NCBI GenBank assembly: GCA_963662615.2
Contig: CAXXSR010000002.1
Coordinates: 96,001-160,000 of the forward strand
DNA from: Dehalococcoidia bacterium
GTDB taxonomy: Bacteria > Chloroflexota > Dehalococcoidia > Bin125
Reading direction: 5' to 3'
Length of the DNA stretch: 64,000 bases
Shown: in pieces, positions 1 through 64,000 of the stretch
Layout of the letters: every line of letters begins with the position of its first letter
Position numbering within the stretch: position 1 is the stretch's first letter
Position numbers and translations under genes: made by a program
Notes under the pieces: generated by a model
What the model saw: the letters and a program-made list of their open reading frames with translations, nothing else
The model's database searches: none
Told to the model about the DNA's origin: nothing

Positions 1-50
1 CCACATGCCAGCAGGAACAAGGCCGGCGCCAGCAAGAGCAGACGTTTCAC
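1..50 (-). CDS. lipoprotein, 5' fragment (runs off window edge)
   Basis: GTG at 50 gives MKRLLLLAPALFLLACG: basic N-terminus, hydrophobic core, LAC-G lipobox; AAGGA SD upstream. Confidence 0.6.
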   Translation of the reverse strand, partial: MKRLLLLAPALFLLAC

Positions 51-340
51 GAAGCCATCCTTGCACGCGCATTTCATCGCCCGCACGTGTCTTGGTTACG
101 GTTGGCCGTCCGCGCCGGATTCGCGCCGGGCCGAGAGCCGACGGCGCCGTCCCCCCGAAAACGGGACGTGACCGGCCTCGCTTGCCGCCTGGCCCTCGCA
201 CCATGACGTCGGCCCGACCATTATGTCATTCGTGACGCCCTGCCAAGAGCCGGGCGGGTAGGCGCAAACCAGGGGATGCCCTGTTCACCTGCCATCGGTC
301 ATAATGCCCAGGCCCTCGAGAACAGAGATGGAGGAGAGAG

Positions 341-757
341 ATGGCGTCCACGGTCAGCAAGCTATCGATCAGCGCGGAGGCGGCGCGGCAAGCGATCGCC
401 GGAGCGGAAGCGAAGGCGGGGGAGCTGGGCATCGCTGTGGCGACCGCGGTGCTGGACGAATCCGGAGTGCTGAAAGCGTTCAGCCGCATGGATGGGGCTC
501 CGGTCATCAGCGTGGAGATCGCGAAGACGAAGGCGTTCACCTCTACGTTGGGCATGGCATCCGATCAGCTCTTCGAGTACATCAAGGACGACCCATCGAT
601 GATGGCAGGCGTCCCCACCCTGCCGGGACTCACGGTCGTCGGCGGCGGCGTGCCGGTGTTGGAGGGGGCGACTCCCGTAGGCGCCATTGGCGTCAGCGGC
701 GGAACCTGGCAGCAGGACAAGGAGTGCGCGGAGGCGGGCGTGGCCGCCACCGGCTAG
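341..757 (+). CDS. GlcG/HbpS-family heme-binding protein
   Basis: AVLDESGVLKAFSRMDGA, KAFTS, GGVPV..GAIGVSGG motifs; GGAGGAG SD. Confidence 0.9.
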   Translation: MASTVSKLSISAEAARQAIAGAEAKAGELGIAVATAVLDESGVLKAFSRMDGAPVISVEIAKTKAFTSTLGMASDQLFEYIKDDPSMMAGVPTLPGLTVVGGGVPVLEGATPVGAIGVSGGTWQQDKECAEAGVAATG

Positions 758-773
758 GCGCGTTGGAGAGAGG

Positions 774-2126
774 CTAGCCGCCGGCGACGGTTGACGACCG
801 TCCGCCCTCCACGCCTAGCGGCCCTCCGCCCTCAACGCCTGCCGGCGCGGGCGTCCCCTCCACGGCGGCCCTGGCGTATGGCAGCAGCATTTGCATTGGC
901 GTGAACGGCGTCGCCAGCGAGACCGCGACCCCTCGCAGCAGACCGATCACGCGGCCGATCAGGATCAGGTCATGTGGGATTGCGTTGATCGGGTTGTGGT
1001 CGAGCGCGGTATTCGATTCCCGCACGACGGCGGGATCGCCCAGGACGGGGCGGGCATCGAAGAGGAGGCGGACAAGAGTGAGGAGGCTGGCGGGCTCGTC
1101 GTGGCGGGTGCGGATGCCGAGTTCACGAAAGGCGGCGAGCACCGCGGCCGGGTCGCGCCCATTCGATGCGAGGACCAACCGCGCGAATCCCAAGCGCACC
1201 TGATCCGGTAGCTCCTTGGTTAAGCCGAAGTCCAGCAGCGCAACCTTGCCGTCGCGCCGGACCAGGATGTTTCCCGGATGGGGGTCGGCCTGGAAGAGGC
1301 CGTCGATCATGATCTGCCGCCCGTAGGCCGCGGCCAGCGCGCCGGCGACGGCGACGGGGTCCACGCCCATGCGATCGAGGGCGGCCAGGTCGAGCACTCT
1401 GGCGCCGTCCACGTAGTTGCTGACCAGCACGTGGCGTGTGAGCATGCCGCTGATCACCTCTGGAACGACCAGGCGCGTCTCCCCGGCGAGATTGGCGGCC
1501 ACCCGCCGCTGCATCTCCGCCTCATGCACAAAGTCCAGCTCCCGCGGCATCTCGCGCGCGAGCTCGGCCGCGACGGCGCAGTAGTCGAAGCGCGACTCGC
1601 GCCGGGCGAGCAGGCGGACCACGGTTTCAAGGTTGCGCATGTCCAGCCGGACCAGATCGCCGACTTCGGGGTATTGCACCTTGACTACCACCTGGCGGCC
1701 ATTCGGGAGGCGGGCGCGATGCACTTGCGCCAGTGACGCCGCCGCAAGGGGACGGTCGTCGAAGTGACTGAACAGTTCGTCAATGGGACGTCCCAGCTCC
1801 CGCTCGATGATGGCGCGAATCAAGGCCGCGGATCGCGGGGGCACGCGGTCGTGCAGGGCTCCGAGCCGATGCACGTAGGGCGCCGGGACGATGTCAGCGC
1901 GGGCGCCGATGAACTGTCCCGCTTTGATCATGAGCGCTTGGAGCGAGACGGCCAGGTCGAACAGCCGCTTGGCCGACCTGTCGTGCTGGGCGTCCCACAG
2001 CGTCGCCGCTTGCGCGGCCGTGAGCCCGCGGACGCGGCGCTGCGTCCACTTGTAGCCGAGATAGATGACGGCCGCGTTCCAGGCGACGCGCAGCGATCGT
2101 TGGGAGCGATGCAACGACGCGGACAT
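774..2126 (-). CDS. ABC1/AarF/UbiB-family atypical kinase
   Basis: AAASLAQVHRA, VVVKVQYP, ADPHPGN, LLDFG motifs; TAGACT -10 box 6 nt before ATG suggests leaderless mRNA. Confidence 0.9.
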   Translation of the reverse strand: MSASLHRSQRSLRVAWNAAVIYLGYKWTQRRVRGLTAAQAATLWDAQHDRSAKRLFDLAVSLQALMIKAGQFIGARADIVPAPYVHRLGALHDRVPPRSAALIRAIIERELGRPIDELFSHFDDRPLAAASLAQVHRARLPNGRQVVVKVQYPEVGDLVRLDMRNLETVVRLLARRESRFDYCAVAAELAREMPRELDFVHEAEMQRRVAANLAGETRLVVPEVISGMLTRHVLVSNYVDGARVLDLAALDRMGVDPVAVAGALAAAYGRQIMIDGLFQADPHPGNILVRRDGKVALLDFGLTKELPDQVRLGFARLVLASNGRDPAAVLAAFRELGIRTRHDEPASLLTLVRLLFDARPVLGDPAVVRESNTALDHNPINAIPHDLILIGRVIGLLRGVAVSLATPFTPMQMLLPYARAAVEGTPAPAGVEGGGPLGVEGGRSSTVAGG

Positions 2127-2173
2127 GTGCCGAGTCTAGCGGGCCAGCAGAGAGCCGCAGGGGAGCGAGCGAC

Positions 2174-3103
2174 TCAGGCGCCGTCCCCGTGCACCTCCGG
2201 CAGGACCTCGTCGATCAGGCGCTGAGTCTGGGAGAGGACGTCGGCGTCGCCCTCGGCGATGGGACGGAGAACGAACTTGGAGATGCCGGCCGCCGTGTAC
2301 TCGTCGATGCGCGCGCGGATCTCCGCACGGCCGCCGACGGCCAGGTACTGCCGTGCCGGCAGGGGCGGACTGCGTTGTGCCAGGTCGGCGGCGGCGCGCT
2401 CAACGGCGGGCTCGTCCCAGCTGCCAAAGCGGAAGGCGAAACTCGCGCCGTAGTGGTCGGCGTCAATAGAGCGGCCGAGCGCTGCGCTCTCCCGCTTAAT
2501 CGCCTCCACGACGGCGTCCACCTGCGACGGTGGCAGGATCCCCGCTAACCAACCCGAGCCAATGGTGGCGGTACGGCGGATGGCGGCCCGGCTGCTGCCG
2601 CCGATCCAGAGCGGCAGCGGCTGCTGCACCGGCTTCGGATCGACGCTGGCGTCGCGATAGCGATAGTGACTTCCCTGAAAGGTGACGCGCGCCTCGCTCC
2701 AGAGACGGGTCATCAGGAGGAGCGCTTCGTCGGCTTGCGCGCCGCGTTGGCGGGCACTGCGGCCGGTGGCGCGCCACTCCGGGGCCGTGTCGGCGCCAAC
2801 GCCGAAGGCGGGGAGCAAACGCCCTTGGCTGAGAAAGTCGATGGTCGCGCACTGCTTCGCCAAGACCAGTGGGTCGCGGAACGGGACCACGGCCACGTTC
2901 ATGCCGAACTTGAGCCGCTGCGTGCGGCCCGCGAGGGCGGCCATCACGCTCAGCGTTTCCAGGAACGGGCGCGGCGAGACGAGCCGGTCGGTCTGCCAGA
3001 GCGAGTCGACATCGCCGTCTTCGCAGAGATCGACCCAGCGCCAGAAGGCGTCGGCAGCGGAAAAGGGGAAGGCGGCGAGGCCCAAACCGACACGAACGCT
3101 CAT
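2174..3103 (-). CDS. LLM-class (luciferase-like, possibly F420-dependent) oxidoreductase
   Basis: SLWQTDRL, RDPLVLAKQCATIDFLSQGR, PKPVQQPLPLWIGG motifs. Confidence 0.9.
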   Translation of the reverse strand: MSVRVGLGLAAFPFSAADAFWRWVDLCEDGDVDSLWQTDRLVSPRPFLETLSVMAALAGRTQRLKFGMNVAVVPFRDPLVLAKQCATIDFLSQGRLLPAFGVGADTAPEWRATGRSARQRGAQADEALLLMTRLWSEARVTFQGSHYRYRDASVDPKPVQQPLPLWIGGSSRAAIRRTATIGSGWLAGILPPSQVDAVVEAIKRESAALGRSIDADHYGASFAFRFGSWDEPAVERAAADLAQRSPPLPARQYLAVGGRAEIRARIDEYTAAGISKFVLRPIAEGDADVLSQTQRLIDEVLPEVHGDGA

Positions 3104-3195
3104 TGCCTGCCCTCGATTTCGCGGCAGTGAGGCCCGGCGGCCTCGCCGTCGCGGCCACGATAGCGGATGCGCCGCAGCGGGCCGGCCTGCGGGCC

Positions 3196-3370
3196 GCTCG
3201 CCGACCGCCGGAAGGCGCGGCAGCTTGACCGGGACCTGGCCGCTTCCTAGCCTCCTCCCGACCGCGCCCAGGAGCCTTGCGAGACCTCATGCGGGGAGAG
3301 CACCTGAATGCGATTCGTTATGCCCACATCCTTGGGGAGCCGATTGACCGCCCTTAGGGGCCGGCGCGCC
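3196..3370 (+). repeat. direct repeat copy 1 (promoter, leader and first codons of CSLREA gene)
   Basis: near-identical to 9348-9522 (offset 6152 bp). Confidence 0.9.
3225..3253 (+). promoter_or_regulatory. sigma70-type promoter of CSLREA gene 1
   Basis: TTGACC-N17-TAGCCT; identical copy at 9377-9405. Confidence 0.65.
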
Positions 3371-6241
3371 CGTCCACCCCTGGTGTTGGCCTCCGCCGCC
3401 GTGGTCGTGGCGGTGATTGCGGCCACGCTGGCACTGGTACTGACGCCCGGGACGGCCCACGGCGCCAACTTCACGGTCAATTGGCAGCCAGACGGGGTAG
3501 ACATCACCCCAGGCGACGGCATCTGCTCGGCCGGACTCCAAGGTTGCACGCTACGCGCGGCGGTCATGGAGGCGAACGCGCTCGACGGCGACGACACGAT
3601 CACGTTGCCTGCCGGCACCTACACGCTGACCATCGCGGGGACGGGCGAGAACGCCGCCGCCACCGGCGACCTCGACATCGCCGACCTCGCCAACAAGGTG
3701 ACCATCACCGGCGCTGGGGCCGCCAGCACGATCATCGACGGCGGCGGCATCGACCGCGTCTTTCAGGTCCTCGGTTTGAGCACGCTGGAACTCTCGGGCG
3801 TCACTGTCACCAACGGGAACGCCGGCGGCGGCGACGGGGGCGGCATCCGGGTCGGCGGCAGCCTGACGCTGACCAGCAGCAGGGTCAGCAACAGCACGGC
3901 CAGCGCCGGGGGCGGCATCTACGTTCAACCTTCCGGCGGCTTTCTCCAATTCGCCGGCTCGCTCACGCTGAATCTCAGCACCGTCGGCCCCAACAACAGC
4001 GCGACCTTCAGCGGCGGCGGCATCTGGAACGGCGGCTCCGCGACGCTCACAGACGGCGTCGTGGAAAACAACTTGGCGGGATTCGATGGGGGCGGCATCT
4101 TTAACAGTGGGACGCTGACCCTGATCCACACCACCCTCAGCGGGAACGCGACCAGTAGTGGAGACGGCGGCGGCATCCACAATGACGGCGGCGCCACGCT
4201 CACTCTGGACGACAGCGCCGTGGTGAGCAACACGGCGACGGCCGGTGACGGAGGCGGTATCAGCAACGTTGGGGCGCTGACGGTGAGCAACAGTAGCGTG
4301 AGTAACAACACCTCGACCAATGGCGTGGGCGGCGGCATCGACAACGCCGGGATGCTGACCCTCAGCAACACGACCGTTAGCGGCAACAGCACCACGGACC
4401 AGGGCGGCGGCATCTACAGCTCTGGCGCCAGCGCGGTGGTGGCGATGACAGGGGGCGCCGTTCAGGGCAACACGGCCGCGATCGCTGGCGGCGGTATCTG
4501 GAACGATGGCACCGTGACGCTGACCGGCAGTACAGTCAGCGGCAACACGACGAACGGACATGGCGGCGGCCTCCACAACGTAGGGGGCGCGAGCGCCACG
4601 CTGACGAACGCCACGGTCAGCAACAACACGGCGCCCGCCAGCGGTGGTGGCATCTACAACTCCGAGAGCGCTCTCAGCGTGGTGGACAGCACGTTCATCG
4701 GCAATCAAGCCGGGTTTTGCGGCGGCGCCATCCACAACATCGGCCCCACCGCGACGCTCGCCCTGACCCGCACGACGGTGAGCGGGAATACGGCAGGGGA
4801 TGATGGTGGCGGGGTTAGTAACGTCGTAGGCGCGATGGCGACGGTCACCGCCAGCACCATCAGTGGCAACACTGCTACCAGCACGGCAGGCGGCATTGAG
4901 AACGGGAGCGGCGCCTCGCTGACGCTGACGAACAGCACAATCAGCGGCAACACCACGACGGGGGCTGGGGGCGGCATCCTCAACGACAATAACGCCGCGT
5001 TGACGGTGCTCAACAGCACAATCAGCGGCAACATCGCCGGGGGCGTGGGGGGCGGCATCGCGCACAGCGGCGCCACGACCACGTTGAAGAACTCGATCGT
5101 GGCCGGGAACACCGCGGCCAACTGCGATGGCTCCATGCTCTCGTTCGACAACAACCTGGACAGCGACAACACGTGTAATTTGATCGCGCCGGGCGACCTC
5201 CCCGGCCTTGACCCGCTGCTGGGCCCGCTGGCGAGCAACGGCGGCCCCACCCAGACGCAGGCGTTGCTCGCGGGCAGCCCGGCGATCAACGCCGGCAACG
5301 ACGTGGGGGCGCCCCCAACCGATCAGCGCGGCTTCCCCCGGGTCGGCGTCAGCGACATCGGCGCGTTCGAGTTTCAAGGGCTCGACGCCGACGGCGACGG
5401 CTTCGACGACATCGCGGCGGGCGGGACCGACTGCGATGACGGCGACGCGACCATCTTCCCCGGCGCCACCGAGATCCCCTACGACGGCATCGACCAGGAC
5501 TGCGACGGCAGCGACCTGACCGACGTGGACAGAGACGGCTTCGAGGCCGACCAGGCCGTCGGCGGCACGCCCGACTGCGACGACACCGACGCGACCGTCT
5601 TCCCGGGCGCCACGGAGATCCTCGACGACGGCATTGACCAGGACTGCGACGGGGAGGACGCCATCAGTGAGCCGGAAGCGGTCCTGACGGCGACCTTCGC
5701 GCTGGTGGGCGGCTTCAACGCCATCGTCTTCCCCGGCGCGGATGACACGCCCATTGCGGACCTGGCCACCGCCATCGGCTCCATCACGGACGCCATCTTC
5801 CGCTTCGATGAGACGTCGCAGAGCTGGTTGGTGTATCGGCCCGACGTCGTGGTGCCGGGGTTGAATACGCTGGCCATGGCCAACCAGCGCGACGTCCTCT
5901 TTGTCCGTCTCGCCGCGGGCGGCGTGGCCACCTTGATGTGGGAGGACGTGCTGGCGGCCGGGCCGGTGAGCGTGGATCTGCCGCCGGGGTTCAGCTTCGT
6001 GGGCTTCACCGGCGCCGATGGGACGGCGGTGGCCGACCTGCTGGCGATGCTCCCGGCCGGGGTGGATGCGGCCTTCCTCTTCGCCGCGGAGGATCAGGAA
6101 TACGACGTCTTCCGGCGCGGCGAGCCGAGCTTCTTGAGCACGTTCACCTCCGCGGACCGGCTCGAGGCCCTGTTCATCCGCAACACGACGACCAGCACGG
6201 CGGTCCTCTCCTGGGAGCAGGTGGCCGCGGGCGGTCCCTGA
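3308..6241 (+). CDS. secreted CSLREA-domain / parallel beta-helix (GGGI-N repeat) / choice-of-anchor Q protein with MopE-like DCDD metal-binding repeats
   Basis: signal peptide ending [15 protein letters not shown], many GGGIxN repeats, [26 protein letters not shown], two [17 protein letters not shown] motifs. Confidence 0.9.
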
Positions 6242-6660
6242 GCCGCGGGCCACGCCTGGGACGCGGCTTGCCTCCGATGCGGCGAGGCGAATCACGCGGT
6301 AGCTGCCGGCGGTCGATCACGGCTGGGGAAGCGCCACGGGCGGATGAGACACAGCGCGGATAACATCCCGCGTTGCGCGGGTTGTCCCCGCGGCCCACGT
6401 CCGTTCCGGTCGCCGAACCGCGACGGCGCCACCATCTTCATTTCACCGTGAGACGGTGCCCATCCTCGCGCCTGCCTCTGGGTGCGGGGGCCGTGAAAGA
6501 GGACAGATGCCTCTCGGCGGTTTGCCTGCGTCCCGCTTTGTGTGGCCGGCCGGCCCCCGGCCGTAAGGATTTCTCTACTCGCCCGTCTTACTCAGTGAAG
6601 GGTGCAGAGGCCTCTAGGCTCTGCCGCCGAACTGCGATCGCAAGAAGGCGAGGGGAAGCG

Positions 6661-7287
6661 ATGCCACCGTTCCAGGCGGGCCCGGATGCGGCGACGATGC
6701 AGGCGCGCGGTCGCGGCGCGAGCGACAGCGCTGATCCCGACACAGATAGCGTCACGCGCTTCGCGGCGCTGTATGAGGAGACGTTCGACGCGGTCTATCG
6801 CTACGCCTGCGTCCTCATGGGCGACGCCGGCCAAGCAGAAGACATTGCCGCGGACGTGTATCTCTGCGTGCGTGGCGGCAGCGGGGATCGTACCCGGAGG
6901 GAGGGCACGGCGCTCTCGTGGCTCCTCTCCATCACGCACAACTGCGTCTGCTCCGTGCTCCGCAAGCGGAGCGCGGAGCAAGCGGACGTGGACCTGCTGC
7001 TCAGGCAGCCTAATACGGGCGCGGGGCCGGAGGCCGCTGTGCTGGCCTCCGTTGACCGACGGCGGACCCGGGAGGCCATGGCGTCGCTGACGCCCACACA
7101 GCAAGAAGTGATCGTCCTGCGCTTTTTCGGCGATCGTTCCCATGCGGAGATCGCGGCGCGGATGCAGCGCAGCGAGAACGCGGTGCGGGCGCTGCAATAC
7201 CGAGCGCTGCGCCAGCTGAGACTGGGACTGGAGGGGCGTGCGAGCCCGTTCCCGTCGCCGGCGGGCGCGGCGGCGGCTGGAGAATAA
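6661..7287 (+). CDS. ECF sigma-70 factor, probably damaged in region 2
   Basis: FAALYEETFDAVYRY, LTPTQQEVIVLRF, SHAEIA..SENAVRALQYRAL; the expected LRAWR segment lies in another frame at 6864-6893. Confidence 0.75.
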   Translation: MPPFQAGPDAATMQARGRGASDSADPDTDSVTRFAALYEETFDAVYRYACVLMGDAGQAEDIAADVYLCVRGGSGDRTRREGTALSWLLSITHNCVCSVLRKRSAEQADVDLLLRQPNTGAGPEAAVLASVDRRRTREAMASLTPTQQEVIVLRFFGDRSHAEIAARMQRSENAVRALQYRALRQLRLGLEGRASPFPSPAGAAAAGE

Positions 7288-7429
7288 CGACCGATTTTCT
7301 CAATGACGGGGCGGCCGGCGCTCTGCCGGTACGCGGGACAAGCGCCGGGCCAGCAGCGTTCCGCTTGACCGGCGCGCCGTGCGTGTGGATGTTCCGATCC
7401 TGGTCCGGACGCGGAGCTGATGGGCGGTC

Positions 7430-7960
7430 TCAGACCTTTCGCACGTCGCTACCGACGCGCACGGTCCCGGCCTTGATCACGACGGCGTTGATCCCGCGTA
7501 GGTGGAGATTTGCTCTGGCGGGAGCATTGATGAATCTCGCAGCCTCAGTTCCGTAGCGCCGAGAGAATTTCCCACATCCGGTATGGGGAACCTCGCTCAC
7601 TTCCAGCACGACATCGTCGATCGTCAGGCGCTGACCCGCGGGAAGGTTGTTCGCACTCAGATCCAGATCGACGATGAGTTGGTCCCCGGCTAGAGACCAC
7701 CGCTCTCGACTCCCCGCTATGAGGTTGAGGATCCGCGAGTTCATGAGCGTCACCTGCGCTCGTGGATGTCCGCCGCTGGACTTCCATTTGTCACCGTCCA
7801 CGCCGCCTTGCGGCGAGAGCCGAGCCGCGTGGGGAGACTCACGTTGGTCCTCCGCGGGCCGGAGGAAGATCGCCTCTAACTTCCCCGCGTCCTGGGGCGA
7901 CTCAAGGACCTCAGTGATTCCCGCATCGAGCTGCTCCCGGCTTGCGAACTCACTGGTCAC
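7430..7960 (-). CDS. MOSC-domain protein
   Basis: GDQLIVDLDLS, EVSEVPHTGCGKF, LRGINAVVIKAGTVRVG; GTG start with GAGGAGG SD. Confidence 0.85.
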   Translation of the reverse strand: MTSEFASREQLDAGITEVLESPQDAGKLEAIFLRPAEDQRESPHAARLSPQGGVDGDKWKSSGGHPRAQVTLMNSRILNLIAGSRERWSLAGDQLIVDLDLSANNLPAGQRLTIDDVVLEVSEVPHTGCGKFSRRYGTEAARFINAPARANLHLRGINAVVIKAGTVRVGSDVRKV

Positions 7961-8241
7961 CTGAGTTCCCTCCTCTGCGCGGATCCCGCAAGCGCGCGTG
8001 CCACGCGCATGCTGGAGCCGTGATCGCGTCGCCGTCGCAGCATAGCCTCCCACCCCTCGCCGTCCACCCGTCTCCCTTAATCGCGGGGGGGTCACGCTGG
8101 ATGGGAGCGGGACAGGCGCCAAGGCGATCCGATCCAGACGATCGATCGCCTGGAAGGCGACGTTCGGAGTCAACCCGGAACGCTTTCCAGTATCCCGACC
8201 GGCAAAGCCGCAGACGAACAATGCGACGAGGTGAGCGGGAG

Positions 8242-9337
8242 ATGGCGGCGCAGGCATCAACGCTGTTCGAACCACGCGCGCTCCCACGGGTGGCCACATC
8301 CTTCGTTGGCCGTGAAGACGAGCTCGCCGAAATCCGGCGCCAAGTTTTGGAGTGGGGCGGCCCCCTGATCACGCTTGTCGGGCCGGGAGGGATCGGCAAG
8401 TCGCGTTTGGCAATCGAGTCCGCCGCCTCCATCGCAGCGGAGCTGGCGGACGGCGCCGCCTTCGTTCCGCTGCAGGCGGTCGCGTCGGGCGAGGCGCTGG
8501 TTCTCGCCATCGCCGAGGCGGTCAACTTCCCCGTCGGGCGGCCAAGGCGATCCCACGAGCCGGCTGCTGGCCTTCCTCCAGGACCGCGAGATGAAACGGT
8601 TGCTCGCCGCCGTCCTCCTCACGCGCGGTTGGATAGCAATTCGACTGGGGCAGTTGGACGAGGCGCAGCGCGTCCTTCAGAACAGCCGCCACCTCTTCAA
8701 TGACCTCGGCGTGGATTCCGCCCCGTACACCTTCGCCGACGATCCGAACGCTGCCCTGGGGATCCTGGCGCGCGTCGGCGGCGACCTCAGCGAGGGCCAA
8801 ATGCACTTCGAGGCGAGCCACGCGCTGCGCACCGCGTTCAACGATCCGGAGGGCATGGCGCTCGCCCTCGCGCACCCGGCGGAGACGGCGGCACTGCAGG
8901 GGGACGCCCGCGAGGCCGAACGCCGCTACCGCTAAGCGCTGGTCCTCTATCGCGACATTGGCGATCGCGGCGGCCTGGGCAGCGCGCTGTGTGGACTCGG
9001 TCGCGTCGCCTGCGGCCGGGGCGAAATGCACACAGCGCATGCCTGCTTTTTATGCGCCCTTGAGATTGCGGCGGAGATCCGTGTCGTTCCCCTGATCTTC
9101 GACGTGCTGCGCGGCGTGCCGGAACTCCTACTCGCCTCCGGCGAGCGCGCCCTGGCGGTTGAACTGCTTGCGTTCATCACGCATCACCGCAGCGCCCCCG
9201 ACGAGACGAAAACGAACGCCGAGACGCTGCTTGCCGGCACCACCAAGTGGTACACGAGCCAGATCTACGGCAAGCTCGGCGTGCGCAATCGCTCACAGGC
9301 CGTGCTGCGCGCCCGCGAACTGGGCGTGGTCCTCTAA
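8242..9337 (+). pseudogene. decayed LuxR-family ATPase/TPR (MalT/STAND-like) regulator
   Basis: SFVGREDEL and GPGGIGKS P-loop, frameshift near 8535, TAA at 8933-8935 with in-frame continuation, TPR-like segments, truncated LuxR HTH (TKWYTSQIYGKLGVRNRSQAV). Confidence 0.85.
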
Positions 9338-9347
9338 CCGGCGCGAC

Positions 9348-9522
9348 GCTCGCCAACCGCCGGAAGGCGCGGCAGCTTGACCGGGACCTGGCCGCTTCCT
9401 AGCCTCCTCCCGACCGCGCCCAGGAGCCTTGCGAGACCTCATGCGGGGAGAGCACCTGAATGCAATTCGTTATGCCCACATCCTTGGGGAGCCGATTGAC
9501 CGCCCTTAGGGGCCGGCTCGCC
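9348..9522 (+). repeat. direct repeat copy 2
   Basis: near-identical to 3196-3370. Confidence 0.9.
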
Positions 9523-11658
9523 CGCTCGCCCCTGGCGTTAATGTCCGCTGCCGCGGCGACTGCGGCGCTGGCGGCCGCGCTGGCGCTGGTACTGACGCTC
9601 GGCACGGCCCACGGCGCCAACTTCACCGTCTCGAGCACTGCAGATGGCATCGACATGTTCCCGGGCGACGGAAATTGCCACTCACCGGGGTTTCCGATCC
9701 CGGGCCCGTGCACTCTGCGCGCCGCGATCATGGAGGCGAACGCGCTCGACGGCGACGACACCATCACCTTGCCTCCCGGCACCTATTTCCTGACCAACGC
9801 CGGCACGGGCGAGAACGCCGGCGGCACCGGCGACCTCGACATCGCCGACTTCGGCAACAAGCTGACCATCACCGGCGCGGGCGCCGCCACCACCATCATC
9901 AACGGCGGCGGCATCGACCGCGTCATTCAGGTCCTCGGTTTGACCACGCTGGAACTCTCCAGCGTGACAATCACCAACGGGGACACGACCAGCAGCGGCG
10001 GCGGCATCTTCAACCGCGGCACGCTGACGCTCACGAACAGCACCGTCAGCGGCAACACGGCGGACGGGGCAGGCGGCGGGATTACTAACTTTGACATGGG
10101 CACGGCGACGCTGACGAACGTCACGGTGAGTGTGAACACGACGGGCGGCAGCGCCGGCGGCATCTTCAACAGCGGCACCCTGACGCTGACGAACAGCACG
10201 ATCAGCGGCAACACGGCGGCACAAGGCGGCGGCATTGAGAACCGCGGCACGCTGACGCTGACCAACAGCACGGTTACCGGGAATATGAGCCTTGCCGGGG
10301 GCGGCGGCATCCTTAACCTCAGCGGCACGCTCACGCTCACGAACAGCACCGTCAGCGGCAACACGGCGGACGGGGCAGGCGGCGGGATTTCGAACTCCGG
10401 CGAGGCGACGCTGACGAACAGCACCGTCAGCGGCAACGCCGCGGCCTTCGACAGCGGCGGCATCCTGCACCTGGACGGCCCGCTTACGCTGAAAAACTCG
10501 ATTATCGCGGGGAACAGCGCACCCGACTGCGATGGGTTGGCAGTCACTTCGTTGGGGAACAACATCGACGGCGACAGCACGTGCAACCTCGCGGGCCCGG
10601 ACGACCAGCCGGGGGTCGATCCACTCCTGGGGCCCCTGGCGGACAACGGCGGGCCCACCCAGACCCAGGCGCTGCTGGCAGGGAGTCCGGCGATCAATGC
10701 GGGCGACGACACCGCGGCCCTCGCGATCGATCAGCGCGGCTTCCCCCGCGTCGGCGTCAGCGACATCGGCGCGTTTGAGTTCCAGGGGCCTGTCGGCGTC
10801 GATGCTGACGGGGACGGCTTCGACTCCATCGCCAGCGGTGGGAGCGACTGCGACGATACGAACTCAACGATCTTCCCCGGCGCATCGGAGACGCCGTACG
10901 ACGGCATCGATCAGGACTGCGACGGCAGCGACCTGGCCGACGTGGACGGCGACGGCTTCGACGCCGACCAGGCCACGGGCGGCACGCCCGACTGCGACGA
11001 CACCGATGCGACCATCTTCCCGGGCGCCACGGAGATCCTCGACGACGGCATTGACCAGGACTGTGACGGGGAGGACGCCATCAGCGATCCGGAAGCGGTC
11101 CCGACGGTCACCTTCTCGCTGGTGGGCGGCTTCAACGCCCTGGTATTCCCCGGCGCGGATGACACGCCCATTGACGACGTGGCCACGGCCATCGGGTCGA
11201 TCACGGACGCCATCTTCCGTTTCGATGCAGATAGGCAGAGCTGGTTGGTGTACCGCCCCGACGTCGTGGTGCCGGGGTTGAACACGCTGGCCACGGCCAA
11301 CCAGCGCGACGTCCTCTTCGTCCGGCTCCCGGCCGGCGCCGAGGCCGCGCTGAGCTGGGACGACGCGCTGTCGGCCGGGCCCGTGAGCGTGGCGCTGCCG
11401 CCGGGGTTCACCTTCGTGGGCTTCACCGGCGCGGCGGACACGGCGCTGGCCGACCTCCTCGCCCCCCTGCCGGCCGAGGTCAGTGCGGTCTTCCGCTACG
11501 ACGCCGCCACGCAGGGGTACGACATCTTCCGGCGCGGCCAGCCCGCCTTCCTCAGCACCGTCACGACCGTGGACCGCCTCGACGGCCTCTTCCTCGTCAA
11601 CAGCACCGCCGACACGGTGACGCTGGCCTGGGAGCAGGTCGCCGGCGGCGGCCCCTGA
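9460..11658 (+). CDS. CSLREA/beta-helix/choice-of-anchor Q surface protein, paralog of 3308-6241
   Basis: same architecture with fewer GGGI repeats; highly similar N- and C-terminal parts. Confidence 0.9.
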
Positions 11659-11791
11659 GCGGTTGACCCCTCGCGTTTGCGACCCGCGACGGCGCGCGGC
11701 GCGCGGGGAGTTTGTTCGCACGGTCAGACATGCATTGCTCCTGGCGCGCCCACCGAAGGGACCGGCGCCGTCATGCGGGGGCGGCGGCGCC

Positions 11792-12982
11792 TCAGATCAC
11801 GTGGCGGGTGCGCAGGTCGGCGATTGCCGCGGCGTCGAAGTCGAGCGTGGCCAGGAGTTCGTCGGTGTGCTCGCCGAGCGCCGGCGCCGGCAGCCGCATC
11901 CGCTCCGGCTGCGGAGCGCGCGCAAGGTGGATCGGTTGACCGACCACGCGGATCTCTCCGCGCTGCGCGTGGTCAACGGCTCTGGCGATGTCCAGGTGTT
12001 GGACCTGCGGATCGGCGAAGGTCTGATCGATCGTGTTGATGGGGCCGCAGGGAACTCCCGCGTCGTTGAACGCCTGCACCCAATGGCTGCTCGGCCGTTC
12101 GCGCGTCTTCTCCGAGATCACGGCGTTGAGCGCCTTGCGATTCTTTGAGCGTCGCTCGGGCGTGGCGTAATCGGGATGGTCGATCAGGTCGGAGCGACCG
12201 ATAGCCCTGCAGAGTCGCCGGTAGAGGGTGCTGTTCGACCCGGCGATGTTGATGTGCCCGTCCGCAGTAGGGAAGACCCCGGTGGGGATGAGAGTGGGGT
12301 GGTCATTGCCGGCTTGGCCGGGGACCTCACCGTCGATCAGCCAGCGCGTCGCCTGCAGGTCGAGCATCGCGATTTGGGCCTCCAGCAGGGAGGTGTGGAC
12401 CCACTGCCCCTGGCCGGAGCGCTCACGCTCGAAGAGCGCGAGCAAGATGCCCTGCGCCAGGTAGTTGCCCGCGCAGAGGTCGGCGATGGGAATGCCAACG
12501 CGGACCGGGCCCTGCCCGGCGAGCCCGGTGACCGACATGATCCCCCCGATCCCCTGCGCGATCTGGTCCACCCCCGGACGCTCCCGGTAGGGGCCGTCCT
12601 GTCCGAAGCCTGAGATGCTGCCGTAGATGATGCGGGGGTTGACGGCGCGGACGGCGTCGTAGTCCACGCCGAGGCGGTGTTTGACGGCGGGCCGGTAGTT
12701 CTCCACGACGATGTCGGCAGGTGTGGCGAGGCGCAGGAAGATGGCGCGTCCCTCGGCGTGGCTGAGGTTGAGCGTCATGCTGCGCTTGTTGCGATGGAGG
12801 TTGAGGAAGTCGGATCCTTCGCGCGGGCCGGCGAGGGCGTCGTCCGTCTCGGATCGGGGCGGCTGCTCGACCTTGATGACGTCGGCGCCCCAATCGGCGA
12901 GCTGCCGTGTGGCGGTCGGGCCGGCGCGGGCGCGCGTCAGATCAAGGACGACGATTCCATCCAGGGGCAGGCGGCCGGACAT
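11792..12982 (-). CDS. CaiB/BaiF family III CoA-transferase
   Basis: VVLDLTRARAGP, GADVIKVE, RNKRS, VENYRP, SISGFGQDGP; ATG 12982 with GAGGAGG SD. Confidence 0.92.
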   Translation of the reverse strand: MSGRLPLDGIVVLDLTRARAGPTATRQLADWGADVIKVEQPPRSETDDALAGPREGSDFLNLHRNKRSMTLNLSHAEGRAIFLRLATPADIVVENYRPAVKHRLGVDYDAVRAVNPRIIYGSISGFGQDGPYRERPGVDQIAQGIGGIMSVTGLAGQGPVRVGIPIADLCAGNYLAQGILLALFERERSGQGQWVHTSLLEAQIAMLDLQATRWLIDGEVPGQAGNDHPTLIPTGVFPTADGHINIAGSNSTLYRRLCRAIGRSDLIDHPDYATPERRSKNRKALNAVISEKTRERPSSHWVQAFNDAGVPCGPINTIDQTFADPQVQHLDIARAVDHAQRGEIRVVGQPIHLARAPQPERMRLPAPALGEHTDELLATLDFDAAAIADLRTRHVI

Positions 12983-13276
12983 GGGGACCTCCTCAGGTAC
13001 CGTGAGGATACCCGGCGGCGACGATACTGCGGCGCGATTGGAAGTGCTGATGCCGGCGCTGTCCCTGAACTCGCCGCCCGGGTCACTCCTGTAATCGCGG
13101 CGCGAATCATGTCGCGACAGAGCCTGCGGCCCCGGCTCCCCAGCCGTCGGCACCGGTCGCCCGATGCGGCCATTTGCGGCTCTTCCCGCCTTGGTGACTT
13201 GTGTCACAGCCGTCACGTCTGCCGTGCGATCGCCATCTACCTGCTAGTGAAGCGACGCCTGAGGACGGAGGCCCCG

Positions 13277-13489
13277 TTGCCCCTGCACGAGTCCGCAGCC
13301 CTGGAAGCGTTCGGGGAGACCCGCCTGCGCCAAGTCGCCCGTCTGGCGGCGTTGGAGCGAGCGCACACGGACGCGCTCAACGATCTGGGCTCGGTGGTGG
13401 TGACCCGCGCGATGATCACGCTGCTCAAAGATTGCATCGCCGCGGGCATTGACGAGCACCGCGTCGTCGCGGCCCTTCGCCCCGCATAG
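13277..13489 (+). CDS. hypothetical protein (70 aa)
   Basis: GGAGG SD then TTG; helical, coding-like composition. Confidence 0.5.
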   Translation: MPLHESAALEAFGETRLRQVARLAALERAHTDALNDLGSVVVTRAMITLLKDCIAAGIDEHRVVAALRPA

Positions 13490-13585
13490 CGCACCAGGTC
13501 GGGCTTCGGCGGCGGCGGCGCGCTTGCGGGCTCGGCGTGTCCCCATTGCCGCCCCGCGCCGGCGGCGCGGGGCGGCTGGACTGGC

Positions 13586-15247
13586 TCACCGCTCGGGCGG
13601 ATACAGCTCGAACAAGGCGCCAATCGCGGCCTGCACGACTTGGCCCCCGGGGCCTACGGGCCCAGCCCCGTTGCTGACCGCGATGCGCCCCGTCCCAAGC
13701 CCCGGGAAGAGGTAGACGGACGCATACCAGAGGCCGTTGCTGCCGTCATGGGTGTAGATCGCGCCGAACGGACTCTCGTACACGCCCCAGCCGAACGCAT
13801 ATTTGCCGTTGGGGTCGCCCTCATAGGGCACGTCGGCGGGGGTGAAGATCCGCTCGACGGTCGATCGGCTGAGAAAGTCGCTCTCGCCCTCGAGGCCGCG
13901 CATCAGCTCGCTGAGGAACTTCACCCAGTCGGCCATCGCGCAGTACACGGTACCGGCCGGGCCGATGACCGGATCCCGCCAGATTTCGGTGTCGGGCTGA
14001 GTCGGATCGATCGGTGTCCCGCTCGCATCGTGCCCCCAGGGCGCCTCCGAGCCGTCCGCGCCCGGTGCGCCGAATCCACACGACTCCATGCCGAGCGGCT
14101 CGAACAGCTCGGCCCGCATCAACTCCTCCCAGGCCATGCCGGTCGCCGTCTCCAGCGCCGCGCCGGCAACGACGTAGCCCAGATTCGCGTAGTGCGACGA
14201 CGTCCCCGGCTCGATCGGCGGTGGCATCTCGAGCAGGAGCCGCGCGATCACCGCTCGCTGCTCCTCGACGGGTAGTGCCAGCACCGAGTCGTCGGGGTCG
14301 AGTTCGACCGCGTCATCGATGCCCCCCGTGTGCGACAGCAGCTGGGCCAGCGTGACCGCCGCGTAGTCGGGGTGGATTGCGACACCGTGCGGGAACGCCT
14401 CGCTCAAGGTGGTGTCGAAGGAGACGCCGCGACCTTGCTCCTGCAGGCGCCCCAACAGGGCTGCGGTCATCGCCTTCACGTCCGAGCCGAGGTGGAAGCG
14501 GTCATCAACGGTCACGGGCGTGCTCTCGCCGCTTCTCCGAACGCCGATCGCAGCCGCATCGATGATCGTGCCGTCCACGCTGAAGATCGCCGCTGCCACT
14601 GCCGGCGCCCCAGCCTCTGCCAGGATCGCCTCGAGCGCCGCAGACAGCGTCTCGGCACTCGGCGGCTCCGCGCTCGGCGGCTCTACGCGCGGCGGCTCCG
14701 CGCTCGGCGGCTCCGCGCTCGGCGGCTCCCCGCTCGGCGGCTCCGCGCTCGGCGGCTCTACGCGCGGCGGCTCCGCGCTCGGCGGCTCCGCGCTCGGCGG
14801 CTCCCCGCTCGGCGGCTCCGCGCTCGGCGGCTCCGCGCTCGGTGGCTCCGCACTCGGTGGCTCCGCGCTCGGCGTCTCCGCGTTCGACGGCTCCACGCTC
14901 GGCGGCTGCGCGCCCGGACTGACTCGAGCCTCATCCGCGATGGCGGAATCAGCGAGCGCGGGTTCGTCCTGCGCCACGTCGCCGTTGCCGCAGGCGATGG
15001 CGACCCCGGCCGCGAGCGCCACAAGCGTCAGCGCCAACGACGTCACACCACGGCGGCGCACGGCGGCGAAGCCGATGCTGACGCCGTGGAGAGCCCGCAC
15101 GGCGGTGTCGCTGGAGCCGTAGACCTTCGTCCCCTCCACCACGCGGGCGGCGATCGCGCGATCGACCCCCGGGGGTGGCGGCGCCACGGTCGGGCGTTCG
15201 AGTGTCGGTGCGCCGAGCGCGGCGAATATCTGAGTTGCGAAGAACAT
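13586..15247 (-). CDS. serine hydrolase (beta-lactamase class C/PBP-like) lipoprotein with SAEPP linker and vestigial ABC-ATPase N-terminus
   Basis: GSDVK (SxxK), YAN (YxN), HDG; lipobox AIACG; ATG 15247 has GGAGGAG SD; alternative GTG start at 15061. Confidence 0.85.
   Translation of the reverse strand: MFFATQIFAALGAPTLERPTVAPPPPGVDRAIAARVVEGTKVYGSSDTAVRALHGVSIGFAAVRRRGVTSLALTLVALAAGVAIACGNGDVAQDEPALADSAIADEARVSPGAQPPSVEPSNAETPSAEPPSAEPPSAEPPSAEPPSGEPPSAEPPSAEPPRVEPPSAEPPSGEPPSAEPPSAEPPRVEPPSAEPPSAETLSAALEAILAEAGAPAVAAAIFSVDGTIIDAAAIGVRRSGESTPVTVDDRFHLGSDVKAMTAALLGRLQEQGRGVSFDTTLSEAFPHGVAIHPDYAAVTLAQLLSHTGGIDDAVELDPDDSVLALPVEEQRAVIARLLLEMPPPIEPGTSSHYANLGYVVAGAALETATGMAWEELMRAELFEPLGMESCGFGAPGADGSEAPWGHDASGTPIDPTQPDTEIWRDPVIGPAGTVYCAMADWVKFLSELMRGLEGESDFLSRSTVERIFTPADVPYEGDPNGKYAFGWGVYESPFGAIYTHDGSNGLWYASVYLFPGLGTGRIAVSNGAGPVGPGGQVVQAAIGALFELYPPER
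14652..14906. repeat. 15-bp coding tandem repeat (~17 units; SAEPP/SGEPP/RVEPP)
   Basis: GGCGGCTCCGCGCTC units read directly. Confidence 0.95.
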
Positions 15248-15527
15248 CTCAAGTCTCCTCCAGTGATGCCGCCCCCGGCGGTTGCCTGTGGGGCCGGTTG
15301 AACCTTGACGAGGAGTACCGTATGCAGAAAGCGGGCCGGAATCGCCCGCCGCGGGGACGATTCTGGCCGATCCGGCAGGGGGATCTTGGAGGTCGCACCG
15401 TCCGTCCCCGGGCGGACCTGCGCGGACGATCCCCACCCCGAGGCGGAGACAGACTCCGCCGCGCGGCGGAGGACGGCGCCGGGCGCTGGCTGCCATCATG
15501 TGAGCAGAGGCGAGCGGAGGAGCGACA

Positions 15528-16817
15528 ATGGCGCGCGCGGCGGACCCGGCACCTCCGGCCACTCCCGGCTCCCCGGGCTTGCCGTCGGACGCGCTTACGG
15601 CCTCGCATGCGACCGCGCGGTCACGGCGACTGTCGCGGCTGCGCTTGCCGCTGCCGCGTCCAACGAGGTCCGACTAGATCCTGGTCGGCGTGGTTCTGAG
15701 CATCGAAGTCGCGTCGATCATCGGCGAAGAGGTGCAGGACGAAGCGGACTTCACGCCACTGGTCTTGCCTTTGTTGGCGGCGGTGGTCGGGTCGTTGCTC
15801 TGGCGGCGCCGCTACCCCGTCGCCGTGCTGGCGATCGTCTCGCTGAGCGCGATTCTCTGGGCGATCTTCGATCCCATCGGCGACGGGGTCCTGCCGCTGC
15901 TCGTCGGGCTGTACTCGGTGGCGGTGTGGGAGCCGAATCGACGGCACGCGGTCGGCGCCGCGGTCGGGGTCGCGGCGATCGTCGTCGTCGTTATGGTCGT
16001 GCAGGTCGCCTTGGACGACCTGGAGCTGCTGGGGCTCGTGCTCTTCTCCCTGGTCTTCGTGGGTGCCTGGATGGTTGGCTGGGTCGTCCGCATCCGGCGC
16101 GAGCTTGCCGGGGAACGCACGGCCCGCCGCGAGGAGACGCTTCGCGAGGAGTCGCGTGCCGCGGCCGCGGCGGAGCGGGTGCGCATCGCCCGGGAGTTAC
16201 ACGACGTCGTGGCGCACAGCGTAGGCGTGATGACGGTGCAAGCGGGGGCGGCCCGGATGACCGCGAGGGGAAACCCGGCCGCGGCCACCGACGCGATCGC
16301 CGCGATCGAGGAGTCCGGCCGCGAGGCGATGCAGGAGCTGCGCCGCATTGTCACCGTGCTCCGCGCCCACCCGGATGCCGCCACTCAGAGCCCCCTGACG
16401 CCACAACCCGGCCTCGCCGATCTCGGCGAGCTCAAGAGTCGATTGGAGGGCGCGGGCGTTGGGGTGGCCGTTGAGGTCGAAGGCACCGCACGGGTCCTGC
16501 CCCCGGCCGTCGACCTGACCGCGTATCGCATCGTGCAGGAGGCCCTGACCAACGTGCTCAAGCACGCCGGGCCGGCGACTGCGACCGTGCGCGTGCGCTA
16601 TACCGAGGCCACGGTGGAGCTCGAAATCGCGGATAACGGCCAGGCGCGTCCGGGCGACCCGATCCCGGAGCGCGGCCACGGCCTGGTGGGAATGCGCGAG
16701 CGGGCCTCGCTGTTCGGCGGCACGGTGGAGGCGGGGCCGCACCCGCAGGGTGGCTTCCAGGTCCGGGCGGTCCTGCCGGCGCCCCCCGGAGACGCGGGTC
16801 TTGAGGAGCGGCGGTGA
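15528..16817 (+). CDS. NarQ/LiaS-type (HisKA_3) sensor histidine kinase with in-frame TAG at codon 50 (possible pseudogene or downstream restart at 15690)
   Basis: ERVRIARELHDVVAH, QEALTNVLKHA, GHGLVGMRER; ATG 15528 with GGAGGAG SD, TAG at 15675-15677. Confidence 0.85.
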
Positions 16818-17479
16818 TCCGCGCCGTCGTCGTCGATGATCAGGCGCTCGTGCGGACCGGCTTCGCGATGATCTTGAATAGCCAGGACGACATCGAAGTG
16901 GTCGGGGAGGCAGGGAACGGGCAGGAGGCGATCGATATGGTCGCGCGCCATCGCCCGGACGTCGTCCTGATGGACATCCGCATGCCGGAGCTGGACGGGA
17001 TCGAGGCGACCCGTCGGATCATCTCCGAGGCGGGGAATACTGCCCGCGTCCTGATCCTCACCACCTTCGACCCGGACGAGTATGTCTTCCAGGCCCTCCA
17101 AGCCGGGGCGAGCGGCTTCGTGCTCAAGGACATTCCGGCCGAGGATCTGGCCGCGGCGGTGCGGGTCCTCGCCCGCGGCGACGCGCTGCTCGCCCCCTCC
17201 ATCACCAAGCGGCTGATCGCGGAGTTCGCCCAGGCGGCGCCACGGCCGCCCCCGGACGACGTGGACGTCTCGGCCCTTACCGAGCGCGAGCGTGAGATCC
17301 TCGCGCTGGTCGCCCGCGGCCTTTCCAACGCCGAGATCGCGGACGAGCTGATGATCGGCGGGGCGACCGTCAAGTCGCACGTTTCCAGCGTCCTCGGCAA
17401 GCTGGGCCTGCGCGATCGCGTGCAGGCGGTTGTGTTCGCGCACGAGTACGACTTGGCAGGGCGGAAGGGGCCCGGCTGA
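16814..17479 (+). CDS. NarL/LuxR-family response regulator
   Basis: VVDDQALVR, VVLMDIRMP, LTERERE..GLSNAEIA HTH; overlaps the kinase stop. Confidence 0.95.
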   Translation: MIRAVVVDDQALVRTGFAMILNSQDDIEVVGEAGNGQEAIDMVARHRPDVVLMDIRMPELDGIEATRRIISEAGNTARVLILTTFDPDEYVFQALQAGASGFVLKDIPAEDLAAAVRVLARGDALLAPSITKRLIAEFAQAAPRPPPDDVDVSALTEREREILALVARGLSNAEIADELMIGGATVKSHVSSVLGKLGLRDRVQAVVFAHEYDLAGRKGPG

Positions 17480-17723
17480 CGCCGTTCGCCGTAGACGGCG
17501 GTCCAACGGCCGGCCCCATTCGAGGCGGATGATCGCCGTACGCGGCGTTCGCGGGGCCCGTCAGGTCCGACCGCGGGCCGTGCGCGCCGGGCAGCCCCTT
17601 GTCGGGGACACGAGCAACGTGCTCGGGGGTGTCGATGGCCGCCGACCGGATCCGCAGCCGCTCGCCGCAGGCGGCGTTCCGGCCGCTGCCGGCGGTGGCG
17701 GAGACGGCGAAGTGGGGGGGTAA

Positions 17724-17800
<77 letters not shown>

Positions 17801-17857
17801 GCCTGAATGGAGGCTACGCGGCGGCGCGGTCGGAGACAAGCGCTTGGGCCGCATCCG

Positions 17858-18433
17858 CTAGAGCGACGTAGAGCCCTCGTCCTCGCTGGTAGCGCCCGGC
17901 GAGGCCTCCGTCGTCGTGGTGGTCCCGCCCGCGGGCTCCTCGGTTGCGGCTTCGTCATCGGGCGTGGTGGGCGGTGGCTCTGGCGTGAAATCGGGAGGCG
18001 GGATGCGCAGCTCCTGGCCCACACGAAGCCTGTCAGGGTTGGCGAGGTCGTTGTAGGCGGCGAGCGCTTGGATGGTGGTCTGGAAGCGTCGGGCGATGGC
18101 GCCGAGCGTGTCGCCGGCCAGGACGGTGTAGACGTCCTGGTCCTCCTCCACCTGCAGGTCCGACTCCTCCAGCGGAATCTGCTCGATCCGCGCGACGGGC
18201 GCCGGCTCATCGGGAGGGGGAGGCTCCAAGATCAGCGACGGCGCGGCGGGCAGGAGGTTGGTCCCGGTCGCGGCTGTGAGCGCCTCGTTGGGCTCATCCT
18301 CGTCCGCGGACAGGAGGCTGAACTCCGTGACCAGGAGGACCGCAACCGTGATGGGGATCGCCAGAACGAGAATCGCGAGCAGGCCCAGGGTCCGACCGGA
18401 CCAACCCCAAGTGGAGGGCGGCCTGGCGCTCAC
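17858..18433 (-). CDS. membrane-anchored LysM peptidoglycan-binding protein
   Basis: N-terminal TM; [34 protein letters not shown]. Confidence 0.9.
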
Positions 18434-18435
18434 GG

Positions 18436-18540
18436 CGCGGTCCTCGGAGCGGCGGTTCTAGGAGCGGCGGTTCTAGGAGCGGCGTTCCTAAGAGCTGCGG
18501 TCTTAGGAGCTGCGTTCCTAAGAGCGCTGGTCCTAGGAGC
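18436..18540. repeat. 7 x 15-bp degenerate tandem repeat spanning a stop codon
   Basis: units like GGCGGTTCTAGGAGC; six in-frame TAG/TAA on the minus strand. Confidence 0.9.
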
Positions 18541-18757
18541 GGCGGCCCTCACCCCGCCGCGCATCCAGTACCGGCTCGTCCAGGTAGACGTCGCCGTTGC
18601 GGATCTTGATGTTGTAGCCGCACTCGGGATTCGTGCAGACCCAGGCCTTGAACTGGATCGAGGCGCCCTGCCCGCCGAAATCGGAGAGCGGCACCAAGGC
18701 GCCCCCCTGGCAGCGCTGACAACGCGGAAATGCCAATTGCAGTTCACCAGCAACCAC
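18533..18757 (-). CDS. small zinc-ribbon-like protein
   Basis: CQRC..LVPLSDFG..KAWVCTNPECG (four Cys). Confidence 0.75.
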   Translation of the reverse strand: MVAGELQLAFPRCQRCQGGALVPLSDFGGQGASIQFKAWVCTNPECGYNIKIRNGDVYLDEPVLDARRGEGRRS

Positions 18758-18972
18758 CCGTCCATCCCTTTCCCCGCAAGACGCTGCGGCACTACAGAAA
18801 GTTCCAGGCCGCCGTCCACGCCTCGGTCGTCGCCTATTGTACCCCGGCGTCGCTTTACGCCCTTCTTACATGTTGATCACCGCTCCTTGATTCTGTGGCG
18901 CGATAGTGCAGTGGCGCGATAGTGCGGTGGGATGCGGTCACTGCCGGCTGCCGGTTCCGAAGGAGCATAACC

Positions 18973-19869
18973 ATGCCGCAACATCCGTGGCTCAGTTTGA
19001 CGGCGCTCGCCGTCGCGGTGGCCAGCATTGGGCTGGGGACCGCGGCGCTCGTTCTCGCCTTGGATGAGGACGACCCCGTGTTCGTGACCGCGCAGCCGGG
19101 GCTGCGCGCCGCTCCGGCCTTTTCGCTGGTCCCCGAGCAGCAGCGCGACCGATTCCCAGGCGACTTCGAGCCGCCGGACCTGGACCGGTTCCGCGAACGG
19201 TTCCGGGAGGCCCGAGCGGAGGAGTCGGGCGCGCAGCTCGGCGTCAACATCGCCGAAACGGACGGTGGCATTGTGGTGCAGGCGGTAATTCCCGAGAGCG
19301 CGGCCGAGAGGGCGGGGCTGCGCGAGGGCGATGTCATCATCGCGTTCGACGGGGAGTCTATCGACGACGCCGCATCGCTCCGCGCGGCGGTGCAGGAGCG
19401 CGAGGTGGGGGACGAAGTAACGCTCACGGTTGAGCGGGACGAGGAGAGGCAGCGACTTGACGTCACCCTGGGCGAGCGCCGCTTCGGGGCGGCGTTCCCC
19501 GAACGTCCGCCGACGCCGTTCGAGGGGCCGCTGGGCGAGATCCTGCGCAACGTGCCCTTCGCGTTCGCCCTGGGGGGCGCGGAGGCGTTGAGAGGCGGCC
19601 TGCGCTCGTTCACCTTCAGGGGCAGCGATGCCGAGGGCAAGGCGATCACGGTGGAGCTGATCGTGGGCGCGTTGATCGAATTTAACGACGCCGAGGTCCG
19701 CGTTGGGGAGGGCGACGAGGCGCGGAGCTTCGAGGTGACGGAGGAGACGGACGTTGCGCCGGAGGGCGTCACGGTCGGCGAAGGTGACCAGGTCATGGTG
19801 GTCGCCGTGAACGGCGTCGCGATGGTGGTGGTCAAGGCCGAGTCGCTGCGGCTGCCGGCCTTCGGCTAG
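18973..19869 (+). CDS. secreted/membrane PDZ-domain protein
   Basis: signal/TM segment, LGV..SAAERAGLREGDVIIAFDG PDZ; AGGAG SD. Confidence 0.85.
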   Translation: MPQHPWLSLTALAVAVASIGLGTAALVLALDEDDPVFVTAQPGLRAAPAFSLVPEQQRDRFPGDFEPPDLDRFRERFREARAEESGAQLGVNIAETDGGIVVQAVIPESAAERAGLREGDVIIAFDGESIDDAASLRAAVQEREVGDEVTLTVERDEERQRLDVTLGERRFGAAFPERPPTPFEGPLGEILRNVPFAFALGGAEALRGGLRSFTFRGSDAEGKAITVELIVGALIEFNDAEVRVGEGDEARSFEVTEETDVAPEGVTVGEGDQVMVVAVNGVAMVVVKAESLRLPAFG

Positions 19870-21500
19870 GCGCGCCCCTTCTCCCCTGCCGCCGCGTCCC
19901 ACTGCGGGCGCTTGTAGAGGAAGTATTCGAAGGCGTCGGAGAGGGCCATCCAGGACGCGTCGATAACGTCGGTGGAGGAGCCGACGGTGTTCCAGATGTG
20001 CTCGCCGTCCGTGGACTCGATCAGGACGCGCACGGAGGCCTCCGTCCCGGCCCCGGCGTCAAGAATGCGCACCTTGTAGTCCAGCAGGTGCATGCGGTCG
20101 ATCTCGGGATAAGCCTCTCGCAGACCCTTGCGGACCGACTGATCGAGGGCGTTGACGGGGCCGTTGCCGTCGGCGGCGGTCTGATAGACGTTGCCGCCGA
20201 CGGCGATCTTGGTCATGGCCTCGGCCGCCATCTCGTTGCCGGCATCATCATCGCCGCCGTGATGACGGCGGCGCTCGACGATGAGGAAGTCGTCAAGCAC
20301 GAACGGAGGCGTGTAGGCGGCACGGAGCCGCAGGGCCAGGAGCTCGAAGGAGGCCTCGGCGCCTTCGTACTGGTAGCCGCGGCTCTCCATGGTCTTGACC
20401 CGCTCCAAGAGGGCGCGCGTCTCGTCCTTGTTGAGGGGGAAGTCCAGCCCCCGCTCCTGGAGCTTGTAGGAGATGTTGCGCTGCCCGGAAAGCTCGCTGA
20501 CGAGGACGCGGCGGGCGTTGCCGACGAGCGCCGGCTTGACGTGTTGGTAGGTGTCCTCATCCTTCATGATGCCGGCCACGTGATAGCCGGCCTTGTGGGC
20601 GAAGGCGCTCTGGCCCACGTACGAGGCCTGGTTGGGCAGGGGCAGGTTGGCCAGCTCCGCGACGAACAGGCTGACGTTGGTCAAGTCGCGGAGCTGGTCG
20701 TCGGAGACGAGCGGGATCCCCATCTTGAGTTGCAGATCGGCGATGACGCTGGTCAGGTTGGCGTTGCCGCAGCGCTCGCCATAGCCGTTGACGCAGCCCT
20801 GCACCTGGATCACGCCGGCCTCCACGGCTGCCAGGGTGTTGGCGACCGCCAACTCACAGTCGTTGTGGCAGTGGATGCCGAAGCGGGCCTCCGGCACGGC
20901 TTCGCGCGCGGCGGCGACGGCGGCCAACAGCGCGGAGGTGATCGCGCCGCCGTTGGTGTCGCAGAGGACCAGGTACTCCGCGCCTGCACGCTGGGCGGTC
21001 TGGAGCGTCTGGAGGGCGTAATCAGGGTCCTGTCTGAAGCCGTCGAAGAAGTGCTCGGCGTCGAAGTGGACCTCGCGGCCCTGATCACGCAGGTAGGCGA
21101 CGGACTCGCGGATCATGGCGAGGTTCTCTTCCTTGGAGGTCTCGAGGGCGACGTCAACGTGGTAGGCGCTGGCCTTGCCGACGAGCGTGACGACGGGGCT
21201 CTGCGCCGCGACGAGCGCCTGGATGCTGAAGTCCTCCTCCACGCGGGAGTCCGGCTTGCGGGTGCCGCCGAAGGCGACGAGCTTGGCCCGCTGCAGGGGC
21301 TGCGCCTGCATGCGCTGGAAGAACGCCTTGTCCTTCTCGTTGCTGCCGGGAAAGCCGCCTTCAACGTAGTCAATGCCGAGTCCGTCGAGCCGATGTGCGA
21401 TGGCGACCTTGTCGTCCAGCGAGAAGGCGATGCCCTCCATCTGGGAGCCGTCGCGCAGGAGGGTGTCGTAGAGGATGACGCGGGGGGCCTGGTCAGTCAT
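19866..21500 (-). CDS. cimA: citramalate synthase
   Basis: YDTLLRDGSQMEG, DAEHFFDG, HCHND, GYGERCGNA, LeuA-type allosteric domain. Confidence 0.92.
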   Translation of the reverse strand: MTDQAPRVILYDTLLRDGSQMEGIAFSLDDKVAIAHRLDGLGIDYVEGGFPGSNEKDKAFFQRMQAQPLQRAKLVAFGGTRKPDSRVEEDFSIQALVAAQSPVVTLVGKASAYHVDVALETSKEENLAMIRESVAYLRDQGREVHFDAEHFFDGFRQDPDYALQTLQTAQRAGAEYLVLCDTNGGAITSALLAAVAAAREAVPEARFGIHCHNDCELAVANTLAAVEAGVIQVQGCVNGYGERCGNANLTSVIADLQLKMGIPLVSDDQLRDLTNVSLFVAELANLPLPNQASYVGQSAFAHKAGYHVAGIMKDEDTYQHVKPALVGNARRVLVSELSGQRNISYKLQERGLDFPLNKDETRALLERVKTMESRGYQYEGAEASFELLALRLRAAYTPPFVLDDFLIVERRRHHGGDDDAGNEMAAEAMTKIAVGGNVYQTAADGNGPVNALDQSVRKGLREAYPEIDRMHLLDYKVRILDAGAGTEASVRVLIESTDGEHIWNTVGSSTDVIDASWMALSDAFEYFLYKRPQWDAAAGEKGRA

Positions 21501-21673
21501 GGCGATATCTCACGAGTTCAGGCCGGAGGCCGGCGGGTAGGCGGTCGGAAAGGGAAACGGGCGCTGTGAGAGCGGGACCGGACCGAGCCGCTAGGCGCGT
21601 CGGGCGTCCTTCGACCCTTCGGCAAGCTCAGGACAGGCAGGCTCAGAATGAGCGGGAGCCCACGCGCCGGCCG

Positions 21674-21763
21674 CTACAGCACTCGGGTCAGGGCAATCGC
21701 ATCCGCCGCGTGATGAACCGCGGCGGAGGAGCGCTCCTTTGGTGTGCAGGCGAGGTGGTTCAC
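21674..21763 (-). promoter_or_regulatory. putative leader peptide of cimA (29 aa ending IALTRVL)
   Basis: TTGCCG-N18-TACGTT promoter, GAGGA SD, GTG..TAG ORF with clustered Ile/Leu/Thr/Val codons at its 3' end. Confidence 0.45.
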
Positions 21764-21867
21764 GTATCCGTTCCTCACGAATCCGGGCGAGCAGACGGAT
21801 CCAACGTAGCGCGGCGGCCGGGCTGGCGGCAAGGGGATGCAGGCGAGCAGGAGTGGGCGCGGTGAAG

Positions 21868-22962
21868 TCAGATCGCCTCGGCGATGAGCGTGCCCAGGGT
21901 GGCGGTCTCGATCGCAGGCTCGCCTTCCGTGACGAGGTCGGCCGAGCGATGGCCCGCTTGCAGCACCTGTTCCACGGCGCGCTCGACGGCGGCTGCCTCA
22001 GGCTCCAGGCCGAGCGACAGGCGCAGCATCAGGGCGACGCTGAGGATCGCCGCGACGGGGTTGGCGACGCCCTTGCCGGCGATGTCGGGCGCGGTGCCAT
22101 GGATGGGTTCGTAGAGGCCCAGGTTCGTGCCCCCACCGCGACGGCGCCGTGCGCCCAGGCTGGCGCTGGGCAGCATGCCCATGGAGCCGACGAGCATGGA
22201 GGCTTCATCCGTGAGGATGTCGCCGAAGAGGTTCTCGGTGACGATGACGTCGAAGTCGGCGGGGCGGCGGATCAGCTGCATGGCGCAGGTGTCGACGAGG
22301 AGGTGCTCCAGCCGCACGTCGGCGAAGTCGCGGGCGACCTCCAGGGCGATCTCCCGCCAGAGGCGAGAGCTATCGAGGATGTTGGCCTTGTCGACGCTGG
22401 TGAGATGGCGTCGCCTGCCGCGGGCCAGCTCGAAGCCGAGGCGGAGGATGCGCTCGATCTCGCGCTCGCTGTATTTGAGGGTGTCGACGGCCTTGCGGCC
22501 GCGGCTGTCGCGCCAGCGCCGCTGGGGCTTGCCGAAGTAGATGCCGCCGGTGAGCTCGCGCAGGACGACCAGGTCCACACCCTCAACGATGTGGGCTTTG
22601 AGCGTGCTGCTGTCTGCCAGGAAGCCGAAGACTTTGACGGGGCGAATGTTGGCGAACAGGCCCAGCTCCTTGCGCAGGCCCAAGATGGCGTCCTCAGGCC
22701 GGGCCGTGGCTTGGGGGCCGTCCCACTTGGGGCCACCGACGGCGCCGAAGAGGACGGCGTCCTGACGGCGGCAGAGCTCGAGGTCCTCGGGTCGGAGGGC
22801 GACGCCATAGGCGTCGATGGCGCCGCCGCCGACGCGCGCCTCGGCGTAGTCGAAGGCGTGGCCGAAGCGTTGGGCGACGGCGTCCAGGACCTTGACGGCC
22901 TCGGCGATCACCTCGGGGCCGATGCCGTCGCCGGGGAGGAGGGCAATCTTGAAGGCGGCCAC
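21868..22962 (-). CDS. leuB: 3-isopropylmalate dehydrogenase
   Basis: [53 protein letters not shown]. Confidence 0.97.
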
Positions 22963-23063
22963 CGCTGGCTCCAGATCTCTGGGCTCAGTAGAGCGCGCCG
23001 GAGGCCTGGGGGGAAGGGATTCGGACGGGCTCAGTGTAGCACGCGGAGAGGGCAATTGGTTAC

Positions 23064-23092
23064 TTGACACACCTGACCGCATGTTCTAGCCT
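23064..23092 (+). promoter_or_regulatory. transposase promoter within IRL
   Basis: TTGACA-N17-TAGCCT, then AGGAG SD. Confidence 0.75.
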
Positions 23093-23114
23093 GCCTCCAG
23101 TTTAGGAGTCGGCC

Positions 23115-24104
23115 ATGAGCACCCCAGCGCCCAGCTACCTGGAAGTCCTGAAGTGGTCGGATGCCGAGTGCCGCGCCTACCTGGAGGCGCAACGCTGGCC
23201 CACCGGCCCCGCCTGCCCGAAGTGCGGGAACATCGGGGCGTGGACGATCACGCGCCGGTCCAAGACCAAGAACAAGGTGTCGCAGTTCTACTGCTGCAAG
23301 GCGTGCAAGCGGCAGTTCACTGCCACCGTGGGAACCATCTTCGAGGACAGCAAGATTCCGCTGTCCAAGTGGTTCGCGGCGATATACCTCATGTGTGAGT
23401 CCAAGAAGGGCGTGAGCGCCCACCAGCTCCACCGCCAGCTTGGGATTCAATACCGCTCGGCCTGGTACATGTGCCACCGCATCCGCGAGGCGATGCGGGA
23501 GAAGGGGCCGCGCCCGATACTGACCGGCGCGATTGAGGCGGACGAGACCTACGTTGGAGGCAAGGTGCGCGGCGCGCCGATGGCCCGCTCACGTCGCAAG
23601 GCGCGCAAGGGCCAAGCGTACGCCCTCGGGGACAAGGTCATCGTGTTCGGTCTGCTCCAGCGCGGCGGCGAAGCGCGCACGATAGTGATCCCCAACGTCA
23701 AGCACGCAACCGCGCGGGGGCGACTCGCCCGCCACATCGACTTCAGCAAGGCGAAGCTCTATACGGACGGCCACCCGGCCTATCGCGGGATACGGCACTT
23801 CCTGCCGCACGCTTACGTGGACCATGAGCGGGAGTACGTGAAGCGCGATGCCCCCGAAGTTCACACGCAGGGGATCGATGGCTATTGGAGCATCCTCAAG
23901 CGCGGGCTAACCGGCGTGTTTCACCACGTCGGGCCGGCCTACCTGCCCCAATACCTGCATGAGTTCGAGTACCGCTTCAATCGTCGTCAGATAACGGACG
24001 CGGAGCGGTTTCAGGCGCTGCTTGGGCAGGTGACTGGTCGGCTGGAGTGGTATCGGGAGCGTCCGGCGCTGGGGGGCGCTTCGGAGCCCGAATCAGCTTC
24101 TTGA
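23115..24104 (+). CDS. IS1595-family (ISXO2-like) transposase
   Basis: RWP..CPKCG..CKACKRQF zinc ribbon, SKKGVSAHQLHRQL HTH, EADETYVGG, YTDG, HTQGIDGYWSILKR, YLHEFEYRFN. Confidence 0.95.
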   Translation: MSTPAPSYLEVLKWSDAECRAYLEAQRWPTGPACPKCGNIGAWTITRRSKTKNKVSQFYCCKACKRQFTATVGTIFEDSKIPLSKWFAAIYLMCESKKGVSAHQLHRQLGIQYRSAWYMCHRIREAMREKGPRPILTGAIEADETYVGGKVRGAPMARSRRKARKGQAYALGDKVIVFGLLQRGGEARTIVIPNVKHATARGRLARHIDFSKAKLYTDGHPAYRGIRHFLPHAYVDHEREYVKRDAPEVHTQGIDGYWSILKRGLTGVFHHVGPAYLPQYLHEFEYRFNRRQITDAERFQALLGQVTGRLEWYRERPALGGASEPESAS

Positions 24105-24171
24105 TCGCGTCCGCGAAGTTCAGCGGGTGGAGCGAGACGCGGGTGTCCTGATGCTTCCCGTCGTGTGCCAT
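23977..24171 (-). CDS. small ORF convergent with and overlapping the transposase 3' end
   Basis: MAHDGKHQDTRVSLHPLNFADAIKKLIRAP; upstream minus-strand promoter at 24374-24402. Confidence 0.5.
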   Translation of the reverse strand: MAHDGKHQDTRVSLHPLNFADAIKKLIRAPKRPPAPDAPDTTPADQSPAQAAPETAPRPLSDDD

Positions 24172-24315
24172 AGCGCCTGATCAGTTCCTGCTCTCCAACG
24201 GACATGCCACGATATGACCGCGGTCACTACCGCGCAACCACTATATGTTGGGGTCCATCTTCATAAGGGGGTTATCTCCCTAGTAGAAAGCCCTAAACTG
24301 GCCCTTAACCAGAAC

Positions 24316-24528
24316 CGCCCGCTTGTGGCGGGCGACCGGCGGACTCACACGGCTGGGGACCACGACAATCCCTAGCTTACGCAGCCCGTCGATCCCCGTC
24401 AAGCGCGAGCTTTTGGCTATGTCTCGCCATTTTCCGGCGCAAGCCGGCTGGTCGTCTCCTACATGGTGGGAGGCGAAAACTGACCCGGAAGGTCGCCGCT
24501 CAGTGAGTGGGGCAAGCGACCTTCCGGG
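24316..24528 (+). ncRNA. candidate structured RNA inside the IS
   Basis: six consecutive hairpins, G-U pairs and a GCAA tetraloop that fold on the + strand. Confidence 0.5.
24374..24402 (-). promoter_or_regulatory. antisense sigma70-type promoter inside the IS
   Basis: TTGACG-N17-TAAGCT on the minus strand. Confidence 0.6.
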
Positions 24529-24661
24529 CCCCTGGAGGTGATATATGGCGCGATACCCCGTCGCGTCGATAGAACGGTAGGCCCCTCAGGGGCCAACGCT
24601 ACTACTGAACCTTGGCAAGGCCCAGGGCTCTGGATTGTACATAACTCAGCAAAGGAATGCT

Positions 24662-24970
24662 ATGCCTATCAACAGCGATCGCTACGCCTTCACCCCGGAA
24701 AACATCGAGCTGGCCCCGAACGACGCTGGCGTTTATCAGTTGGAAGACGCTGGCGGCATTACCTATATCGGGCGTGCGGCGGGACGGACTGTCACGATCC
24801 ATAGTCGTCTACGGGACCACCAGAGCGGGCGAGAAGGACCGTGCACTCAGGTAGCGACGCATTACCGCCGTGATGTGACCAATCAGGCCGCTGACCGAGA
24901 GGAGAAGCTGCTAGAGGAGCACTTACGGCAACACCGGCGGTTGCCCCGCTGCAACGATGTGATGCCGTAG
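24662..24970 (+). CDS. minimal GIY-YIG nuclease-like protein (102 aa), IS passenger
   Basis: APNDAGVYQL..ITYIGRA..SRLRDH..EEKLL..LPRCN matches the GIY-YIG/R/H/E/N layout; AAGGA SD. Confidence 0.75.
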   Translation: MPINSDRYAFTPENIELAPNDAGVYQLEDAGGITYIGRAAGRTVTIHSRLRDHQSGREGPCTQVATHYRRDVTNQAADREEKLLEEHLRQHRRLPRCNDVMP

Positions 24971-24976
24971 CTGGAC

Positions 24977-25207
24977 TCACTTGATCCAGGTTGCGCGACA
25001 GAGGCCGGTGAGGGCAGTACCTGAGCCGGCCTCTTCGCCATCTCGATCGAAAACAAACTCGCGATTGCCGAGGGACAGGTCGCCGTACACGCGCAGACGG
25101 CTCGTCCCGTCCTCAACAGTCTCGAACTGGAAGCTGAGGCCCGACACCGGGTCCTCGATCATCTGCTCCTTGACCGTCCACGGGCGGCCACCGGGCTTTA
25201 TCGGCAT
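24977..25207 (-). CDS. hypothetical protein (76 aa), IS passenger
   Basis: GAGGTG SD, beta-rich sequence, convergent with the GIY-YIG gene. Confidence 0.65.
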   Translation of the reverse strand: MPIKPGGRPWTVKEQMIEDPVSGLSFQFETVEDGTSRLRVYGDLSLGNREFVFDRDGEEAGSGTALTGLCRATWIK

Positions 25208-25500
25208 GACCCACCTCGCCCGTCCACACCCGCCGCGCCACTCAAACGTGAGCGGCTCCTATGGTCAAGACCACCACCACCGCGTTGACATCGCGTCTCA
25301 TCCATAGTACGTCCGTTCAGGTGTGTCTAATGCTCAATTACCCGGAGAGCGATATTACAACCGCTTTTGGCGTATCACCAGATGGCGGGTGGCTGAAACG
25401 GGGGGCTGGGGCCAGCAGATGGACAGGGTGAGGACAGGGGAGGGACACGGAGAGGCAGGCAGGGGACAGGGATCGGGCGGGGTCGGGACGGGGAGGGGAC

Positions 25501-25620
25501 AGGTCACTGCGTGCCGGGTCACTGCGTGACGGCCCGGTGGGGGATGGGTCACTGCGTGCCGGGTCACTGCGTGACAGCCCGCTGGGGGACGGGTCACTGC
25601 GTGACGGCCCGCTGGGGAAC
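25501..25620. repeat. 8 x 15-bp mosaic tandem array (GGGTCACTGCGTGMC and RGCCCGSTGGGGRAY units)
   Basis: read directly; order A'-A-B-A'-A-B-A-B. Confidence 0.9.
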
Positions 25621-25699
25621 GGCGATGGCTCCCTTACTCGTCTGTTCCGCTGCGGTCCGAGTTTAGCCATCCCTCCGAGATGGCTCGTTCGCGGGTGAC

Positions 25700-25864
25700 T
25701 CAACAGCCCGGATCGCCGTAGCGGCCGCAGCAGTTCTGGCGCCTGCGGGGGCGGTACGACCAGTTGACGAGCATGCGTTTGAGGTCAGCCGGGGAGCGGA
25801 CGCGGCGCATGTTCGTGACGGCGTCGCGGAGGGAGGGGCGCAGGCTGGGAGCGTCGTCGCACAT
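25700..25864 (-). CDS. small Cys-tailed protein (54 aa, ends CCGRYGDPGC)
   Basis: own translation MCDDAPSLRPSLRDAVTNMRRVRSPADLKRMLVNWSYRPRRRQNCCGRYGDPGC; below the ORF-track cutoff. Confidence 0.65.
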   Translation of the reverse strand: MCDDAPSLRPSLRDAVTNMRRVRSPADLKRMLVNWSYRPRRRQNCCGRYGDPGC

Positions 25865-26028
25865 GGGGTTGTTATTTCTCGGTTCGCCCTGCGACTTTTT
25901 CGCCCGCGCTCGCGACTCGTCTGGTCCCGCCCGGCGTGCGTGTCCGCTCGCGCCGGGGCTTGATGATCGGGGCGATGTCGGCGCCGTTCGCCCCTTCGAC
26001 AGGCTCCTTCTGCTACGCGAAGGACAGG

Positions 26029-26628
26029 TCAGGGTGAGCGGTGGGTCGTAGGCAGAAAGGGCGGGCGCTCGACTTCGAAGGCGTCGATGTGCGCTTCCTG
26101 CTCCAGCGTGAGGTCAATCCCGTCGAGACCGTCGAGGAGGGTGTGCTTGACGAAGGGGTCGATGTCGAAGGAGCGGGACCAGCCGTCGGGCGTGGCGACG
26201 GTCTGCGCGTCGAGGTTGACGGTGATGGCGGCGTCCGGGGTGTCGAGGGCGCGACGCATCAAGTGTTCCACGTCGGCGGGGGGCAGGGCGACGGTGAGGA
26301 GGCCCATCTTGGCGCTGTTGTTGCGGAAGATGTCGGCGAAGGTGGGCGCGATCACGGCCCTGACGCCCATCTGCTGGATGGCCCAGACGGCGTGCTCCCG
26401 CGAGGAGCCGCAGCCGAAGTTCGCGCCCGCCAGCAAGATGGAGGCGCCGGCGTACTGGGGCCGGTTGAGCACGAAGTCCGGGTCCTCCCGCCACGATTCG
26501 AAGACGAAGGCGCCGTAGCCGGTGCGCTCGATGCGCTTGAGGTATTTGGCGGGGATGATCTGGTCGGTGTCGACGTCGGCGCGGTCGAGGGGGATGGCGT
26601 GGCCGGTGACGGTCGAAACGGGGTCCAT
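26029..26628 (-). CDS. leuD: 3-isopropylmalate dehydratase small subunit
   Basis: DVDTDQIIP, NFGCGSSREHA, FADIFRNN. Confidence 0.97.
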   Translation of the reverse strand: MDPVSTVTGHAIPLDRADVDTDQIIPAKYLKRIERTGYGAFVFESWREDPDFVLNRPQYAGASILLAGANFGCGSSREHAVWAIQQMGVRAVIAPTFADIFRNNSAKMGLLTVALPPADVEHLMRRALDTPDAAITVNLDAQTVATPDGWSRSFDIDPFVKHTLLDGLDGIDLTLEQEAHIDAFEVERPPFLPTTHRSP

Positions 26629-26638
26629 ATGGCTACTC

Positions 26639-26893
26639 CTAGCCGCTTGCAGCGATACCGGATTCATCGACGCGGAGGGACCAGGTGAAGGCGCGCCGCG
26701 GCTCCGGCTCCTCCCCCAGCTCCCGGCGCGTCGCCAGCCAAGCAGCGATCGCCTCGTGAAGGTGCGTGCGCAGCTCGTCCAACGTCTCAGCCTGCGCGAC
26801 GCAGCCGGGCAGGTCAGTTACCTCGGCCCAGTAGCCACCCTCCTCCGCCTCGTACACGGCGACGGTGTAGGCGGTGTCATCGTTCGTCGTCAT
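26639..26893 (-). CDS. HicB-family antitoxin
   Basis: EEGGYWAEVTDLPGCVAQAETLDEL..EAI. Confidence 0.85.
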   Translation of the reverse strand: MTTNDDTAYTVAVYEAEEGGYWAEVTDLPGCVAQAETLDELRTHLHEAIAAWLATRRELGEEPEPRRAFTWSLRVDESGIAASG

Positions 26894-27105
26894 CGTGCGT
26901 CCGCAAACTGCTCTGGTGTCACACCGGCGCGCCGAATGAGACGGTGAAGCAAACTGATCTTCAGCGTACCAGTCGGGATAGCGAGGAGCGCCCCGTTAGG
27001 CATCGTCACCATTCGGTAGTTCTTCCTCGTTCGCCGTTCCACGCCGCCCAACCCCACGAAGGCCGTGACCGCCTGCTCCTGGCGAACGTTGCGCAGTTGC
27101 GGCAT
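26890..27105 (-). CDS. HicA-like protein lacking the catalytic His
   Basis: 71 aa HicA layout (LKISLLHRLIRRAGVTPEQF) coupled to hicB; the GSH motif is replaced by RKNY. Confidence 0.65.
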   Translation of the reverse strand: MPQLRNVRQEQAVTAFVGLGGVERRTRKNYRMVTMPNGALLAIPTGTLKISLLHRLIRRAGVTPEQFADAR

Positions 27106-27121
27106 CGATAGTTCGAGGGCG

Positions 27122-28528
27122 CTAGCCCCACTCGCGGACGTCAACGAAGTGGCCGGCGATGGCGGCGGCGGCGGCCATGGGCGGGCTGACGAGGTGGGTG
27201 CGGCCGCCCTTGCCCTGACGGCCCTCAAAGTTGCGGTTGGAGGTGGAGGCGCAGCGCTCGCCCGGCTGGAGGATGTCCGGGTTCATGCCCAAGCACATGG
27301 AGCAGCCGGCCTCACGCCAGTCGAAGCCGGCGTCGCGGAAGATGTCGGCGAGGCCTTCGGCCTCGGCCTGCTGCTTCACCAAGCCGGAGCCCGGCACGAC
27401 CATGGCGCGGACGGTGGGGGCGACGCGCTTTCCCGCCACGACGGCGGCGGCGGCGCGCAGGTCCTCCACGCGGGCGTTGGTGCAGGAGCCGATGAAGACG
27501 CGGTCCAGGGGGATATCGGCAATGGGCGTTCCGGTACGAAGGTCCTGGTACTTGAGGGCGCGGTGAGCGGTCTCGCGGGTGGCGCGGTCCGGCATCGCCT
27601 CCGGGTCCGGCACGGCCCCGGTGACGGGGACACTTTGGGCCGGGTTCGTCCCCCAGGTGACAAAGGGCACGATCTCGTCGCCACCGATGACGACTTCCTT
27701 GTCGAAGGTGGCGCCGTCGTCCGTGGGGAGCTGTCGCCAAGCAGCGAGGGCGGCGTCCCATTGCCCGTCCTGGGGGGCGAAGGGGCGGCCGCGAACGTAG
27801 TCGAAGGTGGTCTCGTCGGGCGCGACGAGGCCGGCGCGGGCGCCGCCCTCAATGGTCATGTTGCAGACGGTCATGCGCCCTTCCATGGAGAGGCTGCGGA
27901 TCACGTCGCCGTGGTATTCGATGACGTGGCCGGTGCCGCCGCTGACCCCGATGCGGTTGATGATGGTGAGGATGACGTCTTTGGCGGTGCAGCCGTCGGG
28001 CAGGGCGCCGGTGACCTCCACGGACATTTGCTTGACCGGCCGTTGCGCAAGCGTCTGGGTGGCGAGGACGTGCTCCACCTCCGTCGTGCCGATGCCGAAG
28101 GCGAGCGCGCCGAAGGCGCCGTGGGTGGAGGTGTGGCTGTCGCCACAGACGATGGTGAGGCCGGGCTGCGTCAGCCCCTGCTCGGGACCAATGATGTGGA
28201 CGATGCCCTGGCGCAGGTCACGGACGTCAATGAGGGGGACGCCGAAGTCGTGGCAGTTGGAACGGAGCGCTTCCACCTGTTGCTGCGCGAGGGGGTCGGC
28301 GAACGGCTCGGTGCGATTGTCGGTGGGGACGTCATGGTCGGGCACGGCAATGGTGAGATCGGGGCGGCGGACGCGGCGCCCGTTGAGCCGGAGCCCCTCG
28401 AAGGCTTGGGCGGAGGTGACCTCATGGATCAGGTGCAGGTCCACGTAGAGCAAGTCGGGGGCGCCTTGCTCGCGCCGGGCCAAGTGGCTCTCCCAGATCT
28501 TCTGGGCCAGGGTGCGCGCTTGCGGCAT
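27122..28528 (-). CDS. leuC: 3-isopropylmalate dehydratase large subunit
   Basis: [46 protein letters not shown]. Confidence 0.98.
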
Positions 28529-28844
28529 ACGTCAGCCTCTCGATCGCCCGCGGGCGGGTGTGGAGCTTCGCCATTTCCGAGAGCGCCGCTCGCTCCTTCG
28601 GCCCGTCGGCAAGCTCAGAGTGAGCGGCGCAGCTGTGGGGCTGCGCGACGCGCCGAAGCGCGTCGGACTTTCATTCTAAAGGTTACGCTGGCATTCTAGC
28701 GGCTGCGCGGAACGCGCCAAGGGGGCATCGCCAGGGGGGCCAGGACGACTACAGGGGCAGGGCGGAACAGCGATCCCGCCCGGTGGCGCCATTGCGACCG
28801 TTTTGCAGCCGGCCGTCGTCGTGCAGCCCGCCGTCAGCGCGGCG

Positions 28845-30398
28845 CTAGGGGACGCGCTCTTGCCTGCTGGCCGCCTTCGCGCCGACCTTCCCGGTGAGGT
28901 AGCGGTTGACGGCGTTCATGTAGGCGCGCGCGCTGGCCACCAAGATGTCCTGGTCGGAGGCGCGCCCCGTGTAGATGACGCCCTCCACCTCAATGCGAAT
29001 GGTGACCTCGCCCTGGGCATCAAGGCCTTCCGTGGCGGCGGTGACGGCGTACTCCGTGAGCGTATCCGTCATCCCCGTGATCCCGCGGATGGTGCGATAG
29101 ATCGCGTGGACCGGGCCGCTGCCGGTCTCCGCGGCGGTGTGGATCTCGCCATCAGGGCCGCGCAGAGTGATGCTGGCGGTGGGCGTGGTGCCGGTGCCCG
29201 TGGTCACGTTGATGGACTCCAGATGCCAGGCTTCCTCGGTTTGGCCGAGGCGGTCGGCGACGATCGCTTCGAGGTCGCGGTCGTCCACGACGTCCTTGCG
29301 GTCGGCGAGATCCTGGAAGCGAAGAAAGGCGCGGTTGAACTCTTCGTCCTCGAGCTCGAAGCCCAGGTCCAGGAGGCGCGAGCGGACGCCGGCACGGCCG
29401 GAGAGCTTGCTGAGCACGAACTGGCTGCCCTCGGCCCAGCCCACTTCGTGCGGGTCCATGATCTCGTAGGTCTCACGCAGCTTGACGACGCCGTCCTGAT
29501 GGATGCCGGACTGGTGACGGAAGGCGTTGAGGCCGACGATGGCCTTGTTGGGCTGGACGTGCATGCCGGCGAACTCCTGGACCATGCGCGAGGCCGGCAC
29601 CAGGTACTTCGGTTCGACGTTGGTCTCCGCGTCCATGAAGTCTCGGCGCGTGCGGATGGCCATCACGATCTCCTCCAGGGAGGCGTTGCCGGCGCGCTCG
29701 CCGAGCCCGTTGATCGTGCACTCCACCTGGCGCGCGCCGGCGAGCACGGCGGCGAGGCTGTTGGCGCTGCTGAGGCCAAGGTCGTTGTGGCAGTGGACTG
29801 AGAGCGCGACCTTGTCCGCGCCGGGAACGTTCTCCAGGATGTCGCGAATGAAGGCCTCAAACTCTTCGGGGATGGCGTAGCCCACGGTGTCGGGAATATT
29901 GATGGTGGTGGCGCCCGCCTCAATGACCTCCTTGAGCATGCGGAGGACAAAGTCGCGGTCGGAGCGGGTGGCGTCCATGGGACTGAATTCCACGTTCTCC
30001 ACATTGGTTTTGGCGCGCGCGACCATCTCGCGCGCCTGCAGGAGGACGTCCTCGCGATCCTTGCGCAGCTGATGGGCCATGTGGATGTCGGAGCTGCTGA
30101 GGAAGACGTGGAGACGGGGCTCTTCGGCGTGGGCGATGGCGGCCCAACCCTGGTCGACGTCGTTGGGAACGGCGCGGCAGAGGGTGGCGATGGAGGTGCC
30201 GCGCACCTCCTTGGCGATACGGCTGACGGCGTCGAAGTCGGCGGGGCTGGCGGCGGCGAAGCCGGCTTCGATGCAATCGACCTGCATGCGCTCGAGCAGC
30301 TTGGCGATCTGCAGCTTCTCCTCGGCGGAGAAGCTGACGCCGGCGGCCTGCTCACCGTCGCGGAGGGTGGTGTCGAAGATCTTGACTCGATCTGGCAT
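28845..30398 (-). CDS. leuA: 2-isopropylmalate synthase
   Basis: IFDTTLRDGEQ, SVHCHNDLG, GERAGNA, HQSGIHQDG. Confidence 0.97.
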   Translation of the reverse strand: MPDRVKIFDTTLRDGEQAAGVSFSAEEKLQIAKLLERMQVDCIEAGFAAASPADFDAVSRIAKEVRGTSIATLCRAVPNDVDQGWAAIAHAEEPRLHVFLSSSDIHMAHQLRKDREDVLLQAREMVARAKTNVENVEFSPMDATRSDRDFVLRMLKEVIEAGATTINIPDTVGYAIPEEFEAFIRDILENVPGADKVALSVHCHNDLGLSSANSLAAVLAGARQVECTINGLGERAGNASLEEIVMAIRTRRDFMDAETNVEPKYLVPASRMVQEFAGMHVQPNKAIVGLNAFRHQSGIHQDGVVKLRETYEIMDPHEVGWAEGSQFVLSKLSGRAGVRSRLLDLGFELEDEEFNRAFLRFQDLADRKDVVDDRDLEAIVADRLGQTEEAWHLESINVTTGTGTTPTASITLRGPDGEIHTAAETGSGPVHAIYRTIRGITGMTDTLTEYAVTAATEGLDAQGEVTIRIEVEGVIYTGRASDQDILVASARAYMNAVNRYLTGKVGAKAASRQERVP

Positions 30399-30502
30399 TG
30401 GCGTACCTGTCCTTGCGTTTTTGGGGCGGGCGGCGCGCGGGAGGACCGCAGGGAGATAGCGCGGGGACGCAGACGGAAGCCGCCGCCCCGGCCGGCCGAT
30501 AG

Positions 30503-30580
30503 CTAGCGGGGCCGGCCAAGGACGCCACGGGCCGAGGCAGCCCGCGGGTTTTTTTCTCCATCGCGTGTGGTGTCGCGCAT
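30503..30580 (-). promoter_or_regulatory. putative leader peptide/attenuator of leuA
   Basis: CATAAT -10 box then ORF MRDTTRDGEKNPRAASARGVLGRPR*, followed by alternative GC hairpins. Confidence 0.35.
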
Positions 30581-30628
30581 GAGGGCCCCATTATGGCAGA
30601 CGCGATGGGGAAATTACAGGGCTAAACC

Positions 30629-31045
30629 CTAGGGGGTCAGGCGCCGGCCCGCCGCCAGGGTCCGGTGGGTCTTGGCGACGAGCAGCAGGGCGAGGCCGAA
30701 CACGAGCAGGCCGTTGGGGACGTGCAGGATGGCGACCCAGCGGGCCTCTTCCGAGGTCAGGCTGCCCAGCAGCCACTGGATGATCCAGAGGAGCGCCAGG
30801 GCGATGGCGAGGCGGAGGACGCGGGATTCCCCGGGGAAGCGGGTGACGTATGCCAGGATTACCAGCACGACCACGAAGATCATCGATACGAAACCGAGAT
30901 CCCGGTGTGCATCGATCAGGTCGCCGTTGAACTTGTCGTAGAAGCCGCCGAAGAGGAACGCTTGCAGGATGACGAGCAGCGGGGTCAGGGAGACGAGCCA
31001 GGCGAAGGCCCGAGCGAGCTGAGGGCGTTGCGGGGATCGTTCCAT
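30629..31045 (-). CDS. four-TM membrane protein (DUF6220-like)
   Basis: LQAFLFG, AHRDLG, LHVPNGLL in a hydrophobic context. Confidence 0.7.
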   Translation of the reverse strand: MERSPQRPQLARAFAWLVSLTPLLVILQAFLFGGFYDKFNGDLIDAHRDLGFVSMIFVVVLVILAYVTRFPGESRVLRLAIALALLWIIQWLLGSLTSEEARWVAILHVPNGLLVFGLALLLVAKTHRTLAAGRRLTP

Positions 31046-31160
31046 GCGATTTTCTCGTTATCGCGCGTCCGCGCGGGCTCGTTATCGCGCGGCCGCGCGG
31101 GCAGGCCCAGGCGCGGGGCGCATCGCTGGGTGACGCTCTGAAGCGGAGCGCCAGCCGTGA

Positions 31161-32162
31161 CTAGTCGGCCTTCTCCTGCAGCCAGGCCATCATGCCGCGG
31201 AGTTCCGCGCCCACGGCCTCGACGGGGTGCTGCTTGGCGCGTTCGCGCAGCTTCAAGAAGGCGGGCCGGCCGGCGCTGTTCTCCAGGATCCACTCGCGGG
31301 CGAAAGCGCCCGAGCGGATCTCCTCCAGCACCTCCTTCATGCGCTCCTTGACGCCGGCATCGATGATGCGGGCGCCGCGGGAGTAGTCGCCGTATTCGGC
31401 GGTGTCGGAGATGGAGTAGCGCATGTTGCCGAAGCCGCCCTCATAGATGAGGTCCACGATGAGCTTGAGTTCGTGGACGGTTTCGAAGTAGGCGGACTCG
31501 GGCTGGTAGCCGGCGTCGACCAGGGTCTCGAAGGCGGCGTGCATGAGGGCGGAGACGCCGCCGCAGAGCACGGTCTGCTCGCCGAAGAGATCGGTCTCGG
31601 TCTCCTCCAAGAAGGTGGTTTCCAGGACGCCGGCGCGGGTGGCGCCGAGGCCGCGGGCGTAGGCGAGCGCGGTCTGCTTGGCGGTCTCGGAGGCGTTCTG
31701 ATGGACGGCGAGCAGGGCGGGCACGCCGCCGCCGGCCTCGAAGACGCGGCGGACGAGGTGGCCGGGCCCTTTGGGCGCGATCATGGAGACGTCGACCTCT
31801 TCGGGGGCCTCGATTTGGTTGTAGTGAATGTTGAAGCCGTGCGCGAACATGAGCGTCTTGCCCTCGCGCATGCCGTGGGCGATGTGGTTGTCGTAGAGTT
31901 CCTTCTGGATGTGGTCCGGGGCGAGGAGCATGACGATGTCGGCCTCTTCCGCCACCTCATCCACGGTGCCCACCCTGAGACCGAGATCTTCCGCCGTTTT
32001 CCAGGAGCGCGAGCCGGGGTAGAGCCCCACGATCACCTTGACGCCGCTATCGCGCAGGTTGAGGGCGTGGGCGTGGCCCTGGCTGCCGAAGCCAATGACG
32101 CCCACGGTCCGGCCTTCAATGAACTTCATGTCCGCATCTGCGTCGTAGTACATCTGCGCCAT
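31161..32162 (-). CDS. ilvC: ketol-acid reductoisomerase
   Basis: [35 protein letters not shown]. Confidence 0.98.
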
Positions 32163-32257
32163 GGTGGTGCGCTCCTTCATGCTGCGGCAGGTCCGCGGCG
32201 CCATGCTAGCGGGCTAGGGCGGCGCGCGCCTAGGCTCGCGGCCGGCCTGCGGCGGGA

Positions 32258-32575
32258 TCAGGGTGAACGGAGGGGGCCTCACCCCCCGGCCCCCTCTCCA
32301 TCGGTGAGCGATGGAGAGGGGGGGTGCGTTCGTCCTTCGACAAGCTCCTTCCGCGGGGGGAGGGACAGGTCAGGACGAACGGGCGGAGTGGCCCTTCGAC
32401 CCTTCGACAGGCTCAGGGCAGGCAGGCTCAGGACGAACGGGCGAGGTGACCCTTCGACAAGCTCAGGGTGAGCGGAGGACCTCACCCCCGGCCCCCTCTC
32501 CATCCTTCCTCGGAAGGATGGAGAGGGGGAGTGTTCGTCCTTCGACCCTTCGACGGACTAGTCGCTGGTGAACGG
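32258..32575. repeat. composite REP-like cluster (CCTTCGACAAGCTCAGG family and CCCCCTCTCCAT..ATGGAGAGGGGG family)
   Basis: multiple nested copies; the same families occur at 21608, 25986, 28586, 36411, 40903 and 48598. Confidence 0.88.
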
Positions 32576-33148
32576 CAGGGCGCCATCCGGGCGGCGGCCC
32601 AGCTGCGCCCGCGCGGCCTCGGCGGCGTGCTCGTCGGCGCTGATGGGGGCGGGCTTGCTGGTGGACGATCCGCGGACCATGGCGACGCGCCCGGTGCGCA
32701 CGATCTCGGTGATGCCGTAGGGCCGGAGGAGGCCTTCGAGGGCGTCAACTTTGCCTTCGTCGCCGAGGACCTGCACGATGAGGCTGGCATCACCCACGTC
32801 TACGACGTCGGCGCGGAAGACGCCCGCCAGCTCGATAATCTGGCGACGTGCGTCGGGAGCGCAGGCCACCTTTATCAGCGCCAGCTCGCGATCCACCATG
32901 GGTTGATCGGTGATGTTGACGACGGAGGCGACCTCGATCAGCTTGAAGAGTTGCCGCTCGACCTGCTGGACGGTGTGGCCGTCGCCCTCGACGACAATGG
33001 TCATTCGGCTGAGGCCGGGCTCGTCGGAGTGGCCCACGGTGAGGCTCTCAATGTTGAAGCCGCGCCGGCGGAAGAGGGAGGCGACCCGGGCCAGGACGCC
33101 GGGGCGGTCCTCCACGTGCGCGACGATGGTGTTGCGGGACGCCATCAT
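32558..33148 (-). CDS. ilvN: acetolactate synthase small subunit
   Basis: VEDRPGVLARVASLFRRRGFNIESL, RELALIKV, EIVRTG. Confidence 0.96.
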   Translation of the reverse strand: MMASRNTIVAHVEDRPGVLARVASLFRRRGFNIESLTVGHSDEPGLSRMTIVVEGDGHTVQQVERQLFKLIEVASVVNITDQPMVDRELALIKVACAPDARRQIIELAGVFRADVVDVGDASLIVQVLGDEGKVDALEGLLRPYGITEIVRTGRVAMVRGSSTSKPAPISADEHAAEAARAQLGRRPDGALPFTSD

Positions 33149-33179
33149 GTTCCCCTTGCAGAGGTGGTGGTAGGCGCGA

Positions 33180-34859
33180 TCATATTTCGCTCGCCGATTC
33201 GACGGTCTCGGAGAGAGAGGCGCCGGCGGGCACCATGGGCCAGACGTTCTCTTCGTCTACGACGCGGAAGTCCATGACGACCGGCCCGGGATGGGCGATG
33301 GCTTCTGCGATGGTGTCGCGGGCCTCGTTGCGGGTGGTGGCGCGCAGCCCTTTGATGCCGTAGGCGTCGGCGAGCTTGACGAAGTCAGGCTGGTCCAGCT
33401 GAGCGGACTGCAGGTTGTTCTGGTAGAAGAGCTCCTGCCACTGGCGGATCATGCCGAGGTGGAGGTTGTTGAAGATGGCGAGCTTCACGGGCAAGTTGTG
33501 CTCATGGATGGTCTGCAGCTCCTGGCAGGTCATCTGGAAGCCGCCGTCGCCGCAGAACGCCCAGACCGGCTCCTGGCGGGCGAACTGCGCGCCCATGGCG
33601 GCGGGCACCTCATAGCCCATGGTGCCGAGGCCGCCGCTGGTCACCCACTGCCGCGGCCGCGTGAAGCCGTAATGCTGGGCCGCCCACATTTGGTGCTGCC
33701 CGACGCCGGTAACGATGGTCGCTTGGCTCTCGGTGGCGGCGGCGATGGCCTGGACGAGCCAGGGGCTGCTGATGTCGGTGCCCTCGGTGACGTAGTCGGT
33801 GGGGTGTTCGGCCTTGAGCGCGTCGATCCAGGCGATCCAGTCGGGGTGCTGGGCCGGCTGCAGGAGGGGGTTGAGCTTTTTCAGCGTCTCGCGCACGTCG
33901 CCCTGGATGGGGGCGTGAGTGACGAAGTTCTTGCCGAGCTCGGCGGGGTCGATGTCGATGTGGATGATCTTGGCGCCGGGGTTGAAGTCCTTGAAGCGGC
34001 CCATGGCGCGGTCGTCGAAGCGCATGCCGATGCCCAGGACGACGTCGGCTTTATCGGCGGCCATGTTGCAGTAGTAGTGGCCGTGCATGCCCATGAAGCC
34101 GTAGGCGAGTCGGTGGTCCTCCGGGAATCCGGAGATCCCCAGCAGCGTGGTGAGGACGGGGATGTCGGCTTTCTCCGCGAGCTGCAAGAGCTCCGCGGTG
34201 GCGCCGGACTGGATCACCCCGTGGCCCGCCAGAATGATGGGCTTGGCGCTCTGATTAATGAGTTCGGCGGCGCACTCAACCTCGGCGTCGAGGGGGCGGT
34301 CGACGATGGGGTAGCCGCGCAAGTGGACGCTGGTGGGGTAGCCGTCAAAGTCGGCCTCCTCCAGGAAAACGTCCTTGGGGATGTCCACCAGCACCGGGCC
34401 CTTGCGGCCCGTAGAGGCGATGTGGAACGCCTCCTTGACGGACTGGGCAATTTCGCTAGCGCGCATCACAAGGTAGTTGTGCTTGGTGATGGGCAGAGTG
34501 ATGCCGGTGATGTCTGCCTCTTGGAAGCCGTCGCGGCCGAGGAGGTCGCGGGCGACGTTGCCGGTGAGGGCGACGATGGGAATGGAATCCATGTAGGCCG
34601 AGCAGATACCGGTGACGAGGTTGGTGGCGCCGGGCCCGGAGGTGGCGAGGCAGACGCCGGTGCGGCCGCTGACGCGGGCGTAGGCGTCGGCGGCATGGGC
34701 CGCGGCCTGCTCATGGCGGACGAGGACGTGCTTGATCTGCGGGTAGAGGCTGAACTTGTGATAGAGGGGCAAGACCACGCCGCCGGGATAGCCGAAGACG
34801 AGGTCCACGCCCTCGGCGTCGAGACACTCCAGGAGGATCTCCGCACCGCTGAGTTTCAT
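33180..34859 (-). CDS. ilvB: acetolactate synthase large subunit
   Basis: FGYPGG, RHEQ, TSGPGATN, GVGQHQMW, GDGGFQM. Confidence 0.97.
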   Translation of the reverse strand: MKLSGAEILLECLDAEGVDLVFGYPGGVVLPLYHKFSLYPQIKHVLVRHEQAAAHAADAYARVSGRTGVCLATSGPGATNLVTGICSAYMDSIPIVALTGNVARDLLGRDGFQEADITGITLPITKHNYLVMRASEIAQSVKEAFHIASTGRKGPVLVDIPKDVFLEEADFDGYPTSVHLRGYPIVDRPLDAEVECAAELINQSAKPIILAGHGVIQSGATAELLQLAEKADIPVLTTLLGISGFPEDHRLAYGFMGMHGHYYCNMAADKADVVLGIGMRFDDRAMGRFKDFNPGAKIIHIDIDPAELGKNFVTHAPIQGDVRETLKKLNPLLQPAQHPDWIAWIDALKAEHPTDYVTEGTDISSPWLVQAIAAATESQATIVTGVGQHQMWAAQHYGFTRPRQWVTSGGLGTMGYEVPAAMGAQFARQEPVWAFCGDGGFQMTCQELQTIHEHNLPVKLAIFNNLHLGMIRQWQELFYQNNLQSAQLDQPDFVKLADAYGIKGLRATTRNEARDTIAEAIAHPGPVVMDFRVVDEENVWPMVPAGASLSETVESASEI

Positions 34860-34984
34860 GATGCCCTCTCCGCGACGGGTGGATCGTGCCGTCGCTTCAT
34901 TGTCTGGGGTCCTGAGATGAAGGGGAACGCGCGAGCCGTACGTTCTTCAGGCCGCGCGGTTTCGGCCTCCTCGGGACGCGGACT

Positions 34985-35098
34985 TTAGCGTCCGAGAAGG
35001 GCGGCGGAGCGTCCTACGAGACGCGGGTGCGCCGAGAGCGTGGCTCCTGGCGCGCGCGAAGTCGCCTCCACAGTGGATCGACGCGAGAGCGTGGGCAT
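34985..35098 (-). promoter_or_regulatory. putative leader peptide of ilvB (37 aa ending RLVGRSAALLGR)
   Basis: TACCAT -10 box upstream; Leu/Val codons clustered before TAA; hairpins follow. Confidence 0.35.
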
Positions 35099-35213
35099 GT
35101 CGGGCCCGTTCCGCTTGGCCGGTCGATTGAACACAGGAACCATGGTAGCGCACCGCGAGCGGATACCGCGAGAGGCGGGAACGCCAGCCTTAGCTCCAGC
35201 CGCTGCTGCGGGC

Positions 35214-36386
35214 TTAGCTCCAGCCGCTGCTGCGGGCAACACCGCGCTGGGCGTACCAGGCAGCGGCGTCGACAGCGGCGGCGAGCGGTCCCAGCCGCGC
35301 TTTGAAGCCGACGTAGGTCGCGTCGCCTGTGACAATCTGGCAGAACGTGCGCCAGAAGCGCTGGGAGCGGTGCAGCATTTGGACGTAGGGCCAGGGCTGC
35401 TGGTGGAAGAGCGCTTGGAGCTGGCGCGAGACGCGAAGCTGGGGCTCGATCTGCGCTTCCAGCTCCCGCTGATAGCCGGCCAAGTCGGGGACCGCGCCCT
35501 GGAGGAGCCGGGCGATCTCCGTGGCGGCGAGCGCGCCCGAGCGAATGGCGGTGCCAATGCCCTCCCCGGAGAGGGGGTCGACCAGGCCGGCGGCGTCGCC
35601 GACGAAGGCGACCGGACCAACGGCGACGGTGGCGCCGGGGTCGCGGAGGGGGAGGTGATGGCCGCGGTGGTCGCGGAGGTGGTCGGGGTCAATTCCGGCA
35701 GCGACTACGTAGTCGTTGAGGGCGCGGCGGAGGGAGGGGCCGGCGACGGGCCAGCCGCCCACGCCGACGTTGCAGTGATCGGCCTTGGGGAAGATCCAGC
35801 CGTAGCCGCCGGGCAGGGAGCCGAGATCCAGTTCGATGGCGTCCCGGCAAGACGCGGGCACGCCTTGGACGTTGGCCTCCAGCGCGACGGCACGACGAAG
35901 GGGCGGAAGCCCCAAGGCGGGGCGGACGGCACCGTTGGCGCCGTCCGCGGCGACGGCGGCGCGCGCGGTGACGGCGTCACCGCCGTTGAAGCGGACGGTC
36001 ACGCCGCCGTCCTGCAGCTCCACGCCGGCGACCGCACGGCCGTCCTGGAAGCGGGCGCCGGCGCGCTCCGCCTGCTGCACGAGGAAGGCGTCAAGGCGGG
36101 CGCGTTGCGTCATCAGGGCCAGGGGGCGGTCGAATTGATGTGCGAATCGGTAGCGTCGCTTGTAGCGAACACGGAAGCCGGTGACCACGCGCTCGGTGAC
36201 GGGGTCAAGGGAAAAGGGGAGCTGCGCGGCGGCGCTGACCAGAACGCCGCCACCGCAGGGCTTGTGGCGCGGAAAGGTGGCGCGGTCCAGCAAGAGGACG
36301 CGGGCGTTGCCAGTGGCCAGTTCGCGGGCGGCGGTGGCGCCGGCGGGCCCGGCGCCGATCACGATGCAGTCGTAGGACGGATTCAT
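35214..36386 (-). CDS. geranylgeranyl reductase-family FAD oxidoreductase
   Basis: IGAGPAG, PRHKPCGGG, GYGWIFPK, VGDAAGLVDPLSGEGI. Confidence 0.92.
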   Translation of the reverse strand: MNPSYDCIVIGAGPAGATAARELATGNARVLLLDRATFPRHKPCGGGVLVSAAAQLPFSLDPVTERVVTGFRVRYKRRYRFAHQFDRPLALMTQRARLDAFLVQQAERAGARFQDGRAVAGVELQDGGVTVRFNGGDAVTARAAVAADGANGAVRPALGLPPLRRAVALEANVQGVPASCRDAIELDLGSLPGGYGWIFPKADHCNVGVGGWPVAGPSLRRALNDYVVAAGIDPDHLRDHRGHHLPLRDPGATVAVGPVAFVGDAAGLVDPLSGEGIGTAIRSGALAATEIARLLQGAVPDLAGYQRELEAQIEPQLRVSRQLQALFHQQPWPYVQMLHRSQRFWRTFCQIVTGDATYVGFKARLGPLAAAVDAAAWYAQRGVARSSGWS

Positions 36387-37042
36387 ATGCCGGGGCTCGC
36401 CGATTCCGGCGTTCGCCCTGAGCCTGTCGGAGGGCGAACGGAGTCGCTGTGGCGGCGTCGCTGGAGGCGGCGTCGCTGGAGGCGGCGTCGCTGGAGACGG
36501 TCGAAGGCGGCCTTCAAGCCCGCGAGGACGGGGGCCGAGAAGCAGAAGGCGATCACGGCCGCGTCCTGATGGAAGGCGATGGCGAGGAAGGGGAGAGGCG
36601 CTACCACGAGCAGGATGCCCAGTTCGGCGCGGCGGAGAAGCATGAAGGCAGCAGCGCCGACGGCGAATGTGAGCCCGAATTGCCAGGGCAGAAATGCGCC
36701 CGCGGCCCCCAGGGAGGTCGCGGCGGCGCGCCCGCCGTGGAAGCGCAGCCAGACGGGGAACATGTGGCCGAGCATGACGGTGTAGCCCGCCGCCAGCCAC
36801 CAACCGAGAGGGACGTCAAGCCAGCGCGCGATGGAGACGGCGAGCAAGCCCTTGCCAACGTCGAGGAGGAGGGCGACGTGGCCTGACCACCACCCGGCGC
36901 CGGCGTGGAGGGCGCTGGCGGAGCCGACGTTGCCGTCGCCGACGCGGCGCAAGTCCAGCCCGGTGCGCCAGTAGCAGATGAGCCAGGTGGTCGGGACGGA
37001 GCCGATCAGGTAGGCGAGCGCGATGGTCAGGGTTTCGTTCAT
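36383..37042 (-). CDS. plsY: glycerol-3-phosphate acyltransferase
   Basis: YLIGSVP, GDGNVG, DVGKG, GHMFPVWLRFHGGR; alternative start at 37057. Confidence 0.85.
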   Translation of the reverse strand: MNETLTIALAYLIGSVPTTWLICYWRTGLDLRRVGDGNVGSASALHAGAGWWSGHVALLLDVGKGLLAVSIARWLDVPLGWWLAAGYTVMLGHMFPVWLRFHGGRAAATSLGAAGAFLPWQFGLTFAVGAAAFMLLRRAELGILLVVAPLPFLAIAFHQDAAVIAFCFSAPVLAGLKAAFDRLQRRRLQRRRLQRRRHSDSVRPPTGSGRTPESASPGI

Positions 37043-37193
37043 GGGCGGACCGATCATGCCACGACGGGGCCGCTGGGCACAGGCCGCCGCGAGGTCCGAC
37101 GCCCTGCGGCGGTGTGACAGGGGAGCGCGATGGCGTAGCGGCCGCCTAGCAGCCGCCTAGCGGCCGGAGGCGCGCTGCCCGGGAGGGGCCCCG

Positions 37194-38147
37194 CTAGCTC
37201 TGCACTTGCGCGGAGACGGAGTGCTGGGCGTAGACGGGCGTGACCCAGTGCTCGTAACGGGCGAGCCGTCCTTGGATGGCGTCGAAGAAGAGCTTCTGCA
37301 GTTGCGCCGAGATCGTGCCGATGCCGCCATGGCCCACCTTGCGATTGTCGACTTCGAGGATGGGGGTGACGTGGGCGGCGGTGCCGGTCATGAAGACTTC
37401 GTCGGCGATGTAGAGCTCACTGCGATCGAGGCTGCGTTCGACCGTCCGCAGCCCCAACTCCGTGGCGGCAAGCTCGATCACCGTCGCGCGGGTGATGCCG
37501 ACGAGGATGTTGTCTTGGCTGGGAGGGGTATAGAGGACGCCGTCCTGGACGAGGAAGATGTTCTCGCCGCTGCCCTCGGAGACGTGGCCGTCGTTGTTGA
37601 GCATGATGGCCTCGTCGAAGCCGTGGTGGTTGGCCTCGGTCTTAGCGAGGGCGGAGTTGATGTAGATGCCGGTGACCTTGGCACGGGCGGGGATGGCAGT
37701 GTCATCCACACGCCGCCAGGAGGAGGTGCAGCAGCGAATGCCGGCGTCCAGGTCGAGATAGGCGCCGAAGGGGCTGGCGAAGATGAGGAAGTCTTCCTCC
37801 ACATCGTGGAGGCGGACGCCGAGCACCTCCTGCGACTTGTAGACGATGGGGCGGACGTAGAGATCCTCGTGGTAGCCGGTCTTGGCCACGAGTTCACGGG
37901 TGATCTTGTCCATCTCGTCGTCGCTGTAGCGGATCTCCATCATCAACACGCGCGCCGAGCGGCGCAGGCGGCGGTAGTGATCGCCCATGCGGAAGAGGTA
38001 GAGCTGCTCCTGCTCATCGTTCCAGTTGGCCCGGATCCCCTCGAAGACGGCGGTGCCGTAATTGAAGGCGTGGGTCATGACGCTGATCTTGGCGTCGGCG
38101 AGCGGCATGATCTCGCCATGGAGGAAGGCGTAGGGGGTGGGGGGCAT
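37194..38147 (-). CDS. ilvE: branched-chain amino acid aminotransferase
   Basis: HAFNYGTAVFEGIR, AKVTGIY, EGSGENIF, GITR, FMTGTAA. Confidence 0.96.
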   Translation of the reverse strand: MPPTPYAFLHGEIMPLADAKISVMTHAFNYGTAVFEGIRANWNDEQEQLYLFRMGDHYRRLRRSARVLMMEIRYSDDEMDKITRELVAKTGYHEDLYVRPIVYKSQEVLGVRLHDVEEDFLIFASPFGAYLDLDAGIRCCTSSWRRVDDTAIPARAKVTGIYINSALAKTEANHHGFDEAIMLNNDGHVSEGSGENIFLVQDGVLYTPPSQDNILVGITRATVIELAATELGLRTVERSLDRSELYIADEVFMTGTAAHVTPILEVDNRKVGHGGIGTISAQLQKLFFDAIQGRLARYEHWVTPVYAQHSVSAQVQS

Positions 38148-38241
38148 GAGGCGCGCGCTCCTTTCGAAGGCAGCGCCATTATACGGGCGGCAGGCGGCGG
38201 AGGCCGAGCGAAGCGGCCGGTCGTGGGCGGCGGTCGATGGT

Positions 38242-38895
38242 TTAGGCGCGTGGCGCGTCGACGGGCGGCGCAGGCTCGCGCGGCTTGAGCCCCTCCGCCA
38301 TCACATTGAAGGTGGCGCGCGCGATGGACTCCGCTTGGTCGGGGGGCAGGGAGTAGGCGTTGTCGACCAGATGGTCCATGACGCCGTGCAGGAGGGCAGC
38401 GGCCGCTCGAGGATCCACCTCGGGATTGAAGACGCGCTTGCTCTGCAAGGCGCCCACGATCTCTGCGATGAGCCGGTTCACGGATTCAGTGATCTGCCGG
38501 TCGAGCTCGGCGATGTCGGGCTCAGTGCCAGAGCGGACGGCTAGCTGCTGAAAGAACTGCATTGCCTGGGGATGATCTCGATGCCAGTCGAGGATGGCGC
38601 GGTAGGTCGCCAGCAACGACTCCTCCGCTGACTCGGCGCTGATCGCGATCTTGCCGACGAAGGGCATCTCATCGGCGAGCGGGTCCTCCAGGAGCGACTT
38701 TCTGAGCACGGCCAGATACAGCTCGCGCTTTCCTGGAAAGTGGAAAAAGATGCCGCCTCGGGTGAGGCCGGTGGCGGCCTCCAGATCGCGGACGGTGGCG
38801 CCTTCGTAGCCATGTTCCGCGAACACTCCGGCGGCGGCCGTGAGGATCTCGTCGCGGCGGGATTGAGCTTCGTCATCGGTCATTTTGGCAGGCAT
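38242..38895 (-). CDS. TetR/AcrR-family regulator
   Basis: ILTAAAGVFAEHGYEGATV..GLTRGGIFFHFPGKREL. Confidence 0.93.
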   Translation of the reverse strand: MPAKMTDDEAQSRRDEILTAAAGVFAEHGYEGATVRDLEAATGLTRGGIFFHFPGKRELYLAVLRKSLLEDPLADEMPFVGKIAISAESAEESLLATYRAILDWHRDHPQAMQFFQQLAVRSGTEPDIAELDRQITESVNRLIAEIVGALQSKRVFNPEVDPRAAAALLHGVMDHLVDNAYSLPPDQAESIARATFNVMAEGLKPREPAPPVDAPRA

Positions 38896-38961
38896 GCCGC
38901 CCCTCCGGTCGCGCTCACTCTTGCCGGCCCCGGAGCGGCAGGGCCCAAGGGGAGCAGGAAG

Positions 38962-39110
38962 TGCCGTACGTTCGTTAGGTATAGTGTACCTGGCTGAGTT
39001 CACGATTATGTCGCTTCTGCCTGGTAGATACCGTACGGATGTTAGCTACTTGATACTTAGATAACGAACGTACGGTATTACTATCCTTCCAACAAGACGT
39101 CCGTACGGTA
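38962..39110. promoter_or_regulatory. four putative TetR operators
   Basis: TACCGTACG(G/T)(A/T)(C/T)GT(T/C)W-like 16-mers at 38962 and 39029 (+), 39062 and 39095 (-). Confidence 0.75.
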
Positions 39111-39128
39111 TGCAGGGAGGGTAGAGCA

Positions 39129-40775
39129 ATGTCCGTGTCCACGTTCGCGCCAGCGGCCATCGGTACCGGAGCCCCACCCAGCGCTCGTCGCTGGTGGGTG
39201 CTGGCGGTGATGTCGCTGGCGACGCTGATGATCTTCTTGGACAACACGGTCGTGAACACCGCGCTGCCGTCGATCGCGCGGGACCTGAACGCCTCGACAT
39301 CGACGCTGCAGTGGGTGGTCGACTCCTACACGCTGATCCTGGCCGGACTGCTGCTGTTGGGTGGCTCCATAGGGGACCGGTTCGGGCGGCGGCGCTTCTT
39401 CACGGTGGGCATGGTGATCTTCGGTGCGGCCTCGGTGGGCGCGGCGCTGGCCGACAGCTCGGGCGCGCTCATCCTGATGCGCGCGATCCAGGGCGCGGGC
39501 GCGGCGATGGTGCTCCCGGCGACGCTTTCCATCATCACCGACGTCTTCCCTCGGGGCGAGCGCTCGAAGGCGATCGGGATCTGGACCGGGGTCGGCGCGC
39601 TGGGCCTGGGGATCGGGCCGGCGTTCGGCGGCTTCCTGGTCGATGAGTTCAACTGGAACGCGGTCTTCTTCATGCAGCTGCCGATCGTGGCGGCGGCGCT
39701 GATCGGGCTGCGGGTGGTGCCCGAGTCGAAGGACAGCCGTCGCCTGCCGCTAGACCTGCGGGGAGGCCTGCTGGCCACGGGCGGGCTGCTGGCGGTGGTG
39801 TATTCGCTGATTCAAGGCAACGACGCGGGCTGGCTGTCGCGGGAGATCCTGGGTGGCTTCGGGCTGGGGGTAGCGCTACTGGCGGGCTTCGTCGCGGTGG
39901 AGCTGCGCTCGCGGGCGCCGATGTTGCCGCTGCGCTTCTTCCGCCAGCGGGACTTCACCGGGGCGGTGCTGATCATTGGGCTGGTATTCTTTGCAGTCTC
40001 GGCCACGTTCTTCTTCCTGACGCAGTTCTTCCAGATCGTGCAGGAAAAGAGCGCCTTCACGGCCGGCAGCTACCTGCTGCCCATGGCCGCGATGATGATG
40101 GTGGGCGCGCCGATATCGGGCCTGCTCGTCAAGCGGCTGGGCCCGCGGACCATGCTGCTGGCCGCCACAGGCATGGTGGTGTTTGGGCTGGCCTGGCTGG
40201 CGCAGATCGACGCCGACAGCGGCTACGGCACCATTGTGATCGGCCTGATGACGTTCGGGTTCGGCGGCGGCATGGGGCTGGCACCGCTCACGGACACCGT
40301 GATGGCCGCCGTCCCCGTCGATGACGCCGGGATCGGGTCGGCCGTCAACGACGTCAGCCGCGAGCTGGGGGCGACGCTGGGCATCGCCATCACGGGAAGC
40401 GTCGTCAGCAGCCTCTACGCGAGCAGCGTGGAAGACAGCCTGAGGGGCGCCGTGCCTCCGGAGCTGGTGGACACAGTGGGCGAGGGGATCGGGGTGGCGG
40501 CGGTGGCGGCGGAGTCGCTGCCGGCGGACGTGGCGGCGGTCGTGATGGAAGCGGCGAACGGCGCCTTCGTGGATGCCTTCACGACGGGGCTGTGGATCAG
40601 CGCCGGGTTCATGGCGGCGGCGGCGGTGGTGTCGCTGCTGATGCTGCCGCGCCGGATGCGGACGCAGCAGGCGGAGCACGAGGCCGGCGACGCGGTGAGT
40701 GAGCCCGCGAACGCGGTAGCGGCTGACGAAGCGGCCGAGCCCGTCGGCGTGGGCGCGCCGGAGGAGGCAGCGTAG
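39129..40775 (+). CDS. DHA2 (EmrB/QacA) MFS efflux transporter
   Basis: LDNTVVNTALP, WVVDSY, GDRFGRRR, ~14 TM segments. Confidence 0.95.
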   Translation: MSVSTFAPAAIGTGAPPSARRWWVLAVMSLATLMIFLDNTVVNTALPSIARDLNASTSTLQWVVDSYTLILAGLLLLGGSIGDRFGRRRFFTVGMVIFGAASVGAALADSSGALILMRAIQGAGAAMVLPATLSIITDVFPRGERSKAIGIWTGVGALGLGIGPAFGGFLVDEFNWNAVFFMQLPIVAAALIGLRVVPESKDSRRLPLDLRGGLLATGGLLAVVYSLIQGNDAGWLSREILGGFGLGVALLAGFVAVELRSRAPMLPLRFFRQRDFTGAVLIIGLVFFAVSATFFFLTQFFQIVQEKSAFTAGSYLLPMAAMMMVGAPISGLLVKRLGPRTMLLAATGMVVFGLAWLAQIDADSGYGTIVIGLMTFGFGGGMGLAPLTDTVMAAVPVDDAGIGSAVNDVSRELGATLGIAITGSVVSSLYASSVEDSLRGAVPPELVDTVGEGIGVAAVAAESLPADVAAVVMEAANGAFVDAFTTGLWISAGFMAAAAVVSLLMLPRRMRTQQAEHEAGDAVSEPANAVAADEAAEPVGVGAPEEAA

Positions 40776-40902
40776 GGCGCTTTTTGGCGAGCGCGGAGGA
40801 CGCTAGGGTGACGGGCGCGGATGGGGATTCCGCGATGGTGGTCGGTTTCTTGCGCGATGCTGCGTCGGCTTTTTCACGGGTGCGAAGGGCGGGCGGGCGG
40901 GG

Positions 40903-41040
40903 GCGAACGGAAGGGACCCCACCCCCCGGCCCCCTCTCCATCGGTAAGCGATGGAGAGGGGGGGTTCGTCCTTCGACAAGCTCAGGATGAACGGGGCGGG
41001 CCTGCGGCGAGCTCCTTCGGCGGGCTGAGGGCGAACGGCT
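40903..41040. repeat. composite REP-like cluster
   Basis: CCCCCTCTCCATCG..CGATGGAGAGGGGG followed by GTTCGTCCTTCGACAAGCTCAGGATGAACGG. Confidence 0.85.
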
Positions 41041-41089
41041 ACGGCACACGAGCGCATACGTTTTGCAGGAAGAGAAGGGATACGGAGTC

Positions 41090-41302
41090 ATGAAAGATCT
41101 GAAACATCGCGTGGCGGAGTTCCCCGTCAATCGCTGGCTGCGATCGACGGCGGTGAACTTTCACGGCTTGCTCATGAAAAACGGCCTGTGTCCCATGGGC
41201 GCCTGGGAGAAGCTGCGCAAGATGGGGGAGCACGAGGCACACACCGACGCGGGCGCCGGGAAGGCGGTCTCCGCGGGCGGCGACGAGCGACGGGCCGCAT
41301 AG
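41090..41302 (+). pseudogene. chimeric remnant ORF containing a 55-bp copy of the SDR gene
   Basis: 41111-41165 matches 44021-44075 with 2 mismatches. Confidence 0.55.
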
Positions 41303-41356
41303 CGCGTTATTGGACAGTCGATTGGTCGCGTGCGAGTTCCCTGCAAGCCAGGGACA

Positions 41357-41405
41357 GCTCGGTAAAGAAGGCCCCGGCGTCACGCCGGGGCCTTCTTTAC
41401 CGAGC
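41357..41405. terminator. perfect 24-bp-arm inverted repeat, probable terminator
   Basis: GCTCGGTAAAGAAGGCCCCGGCGT-C-ACGCCGGGGCCTTCTTTACCGAGC. Confidence 0.65.
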
Positions 41406-41566
41406 GCGGAGGGCGAGGGGCAGCGGGTGCGGTCGGGATGCCGACTCGCGGCTCGGCGTGTCCCGGCGAGGGCGCCGGGCCGTGGTAGCCTCCGGCGGGA
41501 CAGGCCGGGGCTTGTCTTTTGTTCCCGCCCACGCCCAGGACCAATCGACCAACGAGGAGGATCACA

Positions 41567-42007
41567 TTGGCAGCGATTCGCTCCGCACACGCGACATGGA
41601 CAGGCAGCCTTGCAAAGGGGAACGGCGTGGTGAGGGCCGTCTCTTCCGGCGCGTTCAACCAGCTTCCCGTCTCATGGGCAGCCAGGACGGAGCAGTCGGG
41701 CGGAAAGACGAGCCCAGAGGAGTTGCTCGCGGCGGCGCACGCCTCCTGCTACTGCATGGCACTTTCCGCGGGCCTCGGCGGAGGCGGCAACCCGCCCACG
41801 AAGCTGGAGGTCGATGCGACGGTCACCTTCGATCAAGTCGATGGCGACTGGAAAGTCGCTTCGAGCGCCCTGAAGGTCGTTGGCCAGGTGCCCGGCATCG
41901 AGGGCGAGGCTTTCAAGGCGGCGGCAGAGGCCGCCAAGGACGGCTGCCCGATCTCCGGCGCACTCAAGGGCAATGTTGCCCTCAGCGTCGAAGCGACACT
42001 CGAATAA
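41567..42007 (+). CDS. osmC: OsmC-family peroxiredoxin
   Basis: ATWTG..GNG, SPEELLAAAHASCYCMALS, AKDGCPIS; TTG start with GAGGAGG SD. Confidence 0.92.
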   Translation: MAAIRSAHATWTGSLAKGNGVVRAVSSGAFNQLPVSWAARTEQSGGKTSPEELLAAAHASCYCMALSAGLGGGGNPPTKLEVDATVTFDQVDGDWKVASSALKVVGQVPGIEGEAFKAAAEAAKDGCPISGALKGNVALSVEATLE

Positions 42008-42120
42008 ATACAGCGAGCCACGAAGGCACGTCCACCTCGGGCTCCGCGTCGCAGATTCGGGGGACCCGGAGAACGTGCGGAGCCGTGGTACGCTCCGGCG
42101 AAACCAGCACGGAGTTGCTG

Positions 42121-42984
42121 ATGGCGGGCGCGACATACCGGGTGGGCAAGCTGACGATCAGCGTCGTTTCGGACGGCACGATCTGGCGGGACGGGGGAGC
42201 GGTCTTCGGACTGGTGCCGAAGGTCCTGTGGGAACGGGTGACCGGCCCGCCGAACGAGAAAAACCAGATCCCGCTGGGGCTGAACTGCCTGCTGCTGGAA
42301 TCGGACGGGAAGACGGTGCTGATCGAGACGGGGCAGGGGGACAAGGACTTCGAGCAGCTGCGGCGGCGCGGGGAGGAGCCCGCACACGGCCTGCTCTTGC
42401 AAAGCCTGGCGGCGAGCGGTGTGGGACCGGACGACGTGGACATGGTCATCAATACGCATCTGCACGGGGACCACTGCGGCTGGAACACGCGCCAGGTGGA
42501 GGGGGAGCTGCGGCCAACCTTCCCGAACGCCCGCTACTACGTCCAGCGGCGCGAGTGGGAACAGGCCACACATCCGAACGCGCGCACACGCGCCACCTAC
42601 CTGGCCGAGAACTTCGCGCCGCTGATGGAAGCCGGGCAGGTCGAGCTGGTGGAGGGGGAGACGCGGATCACGTCGGACGTGACGGTGATCGAGACGCCGG
42701 GCCACACCGCGGATCACGCATCGGTGGCGATCAGCAACGGGGGCGAGACGGCGATCTATCTGGGCGACATGGTGCAGCACCAGGTGCAGCTGGAGCGGGC
42801 CGCCTGGATCAGCGCCTTCGACGTGCTGCCGCTGGTGTCGCTGGACACGAAGCGGAAGCTGGTTGAGGACGCGATCGTCAAAAACCATCTGCTGATCTGC
42901 GTCCACAACCCGTTCCCCGGGGTGGCCCGGCTGCGCCGCGCAGGCGACAAGGCGACGTATGTGCCGGAGCCGAAGGGGAGTTGA
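42121..42984 (+). CDS. MBL-fold metallo-hydrolase (YtnP-like)
   Basis: DGGAVFGLVPK, THLHGDHCG, TPGHT, GD, H. Confidence 0.92.
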   Translation: MAGATYRVGKLTISVVSDGTIWRDGGAVFGLVPKVLWERVTGPPNEKNQIPLGLNCLLLESDGKTVLIETGQGDKDFEQLRRRGEEPAHGLLLQSLAASGVGPDDVDMVINTHLHGDHCGWNTRQVEGELRPTFPNARYYVQRREWEQATHPNARTRATYLAENFAPLMEAGQVELVEGETRITSDVTVIETPGHTADHASVAISNGGETAIYLGDMVQHQVQLERAAWISAFDVLPLVSLDTKRKLVEDAIVKNHLLICVHNPFPGVARLRRAGDKATYVPEPKGS

Positions 42985-43068
42985 TCGCGCCGCTGGACAC
43001 GGTTCCGCCGCACCGCCATTTGGGTTAGCGTTCGCCAACGAGCACGCCATTGGGAAACGGAGCAGACC

Positions 43069-43686
43069 ATGGCAGAGAGAGCGGGCGCGTATCCTGTGCA
43101 ATTCAGCGTCGACCGGCCCGAGCGGTTTCAGCGCGTGCAGCTTCTCTTGCGGCTGGCCCTCTGGCTGGCCCTGTACTGGTTCGGTAGCGGGCTGGGCTGG
43201 TTCGTGTACCTCGGCGGTCCGATCATCACGGCCGTGCTAGTCGCGCAACGAGGCGGGCGGGGGTTTCAGGAACGCCACGGCGAGCGTTACCGCAAGGCGC
43301 TGAGTTTCATCATGGGAGTCAATGCATACCTGCTGTTCGCGAGCGATGGGCTCCCGATCTGGGGTAAAGAAGGGCCGACGCGACTCCGGATCGAGAGTAC
43401 CGGTACACCCACCGTGGGGTCGGCGCTGGTGCGATTGATCCGGGTGATCCCGCACGGAGTGGTGCTCGTGATCCTGTGGGTGGTGGCGGGGATCGCGGCC
43501 CTCGTTGCTCTCTTCACGATCGTGGTCAGCGGGTCGGTGCCGGAGGGGATCCGGCGCTTCCAGATCGGAGTGCTGGTCTGGGAGGCGTGGACGTTGGCGT
43601 ATCTGGTATCGATGGTGGAGGAGTACCCGCCGTTCCGCTTCGAAGCGCCGCCCGCCGGCAGCGAGGGCGCGGCGTCCGGGAGCTAG
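43069..43686 (+). CDS. DUF4389-like membrane protein
   Basis: YPVQFSVDRPE, IPH, EEYPPF two-repeat pattern. Confidence 0.75.
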   Translation: MAERAGAYPVQFSVDRPERFQRVQLLLRLALWLALYWFGSGLGWFVYLGGPIITAVLVAQRGGRGFQERHGERYRKALSFIMGVNAYLLFASDGLPIWGKEGPTRLRIESTGTPTVGSALVRLIRVIPHGVVLVILWVVAGIAALVALFTIVVSGSVPEGIRRFQIGVLVWEAWTLAYLVSMVEEYPPFRFEAPPAGSEGAASGS

Positions 43687-43696
43687 GGGCGCTGGG

Positions 43697-44548
43697 ATGG
43701 GCGAAGGCAAGCTGGCCGGGCAAGTCGCGATTGTGACGGGGGCGAGCCGCGGCATTGGCAAGGAGATCGCGACGCTGTTCGCGTCGGAGGGGGCGAAGGT
43801 CGTGGCGACGGCGCGGACGGTGGAGGAGGGATCGCACCCGCTGCCGGGGTCGCTGGAGACGACGGTGCGCGAGATCAGCGCCGCGGGCGGCGAAGCGACG
43901 GTGGTGGCCGCCGACCTGTCGGAGTTCGAGGAGTGTGCGCGCGTGGTGGGGACGGCCCGTGAGACGTACGGGCCCGTGGACGTGCTGGTGAACAACGCAG
44001 CGCTGAGCTACTTCTTTGCGGTGGCGGAGTTCCCCGTCAACCGCTGGCTGCGGTCGACGGCGGTGAACTTTCACGCGCCGTTTTTCATGAGCAAGCTGTG
44101 CCTGGAGGACATGCTGGCGCGGCGTGGGGGCGCGATTGTCAACATCTCCAGCGGGGCAGCGGTGGGGCCGGGGCGGGCGCCATACGGGGATGCGGTCCGG
44201 CGCGGTCAGTCGCTGTACGGGGCGGAGAAGGCGGCGCTGGAGCGGTTCACCCAGGGGCTGGCGTCGGAGGTGTACGAGCACGGGATCAGAGTGACCTGCG
44301 TGGCGCCGTCGCAGATCGTGCCGACGCCGGGGGTGGTACACCACCGGCTGATGGAGGGCCGCGATCCCGACGACTGGGAGGGGCCGGAGGTGATAGCGCA
44401 GGCGGCGCTGCTGCTGGCGACGGCGCCGCTGGAGAAGGTGACGGGACGGGTGACGTATAGTCAGCAGATCCTGCAGGAGTTCGGTCTGCGGGCGGAGGCG
44501 CGGGGCTGGGGGGCGACGCAGAAGGGGTCGGGGTTTTCGCGGATGTAG
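43697..44548 (+). CDS. SDR-family oxidoreductase
   Basis: VTGASRGIG, VNNAA, NISS, YGAEK. Confidence 0.95.
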   Translation: MGEGKLAGQVAIVTGASRGIGKEIATLFASEGAKVVATARTVEEGSHPLPGSLETTVREISAAGGEATVVAADLSEFEECARVVGTARETYGPVDVLVNNAALSYFFAVAEFPVNRWLRSTAVNFHAPFFMSKLCLEDMLARRGGAIVNISSGAAVGPGRAPYGDAVRRGQSLYGAEKAALERFTQGLASEVYEHGIRVTCVAPSQIVPTPGVVHHRLMEGRDPDDWEGPEVIAQAALLLATAPLEKVTGRVTYSQQILQEFGLRAEARGWGATQKGSGFSRM

Positions 44549-44563
44549 GGGGTGGCGGAGGCC

Positions 44564-44731
44564 CTAGTCCGCTCCCTTCGCTGGGCGTTTGCGGAGGCGT
44601 TTGAGGACCGCGTCGCGGTAGATGCGGCGGAGGGAGGCGCCGTGCATGCGGAGGGCGCGGCGCTTTTTGCGCCGTTTGTCGTCGCGGCGCTCGCCGCGGG
44701 TGCCCTGGGCCTCGTCGTTGGGGGCGGTCAC
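44564..44731 (-). CDS. small basic hypothetical protein
   Basis: TACACT -10 box just before GTG; KRRKKRRALRMHGASLRR. Confidence 0.5.
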   Translation of the reverse strand: MTAPNDEAQGTRGERRDDKRRKKRRALRMHGASLRRIYRDAVLKRLRKRPAKGAD

Positions 44732-44821
44732 GGCGGCGTCAGTGTACCGCGCCGGAGCCGTGCGACCGTGGTTTGAGTGGCCCGTTTGACCGGCCGGGGG
44801 CGGCCTGCGTACTCTCGCGGC

Positions 44822-46117
44822 GTGAAGGTGCACCTGTCTTACGGCAGCGACGGCCTGGACGTGGAGCTGCCCGATCACGCGGACGTCATTGAGCCGGTAG
44901 AAACGCCGGCGCTCGCCGACGCGCGCGCGGCGTTGCGGGAGGCCATTGCCCGGCCGATTCAGTCGCGGCCGCTGGCGGAGCTGGTGGGCCCGGACGACCA
45001 CGTCGCCATCGTCTTCAGCGATATCACGCGACCGGTGCCGAACGCGATGATCGCGCCGGAGCTGTTGCGCGTCATTGAAGGGGCAGGGGTACCGCGCGAC
45101 CAGATCACGTTGATCATCGGCGGGGGGCTGCACCGGGCGATGACGCCGGAGGAGCAGGAGACGCTGCTGGGGGCGGAGATCGTGCGGTCGTACCGCGTGG
45201 TGATGCACGACGCGCGCGACCCGGACGGCGTCGTCTTCCTGGAGCGCTATCCCGGCGAGCGTCGGGGCGGGATCTATCTGAACGCGCACTACATGCGGGC
45301 GAACGTGCGCGTCGTGACGGGCTTTGTCGAGCCCCACCTCTTCGCCGGCTACAGCGGTGGCGGGAAAGGGGTGTTTCCCGGAGTGGCGGCGGCGCACAAC
45401 ATCATGCGCAACCACGGGGTGGCGAACATTGCGCACCCGCACTCCACGTACGCCGTGGCGGAGGGGAATCCGATCTTCGAGGAGATGCGGCGCGTCGCGG
45501 TGGCGTCGGACGTGACGATGCTGTGCAATGTCACGTTGAACGCCGCCAAAGCGGTGACGGGCGTGTTCTGCGGCGAGCTAGTGGCGGCGCACGACGCCGC
45601 GATCGCAAAGGTGAACAGCCAGGCGCGGCGGCGGATCCCGCACGAGTACGACATTGTGGTGGGGTCCAACGGCGGCTATCCCGCGGACCTGAATCTGTAC
45701 CAGAGCGTGAAGGGGATGGTGTCGGCGGCGCGGGCGGTGCGGCGTGGTGGCGCGATCATGCTGGCGGCGGAATGCCGGGAGGGGGTGGGGGGCGCGGAGT
45801 TCGCGGAGTTGCTGACGTCGCGGGAGGGGCCGGGGGCGCTGATGGAACGGCTGCTGGAGCCGGACTGCGATCTCATTGACCAGTGGCAGGTGCAAGAGCA
45901 GGTGATGGTGCAGGAGAAAGCGGATCTGCACCTCTACTCGGCGCTGGACGAGGCGACGGTGCGGACATCGCATCTGCGGCTCTGCATCGATATCTCGGCG
46001 ACGGTGGCGTCGCTGGCGGCGGCGCACGAGGAAGAGCGAGGCGAGCGCACGTCGATCCTGGCGATGCCGTACGGCTTCCAGGCGATCCCGGTGGTGGACG
46101 GGGGGCTGGGGAAGTAG
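44822..46117 (+). CDS. larA: LarA-family nickel-pincer racemase/epimerase
   Basis: SDITRPVP, GLHR, EPHLFAGYSGGGK, NHG, YQSVKG; TTGACC-N18-TACTCT 6 nt before GTG (leaderless). Confidence 0.9.
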   Translation: MKVHLSYGSDGLDVELPDHADVIEPVETPALADARAALREAIARPIQSRPLAELVGPDDHVAIVFSDITRPVPNAMIAPELLRVIEGAGVPRDQITLIIGGGLHRAMTPEEQETLLGAEIVRSYRVVMHDARDPDGVVFLERYPGERRGGIYLNAHYMRANVRVVTGFVEPHLFAGYSGGGKGVFPGVAAAHNIMRNHGVANIAHPHSTYAVAEGNPIFEEMRRVAVASDVTMLCNVTLNAAKAVTGVFCGELVAAHDAAIAKVNSQARRRIPHEYDIVVGSNGGYPADLNLYQSVKGMVSAARAVRRGGAIMLAAECREGVGGAEFAELLTSREGPGALMERLLEPDCDLIDQWQVQEQVMVQEKADLHLYSALDEATVRTSHLRLCIDISATVASLAAAHEEERGERTSILAMPYGFQAIPVVDGGLGK

Positions 46118-46123
46118 GGCGGT

Positions 46124-46366
46124 CTAGCCAAAGAGCTGCTCGAGCAGCTCCTCACGCGTGACACCCTGACGCTGAGCGAGGTCATTCAAGATGGCGCTAA
46201 GCGTGCCGATCTTGATGTGCTGATGCATCGGCACGGTGAGATGATGCCCGCCATCGACATCGGCGACCAAACGCAGGTGGCTACCCCGCTGACGAACCCG
46301 CCGATAGCCAAGCCTTGAGAGTGCGTCCGCAAGTTCTTCGCCCGAGATGTCCCGGGGCAGTTTCAC
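46124..46366 (-). CDS. HicA-family mRNA interferase toxin
   Basis: LGY..RQRGSHLRL..LTVPMH..IKIGTLSAIL. Confidence 0.92.
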   Translation of the reverse strand: MKLPRDISGEELADALSRLGYRRVRQRGSHLRLVADVDGGHHLTVPMHQHIKIGTLSAILNDLAQRQGVTREELLEQLFG

Positions 46367-46584
46367 AAAGCGATGACTTCGTCATGAACGTAGTGAAGCC
46401 GGAGGATCTCCGGCGGTTTCCTCTCGGGCTCGAAATGGCAGCGCACCGCGTCCCGAATTTGCTCGACCAACTCTTCTTTGCTGTCGGCTTGCGTGAAGAT
46501 GCTTTCGCCAACGGCACGGGCCGTGTAGCCGCCTTCAAGATCCGCTTCGACGAGGAAGAGTAATTCGGTCACCGCCCTGCCCAA
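46363..46584 (-). CDS. short HicB-like antitoxin
   Basis: EGGYTARAVGESIFTQADSKEELVEQIRDAV; overlaps hicA; GTG at 46572 is an alternative start. Confidence 0.8.
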   Translation of the reverse strand: MGRAVTELLFLVEADLEGGYTARAVGESIFTQADSKEELVEQIRDAVRCHFEPERKPPEILRLHYVHDEVIAL

Positions 46585-46719
46585 TCATTGTCAGCGGCCA
46601 TGATTGTAACTTAGCGGTTCGGGCGGCCCCGCGCGCGTCGCAGCTCGCCAAAGGTCGCCCTTCGGGTAAGCGCCGCCTACGATGCGGACAGCATTGGCTC
46701 GCCAGCAAGAGGGACGGCG

Positions 46720-47457
46720 ATGGTACGGAAAAATCTGGCTGACGAAGACGCCCGGCGGCTGCTGGGGGGCGCGCCGGTGCTGATCGTGACGACGAGGTGG
46801 CGGGCGGTGGCGAACGCGCTGCCGATCGCCTGGGCAGCGCCGCTGAGCGTCGATCCGCCGCTGATCGGCGTCGTGGTGCACCCGTCGCGGCACAGCCACG
46901 ACATGATCCGCTACGGGGAGGAGTTCGCCATCAATATCCCGTCGCGGGTGATCATGAATCACACGCAGTGGCTGGGGCTGGTGAGCGGGCTGCAGACGGA
47001 CAAGCTGGAGGCGTCGCGGCTGCCGTACTTCAAGCCGAAGGTGATCGACTCGCCGCTGCTGGAGGGCTGCGTGGGCTGGATCGAGTGCACGCTGCACGAC
47101 CACTACACAACGGGCGACCACACCCTCTTCATTGGGCGGGTGGTAGCGGCGCAGGCCGACAGCGACGCCTTCAACTTCGAGCAGGGGCGCTGGTCGCCGG
47201 AGGACGATGAGTACAAGCCGTTGATGTACCTGGGCGGCCGGACCTATTCGCTGTTGAGCAGCGCTTTCGACACGGAGGTGGCGCAGCGGCCGGTCGAGCA
47301 GATGGAGGAAGAGGGGTTCGGCAAGGAGCTGGAGGAGGCGGAAACGGAGCGGGCGCGGAAGCGGGAGGAGGCCGAGGCGGCGCGCGATGAGCGGGAGCGT
47401 CGGGGGGAGGAGCCGCCGGACACGTCGGCGTCGCCGCGGGCGCGGCCGGAGGCGTAG
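46720..47457 (+). CDS. flavin reductase-like protein
   Basis: SVDPPLIGV, EFAINIP, IEC, GDHTLFIGRV. Confidence 0.9.
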   Translation: MVRKNLADEDARRLLGGAPVLIVTTRWRAVANALPIAWAAPLSVDPPLIGVVVHPSRHSHDMIRYGEEFAINIPSRVIMNHTQWLGLVSGLQTDKLEASRLPYFKPKVIDSPLLEGCVGWIECTLHDHYTTGDHTLFIGRVVAAQADSDAFNFEQGRWSPEDDEYKPLMYLGGRTYSLLSSAFDTEVAQRPVEQMEEEGFGKELEEAETERARKREEAEAARDERERRGEEPPDTSASPRARPEA

Positions 47458-47503
47458 GGACGGTCGGGAAGGGCGGGCGCAGTCGCTCGCGGGGAGAGGT
47501 GCG

Positions 47504-47671
47504 ATGTTTGGACTGCTGTTGGTTCCGTTGTCGCTGGCGCTGGCCGCGATCAAGCTGCTGATCACGCTGCTGACGGATGTGCTGCCGACGCTGGTGCGGT
47601 TGGTAGGCGCGGTCGTGGGGCTGCCGGTGCGGCTGCTGCGGTCGTTGGGAGGCGGGGCGAAGGGGAAGTAG
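47504..47671 (+). CDS. small hydrophobic protein (55 aa)
   Basis: GAGAGGT SD; Leu-rich. Confidence 0.55.
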   Translation: MFGLLLVPLSLALAAIKLLITLLTDVLPTLVRLVGAVVGLPVRLLRSLGGGAKGK

Positions 47672-47683
47672 GGGGCGGTCTCG

Positions 47684-48583
47684 ATGGACGTGGTGGGCGA
47701 AACGCGATCCAAGGCCGGCTCAGGCATCGAGTTACGCGGGACGGTTCACGCGGGCGACAATCTGCCGGTGCTGCGCGGTCTGGACGATGGTTGCGTGGGG
47801 CTGGTCTACACCGACCCTCCCTTCAACACCGGCGGTCAACGTTCTTTGACGCAGTTGCGGACCAGGCGGGCTGCGGATGGAGAACGAGTGGGTTTCGGGG
47901 GGCAGCGATACCGCAGTGAGGTTCTGGGGACGCAGTCGTACGCCGACGCCTTCGACGACTACCTGGGCTTTCTGGAGCCGCGGCTGCGCGAGATCCGTCG
48001 GGTGCTGTCGTCGTCGGGAACGCTCTATCTCCACCTGGACTATCGCGAGGCGCACTACGTGAAGGTGCTCTGCGACCAGATCTTCGGTCGCGCCTGCTTC
48101 CTCAACGAGATCATCTGGGCGTACGACTTCGGAGGCCGACCGAGGAATCGGTGGCCGGCAAAGCACGACACCATCCTGGTCTACGTGAAGGATCCCCAGC
48201 GATACACGTTCAACACGGAAGACATTGAGCGCATCCCCTACATGGCGCCGGGACTGGTGGGCGCGGAGAAGGCCGCGAGAGGCAAGCTGCCCACCGATAC
48301 CTGGTGGCACACGATCGTGCCGACGAACGGCTCTGAGAGGACGGGCTATCCCACGCAGAAACCGGAGGCGCTGGCGGAGCGGATCGTTCGCGCGTCATCG
48401 AACCCGGGCGAGGTGGTGCTGGACCCGTTCGCGGGGAGCGGGACGGTGGGGGCGGCGGCGGCGCGGCTGGAGCGACGGTTCCTGCTCATTGACGACAATC
48501 CCGAGGCCATCGCGGTGATGCGGGCGCGGCTGCCGGAGGGGACGGGGTTTGCGGAAGGGGTTGCGGCAGCGGCTCACGGTTAG
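47684..48583 (+). CDS. beta-class N6/N4 DNA methyltransferase (orphan)
   Basis: YTDPPFN (motif IV) before YPTQKP..LDPFAGSGT (motif I). Confidence 0.93.
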   Translation: MDVVGETRSKAGSGIELRGTVHAGDNLPVLRGLDDGCVGLVYTDPPFNTGGQRSLTQLRTRRAADGERVGFGGQRYRSEVLGTQSYADAFDDYLGFLEPRLREIRRVLSSSGTLYLHLDYREAHYVKVLCDQIFGRACFLNEIIWAYDFGGRPRNRWPAKHDTILVYVKDPQRYTFNTEDIERIPYMAPGLVGAEKAARGKLPTDTWWHTIVPTNGSERTGYPTQKPEALAERIVRASSNPGEVVLDPFAGSGTVGAAAARLERRFLLIDDNPEAIAVMRARLPEGTGFAEGVAAAAHG

Positions 48584-48597
48584 GGCCGCGGGCTGCG

Positions 48598-48880
48598 CGA
48601 CCTCACCCCCCGGCCCCCTCTCCATTCTTCCTGTGGAAGGATGGAGAGGGGGAGCAGAGGCGAGTTCGTCGGTTCGCCCTTCGACAGGCTCAGGACGAAC
48701 GGGATACAGCGCCCTTCGACCCTTCGGCCCTTCGGCAAGCTCAGGACAGGCAGCGCGACCTCACCCCCCGGCCCCCTCTCCATGTCACAGCGATGGAGAG
48801 GGGGAGCAGAGCCCCATTCGCCCGTTCGCCCTTCGACAGGCTCCCTTCGACTCCGCTCAGGACGGGCAGGGTGAGCGGGG
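48598..48880. repeat. composite REP-like cluster
   Basis: two CCCCCTCTCCAT..ATGGAGAGGGGG hairpins plus nested CCTTCGAC(A/G)..CTCAGG units. Confidence 0.88.
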
Positions 48881-48901
48881 CGAAGTGTCGAACAGCGGGA
48901 G

Positions 48902-49555
48902 TTAAGGCTGCGCCCAGGTGACGACGGCAGATCCGCCGAGGTCGATCCAGAGGCCGGCGCCGTATTCCAGAACGAAGTCGTTCTGGAGGGCGGGCGGGAG
49001 CGTGGGATTCCAGACGTCGAAGCGTTGGGCGGTGGCGTCCCAGGAATAGGCGCGGCGGATCGGGAGCGTGCCGATGGCCTGGCTCACCGTCGCGCCGTCA
49101 GCGCCGCTCCAGGCGACGAGGTTGAAGCCGGGCCGCAGCGCGACGTCTTGGTTGCGCACGAGGGCGAGCTGTTCCCAGAAGCCGAGATCACCGTCGAGCC
49201 GTTCCGGCGGGACGAAGACCCAGAAGGGCTGGCCGGCGTCGATGCGGGAGAGGTCGTTTCGCGGCGCCTGGCCCACCCGGAACGTCTGGAAGCGGCCGAG
49301 TGCGGCGTCATAGGTGAAGGCGGCGGTGACCCAGGTCAGAAGGGGCCCCAGGACGAGGGCGGGGGCGGCGCCCTCGCCGAGATTGGCGAGGAGCGTCCAG
49401 CCCCCCGCGACCGGGCTGATGACGGTGTCGGCGGGCTGCGCGGACGTGGAGCCGTCCACCGATTGGCCGTGAAGCGCTGCGCCGGCGCCGAAGGGGAGCG
49501 CGAGGGCCGCCAGCAGCAGCAGGATCAGGCCCGAGTGGATGAGGTGGCGCGGCAT
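48902..49555 (-). CDS. secreted protein made only of the tandem domain found at the C-termini of the CSLREA proteins
   Basis: signal peptide; GGWTLL..YDAALGRFQTFR and LRPGFNLVAWSGADG..WDATAQRFDVW..WAQP. Confidence 0.75.
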   Translation of the reverse strand: MPRHLIHSGLILLLLAALALPFGAGAALHGQSVDGSTSAQPADTVISPVAGGWTLLANLGEGAAPALVLGPLLTWVTAAFTYDAALGRFQTFRVGQAPRNDLSRIDAGQPFWVFVPPERLDGDLGFWEQLALVRNQDVALRPGFNLVAWSGADGATVSQAIGTLPIRRAYSWDATAQRFDVWNPTLPPALQNDFVLEYGAGLWIDLGGSAVVTWAQP

Positions 49556-49609
49556 TGGGCGAAATGGTAGGCGACGCCGGAGTCAAGGCCAATGGCGGCG
49601 CGGCGGCGG

Positions 49610-50845
49610 CTACGGCGTCGGGGGCCTGCGGCGGCGTCCCTGGAGCGCGATCGCGCCTGCGACGAGGGCGAGGGCGACGGCCACGCTGGGCACAACGATG
49701 GCGGCGATCAGGCCGGCATCGGAGCCGTCCTCTTGCTCGATGAGTCGGAGGTCGATGCGGGCGTCGGGCTCGTCGGGGAGGGGCGCGTCGGGGTCGAACG
49801 AACCTTCACCCTCGCGCAACTGCTTGGTGATGACTTCGCCACGGCCTTCAATCGAAGCAAGCGCCTGGACGAAGTCCGCGCGGGGGACGCGGACGGACAT
49901 GGCCGCAAACTCCTCATCCTGGTTGACGTTGACGGTTACGCGGTCGATGACGCCGTCCAGCGAGGCGACGAACTCGCGGAGTTCGTTGACGGTGCGGGTG
50001 ACGTTCGAGACTTCAAGAGTAAGGTTGGCGGACGGCGGCTCTGTGATGCGCGCCTCAGGGCCGAAGAGCGAGACGGTGATGGTGGCCAGGGCGACGCGGC
50101 GCTCCAGGAAGTTGAGCTGCCCCTGGAAGCGCTCAATCTCGGAGCGGACGCGGGCGAGTTCGCGCTCGATGGTGAGGATCTCCTGGACGGTGTCGGCGCG
50201 CTGCAGCAGGTTGAGCAGGCTCTCCTCTTCTCGTTCCGTGCTGCGCAGGCGCGCTTCCAGGTCGATGAACTGCTCGGTGACGTCTTGGGAGTTGAGGTTT
50301 TCTTCCTGCACGTCACCGAGCTGCCGGAGGCGCTCAAGCGCGTCGGAGAATCGGTCTTGGGGAACGCGGATGGTGATCTCCGCTTGCGCGCGTTCGCCTT
50401 GGCCGAAGACGGAGAGCTGCTCGACGAACCCGCCCAGCGAGTCGGCCAGCCCCTCGACCTGGGAGACGGCGGGCGGGACGGCGTCGACGGTGATGGCGAT
50501 GAAGCCGTTGGAGATGATGCGGCGCTCGATCACCTGGAGCACGGCCGGCGGCGCTTCCTGGGGACTGGGCGCCGCCGCGGGCTCCGGCTGAGGAGCAAAC
50601 GGAGGCTCGGCCTCCACTCCGATAGCAGCTTGCGATTCCGCGGCGAAAGATCGACCCACCAGACTGGGCGGCTCCGGAGGCCCCTCGGCGAAGGCGATGT
50701 CGGTGGCAAGGGCCTCGTCGAAGGACGCGGGCGCGCCGTCAATGCCTCGTCGCGAGGCGTTTTCGTCGTCGCTGCAAGCGGCGATCAGCACGGGCAGGAG
50801 GAGCAGGATCGCCGCCACCGCGCCCAGGAACCGGATCGATCTCAT
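49610..50845 (-). CDS. DUF4349-domain lipoprotein
   Basis: lipobox IAAC, RRIIS, ITIRVP, QDVTEQFIDLEARL, EIERFQGQL; C-terminal TM. Confidence 0.85.
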   Translation of the reverse strand: MRSIRFLGAVAAILLLLPVLIAACSDDENASRRGIDGAPASFDEALATDIAFAEGPPEPPSLVGRSFAAESQAAIGVEAEPPFAPQPEPAAAPSPQEAPPAVLQVIERRIISNGFIAITVDAVPPAVSQVEGLADSLGGFVEQLSVFGQGERAQAEITIRVPQDRFSDALERLRQLGDVQEENLNSQDVTEQFIDLEARLRSTEREEESLLNLLQRADTVQEILTIERELARVRSEIERFQGQLNFLERRVALATITVSLFGPEARITEPPSANLTLEVSNVTRTVNELREFVASLDGVIDRVTVNVNQDEEFAAMSVRVPRADFVQALASIEGRGEVITKQLREGEGSFDPDAPLPDEPDARIDLRLIEQEDGSDAGLIAAIVVPSVAVALALVAGAIALQGRRRRPPTP

Positions 50846-50956
50846 CTGCTCTCCTCTGTCAATGAAAACGACAGGCGCCCGGCATTTGTTCCGTTCTACT
50901 GTCGCGGGTAGGGGGACCGGCGGCAACTGGGGCGGTCAGGGCCGGGGCAGGGGCGT

Positions 50957-50965
50957 TGGTATAAT
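50957..50965 (+). promoter_or_regulatory. extended -10 promoter for tRNA-Ser
   Basis: TGGTATAAT 12 nt before the tRNA. Confidence 0.7.
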
Positions 50966-50977
50966 GGCATGTCCATG

Positions 50978-51065
50978 GGAGAGGTGTCCGAGTGGTTGAA
51001 GGTGCCGATCTCGAAAATCGGTAGGCCTCAAAAGGGCCTCGTGGGTTCGAATCCCACCCTCTCCG
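50978..51065 (+). tRNA. tRNA-Ser(CGA)
   Basis: GGAGAGG acceptor, CCGAT-CTCGAAA-ATCGG, long variable arm, GTTCGAATC; CCA not encoded. Confidence 0.96.
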
Positions 51066-51640
51066 CTCTTTTTTTGCGAGCGCGAAGAGCGCCTCGCAGC
51101 ATGCAAGGTTTGGATGCCGCGGCGGAGCGCCGGCCCTCTCGCGATGCTCAGGGGCGTTTTCGCAAGCGCGTTTTTTTACAAGCGCGAAGGGCGGGTGGCG
51201 GCAGGCACAGTTGGCATGCCGCGACGGGGCAGTGGCACATGAAAGGCGCGATTTACCCGGCGGGCATCGGGCGAGTCCGGTCGGCGCGCTCCGTTGCGTG
51301 ATCCGTCGGGTGTAGACCGTCGCGCGCGGCCGTGACGGAGAGGTGACCGAGCGGCTTAAGGTGCACGCCTGGAAAGCGTGTGGGGGCGCAAGCCCCTCGT
51401 GGGTTCGAATCCCACCCTCTCCGCTTTTTTTACGAGCGCGAACGGGGCAGCGGCGGCAGGCTCTGTTGGGTGGCCACGGCGGCCGTCTGGCCTTCGCACG
51501 ACGCTCAGGAGCGTTTTTGCAAGCGCTTTTTCACAAGCGCGCAGGGCGGTGGGTGCTGGGGAGGGGTCGAGCGCGTTTTTTTACAAGCGCGAAGAGCGCC
51601 TGGCAGCAGACGACGTAGGGATGCCGCGACGGCCGTCCGC
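51066..51640 (+). repeat. tRNA-trailer repeats
   Basis: T-run followed by RCRAGCGCG at ~51069, 51171, 51425, 51527 and 51575, plus shared GCTCAGG..GCAAGCGC and ATGCCGCG blocks. Confidence 0.75.
51337..51423 (+). tRNA. tRNA-Ser(GGA)
   Basis: CACGC-CTGGAAA-GCGTG, long variable arm, GTTCGAATC; CCA not encoded. Confidence 0.96.
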
Positions 51641-51686
51641 ACTTCGCGTTGCGTACTGAGATCGGTGGGAGCCGATGCGGCCGGCG

Positions 51687-51926
51687 CTAGCGCTCCGATG
51701 AAGGGAGGTGGCCGGCCCGTCGGGCCCGCTCGTAGCGCGAACGCAGCTGTCGCACGGTGGCGTCTCGCTCGCGCCGGGCCTCGCTGCCCGCCTCCCGCAC
51801 GATGGACCGTACCCGTGCGCCGCCGAGCGAGGAGCGCTCACTGTCCGGGCCCTCCGAGCGGCGGCTCACGGCGACGCCGATGACTCCGGCGAGGAAGCCG
51901 AGCAGCAGGCCGCGCCGATAGCCCAC
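51687..51926 (-). CDS. small membrane protein (YtxH-like)
   Basis: GLLLGFLAGVIG TM followed by a charged helix. Confidence 0.55.
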   Translation of the reverse strand: MGYRRGLLLGFLAGVIGVAVSRRSEGPDSERSSLGGARVRSIVREAGSEARRERDATVRQLRSRYERARRAGHLPSSER

Positions 51927-52262
51927 CTACGCCCGCCCCTTCCGGCCCAGGGCGCGGGCCAGCACGCCAACGCCGCTGCGCGCCGCCGCAAAGACGCCGT
52001 AGACCTGGATGACGGGGGCCACCAGCCTGTCCCCGAAGAACTCCGTGGTGCCCTGCACGCCCCGCGCGGTCTCCTGGGCGCTGTCGAGGACGGGGCCCAG
52101 GCCATCCCGCAGGGAGCCTCGCACGGATGCGAGCAGCCGCCAGGCCGTAAAGCCAATGAGCACCGTGAAGATGATGAAGATCAGCAGCGCGACCAGGCCC
52201 GTGATCCCGAAGACGATGACGACGATGTCGCGGAAGTCGTGCAGGAAAGAGAGAACGGGCAT
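51927..52262 (-). CDS. hypothetical membrane protein
   Basis: GAGGA SD; RDIVVIV TM, VQGTTEF..APVI. Confidence 0.65.
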   Translation of the reverse strand: MPVLSFLHDFRDIVVIVFGITGLVALLIFIIFTVLIGFTAWRLLASVRGSLRDGLGPVLDSAQETARGVQGTTEFFGDRLVAPVIQVYGVFAAARSGVGVLARALGRKGRA

Positions 52263-52368
52263 TGCTTCCTCATCAGACGGCGTGCAACGGCGGGGAGTAT
52301 ACCACGCCCATTCATGCGCACGCGCCCGGGCCCTTCTCTGCGGAAGGGCGAACGGCGCGGCGGCGGGG

Positions 52369-53490
52369 TCAGCAGAGGTCGGCGGGGCGGGGCCCGAGAT
52401 CCGCGGCCGGCAGGGCGCGGTAGGTGCGGCTGATGACGCCGCCGCCCAGCACGCGCTCGCCATCGTAGAAAACGACGGCCTGCCCCGGCGCGACCGCGCG
52501 CGCGGAGGAATGGAGTCGCACTGTGGCGCGACGATCCGAGCGAGGGCTGACGCTGGCTGCGACGGGCTCCGTTCGGTAGCGGACCTTGGCCTGGACGGCA
52601 ATGGGCCCTGCGGGCGGCTCCGCGAGCAGCCAGTGCACGTCCTCCGCCTCCAGTCCCTCAACCAGGAGATCGTCTTCGGCGCCGAGCTGGACGCTGTTGC
52701 GGTCGGCGTCGATTGCGGTGACGTACATCTTGGCGCCGGTGGTGATGCCAAGGCCGCGTCGCTGCCCGATCGTGAAATGCTGCACGCCGGGGTGCGATCC
52801 GAGGACCGAGCCAGAGCGGCTCAGCAGGGGGCCGGGGCGGTCGGGCAGGCGCGCCCGCACGAAATCGCGGTAGTCGCCGTCCGGGACGAAGCAGATGTCG
52901 GCGCTGTCGGGCTTGTCGGCGACATCCAGTTGGTATCGCGCGGCGATGGCGCGGACCTGCTCCTTGCGCAGGTCGCCCAAGGGGAACAGCGTCCGCTGGA
53001 GCGCGCGCGGGCTGAGTGTGTAGAGGACGTAGGATTGGTCCTTCTCGCGGTCGCGCGCGCGATGCAGCTGCGGACCGTCGGCTGTAGCGAGGCGGCGGGC
53101 GTAGTGGCCGGTGGCGATGTAGGCGGCCTTGAGCGCGAGGGCCTGTTCCAGGAAGAGGTCAAACTTGATGTAGGTATTGCAGTTGAGGCAGGGATTCGGC
53201 GTGCGGCCCTGCGCGTAGGCGTCGACGAAGGGGTCGATGACGAAGCGCTGGAACGGCTTTTCGAGATTCAGGGTGTAGTGGGGGATGTTAAGCTGCTGCG
53301 CGACGCGTCGGGCGTCGTCCACGTCCTCGACGCCGCAACAGCGCTTGCGAGCGGAGAGGCCGTCGGCGCGCTCCTCGGTCCAGAGGCGCAGGGTGATGCC
53401 GATGGGGTCGTAGCCCGCTTCTTTGACGAGCGCGGCCGCCACCGAGGAGTCGACGCCGCCGCTCATCGCCACGACCACGCGCTCACTCAT
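52369..53490 (-). CDS. mnmA: tRNA 2-thiouridylase
   Basis: AMSGGVDSS, GRTPNPC, ATGHYAR, KDQSY, TIGQRRG, PGQAVVFY. Confidence 0.97.
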   Translation of the reverse strand: MSERVVVAMSGGVDSSVAAALVKEAGYDPIGITLRLWTEERADGLSARKRCCGVEDVDDARRVAQQLNIPHYTLNLEKPFQRFVIDPFVDAYAQGRTPNPCLNCNTYIKFDLFLEQALALKAAYIATGHYARRLATADGPQLHRARDREKDQSYVLYTLSPRALQRTLFPLGDLRKEQVRAIAARYQLDVADKPDSADICFVPDGDYRDFVRARLPDRPGPLLSRSGSVLGSHPGVQHFTIGQRRGLGITTGAKMYVTAIDADRNSVQLGAEDDLLVEGLEAEDVHWLLAEPPAGPIAVQAKVRYRTEPVAASVSPRSDRRATVRLHSSARAVAPGQAVVFYDGERVLGGGVISRTYRALPAADLGPRPADLC

Positions 53491-53680
53491 TGCTGCCGCT
53501 CCGCTGCGGGCTCCGCTGCGGGCTCCGCTGCGGGCTCCGCTGCGGGCATCGCTCCGGTGGAGGCATTGCCCAATACGTCTTGGACGTTGCTATACTCGCG
53601 CCCGCTTCGTGGGCCGGCCCTGGCGGACGCAAGGGCGGGCGCTTTGGCTGACGGCAGCGGGCACGAGAGGGGCGAACAGC

Positions 53681-54016
53681 CTGGACCCATTGACGCTGGC
53701 GCGGCGGATCGCTGACGAACTGGCGGAGAGACAGGCCGAGGCGATCGTCCTGCTCGACATCTCGCAGGTTGCGAACTTCACGGACTTTTTCGTGATCGCT
53801 TCGGCGGGGTCGGCGCGGCAGTTCGAAGCGCTGTCCGAGGCGATGAAGGATCTGCCGGAGACCGCGCCGCCGCGTCGTGAGGGGACCAGCGACTCGGGCT
53901 GGCAGCTGTTCGATTTTGGCGACGTGGTGGTGCATCTGTTCAGCCCCGATGAACGGGCCTACTACAACCTGGAAGAGTGCTGGTCAGCAGGGAGGCAACT
54001 CCTGCGCATTGAATGA
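53681..54016 (+). CDS. rsfS: ribosome silencing factor
   Basis: IVLLDI..TDFFVIAS, EG..SGWQLFDFGDVVVHLF..RAYYNLE..W; likely CTG start. Confidence 0.92.
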   Translation: MDPLTLARRIADELAERQAEAIVLLDISQVANFTDFFVIASAGSARQFEALSEAMKDLPETAPPRREGTSDSGWQLFDFGDVVVHLFSPDERAYYNLEECWSAGRQLLRIE

Positions 54017-54111
54017 GGGGCCGGCGGTCCCTCCCGGCACGAGGCGGGAGGAGGGGCTGTCCCCATTGTAGGCGGGCGTCGTTGCAGGTGGGCGCGCTGT
54101 GTGGATCGCGG

Positions 54112-54567
54112 TTACTCAACGATCCAGCGCTCCAGGTCACGCTGCCAGGGGATGAGTTCCTGGGACGCGAAGAAGAGCGCGACCTCGCGCTCGCCGGCCT
54201 CGGGCGAGTCGGAGCCGTGGACGATGTTGCGACCAATGTCGAGGCCGTAGTCGCCACGGATCGTGCCGGCGTCGGCCTGGAGGGGATCGGTGGCGCCCAT
54301 GACGAGGCGGGCGGCCTGGACCGCGTTGGGCCCCTCGAAGGCAGCGGCGACCAGGGGGCCGGCCGTAATGAACGATTGCAGGCCGGGGAAAAACGGCTTG
54401 TCGACGTGCGCTTCGTAGTGGCGGCGCGCGAGGGCGTCGTCCATCTGCAGGAGCTTGAGCCCCACGAGCTTGAGGCCGCGGCGCTCCAGGCGGCCCAGGA
54501 CCTCGCCCACCAGCCCCCGCTGCACGCCGTCGGGCTTGACCAAGATCAGCGTCCGTTCCGGGCTCAT
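54112..54567 (-). CDS. ndk: nucleoside diphosphate kinase
   Basis: ERTLILVKPDGVQR, GTIRGD, NIVHGSDS. Confidence 0.97.
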   Translation of the reverse strand: MSPERTLILVKPDGVQRGLVGEVLGRLERRGLKLVGLKLLQMDDALARRHYEAHVDKPFFPGLQSFITAGPLVAAAFEGPNAVQAARLVMGATDPLQADAGTIRGDYGLDIGRNIVHGSDSPEAGEREVALFFASQELIPWQRDLERWIVE

Positions 54568-55328
54568 GGCCGTTTCTCCTGCGCTTGGCCCGCTGCCGGG
54601 GCCGTCGACTGCGGGCCAATGGACGGCTCGCGGAGATAGATGGGTTCGAGGCGAGCGGGGTGGAAGTCCCCGCCGGCCTGGAGACGGCGCCACCCCAGCT
54701 CGGCGAGCAGCCCCGCGCGACGTATGCTCGCGGCCAGGCCGGCAACGGTCCAGCCGCCGCCGGTGAGGCGGGCCAGCGTGTCCGCGGGCAGGGCGGCAAT
54801 GTCGCCGCAGAGGACGCCCGCTTGCGGCCGGTCGGCGAGGGCGGCGAGGGCGGCGATGAGCGCGTCCTGCGAATACAGCTTCGGCGCGATCTTTTCTATC
54901 CAGGCCTCGTTGGGACCGTGATAGAGCGCGAGCGCCGCCTGGCCGCGGCCGGCGTCCTGGACGGCGGCGATGGGGCGGGCCGCCGCCGCATGCGCGTATG
55001 CCTCGATCTCCAGGCGGCCGACGCCGACGGCCGGGAGCGGCGCGCCCGCCGAGGGCAAGGCGAGCGCGAGCGCCTCCGCGGCCGCCATGCCGGCGCGAAT
55101 GCCGCTGTATGCGCCCGGGCCCACGTCGACGAAGAGGGCGTGCAGCTGCGAGCGCTCAATGCCGGCGGCCCGCAGCGCGTAGTCGATCGTGGGGATGAGG
55201 CTGGTGGTGTGGCGCCGGCCGCTCTGCCAGGTGACCTCTACGAGGGGGCGTCCGCGGTCGCTGATCGCCACGCTTGAGACCGTCCCGACCGTATCGATGG
55301 CGAGTTCCACGAGCGAATCAGTCCCCAT
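54564..55328 (-). CDS. tsaB: t6A biosynthesis protein TsaB
   Basis: LAIDT, GPGAYSGIR, LEPIYLR. Confidence 0.92.
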   Translation of the reverse strand: MGTDSLVELAIDTVGTVSSVAISDRGRPLVEVTWQSGRRHTTSLIPTIDYALRAAGIERSQLHALFVDVGPGAYSGIRAGMAAAEALALALPSAGAPLPAVGVGRLEIEAYAHAAAARPIAAVQDAGRGQAALALYHGPNEAWIEKIAPKLYSQDALIAALAALADRPQAGVLCGDIAALPADTLARLTGGGWTVAGLAASIRRAGLLAELGWRRLQAGGDFHPARLEPIYLREPSIGPQSTAPAAGQAQEKRP

Positions 55329-55878
55329 CCGGGGCGGCGTCGTGGAGGGCGCGAAGCTGGTGCAGGACGTCGCGCGACAGCGCGCCCTCGGCTTGCCAGA
55401 GCAAGGTGCGGTCCGTCTCGCCGGGGCCAGATTCGATGTGGATGCTGAGCCGATCGGGCGGGAGATCGTCGGGGGCGCGCTCGGGCCACTCCACGACCAA
55501 GACGCCGCCCTGGGCGGCTTCCGCCAAGGCCAGCTCCTGGACTTCGGCGGCGGCGTGGAGGCGGTAGAAATCGGCGTGGAGGAAGGGCAGCCGGCCGCTG
55601 AGGTATTCATTCACGAGCACGAAGGTGGGGCTGTTGACGACCGCGGGAACCCCCAGGCCCGCGGCGACCCCTTTGGCAATGACGGTCTTGCCGCTGCCGA
55701 GATCGCCGAAGAGCAGGACGGCGGTCCCCGGTGGGGCGACGCGACCAAGCGCGACGCCGAGTGCGTGGGTCTGCTCAGGCGTTCGGGTGCCGGCTCGCCA
55801 AGCAGCGATCGGCGCGCTCTCCGCCGCGGGCCGGCCCTTCTGTGTGGAAGGGCGGGCGTCTCCCCTGGAACTGGTCAT
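55318..55878 (-). CDS. tsaE: t6A biosynthesis ATPase TsaE
   Basis: GDLGSGKT, SPTFVLVNEY, HADFYRL, VEW. Confidence 0.93.
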   Translation of the reverse strand: MTSSRGDARPSTQKGRPAAESAPIAAWRAGTRTPEQTHALGVALGRVAPPGTAVLLFGDLGSGKTVIAKGVAAGLGVPAVVNSPTFVLVNEYLSGRLPFLHADFYRLHAAAEVQELALAEAAQGGVLVVEWPERAPDDLPPDRLSIHIESGPGETDRTLLWQAEGALSRDVLHQLRALHDAAPDGD

Positions 55879-56125
55879 GCTGTCGTGAAGTATAGGTGGC
55901 CGTACTCCGTGGCGATGCGCTCCTGTCTCTTCACCGGCTCTATGCTCCGGCTCTATGCTCCGGCTTCATTCTCCGGCTTTATTCTCCGGGCTGGGCCGAA
56001 TCCCATTGCAGGTGGCTTGGTCCTTGCTACTGCGCGACGTCCTCACGGCAGGGACGAGCGCGAAGGGGGGCCGGGGCGGACGGGGTTGGATCGGCGCGAC
56101 GCGCGCCCGTGTGCTGCGCGACGTC

Positions 56126-58753
56126 TTAGCGACGGCGCCCAGACGAGGGGCCGCCCTTGCGCTTGCCGTCTTGACCGTTGGGCGGGCGCTTACGAGCGGC
56201 TGGGGCGTGCCCGTCGCCGGGCGCGGCGTTGCCGTTGCCGTCCGCACCGTCGGGTTGGCCGTCGGGTTCGCCGGCGGGTAGCTCGGTGGGGGCCTCGCCG
56301 TACTCGCGGCCGGTATCGACGACGGCGACGGCGGCGACGTTGATGCCGTCGGTCTTCATCACCGTGACGCCCTGAGTGGAGCGACCGACGCGGGCGATGG
56401 CCCCCACGCCGGTGCGGATGAACTTCCCCTCCGCCGAGATCAGCACAATCTCCTCTTCTCCAGCGAGCTGATAGAGACCCACCAGGCGGCCGGTCTTGGA
56501 GGTGACCTTGTGGGCGATCATGCCCTTGCCGCCGCGGCCCTTGCGCGGGTACTGGGATTCGGCCGTGCGCTTGCCGAAGCCGTTGGTGGTAATGGTGAGC
56601 AGCTCATGGCCGGGATGGATCGCCAGGAGGCCGACCAAGCGGCTCTGCGCGGGAATCTGGATAGCGCGCACGCCGCCGCTGCCGCGTGAGGCCTGGCGGA
56701 GCGAGTCGACGGGGAAGCGCACGGCGAGGCCGCCGTCCGAGGCGACGAGGACGTCGTCGCCGGAGCGAGCGGGCGTGGCCAAGACCAGTTCATCGGAGCC
56801 GCGGAGGTTGAAGGCGATCAGCCCGGCCCGTCGCACGCTGGCGAACTCCTTGAGCGCCGTCTTCTTGATTTGGCCGTCGCGGGTGGCCAAGAGCAGGAAA
56901 TCCTTGTCGAACTGGGGCACGGCGATGATGGCGGTGACGCTCTCCGCGTTCTCAAGCTGGATGAGGTTGCGCAGCGGGAGGCCGCGCCACTCCCGCGTGC
57001 GCTCCTCCACTTCGTGGGACTTGAGCCTAAAGACGCGGCCGCGGTCCGTGAAGAAGAGGAGATTGTCATGGGTGTCGGCGACGAGGAGGTGACAGACGGC
57101 GTCTTCCGTGCGGGTGGTCATGGCCTTGATGCCCTTGCCGCCGCGATGTTGGGTGCGGTAGGTGGCCAAGGGCATGCGCTTGATGTAGCCGCCGCGGCTG
57201 TAGGAGACGACGGTGGCTTGGTGGGCGACCAGATCCTCTTCGCTGAAGTCGTCCGCTTCCGCGTCGACGATGGTGGTGCGGCGGTCGCCGGCGTAGCGTT
57301 TGGTGAGGTCGTCCAGGTCTTCCTTGATCAGGTCATCCACCTTCTTGGGGTCGGCCAGCACTCCTTCGAGGTAAGCGATGGTCTCGTTCAACTGCTTGTA
57401 CTCGTCCTGGAGCTTGCCGCGCTCCAAGGCGGCGAGGCGCCGCAGCTGCATGTCCAGGACCGCCTGCGCCTGCCGTTCGGAGAGGCTGAAGGGGGGGCTC
57501 TGCAGGCGCTGCCGGGCCACGTCCGCCGAGTTGGCCGCGCGAATGGTGCTGATGACCTGATCGATCTGGTCGATGGCGCTGAGCAGCCCCTCCACGATGT
57601 GGTGGCGGCTGCGGGCTTTGGCGAGCTCGAACTCGGAGCGGCGTCGAATGACCTCACGCCGATGGCCGATAAACGATTCCAGGGCCAGCTTGAGCGGGAC
57701 GCGACGGGGGCGACCGTCGATCAGGGCGACCACGTTGACGGCGAAGCCGGTCTGCAGAGGCGTCAAGGTCAAGAGCCGGGCCAAGACGGTCTGGAGGTTG
57801 CCGTCGCGCTTGAGTTCCACCACGACGCGGAGGCCGTGGCGGTCGGACTCGTCGCGGAGATCGGCGATGCCCTCCAGGCGGCGGTCGCGGACGAGATTGG
57901 CGATCTGCTCGATCAGCGCCGCCTTGTTGACTTGGTAGGGCAGCTCCGTGAAGACGATCTGGAGGCGACCGCCCCGCGGCGTGTCCTCCACGTGGTGGAC
58001 GGCGCGCATGATGACCTGGCCGCGGCCGGTGCCGTAGATCTCGCGGAGGCGAGCTTTGTCTCTGCCGGCGAAGGCCATAGCGCCGGTGGGGAAATCCGGG
58101 CCCTGGACGGCGCTGAGCAGCTCCTCGACGCCGGCGTCCGGGGTGTCAAGGAGGATCTTGATGGCGGCGGCGATCTCGCCCAAGTGATGGGGCGGAATAT
58201 TCGTGGCCATGCCGACGGCGATGCCGGTGGAGCCGTTGACCAGGAGGTTGGGCAGGCGGGAGGGCAGGACGGTGGGCTCTTGAAGCGAGTCGTCGAAGTT
58301 GGAAGCGAGATCGACGGTCGCCTTGTCGATGTCGGCGAGCATCTCCTCCGCCAGCGGGCTCAGGCGCGCTTCGGTGTAGCGCATGGCGGCGGGGGGGTCG
58401 GCGTCGATGGAGCCGAAGTTGCCCTGTCCGTCGATGAGGGGGTAGCGCAGGCTGAAGTCCTGGGCCATGCGGACCACGGCCTCGTAGACGGGGGCTTCGG
58501 AGTGGGGATGGTACTTCCCCAAAACCTCGCCGACGATGCGAGCGCACTTTCTGAAGGGGGTATCCGCGCGCATGCCGAGGTCATGCATGGCGTAGAGGAT
58601 GCGGCGGTGGACCGGCTTGAGGCCGTCGCGGATGTCCGGCAAGGCGCGGGCGACGATGACGCTCATGGCGTAGTCCAGGTAGGACACGCGCATCTCGTCA
58701 CTGATCGGGCGAATTATGGGGGGTCGAGGAGCGCCGGCGTCAACGCTCACCAT
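56126..58753 (-). CDS. gyrA: DNA gyrase subunit A
   Basis: [25 protein letters not shown], GyrA-box QHRGGKG, beta-pinwheel CTD. Confidence 0.93.
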
Positions 58754-59250
58754 AGGCAGCGACCTTTCGTGCCGACCAGATGGTTTCGAGCCGCGCAGGC
58801 CCTGCCAGCCTGGCCAGACGGCGGCGAACGCTCGTTGGGCCAGCCGCCGCCGTGCCGGTCACGGGGGTAGGCCTGGAAGCATCGCCTTGGAGCGCGCGAC
58901 GAGCGCGGACTCGAATATTTTATCACGGGCCGCGGTTGCGAGGGTGTCCGGCTGCGCCCCGGAGGCGGGGCGATTTCCACCCAGAACAGGTCTCGTTCAG
59001 GGAGCGATCAGCTTGGCCGCGAAGTCCGGCTGCGAGCGGTCGATCACCGTCCAGTGCCTGGGGAGCGTGTTGGAGTCGCCGGGGAGCAACGACGGGCCCA
59101 GGGCGATGCCGGGGCGAGGTTGATCGGGCGCGTCGATGGGGGTGGGGATGGGGAAGGCGGGTTAGGCCGTGGGCGAGGCGGCATTAGGGCATTCCCATCT
59201 CCGTTGCCTCTGGTGGCGCTTCGATGATGGCGCCAGGGGGAGATACTGCT

Positions 59251-59901
59251 ATGGACCTGTACGAAGCATCGCGAATGTTGCAAGAGGTGCAGGAGAAGTA
59301 CTTGCGCTGGCGTGAGGCGCGGCGCGAACTCCTGGAATGGCCGGCCGACGAGCCCGTCACGGGGTGGCTGGCGGACGAATGTCGAGTGTTCGACTCCGCG
59401 GCGCCGTTGGAAAGTGGCACCGCGACGGCAATGCGGCTGGCGGCGATGGAGCCAGCCTTGAAAGAGCGCCTCACGGGTGCGCGCCGCGACGCCTGGTACG
59501 AGCAGGGCAAGACGCTGCGATTCGCCTTGGTGCTGCTGGAGAACCGGCTGTGCAGCGTGCGGGAAGAGCTGGAGGGGCTGGCGGAGGCGGATATCCCACT
59601 GACCCAGCGGCCGATGCAGTTGCTGGAAACGCAGATGGATTCGCTGCGCGCGAACCTGGCAGAGTGGGAATCGCGGCGGCGGCGGTCGACGGCGACCTGC
59701 AGCTTGGCGGAGCTGGAGCGGATGATCGCCGACCCCTACCACGCGGCGGACAAGGAGCACCTGGAGCGCGTGGCGGCGCGTGCTCGTGAGGCTGACCTGC
59801 CCCAAGCGGGAATCAGCATCCGCTTGGAGTGGGAGTCGGTATCGGGCGAGGTGCTGTCGGCGGAGATCGTGGCGGAGGACGCGGCCCGTCGGGCCGCGTG
59901 A
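59251..59901 (+). CDS. hypothetical coiled-coil protein
   Basis: GGAG SD; Glu/Arg/Leu-rich helical ORF. Confidence 0.55.
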   Translation: MDLYEASRMLQEVQEKYLRWREARRELLEWPADEPVTGWLADECRVFDSAAPLESGTATAMRLAAMEPALKERLTGARRDAWYEQGKTLRFALVLLENRLCSVREELEGLAEADIPLTQRPMQLLETQMDSLRANLAEWESRRRRSTATCSLAELERMIADPYHAADKEHLERVAARAREADLPQAGISIRLEWESVSGEVLSAEIVAEDAARRAA

Positions 59902-60026
59902 GGAGTCCGGCAGGAAGCAGGCGGGGCCAGTCAGGCCCTGCCCTCGGCGACCTTGGTTGGCGCCGCTTGCGCCCCTCTTTTCGATTCAAATCGACCGAAT
60001 CTTCTTCCGTTCTCGTTCGTACGAAC

Positions 60027-60062
60027 TTGAGCCTACTGCGGGGATTGTTAGGCTTTTCGCAG
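60027..60062 (+). promoter_or_regulatory. rex promoter overlapped by a degenerate Rex operator
   Basis: TTGAGC-N16-TAGGCT; TTGTTAGGCTTTTCGCAG (60045-60062) resembles TTGTGAA-N4-TTCACAA. Confidence 0.5.
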
Positions 60063-60757
60063 TGTCCGAGCCCGTTGGCGGCGGATTGAAGCGGGACTCT
60101 CGCTTGGTTGGCGCTGATATCCCCGAAGTGGTGATCAACCGCCTGCCCGTGTACGCGCGGGCGCTCACCTTGCTGGCCGCGGAAGGGCGGGAGATTGTCA
60201 GCTCGCAGGAGCTGGGGCAAGCGTTGGGCGTGACCCCGGCGCAGATCCGCAAGGACCTCTCCTACTTCGGGCGCTTCGGCAAGCAGGGGCGGGGCTACAA
60301 CATTGGCTATCTGCTCGCGACCCTGCGGTCGATCCTGGGGTTGGAGCAGGAGTGGCGCATTGCGCTGGTGGGGGTCGGACGGCTGGGCCAAGCGATCATG
60401 AGCTATGGCGGCTTCGGCCCGCAGGGCTTTCTGGTCGTGAAGGCGTACGACACCCACCCGGAGATCATTGGGCGATCCCTTGCGAACGTGGTGGTCGAAG
60501 ACGTGGCGACGCTGCCGGCGTCGTTGCGAGCGGCGTCGGTGGACGTGGGAATCGTGGCGGTGCCGGCGGAGTTAGCGCAGGCGGTGATCGACATGTTGGT
60601 GGCGAGCGGGGTGCGAGCGATTCTGAACTACGCCCCGATCGCGGCGCGGGTGCCCGCAGGCGTCTACTTGCGCCAGATCGACCCGGTGCTGGCGCTGCAG
60701 AGCATGACTTATTTCCTCAAGAACGAAGGCGCCGGGGAGCGCGAGGCGAGCGGTTAG
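60062..60757 (+). CDS. rex: redox-sensing transcriptional repressor
   Basis: IPEVVINRLPVY, AQIRKDLSYFG..GRGY, VGVGRLG, ILNYAP; start 60062 or 60104. Confidence 0.96.
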   Translation: MSEPVGGGLKRDSRLVGADIPEVVINRLPVYARALTLLAAEGREIVSSQELGQALGVTPAQIRKDLSYFGRFGKQGRGYNIGYLLATLRSILGLEQEWRIALVGVGRLGQAIMSYGGFGPQGFLVVKAYDTHPEIIGRSLANVVVEDVATLPASLRAASVDVGIVAVPAELAQAVIDMLVASGVRAILNYAPIAARVPAGVYLRQIDPVLALQSMTYFLKNEGAGEREASG

Positions 60758-61791
60758 AATTCGCCGACGCCGGCCAGGAGGCCGTCCTCCGAGGCGAGAT
60801 TCTGTCGGATCACGTCGATGTATTCCAAGGCCAGGCTGGCCCCTTGGGCAACGCACTCCAGCGGGTGCTCGGCCGCGTGACAGGGGACCCCGGTCTCTTC
60901 CGTTAAGAGCGTCTCCAGGTTGCGAAGGAGCGCGCCGCCGCCGGTGAGGACGATGCCGCGGTCGATCACGTCGGCGGCGAGTTCGGGCGGCGTTCTTTCC
61001 AGCACCCGCTTAATCACCTGGGCCACGGCGGCCAGCGGTTCTTGCAGGGCGTTGGCGATCTCGTTGGACGTGACCGTGATGGTACGGGGCATGCCGGAGA
61101 TCTGATCGCGCCCGCGGATCTGCGTACGCAGGGTCTCCTCAATGGGCAAGGCGGAGCCGATGGCGATCTTCAAGTCCTCCGCGGTGCGCTGTCCGATGAG
61201 GAGGTTGTGGCGCCGCTTGATGTAGGCCGTGATCGCCTCGTCGAAGTGGTCGCCCGCTACCTTCGCGGATTCCCATACGACCATGCCGTACATGGAGATC
61301 ACGGCGCCTTCGGTGCGGCCGCCGCCGATGTCGACGACGAGGTTGCCGCGGGGGGTGGCGACGGGAAGGCCCGCGCCAAGGGCCGCCGCCAGCGGCTCCG
61401 GCAGGAGGTGGGCGGGGCGGCGCGCGCCGGCGTGCTCGGCGGCGTCCCGGACGAAGCGTTGCTCCACGCTGGTGGCGCCGGCGGGCACGCTGATCATCAC
61501 CTCCGGCCGCACCAGCATGAAGCGGCTGGTCACCTTGCCGACGAAATAGCGCAGCATGGCCTCCACGATCAGGTAGTCGGCGATGGCGCCGTCGCGCAGG
61601 GGGCGGACGATGGTGATGGACTCGGGGTGGCGGCCGATCATGGCACGGGCATCGGCGCCGACCGCGACCACGTCGTTGTCGCGCCGGCCCACGGCGACGA
61701 CGGAGGGCTCGCTCAGGAGGACGCCTTTGCCCCGCACCGAGACGAGGATGTTGGCGGTCCCCAGGTCGATGCCGATCTTCTTGCCAAACAC
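60754..61791 (-). CDS. mreB: rod shape-determining protein MreB/Mbl
   Basis: GIDLGTAN, RPLRDG, EPLAAA, VDIGGG, LTGGGALL. Confidence 0.95.
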   Translation of the reverse strand: MFGKKIGIDLGTANILVSVRGKGVLLSEPSVVAVGRRDNDVVAVGADARAMIGRHPESITIVRPLRDGAIADYLIVEAMLRYFVGKVTSRFMLVRPEVMISVPAGATSVEQRFVRDAAEHAGARRPAHLLPEPLAAALGAGLPVATPRGNLVVDIGGGRTEGAVISMYGMVVWESAKVAGDHFDEAITAYIKRRHNLLIGQRTAEDLKIAIGSALPIEETLRTQIRGRDQISGMPRTITVTSNEIANALQEPLAAVAQVIKRVLERTPPELAADVIDRGIVLTGGGALLRNLETLLTEETGVPCHAAEHPLECVAQGASLALEYIDVIRQNLASEDGLLAGVGEF

Positions 61792-61916
61792 CTTCCGCGC
61801 CCTTCCTGATGCGCTTCGTCGAAAGCGGCCCGAGCAGCCAGCGTGGGACACCGTGTGACGCTGCTCGCAGTGTACCGGCCCGCGACGGGGCGCGGCGGGG
61901 CCGAGCTGCGCCCGGC

Positions 61917-63197
61917 TCAGCCGGCCGGCGCAGCCTCCATCACACGCGAGGCCTGCGCGCCCAGTTGCCGCAACTTGACGTCAAGGCCCTCATAGCCACG
62001 CTCCAGATGCGAGATGTCCACTAAGTCGGTCTCTCCCTCGGCGGCGAGCGCGGCCACCACCAGCGCCGCCGAGGCGCGGACATCCAGGCCGCGAACCACC
62101 GTCCCGCGCAGGGCCACGGGCCCCTGGACGATGGCGGTGGCGCCGGTGCTGATGATGCGCGCCCCCATCTTGCGCAGCTCCGCCACGTACTGGAGGCGGT
62201 TCTCAAAGACGCGCTCATGGACCACGCTGACCCCATCCGCCTGGGTCAGCAGGGTGGTCACGAGCGCCTGCAGGTCGGTCGCGAGGCCGGGGTAGGGCAC
62301 GGCCTGGATGTTGGTCGCAGTGAGCGGGCCGTTGGCGCGGATGGTGACGCCGTCCTCGCGTTCGCTGACGTCCACGCCGATCTCGCGGAGCTTGAAGAGG
62401 AGCGCGTCCATGTGACGCGGATTGGCGCCTTGCAGGTGGACGTCGCCGCCGGTGATCGCCGCGGCGACGGCGAAGGTGCCGGCTTCAATGCGGTCGGGGA
62501 TGAGTTCATGGGTGACGCCATGGAGCGCGGCGACGCCGTCGATCTCGATGGTGTGCGTTCCGGCTCCGGTGACACAGGCGCCCATGCCGGTGAGCATGCG
62601 CGCGAGGCAGACCACCTCCGGCTCGGCGGCGGCGTTGACGATGGTGGTGCGGCCCTCCGCCAGGACGGCAGCTAAGAGGACGTTCTCCGTCCCCAGCACG
62701 CTGGGATACTCCAGCACGATGCGGCTGCCACGCAGCCGGGGAGCGGAGGCGACGAAGCGGCCACCCTCCGTGCGGACGTCGGCGCCCAAGCCAACGAAGC
62801 CGCGCAAATGCACATCCAACGGGCGCTGGCCGATGATGTCGCCGCCCGGCGCGGCACAGGCGCCGCGACCGAAGCGGGCCAGGAGGGGACCCATGACTAA
62901 GAAGGAGGCGCGTTGATTGACGACGAGCCGGTCCGGTGCGCTGTGCGCCAGCTCGTGCTCGGCGTGCACGGACGCCGTGTGCGCGTGGGTGTCGATGTCC
63001 ACGTCGGCGCCGAGGGCGCGGAGGATGCTGGCGAAGAGGTCCACGTCCTCAATGCTGGGGACGTTACGAATGAAGCAAGGCTCACTGGTGAGGAGGGCGG
63101 CGGCGAGGCAGGGCATGGCGGCATTCTTGGCCCCGCTGATGGAGACGACCCCGTGGAGCCGGGAGCCGCCGCGAATGCGATAGAGAGGCTCGCTCAC
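61917..63197 (-). CDS. murA: UDP-N-acetylglucosamine 1-carboxyvinyltransferase
   Basis: SGAKNA, RAS, PGGD..G.RP, DRIEAGT, FENR, RGYE. Confidence 0.96.
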   Translation of the reverse strand: MSEPLYRIRGGSRLHGVVSISGAKNAAMPCLAAALLTSEPCFIRNVPSIEDVDLFASILRALGADVDIDTHAHTASVHAEHELAHSAPDRLVVNQRASFLVMGPLLARFGRGACAAPGGDIIGQRPLDVHLRGFVGLGADVRTEGGRFVASAPRLRGSRIVLEYPSVLGTENVLLAAVLAEGRTTIVNAAAEPEVVCLARMLTGMGACVTGAGTHTIEIDGVAALHGVTHELIPDRIEAGTFAVAAAITGGDVHLQGANPRHMDALLFKLREIGVDVSEREDGVTIRANGPLTATNIQAVPYPGLATDLQALVTTLLTQADGVSVVHERVFENRLQYVAELRKMGARIISTGATAIVQGPVALRGTVVRGLDVRASAALVVAALAAEGETDLVDISHLERGYEGLDVKLRQLGAQASRVMEAAPAG

Positions 63198-63291
63198 CGG
63201 GGCACTTCGTTCCGGGCCGCCACCCGCATAGGTTCAGCCTAGGCAGGGGCCGGAGGAGGGACAAGCAGCGCCCGGGTGAAGGGGCAGAGCG

Positions 63292-63738
63292 CTACTCCGC
63301 GCCGCCACGGCCGGCGGGCAGATCGGCGCGGCCGCGGCGACGGCGGCGGGCCACGCGCAGGCGCACCAGGGAGCGGTGCAGGGAGGCCTCGGCGCGGGCG
63401 CGGTCCACCGTCTGTTCGCCGCGCAGGTGCGCCTCGGCGCGGGCGCGGGCGGCCTCAGCCCGCTCCAGGTCGATCTCGTCGCCCCGCTCAGCGGCGTCGG
63501 CGAGGACGGTGACGATGTCGTCGCGGACTTCCAGGAAGCCGCCGCTGATGAAGAAGGGCCGCTCCTCATTGTCCTTCTTCACGCGCAGCTCGCCGGCCTG
63601 GAGGCTGGTGACGAGGGGGGCGTGGTGGGGCAGGATCCCGAGCTCGCCGATGGCGCCCGGCGCCACGACCTCGTCAACGTCTTCCTCGCGCAGGAGGAGG
63701 CGCTCGCCGGTGACGATCTCCAGGGTGAGCTTGGGCAC
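63292..63738 (-). CDS. atpC: ATP synthase F1 epsilon subunit
   Basis: GELGILPHHAPL, ISGGFLEV, EIDLERA. Confidence 0.96.
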   Translation of the reverse strand: MPKLTLEIVTGERLLLREEDVDEVVAPGAIGELGILPHHAPLVTSLQAGELRVKKDNEERPFFISGGFLEVRDDIVTVLADAAERGDEIDLERAEAARARAEAHLRGEQTVDRARAEASLHRSLVRLRVARRRRRGRADLPAGRGGAE

Positions 63739-63764
63739 GTCCCGCTCCGCCGGCGCGGCCGCCG

Positions 63765-64000
63765 CTAGGCGGCCGCCTCCTTGGCGATCCGATCCGCCTT
63801 CTCCACCACCATCTCGATGCCGCCGACGTTGTAGAAGGCCTGCTCCGGGAGGTCGTCGTAGCGGCCGGCCAGGATCTCTTGGAAGCCGCGCACGGTCTCG
63901 CGAACGGGGACGTACTGCCCGGACACGCCCGTGAAGGCCTCCGCCACGAACATGGGTTGGGTGAGGAAGCGCTGGATGCGACGGGCGCGAGCAACGGCGA
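63765..64000 (-). CDS. atpD: ATP synthase F1 beta subunit, 3' part
   Basis: [34 protein letters not shown]. Confidence 0.96.

Follow-up and report, generated by a model that had tools for sequence, protein, structure and literature searches.

A complete IS1595-family insertion sequence in a Dehalococcoidia genome carries, between its transposase gene and its right terminal inverted repeat, two small convergent genes, one for a stand-alone GIY-YIG nuclease of the Pfam family DUF7508 and the other for a 76-aa protein of an unnamed family. This pair, a small module that one IS1595 lineage has acquired repeatedly, may constitute a selfish or defensive two-gene system not described before. The explanation that we favor, with a probability of roughly 45%, is that the cargo is a nuclease plus inhibitor-type addiction or defense cassette riding an insertion sequence, with a presumed toxicity of the nuclease, a presumed inhibition by the partner and a presumed leader role for the DNA upstream of the nuclease gene. 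An earlier, sequence-only reading of the same DNA had proposed an RNA-controlled nuclease module with several small accessory ORFs; the insertion sequence with its passengers, the GIY-YIG nuclease and the 76-aa partner hold up, whereas the RNA block as a part of the module, a 64-aa ORF as cargo and an 11-codon ORF do not.

An IS1595-Family Element With Passenger Genes

Within the window (the whole 64,000-nt stretch of DNA that was analyzed), the 2.29 kb from 23051 to 25342 form an IS1595-family element with inverted repeats, a target-site duplication and an intact transposase. The insertion lies in the leucine-biosynthesis operon, with leuB and leuD as its neighbors on either side (Table 1). 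The limits of the element follow from the two copies of the target-site duplication, which is perfect over 7 bp, or extends to 8 bp with one mismatch; IS1595 duplications are typically 8 bp long. The arms of the inverted repeat (23050-23088 and 25305-25343, 39 nt each) are imperfect, with 74% complementarity, and the left one resembles the inverted repeats of the related elements L028 and L138 (GGGAATTAT..ACTTGACACAC). The transposase matches models of the DDE domain (PF12762, 5.7e-34; NF033547, 2.3e-63, 213.9 bits against a cut-off of 75) and of the zinc ribbon (PF12760, 2.5e-11, 43.8 bits against a cut-off of 25.4), and the non-transposase DNA within the element amounts to ~1.2 kb. The locus is an insertion sequence of the passenger-carrying kind, and every feature that the sequence-only reading had listed for it, from the inverted repeats and the 7-bp duplication to these same limits, is present.

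Table 1. Features of the IS1595-family element and its borders, with positions in the window.
Feature	Position	Strand	Basis
Left target-site duplication copy, CGGAGAG	23044-23050	.	Sequence inspection; direct-repeat family D9
Left terminal inverted repeat, IR-L	23051-23088	+	Repeat pair I1
IS1595-family DDE transposase, 329 aa, N-terminal zinc ribbon	23115-24104	+	PF12762, PF12760, NF033547
Small basic ORF, 64 aa, motif SLHPLxFxDAIKxL	23977-24171	-	ORF list; no Pfam match
Non-coding hairpin-rich block	24172-24661	+	Shuffle folding; lies between 64-aa ORF and GIY-YIG gene
Four serial hairpins	24446-24611	+	Common to L028 3781-3949 and L138 2780-2952
11-codon mini-ORF behind GGAGG motif	24545-24580	+	Sequence inspection
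Stand-alone GIY-YIG nuclease, 102 aa, Pfam DUF7508	24662-24970	+	PF24348; UvrC-N profile and fold match
76-aa partner, unnamed family, five predicted beta strands	24977-25207	-	Homolog searches; adjacency to GIY-YIG
Right terminal inverted repeat, IR-R	25305-25342	-	Repeat pair I1
Right target-site duplication copy, CGGAGAG	25343-25349	.	Sequence inspection; direct-repeat family D9

IS1595 members with passenger genes are the transporter IS, as defined by the authors of ISfinder. The element in the window shares with these a zinc-ribbon DDE transposase, inverted repeats that start with GG, a short target-site duplication and extra genes within the inverted repeats, and differs in that its passenger is a specific nuclease-partner pair; no such passenger was found in the literature searched.

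The element is present in a single copy in the 2.66-Mb genome, and none of its three proteins was found in the leuB neighborhood of seven loci from genomes of the same family. Contigs of four public sequencing runs from other studies carry the element at the same site, with no empty-site joint among the matches listed, and no RNA sequencing run containing the element was listed among the public runs. In one of these data sets (run X4), a contig ceases to match near the left end of the insertion sequence. Scans of the element returned no tRNA gene, zero sigma-70-like promoter sites and two terminator-like sites, a number not above the count in shuffled sequences.

The sequence-only reading had placed among the cargo a 64-aa ORF that is convergent with the transposase gene and overlaps its 3' end. 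This ORF is present, but it belongs to the backbone of this IS1595 subgroup rather than to the cargo: its motif family recurs in 41 of the 80 IS1595 relatives examined, where it is encoded on the same strand as the transposase, either downstream of it or fused to it. In the window, as in L028 (3336-3551) and L138 (1536-1724), the small ORF lies on the strand opposite to the transposase, an inversion that sets the element apart from ordinary IS1595 relatives. The 64-aa protein has no family in Pfam, PADLOC, PHROGs or NCBIfam.

A Stand-Alone GIY-YIG Nuclease of the DUF7508 Family

The 102-aa protein scores 27.6 bits against PF24348 (DUF7508; gathering cut-off 26), a profile matched by 20 of 27 aligned relatives at E ≤ 0.01, and falls under the cut-off of PF01541 (18.6 versus 22.6). 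A profile search against solved structures matched the UvrC N-terminal domain (1yd6) at E 6.9e-5, and an AF2 model with a pLDDT of 93.6 has 1yd3 as its top fold match (TM 0.61/0.68). The core family retains G23, Y25, Y35, G37, R49, H53, E80 and N98, with Y25, Y35, G37, R49, E80 and N98 invariant or nearly so; equivalents of Tyr19, Tyr29, Arg39, Glu76 and Asn88 of UvrC are all present. With all catalytic residues kept, the protein appears catalytically complete and the nuclease looks active, which agrees with its initial identification as a GIY-YIG nuclease.

The N-terminal GIY-YIG domain of UvrC (PDB 1ycz, 1yd0-1yd6) is thus the top match in both sequence profile and fold, and the window nuclease differs from UvrC in standing alone without the other UvrC domains, in a conserved C-terminal tail LPRCNDVxP (LPRCND invariant) together with conserved Cys61 and Cys97, and in being mobile and paired with the 76-aa partner. 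The catalytic domain takes up the whole protein, leaving no DNA-binding module, and a search for longer, fused versions of the nuclease came up empty, a negative that carries little weight. According to a published analysis (Dunin-Horkawicz et al., 2006; PMC1564403), a GIY-YIG core with a C-terminal Asn belongs to the UvrC/homing-endonuclease lineage, and UPF0213/YhbQ, Slx1-like stand-alone GIY-YIG proteins, have a minimal domain without this Asn. The window family possesses the Asn (N98), unlike UPF0213/YhbQ, and BH0048 (1zg2) was matched at E 0.017, more weakly than UvrC. Free-standing homing endonucleases (I-TevI, Seg type) share the core with the C-terminal Asn; the window nuclease differs from them in lacking a DNA-binding extension (NUMOD or helix-turn-helix), and the I-TevI catalytic domain is a weak fold match (Foldseek E 2.9).

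Neither protein of the pair was matched in PADLOC-DB 2.0 at E ≤ 1 or in PHROGs, and across PADLOC, PHROGs and NCBIfam the nuclease has no family except for weak UvrC matches. No function has been described for DUF7508, to which the partner gene and the association with IS1595 are new additions; the literature search found no mention of the family, in keeping with the initial statement that no described system of this layout was known. A scan of genome contigs for nuclease relatives was run with a 13-sequence alignment. Of 401 genomes of the phylum, 6 had profile matches, with only one match below 1e-10 besides the window's own. Loci L004-L026, whose matches cover 19-87 nuclease alignment columns at E 1e-4 to 1e-3, mostly over the N-terminal 20-40 residues, were excluded from the counts as unrelated GIY-YIG proteins.

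A Convergently Encoded Partner Protein

The ORFs for the nuclease and the 76-aa protein are arranged tail-to-tail, with stop codons 6 nt apart. A first search yielded six homologs of the 76-aa protein, and at E ≤ 1e-3 there are 355 cluster representatives (clusters at 50% identity), so that this new family of small proteins comprises at least 355 such clusters. Its predicted model (pLDDT 77.6) has no solved relative and no clear fold match: the best Foldseek E was 0.21, the best VIA-align Z of 5.2 lies under the tool's meaningful level, and the best ESM Atlas score of 0.76 gave no lead. The protein matched no known family, and PADLOC, PHROGs and NCBIfam were searched to this end. It is only mildly acidic (median pI 5.5) and therefore has no DNA-mimic signature, and a comparison of pI and charge between the nuclease and the partner was not decisive.

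When loci were sampled by the nuclease, the partner gene was convergent and directly behind it in 17 of 27 loci of one sample and 6 of 8 of another; when sampled by the partner, 33 of 43 loci had a GIY-YIG gene within 3 kb. The gap between the two HMM matches is mostly 12-18 nt. Among 39 non-redundant pairs, which had been selected as convergent, the divergence of the two proteins is correlated (Mantel r 0.71, a value reached in 0 of 2000 permutations), and the two genes are therefore co-inherited. The suggestion that the 76-aa ORF is a partner of the GIY-YIG gene is borne out in that it is conserved, co-occurs and co-diverges with that gene.

Distribution and Genomic Context of the Pair

Four IS1595 elements bounded by inverted repeats contain the pair, in two orientations. 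In addition to the element in the window, these are L028, with a perfect 8-bp target-site duplication and a transposase 58% identical to that of the window element; L138, with a perfect 8-bp duplication and an additional TumE toxin gene; and L139, in which the pair has the opposite orientation and lies alongside a SocA/Panacea antitoxin gene. Transposase and pair were found together in seven distinct loci (85 rows scanned, duplicates included), and both lie within one inverted-repeat pair in these four. Such linkage would be expected of a transposition accessory, that is, a nuclease that serves the IS1595 transposase by cleaving either the second strand or the donor site it has vacated; we regard this as extremely unlikely, given that neither gene occurs within 2.5 kb in any of the 80 ordinary IS1595 relatives, that most copies of the pair are without a transposase in the DNA examined, and that the orientation of the pair relative to the transposase varies among loci.

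Pair loci occur in MAGs labeled from several phyla and on viral contigs, and tblastn searches of plasmid and phage record collections gave no match for either protein. The partner is an orphan in 10 of 43 genome loci and in 3 of 6 viral loci, and a truncated GIY-YIG gene lies next to a matching partner ORF in L051 and L194. Conversely, eight distinct loci have a GIY-YIG relative without the partner, and in these no alternative conserved neighbor was found, with neither cross-similar ORFs nor weak profile matches. Toxin-antitoxin, defense or mobile-element genes are frequent nearby (Panacea, TumE, Gp49/HTH, PIN, AbiU2, NERD, IrrE-HTH), and further neighbors include integrases, IS1 and IS6. A phage-like neighboring ORF of 550 aa, without a Pfam match, is read as a terminase. 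tRNA genes adjoin the module only in L051 and L036.

Several copies are located between housekeeping genes: a GIY-YIG relative in L044 lies exactly between the genes for the large and small subunits of ribonucleotide reductase (nrdA/nrdB), an interval in which free-standing homing endonuclease genes of T-even phages classically reside; in L036 the flanking genes are purM and purH, and the window element separates leuB from leuD. Such locations, as well as the presence inside IS copies, would be explained by homing-type spread, if the pair were a two-subunit selfish endonuclease that moves by cutting empty sites, with the 76-aa protein supplying DNA binding or assembly to a GIY-YIG domain that has no DNA-binding module of its own. 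According to the same analysis, the homing-endonuclease cluster has bacterial members inside transposons and prophages (Dunin-Horkawicz et al., 2006; PMC1564403). We nevertheless consider homing rather unlikely: L044 itself has no partner gene, orphan partners and truncated nucleases beside partner ORFs are unexpected for a mere subunit, neither protein showed a DNA-binding domain, whether of the NUMOD type or another, and the occupied site in the other public runs came with no empty-site joint among the matches listed.

A different picture emerges from Burkholderiales MAGs, where one partner gene lies amid 2-4 GIY-YIG paralogs, some of them catalytically degenerate, and one paralog is fused to a SpoIIAA-like domain and adjoins a hybrid histidine kinase (GAF, HisKA, HATPase, REC). 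These arrays, the fusion and the adjacent kinase, along with a fold nearest to the repair nuclease domain of UvrC, are what a cellular, non-selfish role of DUF7508 and its partner in DNA repair/processing or signaling would predict, the presence in IS1595 being hitch-hiking. We judge such a role improbable, since the distribution within the phylum is sporadic (the 6 of 401 genomes above), the loci span MAGs labeled from several phyla plus viral contigs, and the pair was captured within IS1595 inverted repeats in two orientations.

A Nuclease With a Proposed Restraining Partner

In the nuclease-inhibitor reading, which we prefer, the cargo is an autonomous convergent two-gene cassette of ~0.7 kb, in which a GIY-YIG nuclease potentially harmful to DNA would be restrained by the 76-aa partner in the manner of an inhibitor or immunity protein. 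Each gene would have a separate promoter, and mutual interference between the transcripts is also conceivable, since the 3' ends nearly abut. As an addiction or defense module, the pair would stabilize whatever mobile element carries it. Co-occurrence, co-divergence and residence inside the inverted repeats of four IS1595 elements are consistent with such a cassette, as are the frequent toxin-antitoxin, defense or mobile-element neighbors and its compactness, which is indicated by loci L031-L033 having just ~720 nt in common. The truncated nucleases of L051 and L194 and the orphan partners further suggest that the nuclease gene is reducible while the partner persists.

Familiar systems of this type include colicin DNases with Im proteins, barnase with barstar, and the type II toxin-antitoxin pairs. 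The pair resembles them in consisting of two small genes, one for a nuclease, on mobile elements beside other toxin-antitoxin genes, and in that the putative protector also occurs as an orphan and the nuclease in decayed form. It differs in that the genes are convergent with nearly abutting stop codons, in the window as in all 39 pairs (selected as convergent), rather than forming the co-directional operon of classical type II pairs; moreover, the partner has neither sequence nor fold similarity to any solved inhibitor and lacks the signature of a DNA mimic. Also at odds with this reading are the eight distinct GIY-YIG loci without a partner, the blank PADLOC and PHROGs searches, and the Burkholderiales paralog arrays, which suit signaling or housekeeping better than a 1:1 toxin-immunity pair.

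Should the pair indeed consist of a nuclease and the protein that restrains it, it would represent a previously undescribed two-gene addiction or defense module and a clean example of an insertion sequence self-stabilized by its cargo, to which related copies add a TumE toxin or a Panacea antitoxin gene. DUF7508, a Pfam domain of unknown function, gains a partner with which function can be tested, and the 102-aa stand-alone nuclease is of possible practical interest as a minimal GIY-YIG enzyme.

The Upstream Hairpin-Rich Block

The non-coding block upstream of the nuclease gene folds stably on the + strand (z -3.62, better than 100 of 100 shuffles; z -1.91 on the - strand), and none of 200 shuffles matches its densest part, the segment with the four hairpins (z -4.47). 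L028 and L138 have blocks in the syntenic position, 555 nt and 588 nt long, respectively, and the region is present in only these three elements. The L028 block, nearly equal in length, is similarly stable (z -4.03), and a covariance model built from L028 and L138 (R1) matches the window segment over its full length at 11.1 bits (E 0.0038), compared with 4.3 bits (E 0.18) for a sequence-only model (R2).

These observations are the grounds for an RNA-controlled or RNA-associated nuclease with the structured block as an integral third component, as the sequence-only reading had proposed. We consider this very unlikely. The block does contain the hairpins that had been noted, but it does not belong to the module in general: R1 found nothing in 59 other loci, some of which have the nuclease, the partner or both, and L031-L033, which are close relatives, share only ~100 nt upstream of the nuclease gene. 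The proposal of RNA control is weakened because GIY-YIG homologs occur without the block. In addition, a chance match of R1 within the GIY-YIG coding region of L138 scores 11.6 bits, on par with the match in the window, the stability of the L138 block is unremarkable (z -1.18, a level reached by 20 of 200 shuffles), and a search of 22500-26000 on both strands gave no Rfam match at E ≤ 1. With two sequences the RNAalifold covariation term was -8.5 and with three it was +0.46, but the underlying MAFFT alignment misplaces the hairpins, and these values are not usable as support.

More specifically, the nuclease, the 76-aa protein and the upstream RNA might act in transposon maintenance or as an RNA-associated nuclease, cutting element-free sites to restore or retain the insertion sequence, by the same logic as TnpB with omega RNA, applied to the IS1595-borne copies; the chance of this appears minimal. 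Were this reading true, it would establish an RNA link for a GIY-YIG system, and an accessory of this sort in the IS1595 family, for the first time. Instead, the block is probably a lineage-specific upstream region of three related IS1595 copies, which would serve as promoter and 5' leader of the GIY-YIG gene.

No similarity to the block was found by blastn and tblastx against loci L002-L051, which makes a conserved hidden protein in it unlikely. The 11-codon ORF to which attention had been drawn is present, but neither its length nor its peptide is conserved in L028 or L138. Strain variation also argues against the block as an integral RNA component, in that 8 of the 21 listed differences fall within its 490 nt, a density exceeded only by that in the partner gene.

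Nuclease and Partner Form a Convergent Cassette

Our best reading of the element's cargo is a putative nuclease module of two genes, selfish or defensive and borne by an insertion sequence (IS), formed by a GIY-YIG nuclease and a partner ORF that together make up the cassette.

Features of the element, of its surroundings and of related elements (L-numbers denote loci from other genomes or contigs; positions are those of the window, and of the locus itself for L139)
Feature	Position	Description
Direct repeat CGGAGAG	23044-23050, 25343-25349	abuts both element ends
Inverted repeats	23050-23088, 25305-25343	39 nt, 74% complementary
IS1595-family transposase	23115-24104	329 aa; PF12762 5.7e-34, PF12760 2.5e-11, NF033547 2.3e-63
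64-aa ORF	23977-24171	small basic protein family, motif SLHPLSFDEAI
Non-coding block	24172-24661	sense-strand fold z -3.62
GIY-YIG nuclease	24662-24970	102 aa; Pfam DUF7508
Partner ORF	24977-25207	76 aa; strand opposite to nuclease, stops 6 nt apart
HicB-like antitoxin gene	26639-26893	(-)
ORF beside HicB-like gene	26890-27228	112 aa; (-)
L028 element		transposase 58% identical; 8-bp target site duplication ACTGAAGT
L138 element		Dehalococcoidia MAG; 8-bp target site duplication AATGAATT; gene order as in window, plus TumE toxin gene and 88-aa ORF
L139 element	inverted repeats 1438-1461, 4408-4431	Alphaproteobacteria MAG; pair in opposite orientation, Panacea-domain gene alongside

The nuclease is a DUF7508 member (27.6 against a gathering score of 26; its PF01541 score lies slightly under that family's threshold) in the UvrC/homing-endonuclease branch of GIY-YIG enzymes, a branch that a passage of PMC1564403 describes as retaining a C-terminal Asn. 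A profile of 27 relatives matched the N-terminal GIY-YIG domain of UvrC (1yd6, E 6.9e-5), and the AF2 model (pLDDT 93.6) matches 1yd3 with TM 0.61/0.68. The active site is complete, because G23, Y25, Y35, G37, R49, H53, C61, T62, E80, R96, C97, and N98 are conserved across the core family. The 76-aa ORF is a real gene; it has six close homologs, and its profile identified 355 cluster representatives (clustering at 50% identity) at E<=1e-3, 227 of them at <=1e-10. This family carries no name and had no match in Pfam, NCBIfam, PADLOC or PHROGs and no solved relative by sequence; its structure model, five beta strands with pLDDT 77.6, matched no known fold convincingly (best values: Foldseek E 0.21, VIA Z 5.2).

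The partner lies convergent behind the nuclease in 17/27 nuclease-sampled loci (L002, L003, L027-L051, two duplicate pairs included) and likewise in six of eight further genome loci. Measured end to end, the profile matches of nuclease and partner are mostly 12-18 nt apart. The partner is absent from eight distinct loci, most of which are more divergent (L002, L003, L035/L038, L039, L040, L044, L048, and L144; L003 is the same contig as L143), where no alternative conserved neighbour was found; L049 and L050 are incomplete or fragmentary. Among partner-sampled genome loci, a GIY-YIG relative lies within 3 kb in 33 of 43 and is lacking in 10, and six loci on viral contigs hold the pair (two), the partner beside a truncated nuclease gene (one) or the partner alone (three). 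In a set of 39 non-redundant convergent pairs, the pairwise divergences of nuclease and partner are correlated (Mantel r 0.71; 0/2000 permutations as high), which shows that the two are inherited as a unit, the correlation being a sign of co-inheritance and not of binding. The minimal cassette is defined by the close relatives L031, L032, and L033, which have only ~650-730 nt in common (75-79% identity), in a stretch that begins ~100 nt ahead of the nuclease and ends ~60 nt past the partner start.

Other arrangements were also observed. Burkholderiales MAGs (L156-L186) have a single partner gene amid 2-4 DUF7508 paralogs (e.g., L157 1885-3941, L171 2110-3884), some of which are catalytically degenerate (F25, A49, Q53, H/L80, W97), and one 214-aa protein in this group fuses a SpoIIAA-like domain to DUF7508 and adjoins a hybrid histidine kinase (GAF, HisKA, HATPase, REC). 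At L044 (3992-4294), a partner-less DUF7508 nuclease gene stands precisely in the gap between the genes for the large and small subunits of ribonucleotide reductase, a typical position of free-standing homing endonuclease genes.

Association With IS1595 Elements

The window's element is an IS1595 family member of the known passenger-carrying kind, and it is one of four elements with both genes inside IS1595-type inverted repeats, together with L028, L138, and L139. A transposase adjoins the pair at L045/L046, L051, and L153, where inverted repeats around pair and transposase were not found, and IS1-type transposases flank it at L032 (weak match) and L152. None of 80 IS1595 relatives (35-44% identity) had the nuclease or partner within 2.5 kb, and the nuclease profile had matches in only 6/401 genomes of the phylum; the link is thus confined to a single IS lineage and originates with the cassette, which is mobile in its own right and was captured on more than one occasion.

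The 64-aa ORF, which the sequence-only reading counted as cargo, proved instead to be IS backbone, as its family occurs in 41 of the 80 relatives on the transposase strand, downstream or fused; it is inverted in the window, L028, and L138. Members are small basic proteins or C-terminal tails with the motif PKAKPVSLHPLSFDEAIKALI and then a lysine-rich end (examples within L058-L137, e.g., L106 3444-3611), and correspond to no Pfam family.

Additional toxin-antitoxin-type genes lie inside or close to related IS1595 elements: the TumE toxin gene with its 88-aa neighbour (L138 1721-2409) and SocA/Panacea antitoxin-domain genes (L139 2765-3337, L045 3105-3644). The L028 target is itself palindromic (GGACGGA, the 8-bp duplication, TCCGTCC; 2394-2408 and 4611-4625), suggesting insertion into a putative hairpin or terminator-like site.

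The Hairpin-Rich Block Upstream of the Nuclease

A structured RNA had also been proposed as part of the cargo, and of this proposal the stable sense-strand fold stands (z -4.47 for 24446-24611). Equivalent blocks occupy the same place in L028 (555 nt) and L138 (588 nt), which are 74% identical beginning 216 nt upstream of the nuclease and onward, and a covariance model of both matches the window's syntenic segment at full length (11.1 bits, E ~0.004; 4.3 bits with a sequence-only model). That the model also matches inside a coding region, at 11.6 bits, and that the covariation term is nil count against the RNA reading; the L138 segment shows no unusual stability (z -1.18), Rfam gave no match for the block, and the covariance model gave none in 59 other loci. 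Our reading is that, within a single sublineage of the IS, this block probably serves the nuclease gene as promoter and leader, possibly with a regulatory role, and is not an obligatory third component. For the 11-codon ORF, an SD-like GGAGG and start codon stand at an equivalent place in the window, L028, and L138, with peptides that differ in length and sequence. Many cassettes, on reading the sequences, carry one GC-rich hairpin at a distance of 35-90 nt ahead of the nuclease start.

Possible Function of the Pair

The pair is mobile, compact and convergent, and many genes of toxin-antitoxin, defence and mobile-element type surround the pair or nuclease, including Panacea (L002, L045, L139), TumE (L138), Gp49/HTH (L141), PIN (L157), AbiU2 with IS6 (L187), NERD (L038), IrrE-HTH (L048, L144), integrases (L002, L149) and a 550-aa phage-like ORF read as a terminase, without Pfam match (L003). 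Some copies keep the partner with the nuclease gene truncated or gone. The nuclease may be harmful unless the partner restrains it, and the pair would then stabilise its carrier or serve defence. The main objections to this reading come from the convergent gene order, the nuclease genes without partner, and the Burkholderiales arrays with one partner among 2-4 paralogs, of which some are catalytically dead and one is the SpoIIAA-like fusion next to the hybrid histidine kinase.

DUF7508 was not found in a full-text literature search. The layout is not described in titles or abstracts among the matches listed for IS1595, passenger and GIY-YIG, and no such pair appeared among those listed for GIY-YIG and toxin-antitoxin, where PMC13621843, in the excerpt available, concerns an unrelated inactive protein.

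Insertion Site

The extent first proposed for the element, 23051-25342, is confirmed by the inverted repeats and by the direct repeats that abut both ends; the target duplication is perfect at 7 bp and has one mismatch at 8 bp. The element, present once in the 2.66-Mb genome, is flanked by leuB (Iso_dh, 1e-131) and leuD (Aconitase_C) in a cluster ordered leuA, leuB, leuD, leuC. Its three proteins were not found around leuB at seven loci in genomes of the same family, and contigs from other studies' runs have it at the identical site with 13-15 differences per ~2.2 kb; it is therefore a lineage-specific insertion, stable among strains.

A HicB-like antitoxin gene (PF15919 1.9e-7, UPF0150 2.4e-10) lies between leuD and leuC, which puts a selfish-type module into another of the leu cluster's intergenic gaps; the adjoining 112-aa ORF, without a Pfam match, may be its toxin. 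Immediately outside the element's right end are tandem repeats (25421-25623) with periods of 15/45 (unit with GGGTCACTGCGTG) and 11, in which a 15-nt indel at 25545-25546 varies among public runs. In one run (X4), a 2807-nt contig matches up to 23021 only and continues into unlike sequence, and another begins at 23059; this pattern may reflect either a variant context or an assembly that broke off where the IS ends.

Follow-up and report, generated by a model that had tools for sequence, protein, structure and literature searches.

Lineage-specific hairpins in a non-coding spacer between the transposase and cargo genes of an IS1595-family insertion sequence from a Dehalococcoidia bacterium

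Organisation of the element

The stretch of Dehalococcoidia DNA analysed here (64,000 nt, referred to as the window) contains an insertion sequence (IS) that carries passenger genes. Its order is transposase, antisense ORF, spacer, DUF7508 gene and convergent 76-aa ORF, with the following features:

23051..25342, + strand: cargo-carrying IS1595-family element, approximately 2292 bp (2.29 kb)
23115..24104, + strand: IS1595-family DDE transposase, 329 aa (Pfam DDE_Tnp_IS1595, E 5.7e-34; Zn_ribbon_IS1595, E 2.5e-11; NCBIfam transpos_IS1595, E 2.3e-63)
23977..24171, - strand: 64-aa ORF overlapping the 3' end of the transposase gene in antisense and bearing the motif [IV]SLxxLxF/IxxAxKxL
24172..24661: non-coding spacer of 490 nt separating the antisense ORF from the nuclease gene
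24662..24970, + strand: passenger gene for a 102-aa single-domain GIY-YIG-like protein (Pfam DUF7508, E 3.3e-06; GIY-YIG, E 0.0023)
24977..25207, - strand: 76-aa passenger ORF, convergent to the nuclease gene, with a 45% identical homologue at the same position in the related element L158

The transposase possesses a DDE_Tnp_IS1595 catalytic domain together with an N-terminal zinc ribbon, the combination by which membership of the IS1595 family is recognised. The element is bounded by terminal inverted repeats (23050-88 and 25305-43; 39 nt, 74% complementary) and is flanked by a 7-bp perfect direct repeat, CGGAGAG (23044-50 and 25343-49), which was found by eye and can also be read, again by eye, as 8 bp with one mismatch. 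Target-site duplications of the IS1595 family are typically 8 bp. These boundaries confirm the placing of the hairpins inside an IS in the preliminary description of this DNA. The element is single-copy, giving one match only in its own genome, and it is poorer in GC than its flanks. Its left end is near-identical to that of a related element in locus L029.

The IS lies between two - strand genes, one for a protein with an Aconitase_C domain (LeuD-type, 26029-26667) and one for a protein with an Iso_dh domain (LeuB-type, 21868-23082), with an HMGL-like/LeuA_dimer gene downstream. As the start of the longest LeuB-type ORF falls within the left end of the IS, the insertion is close to the true start of the LeuB-type gene and may be polar on it. 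Just beyond the right end of the IS, the region 25400-25550 is strongly G-skewed (GC 0.74, GC skew up to 0.6).

The 64-aa antisense ORF had no match in Pfam, NCBIfam, PADLOC or PHROGs. Matches to it on the same relative strand were identified by tblastn in five related loci (L058, L059, L029, L061 and L062), and visual inspection of the L158 reverse complement showed its motif there as well. The motif is thus kept in all of the close relatives, while more distant IS1595 loci encode it on the + strand, directly downstream of the transposase. The ORF may encode an accessory protein, so far unrecognised, of this subgroup of IS, and is possibly the lead of more general relevance at this locus.

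The best Pfam family for the 102-aa passenger protein is DUF7508 and not the general GIY-YIG model. For DUF7508, a family to which no function is assigned, the literature search found no paper. A profile built from six homologues matches the N-terminal domain of UvrC (1yd6, E 6e-4), and six sequences all keep the GxY, YxG, R, H and PRCN positions unchanged. The 76-aa ORF had no family match in domain and family searches.

Hairpins of the spacer

The hairpins lie between the stop codon of the transposase gene (24104) and the start of the cargo gene (24662), on the same strand as both, and the ORFs inside the 490-nt spacer have no Pfam match. Each stem was folded singly on each strand and compared with 200 dinucleotide shuffles (energies in kcal/mol; fractions are shuffles as good):

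24316-22/24328-34, + strand: h1, 7 perfect bp (7-8 bp); -15.9 on the + strand and -15.1 on the - strand, 0/200 on either
24351-59/24369-77, + strand: h2, 9 bp with two G-U pairs; -13.5 on the + strand (1/200) and -10.8 on the - strand (7/200)
24405-09/24423-27, + strand: h3, 5 bp with a 13-nt loop; -6.7, z -0.37, 71/200
24434-47, + strand: h4, CCGGC-GCAA-GCCGG, 5 bp with a GNRA loop on the + strand; -9.6 on the + strand (5/200) and -9.5 on the - strand (6/200)
24452-62/24466-76, + strand: h5, 11 bp with two G-U pairs; -16.8 on the + strand (0/200) and -7.9 on the - strand (0/200)
24484-96/24516-28, + strand: h6, perfect 13 bp with a 4-bp inner stem (one G-U pair); -33.1 on the + strand and -33.5 on the - strand, 0/200 on either
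24534..24580, + strand: Shine-Dalgarno sequence GGAGG (24534-38) and 11-codon mini-ORF (24545-24580), read from the sequence
24547..24567, + strand: hairpin A, an 8-bp stem that includes two G-U pairs and begins in the start codon of the mini-ORF
24580..24594, + strand: hairpin B, GGCCCC-UCA-GGGGCC, 68-82 nt upstream of the nuclease start

All six stems that had been described (h1 to h6) were present on reading the sequence, and h6 was also recovered in an inverted-repeat search. Five of the six are far more stable than shuffles, whereas the stability of h3 is not better than chance; the block as a whole also folds better than its shuffles. The stems are unique in the genome: no second genomic copy of any of them was found, the search returning self-matches and chance words of 10-14 nt. 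Perfect stems of at least 13 bp, of which h6 is one, number 73 in the 2.66-Mb genome. Since such stems are expected only two to three times per genome in Markov-1 simulations, h6 alone is unlikely to have arisen by chance.

The 261-nt block folds with -123.9 kcal/mol on the + strand (z -3.30; 1/200 shuffles as good) and -121.9 kcal/mol on the - strand (z -2.63; 2/200), and 150-nt windows over 24405-24629 reach z values of about -3.9 to -4.0 on both strands. A 222-nt block was compared with 700 random windows of the same genome, GC-corrected by regression; values as low occurred in 2/700 (+ strand) and 4/700 (- strand). The + strand thus falls in the lowest 0.3% of these windows, a tail value that is partly a look-elsewhere effect, as the block was picked as the most hairpin-rich spot of the 64-kb window.

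Strand specificity of the block is suggested. Stems h2 and h5 and hairpin A favour the + strand by 2.7, 8.9 and approximately 6 kcal/mol, respectively, as does every asymmetric stem, h5 being the most asymmetric; for the region of hairpin A (24543-24597) the values are -24.8 kcal/mol (z -3.1) on the + strand and -18.9 kcal/mol (z -0.16) on the - strand. The preliminary description had held that the G-U pairs and the GNRA loop work on the + strand alone. This stands for h2 and h5, which are weaker on the - strand, but not for h1, h4 and h6, which are equally stable on both. The strand difference of the whole block (5.1 kcal/mol) is within noise, since it was matched or exceeded in 73% of 300 random windows.

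No terminator-like site was found on the + strand of the element, and no U-tract follows any + strand stem, so an intrinsic terminator was rejected as an explanation. Stem h1 was called terminator-like on the - strand only, and the count of terminator-like sites was two against 1.2 expected from shuffles. Neither strand of the element gave a promoter-like site.

Searches for known RNA and repeat families

That the structure resembled no recognised riboswitch, as the preliminary description had remarked, agrees with the scan of the window with Rfam 15, where three tRNAs were the only matches at the gathering threshold. With relaxed thresholds, six matches were obtained in the region 24000-24800, all with E values of 3.9-7.7 and scores of 8.5-16.3 bits against thresholds of 35-100. 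A riboswitch is not supported: the downstream gene encodes a GIY-YIG-like IS passenger not tied to the metabolism or transport of a ligand, and the only homologous leader, that of L158, could not be aligned and gave no model match, a comparison of two sequences that is weak evidence. Among the papers listed by the literature searches, none links IS1595 with structured or non-coding RNA or with this nuclease family.

A REP or other dispersed hairpin repeat, or a MITE, was likewise rejected, as the stems have no second copies and the REP-like family of the genome differs in sequence. Members of that family possess a constant 5' flank, a 12-bp stem (CCCCCTCTCCAT / ATGGAGAGGGGG) and a variable loop. 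In the window they are located at 32290-32322, 32492-32529, 40930-40962, 48614-48652 and 48772-48804, and they make up five of the eleven perfect hairpins with a stem of at least 11 bp.

Related elements

DNA homologues of the spacer were found in none of 60 related genomes. Plasmid matches amounted to 35 records, and the 20 among the matches listed cover the transposase part only. Among 134 loci taken via the transposase or the nuclease, a single match of 43 nt was found, in L029 and within the antisense-ORF part, and nhmmer gave none. Near-identical DNA is carried by sequencing runs X10, X12, X13 and X17 (several bins being uncovered in the last three): record 7 of X10 spans 23486-25557 with 15 differences and record 29 of X17 spans 24364-24514 with one. 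Among the runs listed for this DNA none is of RNA, which carries no information on expression.

The best relatives of the transposase show 57% identity (401 genomes of the phylum) and 58% identity (metagenome contigs), and relatives at this level carry other cargo. Homologues of the DUF7508 nuclease among 401 genomes of the class were found in G578 (54% identity) and then at 43% and 38%. A peptide-pattern search of the genome collection yielded two real homologues, neither in an IS. No further homologues were detected in 101 relatives of G578 or in 401 genomes of the phylum, and a six-sequence profile gave none in viral contigs; ten DUF7508 homologues at 50-63% identity are present in public data, one of them on 13 contigs of up to 10 kb. 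The more distant genes (43% and 38%) lie outside IS, with upstream regions of 122 and 187 nt and ordinary promoters.

The sole element found with the same cargo is L158, in G578. Its transposase, nuclease and 76-aa ORF are 47%, 54% and 45% identical to those described here, and 588 nt precede its nuclease gene, compared with 490 nt here. L158 also encodes two extra passenger ORFs of 174 and 88 aa on the minus strand (3221-3909 of its reverse complement); the 174-aa protein has a 38% identical homologue elsewhere in the present genome (C2:649695-650195). A decayed gene in the spacer was rejected, as tblastn showed no trace of this extra cargo and no small ORF is common to the two spacers.

The two spacers do not align, their best local score being equalled in 86/200 shuffles, and windows of the L158 spacer on the + strand are not unusually structured (z between +4.4 and -1.5). 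The covariance model built from h3-h6 had no match at the equivalent place of L158, and in G000, G578 and G394 it gave the self-match only. Across 16 loci its best matches lay outside the equivalent place (E 0.014-0.015), and the L029 spacer gave weak matches on both strands (E 0.09 and 0.47). As the L158 spacer is unalignable, unremarkable in its folding and without a model match, the six stems are not conserved in the single comparison available. With one related element lacking them, the hairpins look like local regulatory or neutral structure and not like a new RNA gene.

Nearer to the nuclease gene, outside 24316..24528, the two elements share a layout, which is known from these two sequences and was noticed post hoc (positions relative to the nuclease start):

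Mini-ORF start after a Shine-Dalgarno sequence: -117 here, -112 in L158
Hairpin just after the mini-ORF start, of different sequence in each: -115..-95 here (8 bp), -104..-88 in L158 (7 bp)
GGCCCC/GGGGCC hairpin B: -82..-68 here (UCA loop), -76..-61 in L158 (UUCG loop on the + strand)

The peptides of the two mini-ORFs are not alike. RNAalifold on the two proximal leaders recovered hairpin B alone, and hairpin A was misaligned by MAFFT. A sigma-70-like site (TTGCAA-18-TAGAAT, 9/12) was identified in L158 approximately 380-410 nt upstream of the nuclease gene; the same scan finds none here. Together, the shared proximal layout and this site support, from two sequences, a long leader with a constrained proximal part. 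Judged by the two sequences, comparative support is limited to the final ~130 nt upstream of the nuclease gene, and the six stems have none.

Interpretation of the hairpins

The hairpins are real and lineage-specific; the spacer that holds them is non-coding and belongs to an IS1595-family element with cargo. Our tentative explanation is that they are cis-acting stem-loops belonging to a long leader of the cargo gene, or an insulator between transposase and cargo. On a + strand transcript, where they would act in cis, the stems would make up the folded portion of a leader of ~350 nt preceding the GIY-YIG passenger gene. They would also block read-through from the transposase gene or slow it down, leaving the nuclease to be expressed from its own signals. 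We infer transcription of the + strand, formation of the hairpins in RNA and an effect on termination, stability or translation.

Several findings point in this direction. The block reaches z -3.30, 2/700 windows are as low and five stems are at 0-5/200 shuffles; the block is positioned between co-directional genes; the asymmetric stems all favour the + strand; and stable loop types occur in h4 (GNRA) and in hairpin B of L158 (UUCG). L158 keeps a long spacer before the same gene, the proximal layout is common to both and the spacer has no conserved coding sequence. Against a leader or insulator, the six stems have no L158 counterpart, the - strand folds almost as well, neither a promoter nor a + strand terminator-like site was identified and the distant DUF7508 genes have short upstream regions. 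The proximal likeness rests on n=2 and was noticed post hoc, and the region was picked as the most hairpin-rich of 64 kb.

It is also possible, if rather doubtful, that the stems have no function and are neutral palindromes, produced for example by template-switch mutation in a GC-rich spacer tolerant of change and picked out here as the most hairpin-rich spot of the window. Their absence from the only same-cargo relative, the about equal folding of the two strands, the chance level of h3 and the lack of an Rfam match, a promoter and a + strand terminator signal are in keeping with it; the 0.3% tail is approximately what the most extreme among some 580 window-strands of 64 kb would give. However, single stems are equalled in 0-1/200 shuffles, and the perfect 13-bp stem, expected two to three times in 2.66 Mb (Markov-1), occurs beside stems of 11, 9 and 7 bp. 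A spacer of ~500-600 nt has moreover persisted while the proteins diverged to 45-54% identity, which is unexpected for dispensable DNA.

By analogy with the Ssn nucleases, the hairpins might instead act at the level of DNA, as single-stranded sites for the adjoining single-domain GIY-YIG nuclease, an explanation that we consider unlikely. According to Chenal et al. 2025 (PMC11893778), the ssDNA nuclease SsnA has 94 aa and a single GIY-YIG domain, the genes of this family usually lie next to hairpin targets of their own (NTS/SRM repeats) and 71% of Ssn gene regions carry the motif. The neighbour of the hairpins is likewise a small (102-aa) single-domain GIY-YIG-like protein with conserved catalytic positions, and h1, h4 and h6 are perfect palindromes of the same stability on both strands. 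An Ssn/SRM system as such was rejected, as the SRM pattern given in the Methods of that study has no match in the IS or in L158 and occurs 26 times in the genome against 29-39 in simulations. The stems themselves have neither a common motif nor another genomic copy; L158 possesses the nuclease without these hairpins; and the best Pfam family of the protein is DUF7508 and not the general GIY-YIG model. The clade of the Ssn nucleases is cd10448.

Improbable to the same degree is a stand-alone structured non-coding RNA of ~230-300 nt, carried as cargo of the IS; it would be trans-acting, with the transposase mRNA as a possible target or the nuclease as a possible partner. The dense stems, the GNRA loop and the G-U pairs of the + strand would suit such an RNA, as would two complementarities, one of 12 nt (24324-35) to the coding region of the transposase and a perfect one of 10 nt (24292-301) to 23097-106, before the transposase start and including its likely Shine-Dalgarno sequence. 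These were reached by 12/300 and 13/300 shuffles, respectively, but the p values of ~0.04 come from four tests and are lost on correction, and the L158 spacer shows no complementarity of at least 8 nt to its transposase leader. Nor was an Rfam family, promoter, terminator or conservation found for such an RNA, and the literature search found nothing relevant on IS1595 and non-coding RNA. A guide RNA was rejected, its complementarity to the IS ends or transposase being marginal here and not repeated in L158. The selection on RNA that the preliminary description had proposed is favoured by folding that beats shuffles and by the + strand preference of h2, h5 and hairpin A; the missing Rfam family, the nearly equal folding of the - strand and the lack of an L158 counterpart speak against it.

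Most improbable is a combination of these, namely a lineage-specific structured RNA or ssDNA hairpin array (~230-300 nt) that works with the GIY-YIG nuclease, as its recognition substrate or as a regulator also touching the ribosome-binding site of the transposase by way of the 10-nt complementarity (24292-301); if true, it would represent a cargo module of nuclease plus hairpins that a DDE transposon spreads, Ssn/NTS-like with another motif and unrelated to known guide RNAs.

Comparison with known systems

The IS1595 family includes passenger-carrying ('transporter') IS, and ISfinder recognises subgroups with passenger genes. Like these, the present element combines a DDE transposase containing a zinc ribbon with inverted repeats, a short putative target duplication and downstream passengers, and among its relatives the backbone, including the small antisense ORF, is kept while the cargo is swapped. 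It differs in its structured spacer, none having been described in the literature searched.

RNAs encoded by IS include the bridge RNA of IS110, the omega RNA of IS200/IS605 and RNA-OUT of IS10. The spacer resembles these in being a non-coding, foldable sequence within an insertion sequence. In contrast to them, it accompanies a DDE transposase of another family, its complementarity to the IS ends or the transposase mRNA is at chance level after correction and the region is not conserved in relatives.

A cis-acting leader or insulator, our tentative choice, has its counterparts in structured 5' leaders and intergenic stem-loops of bacterial mRNAs, stabilising 5' hairpins among them, which likewise place GC-rich stems between co-directional genes, and in leaders with upstream-ORF attenuators, where a short ORF with a strong Shine-Dalgarno sequence and two hairpins precede the gene. 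Unlike those of intrinsic terminators, the + strand stems of the block are followed by no U-tract.

With the Ssn/SRM systems the locus shares a small single-domain GIY-YIG protein beside hairpin-forming DNA. It differs from them in having no SRM motif (none in 22500-26000, none in L158), no enrichment in the genome, hairpins that are unlike one another and a protein of the DUF7508 family. If the hairpins are those of an ordinary leader or insulator, the locus is one more annotated cargo-carrying IS1595 element, with a passenger nuclease perhaps shielded from transcription of the transposase gene. If they are a substrate or partner of the DUF7508 protein, a transposon-borne nuclease-plus-hairpin module would extend the recently described Ssn principle.
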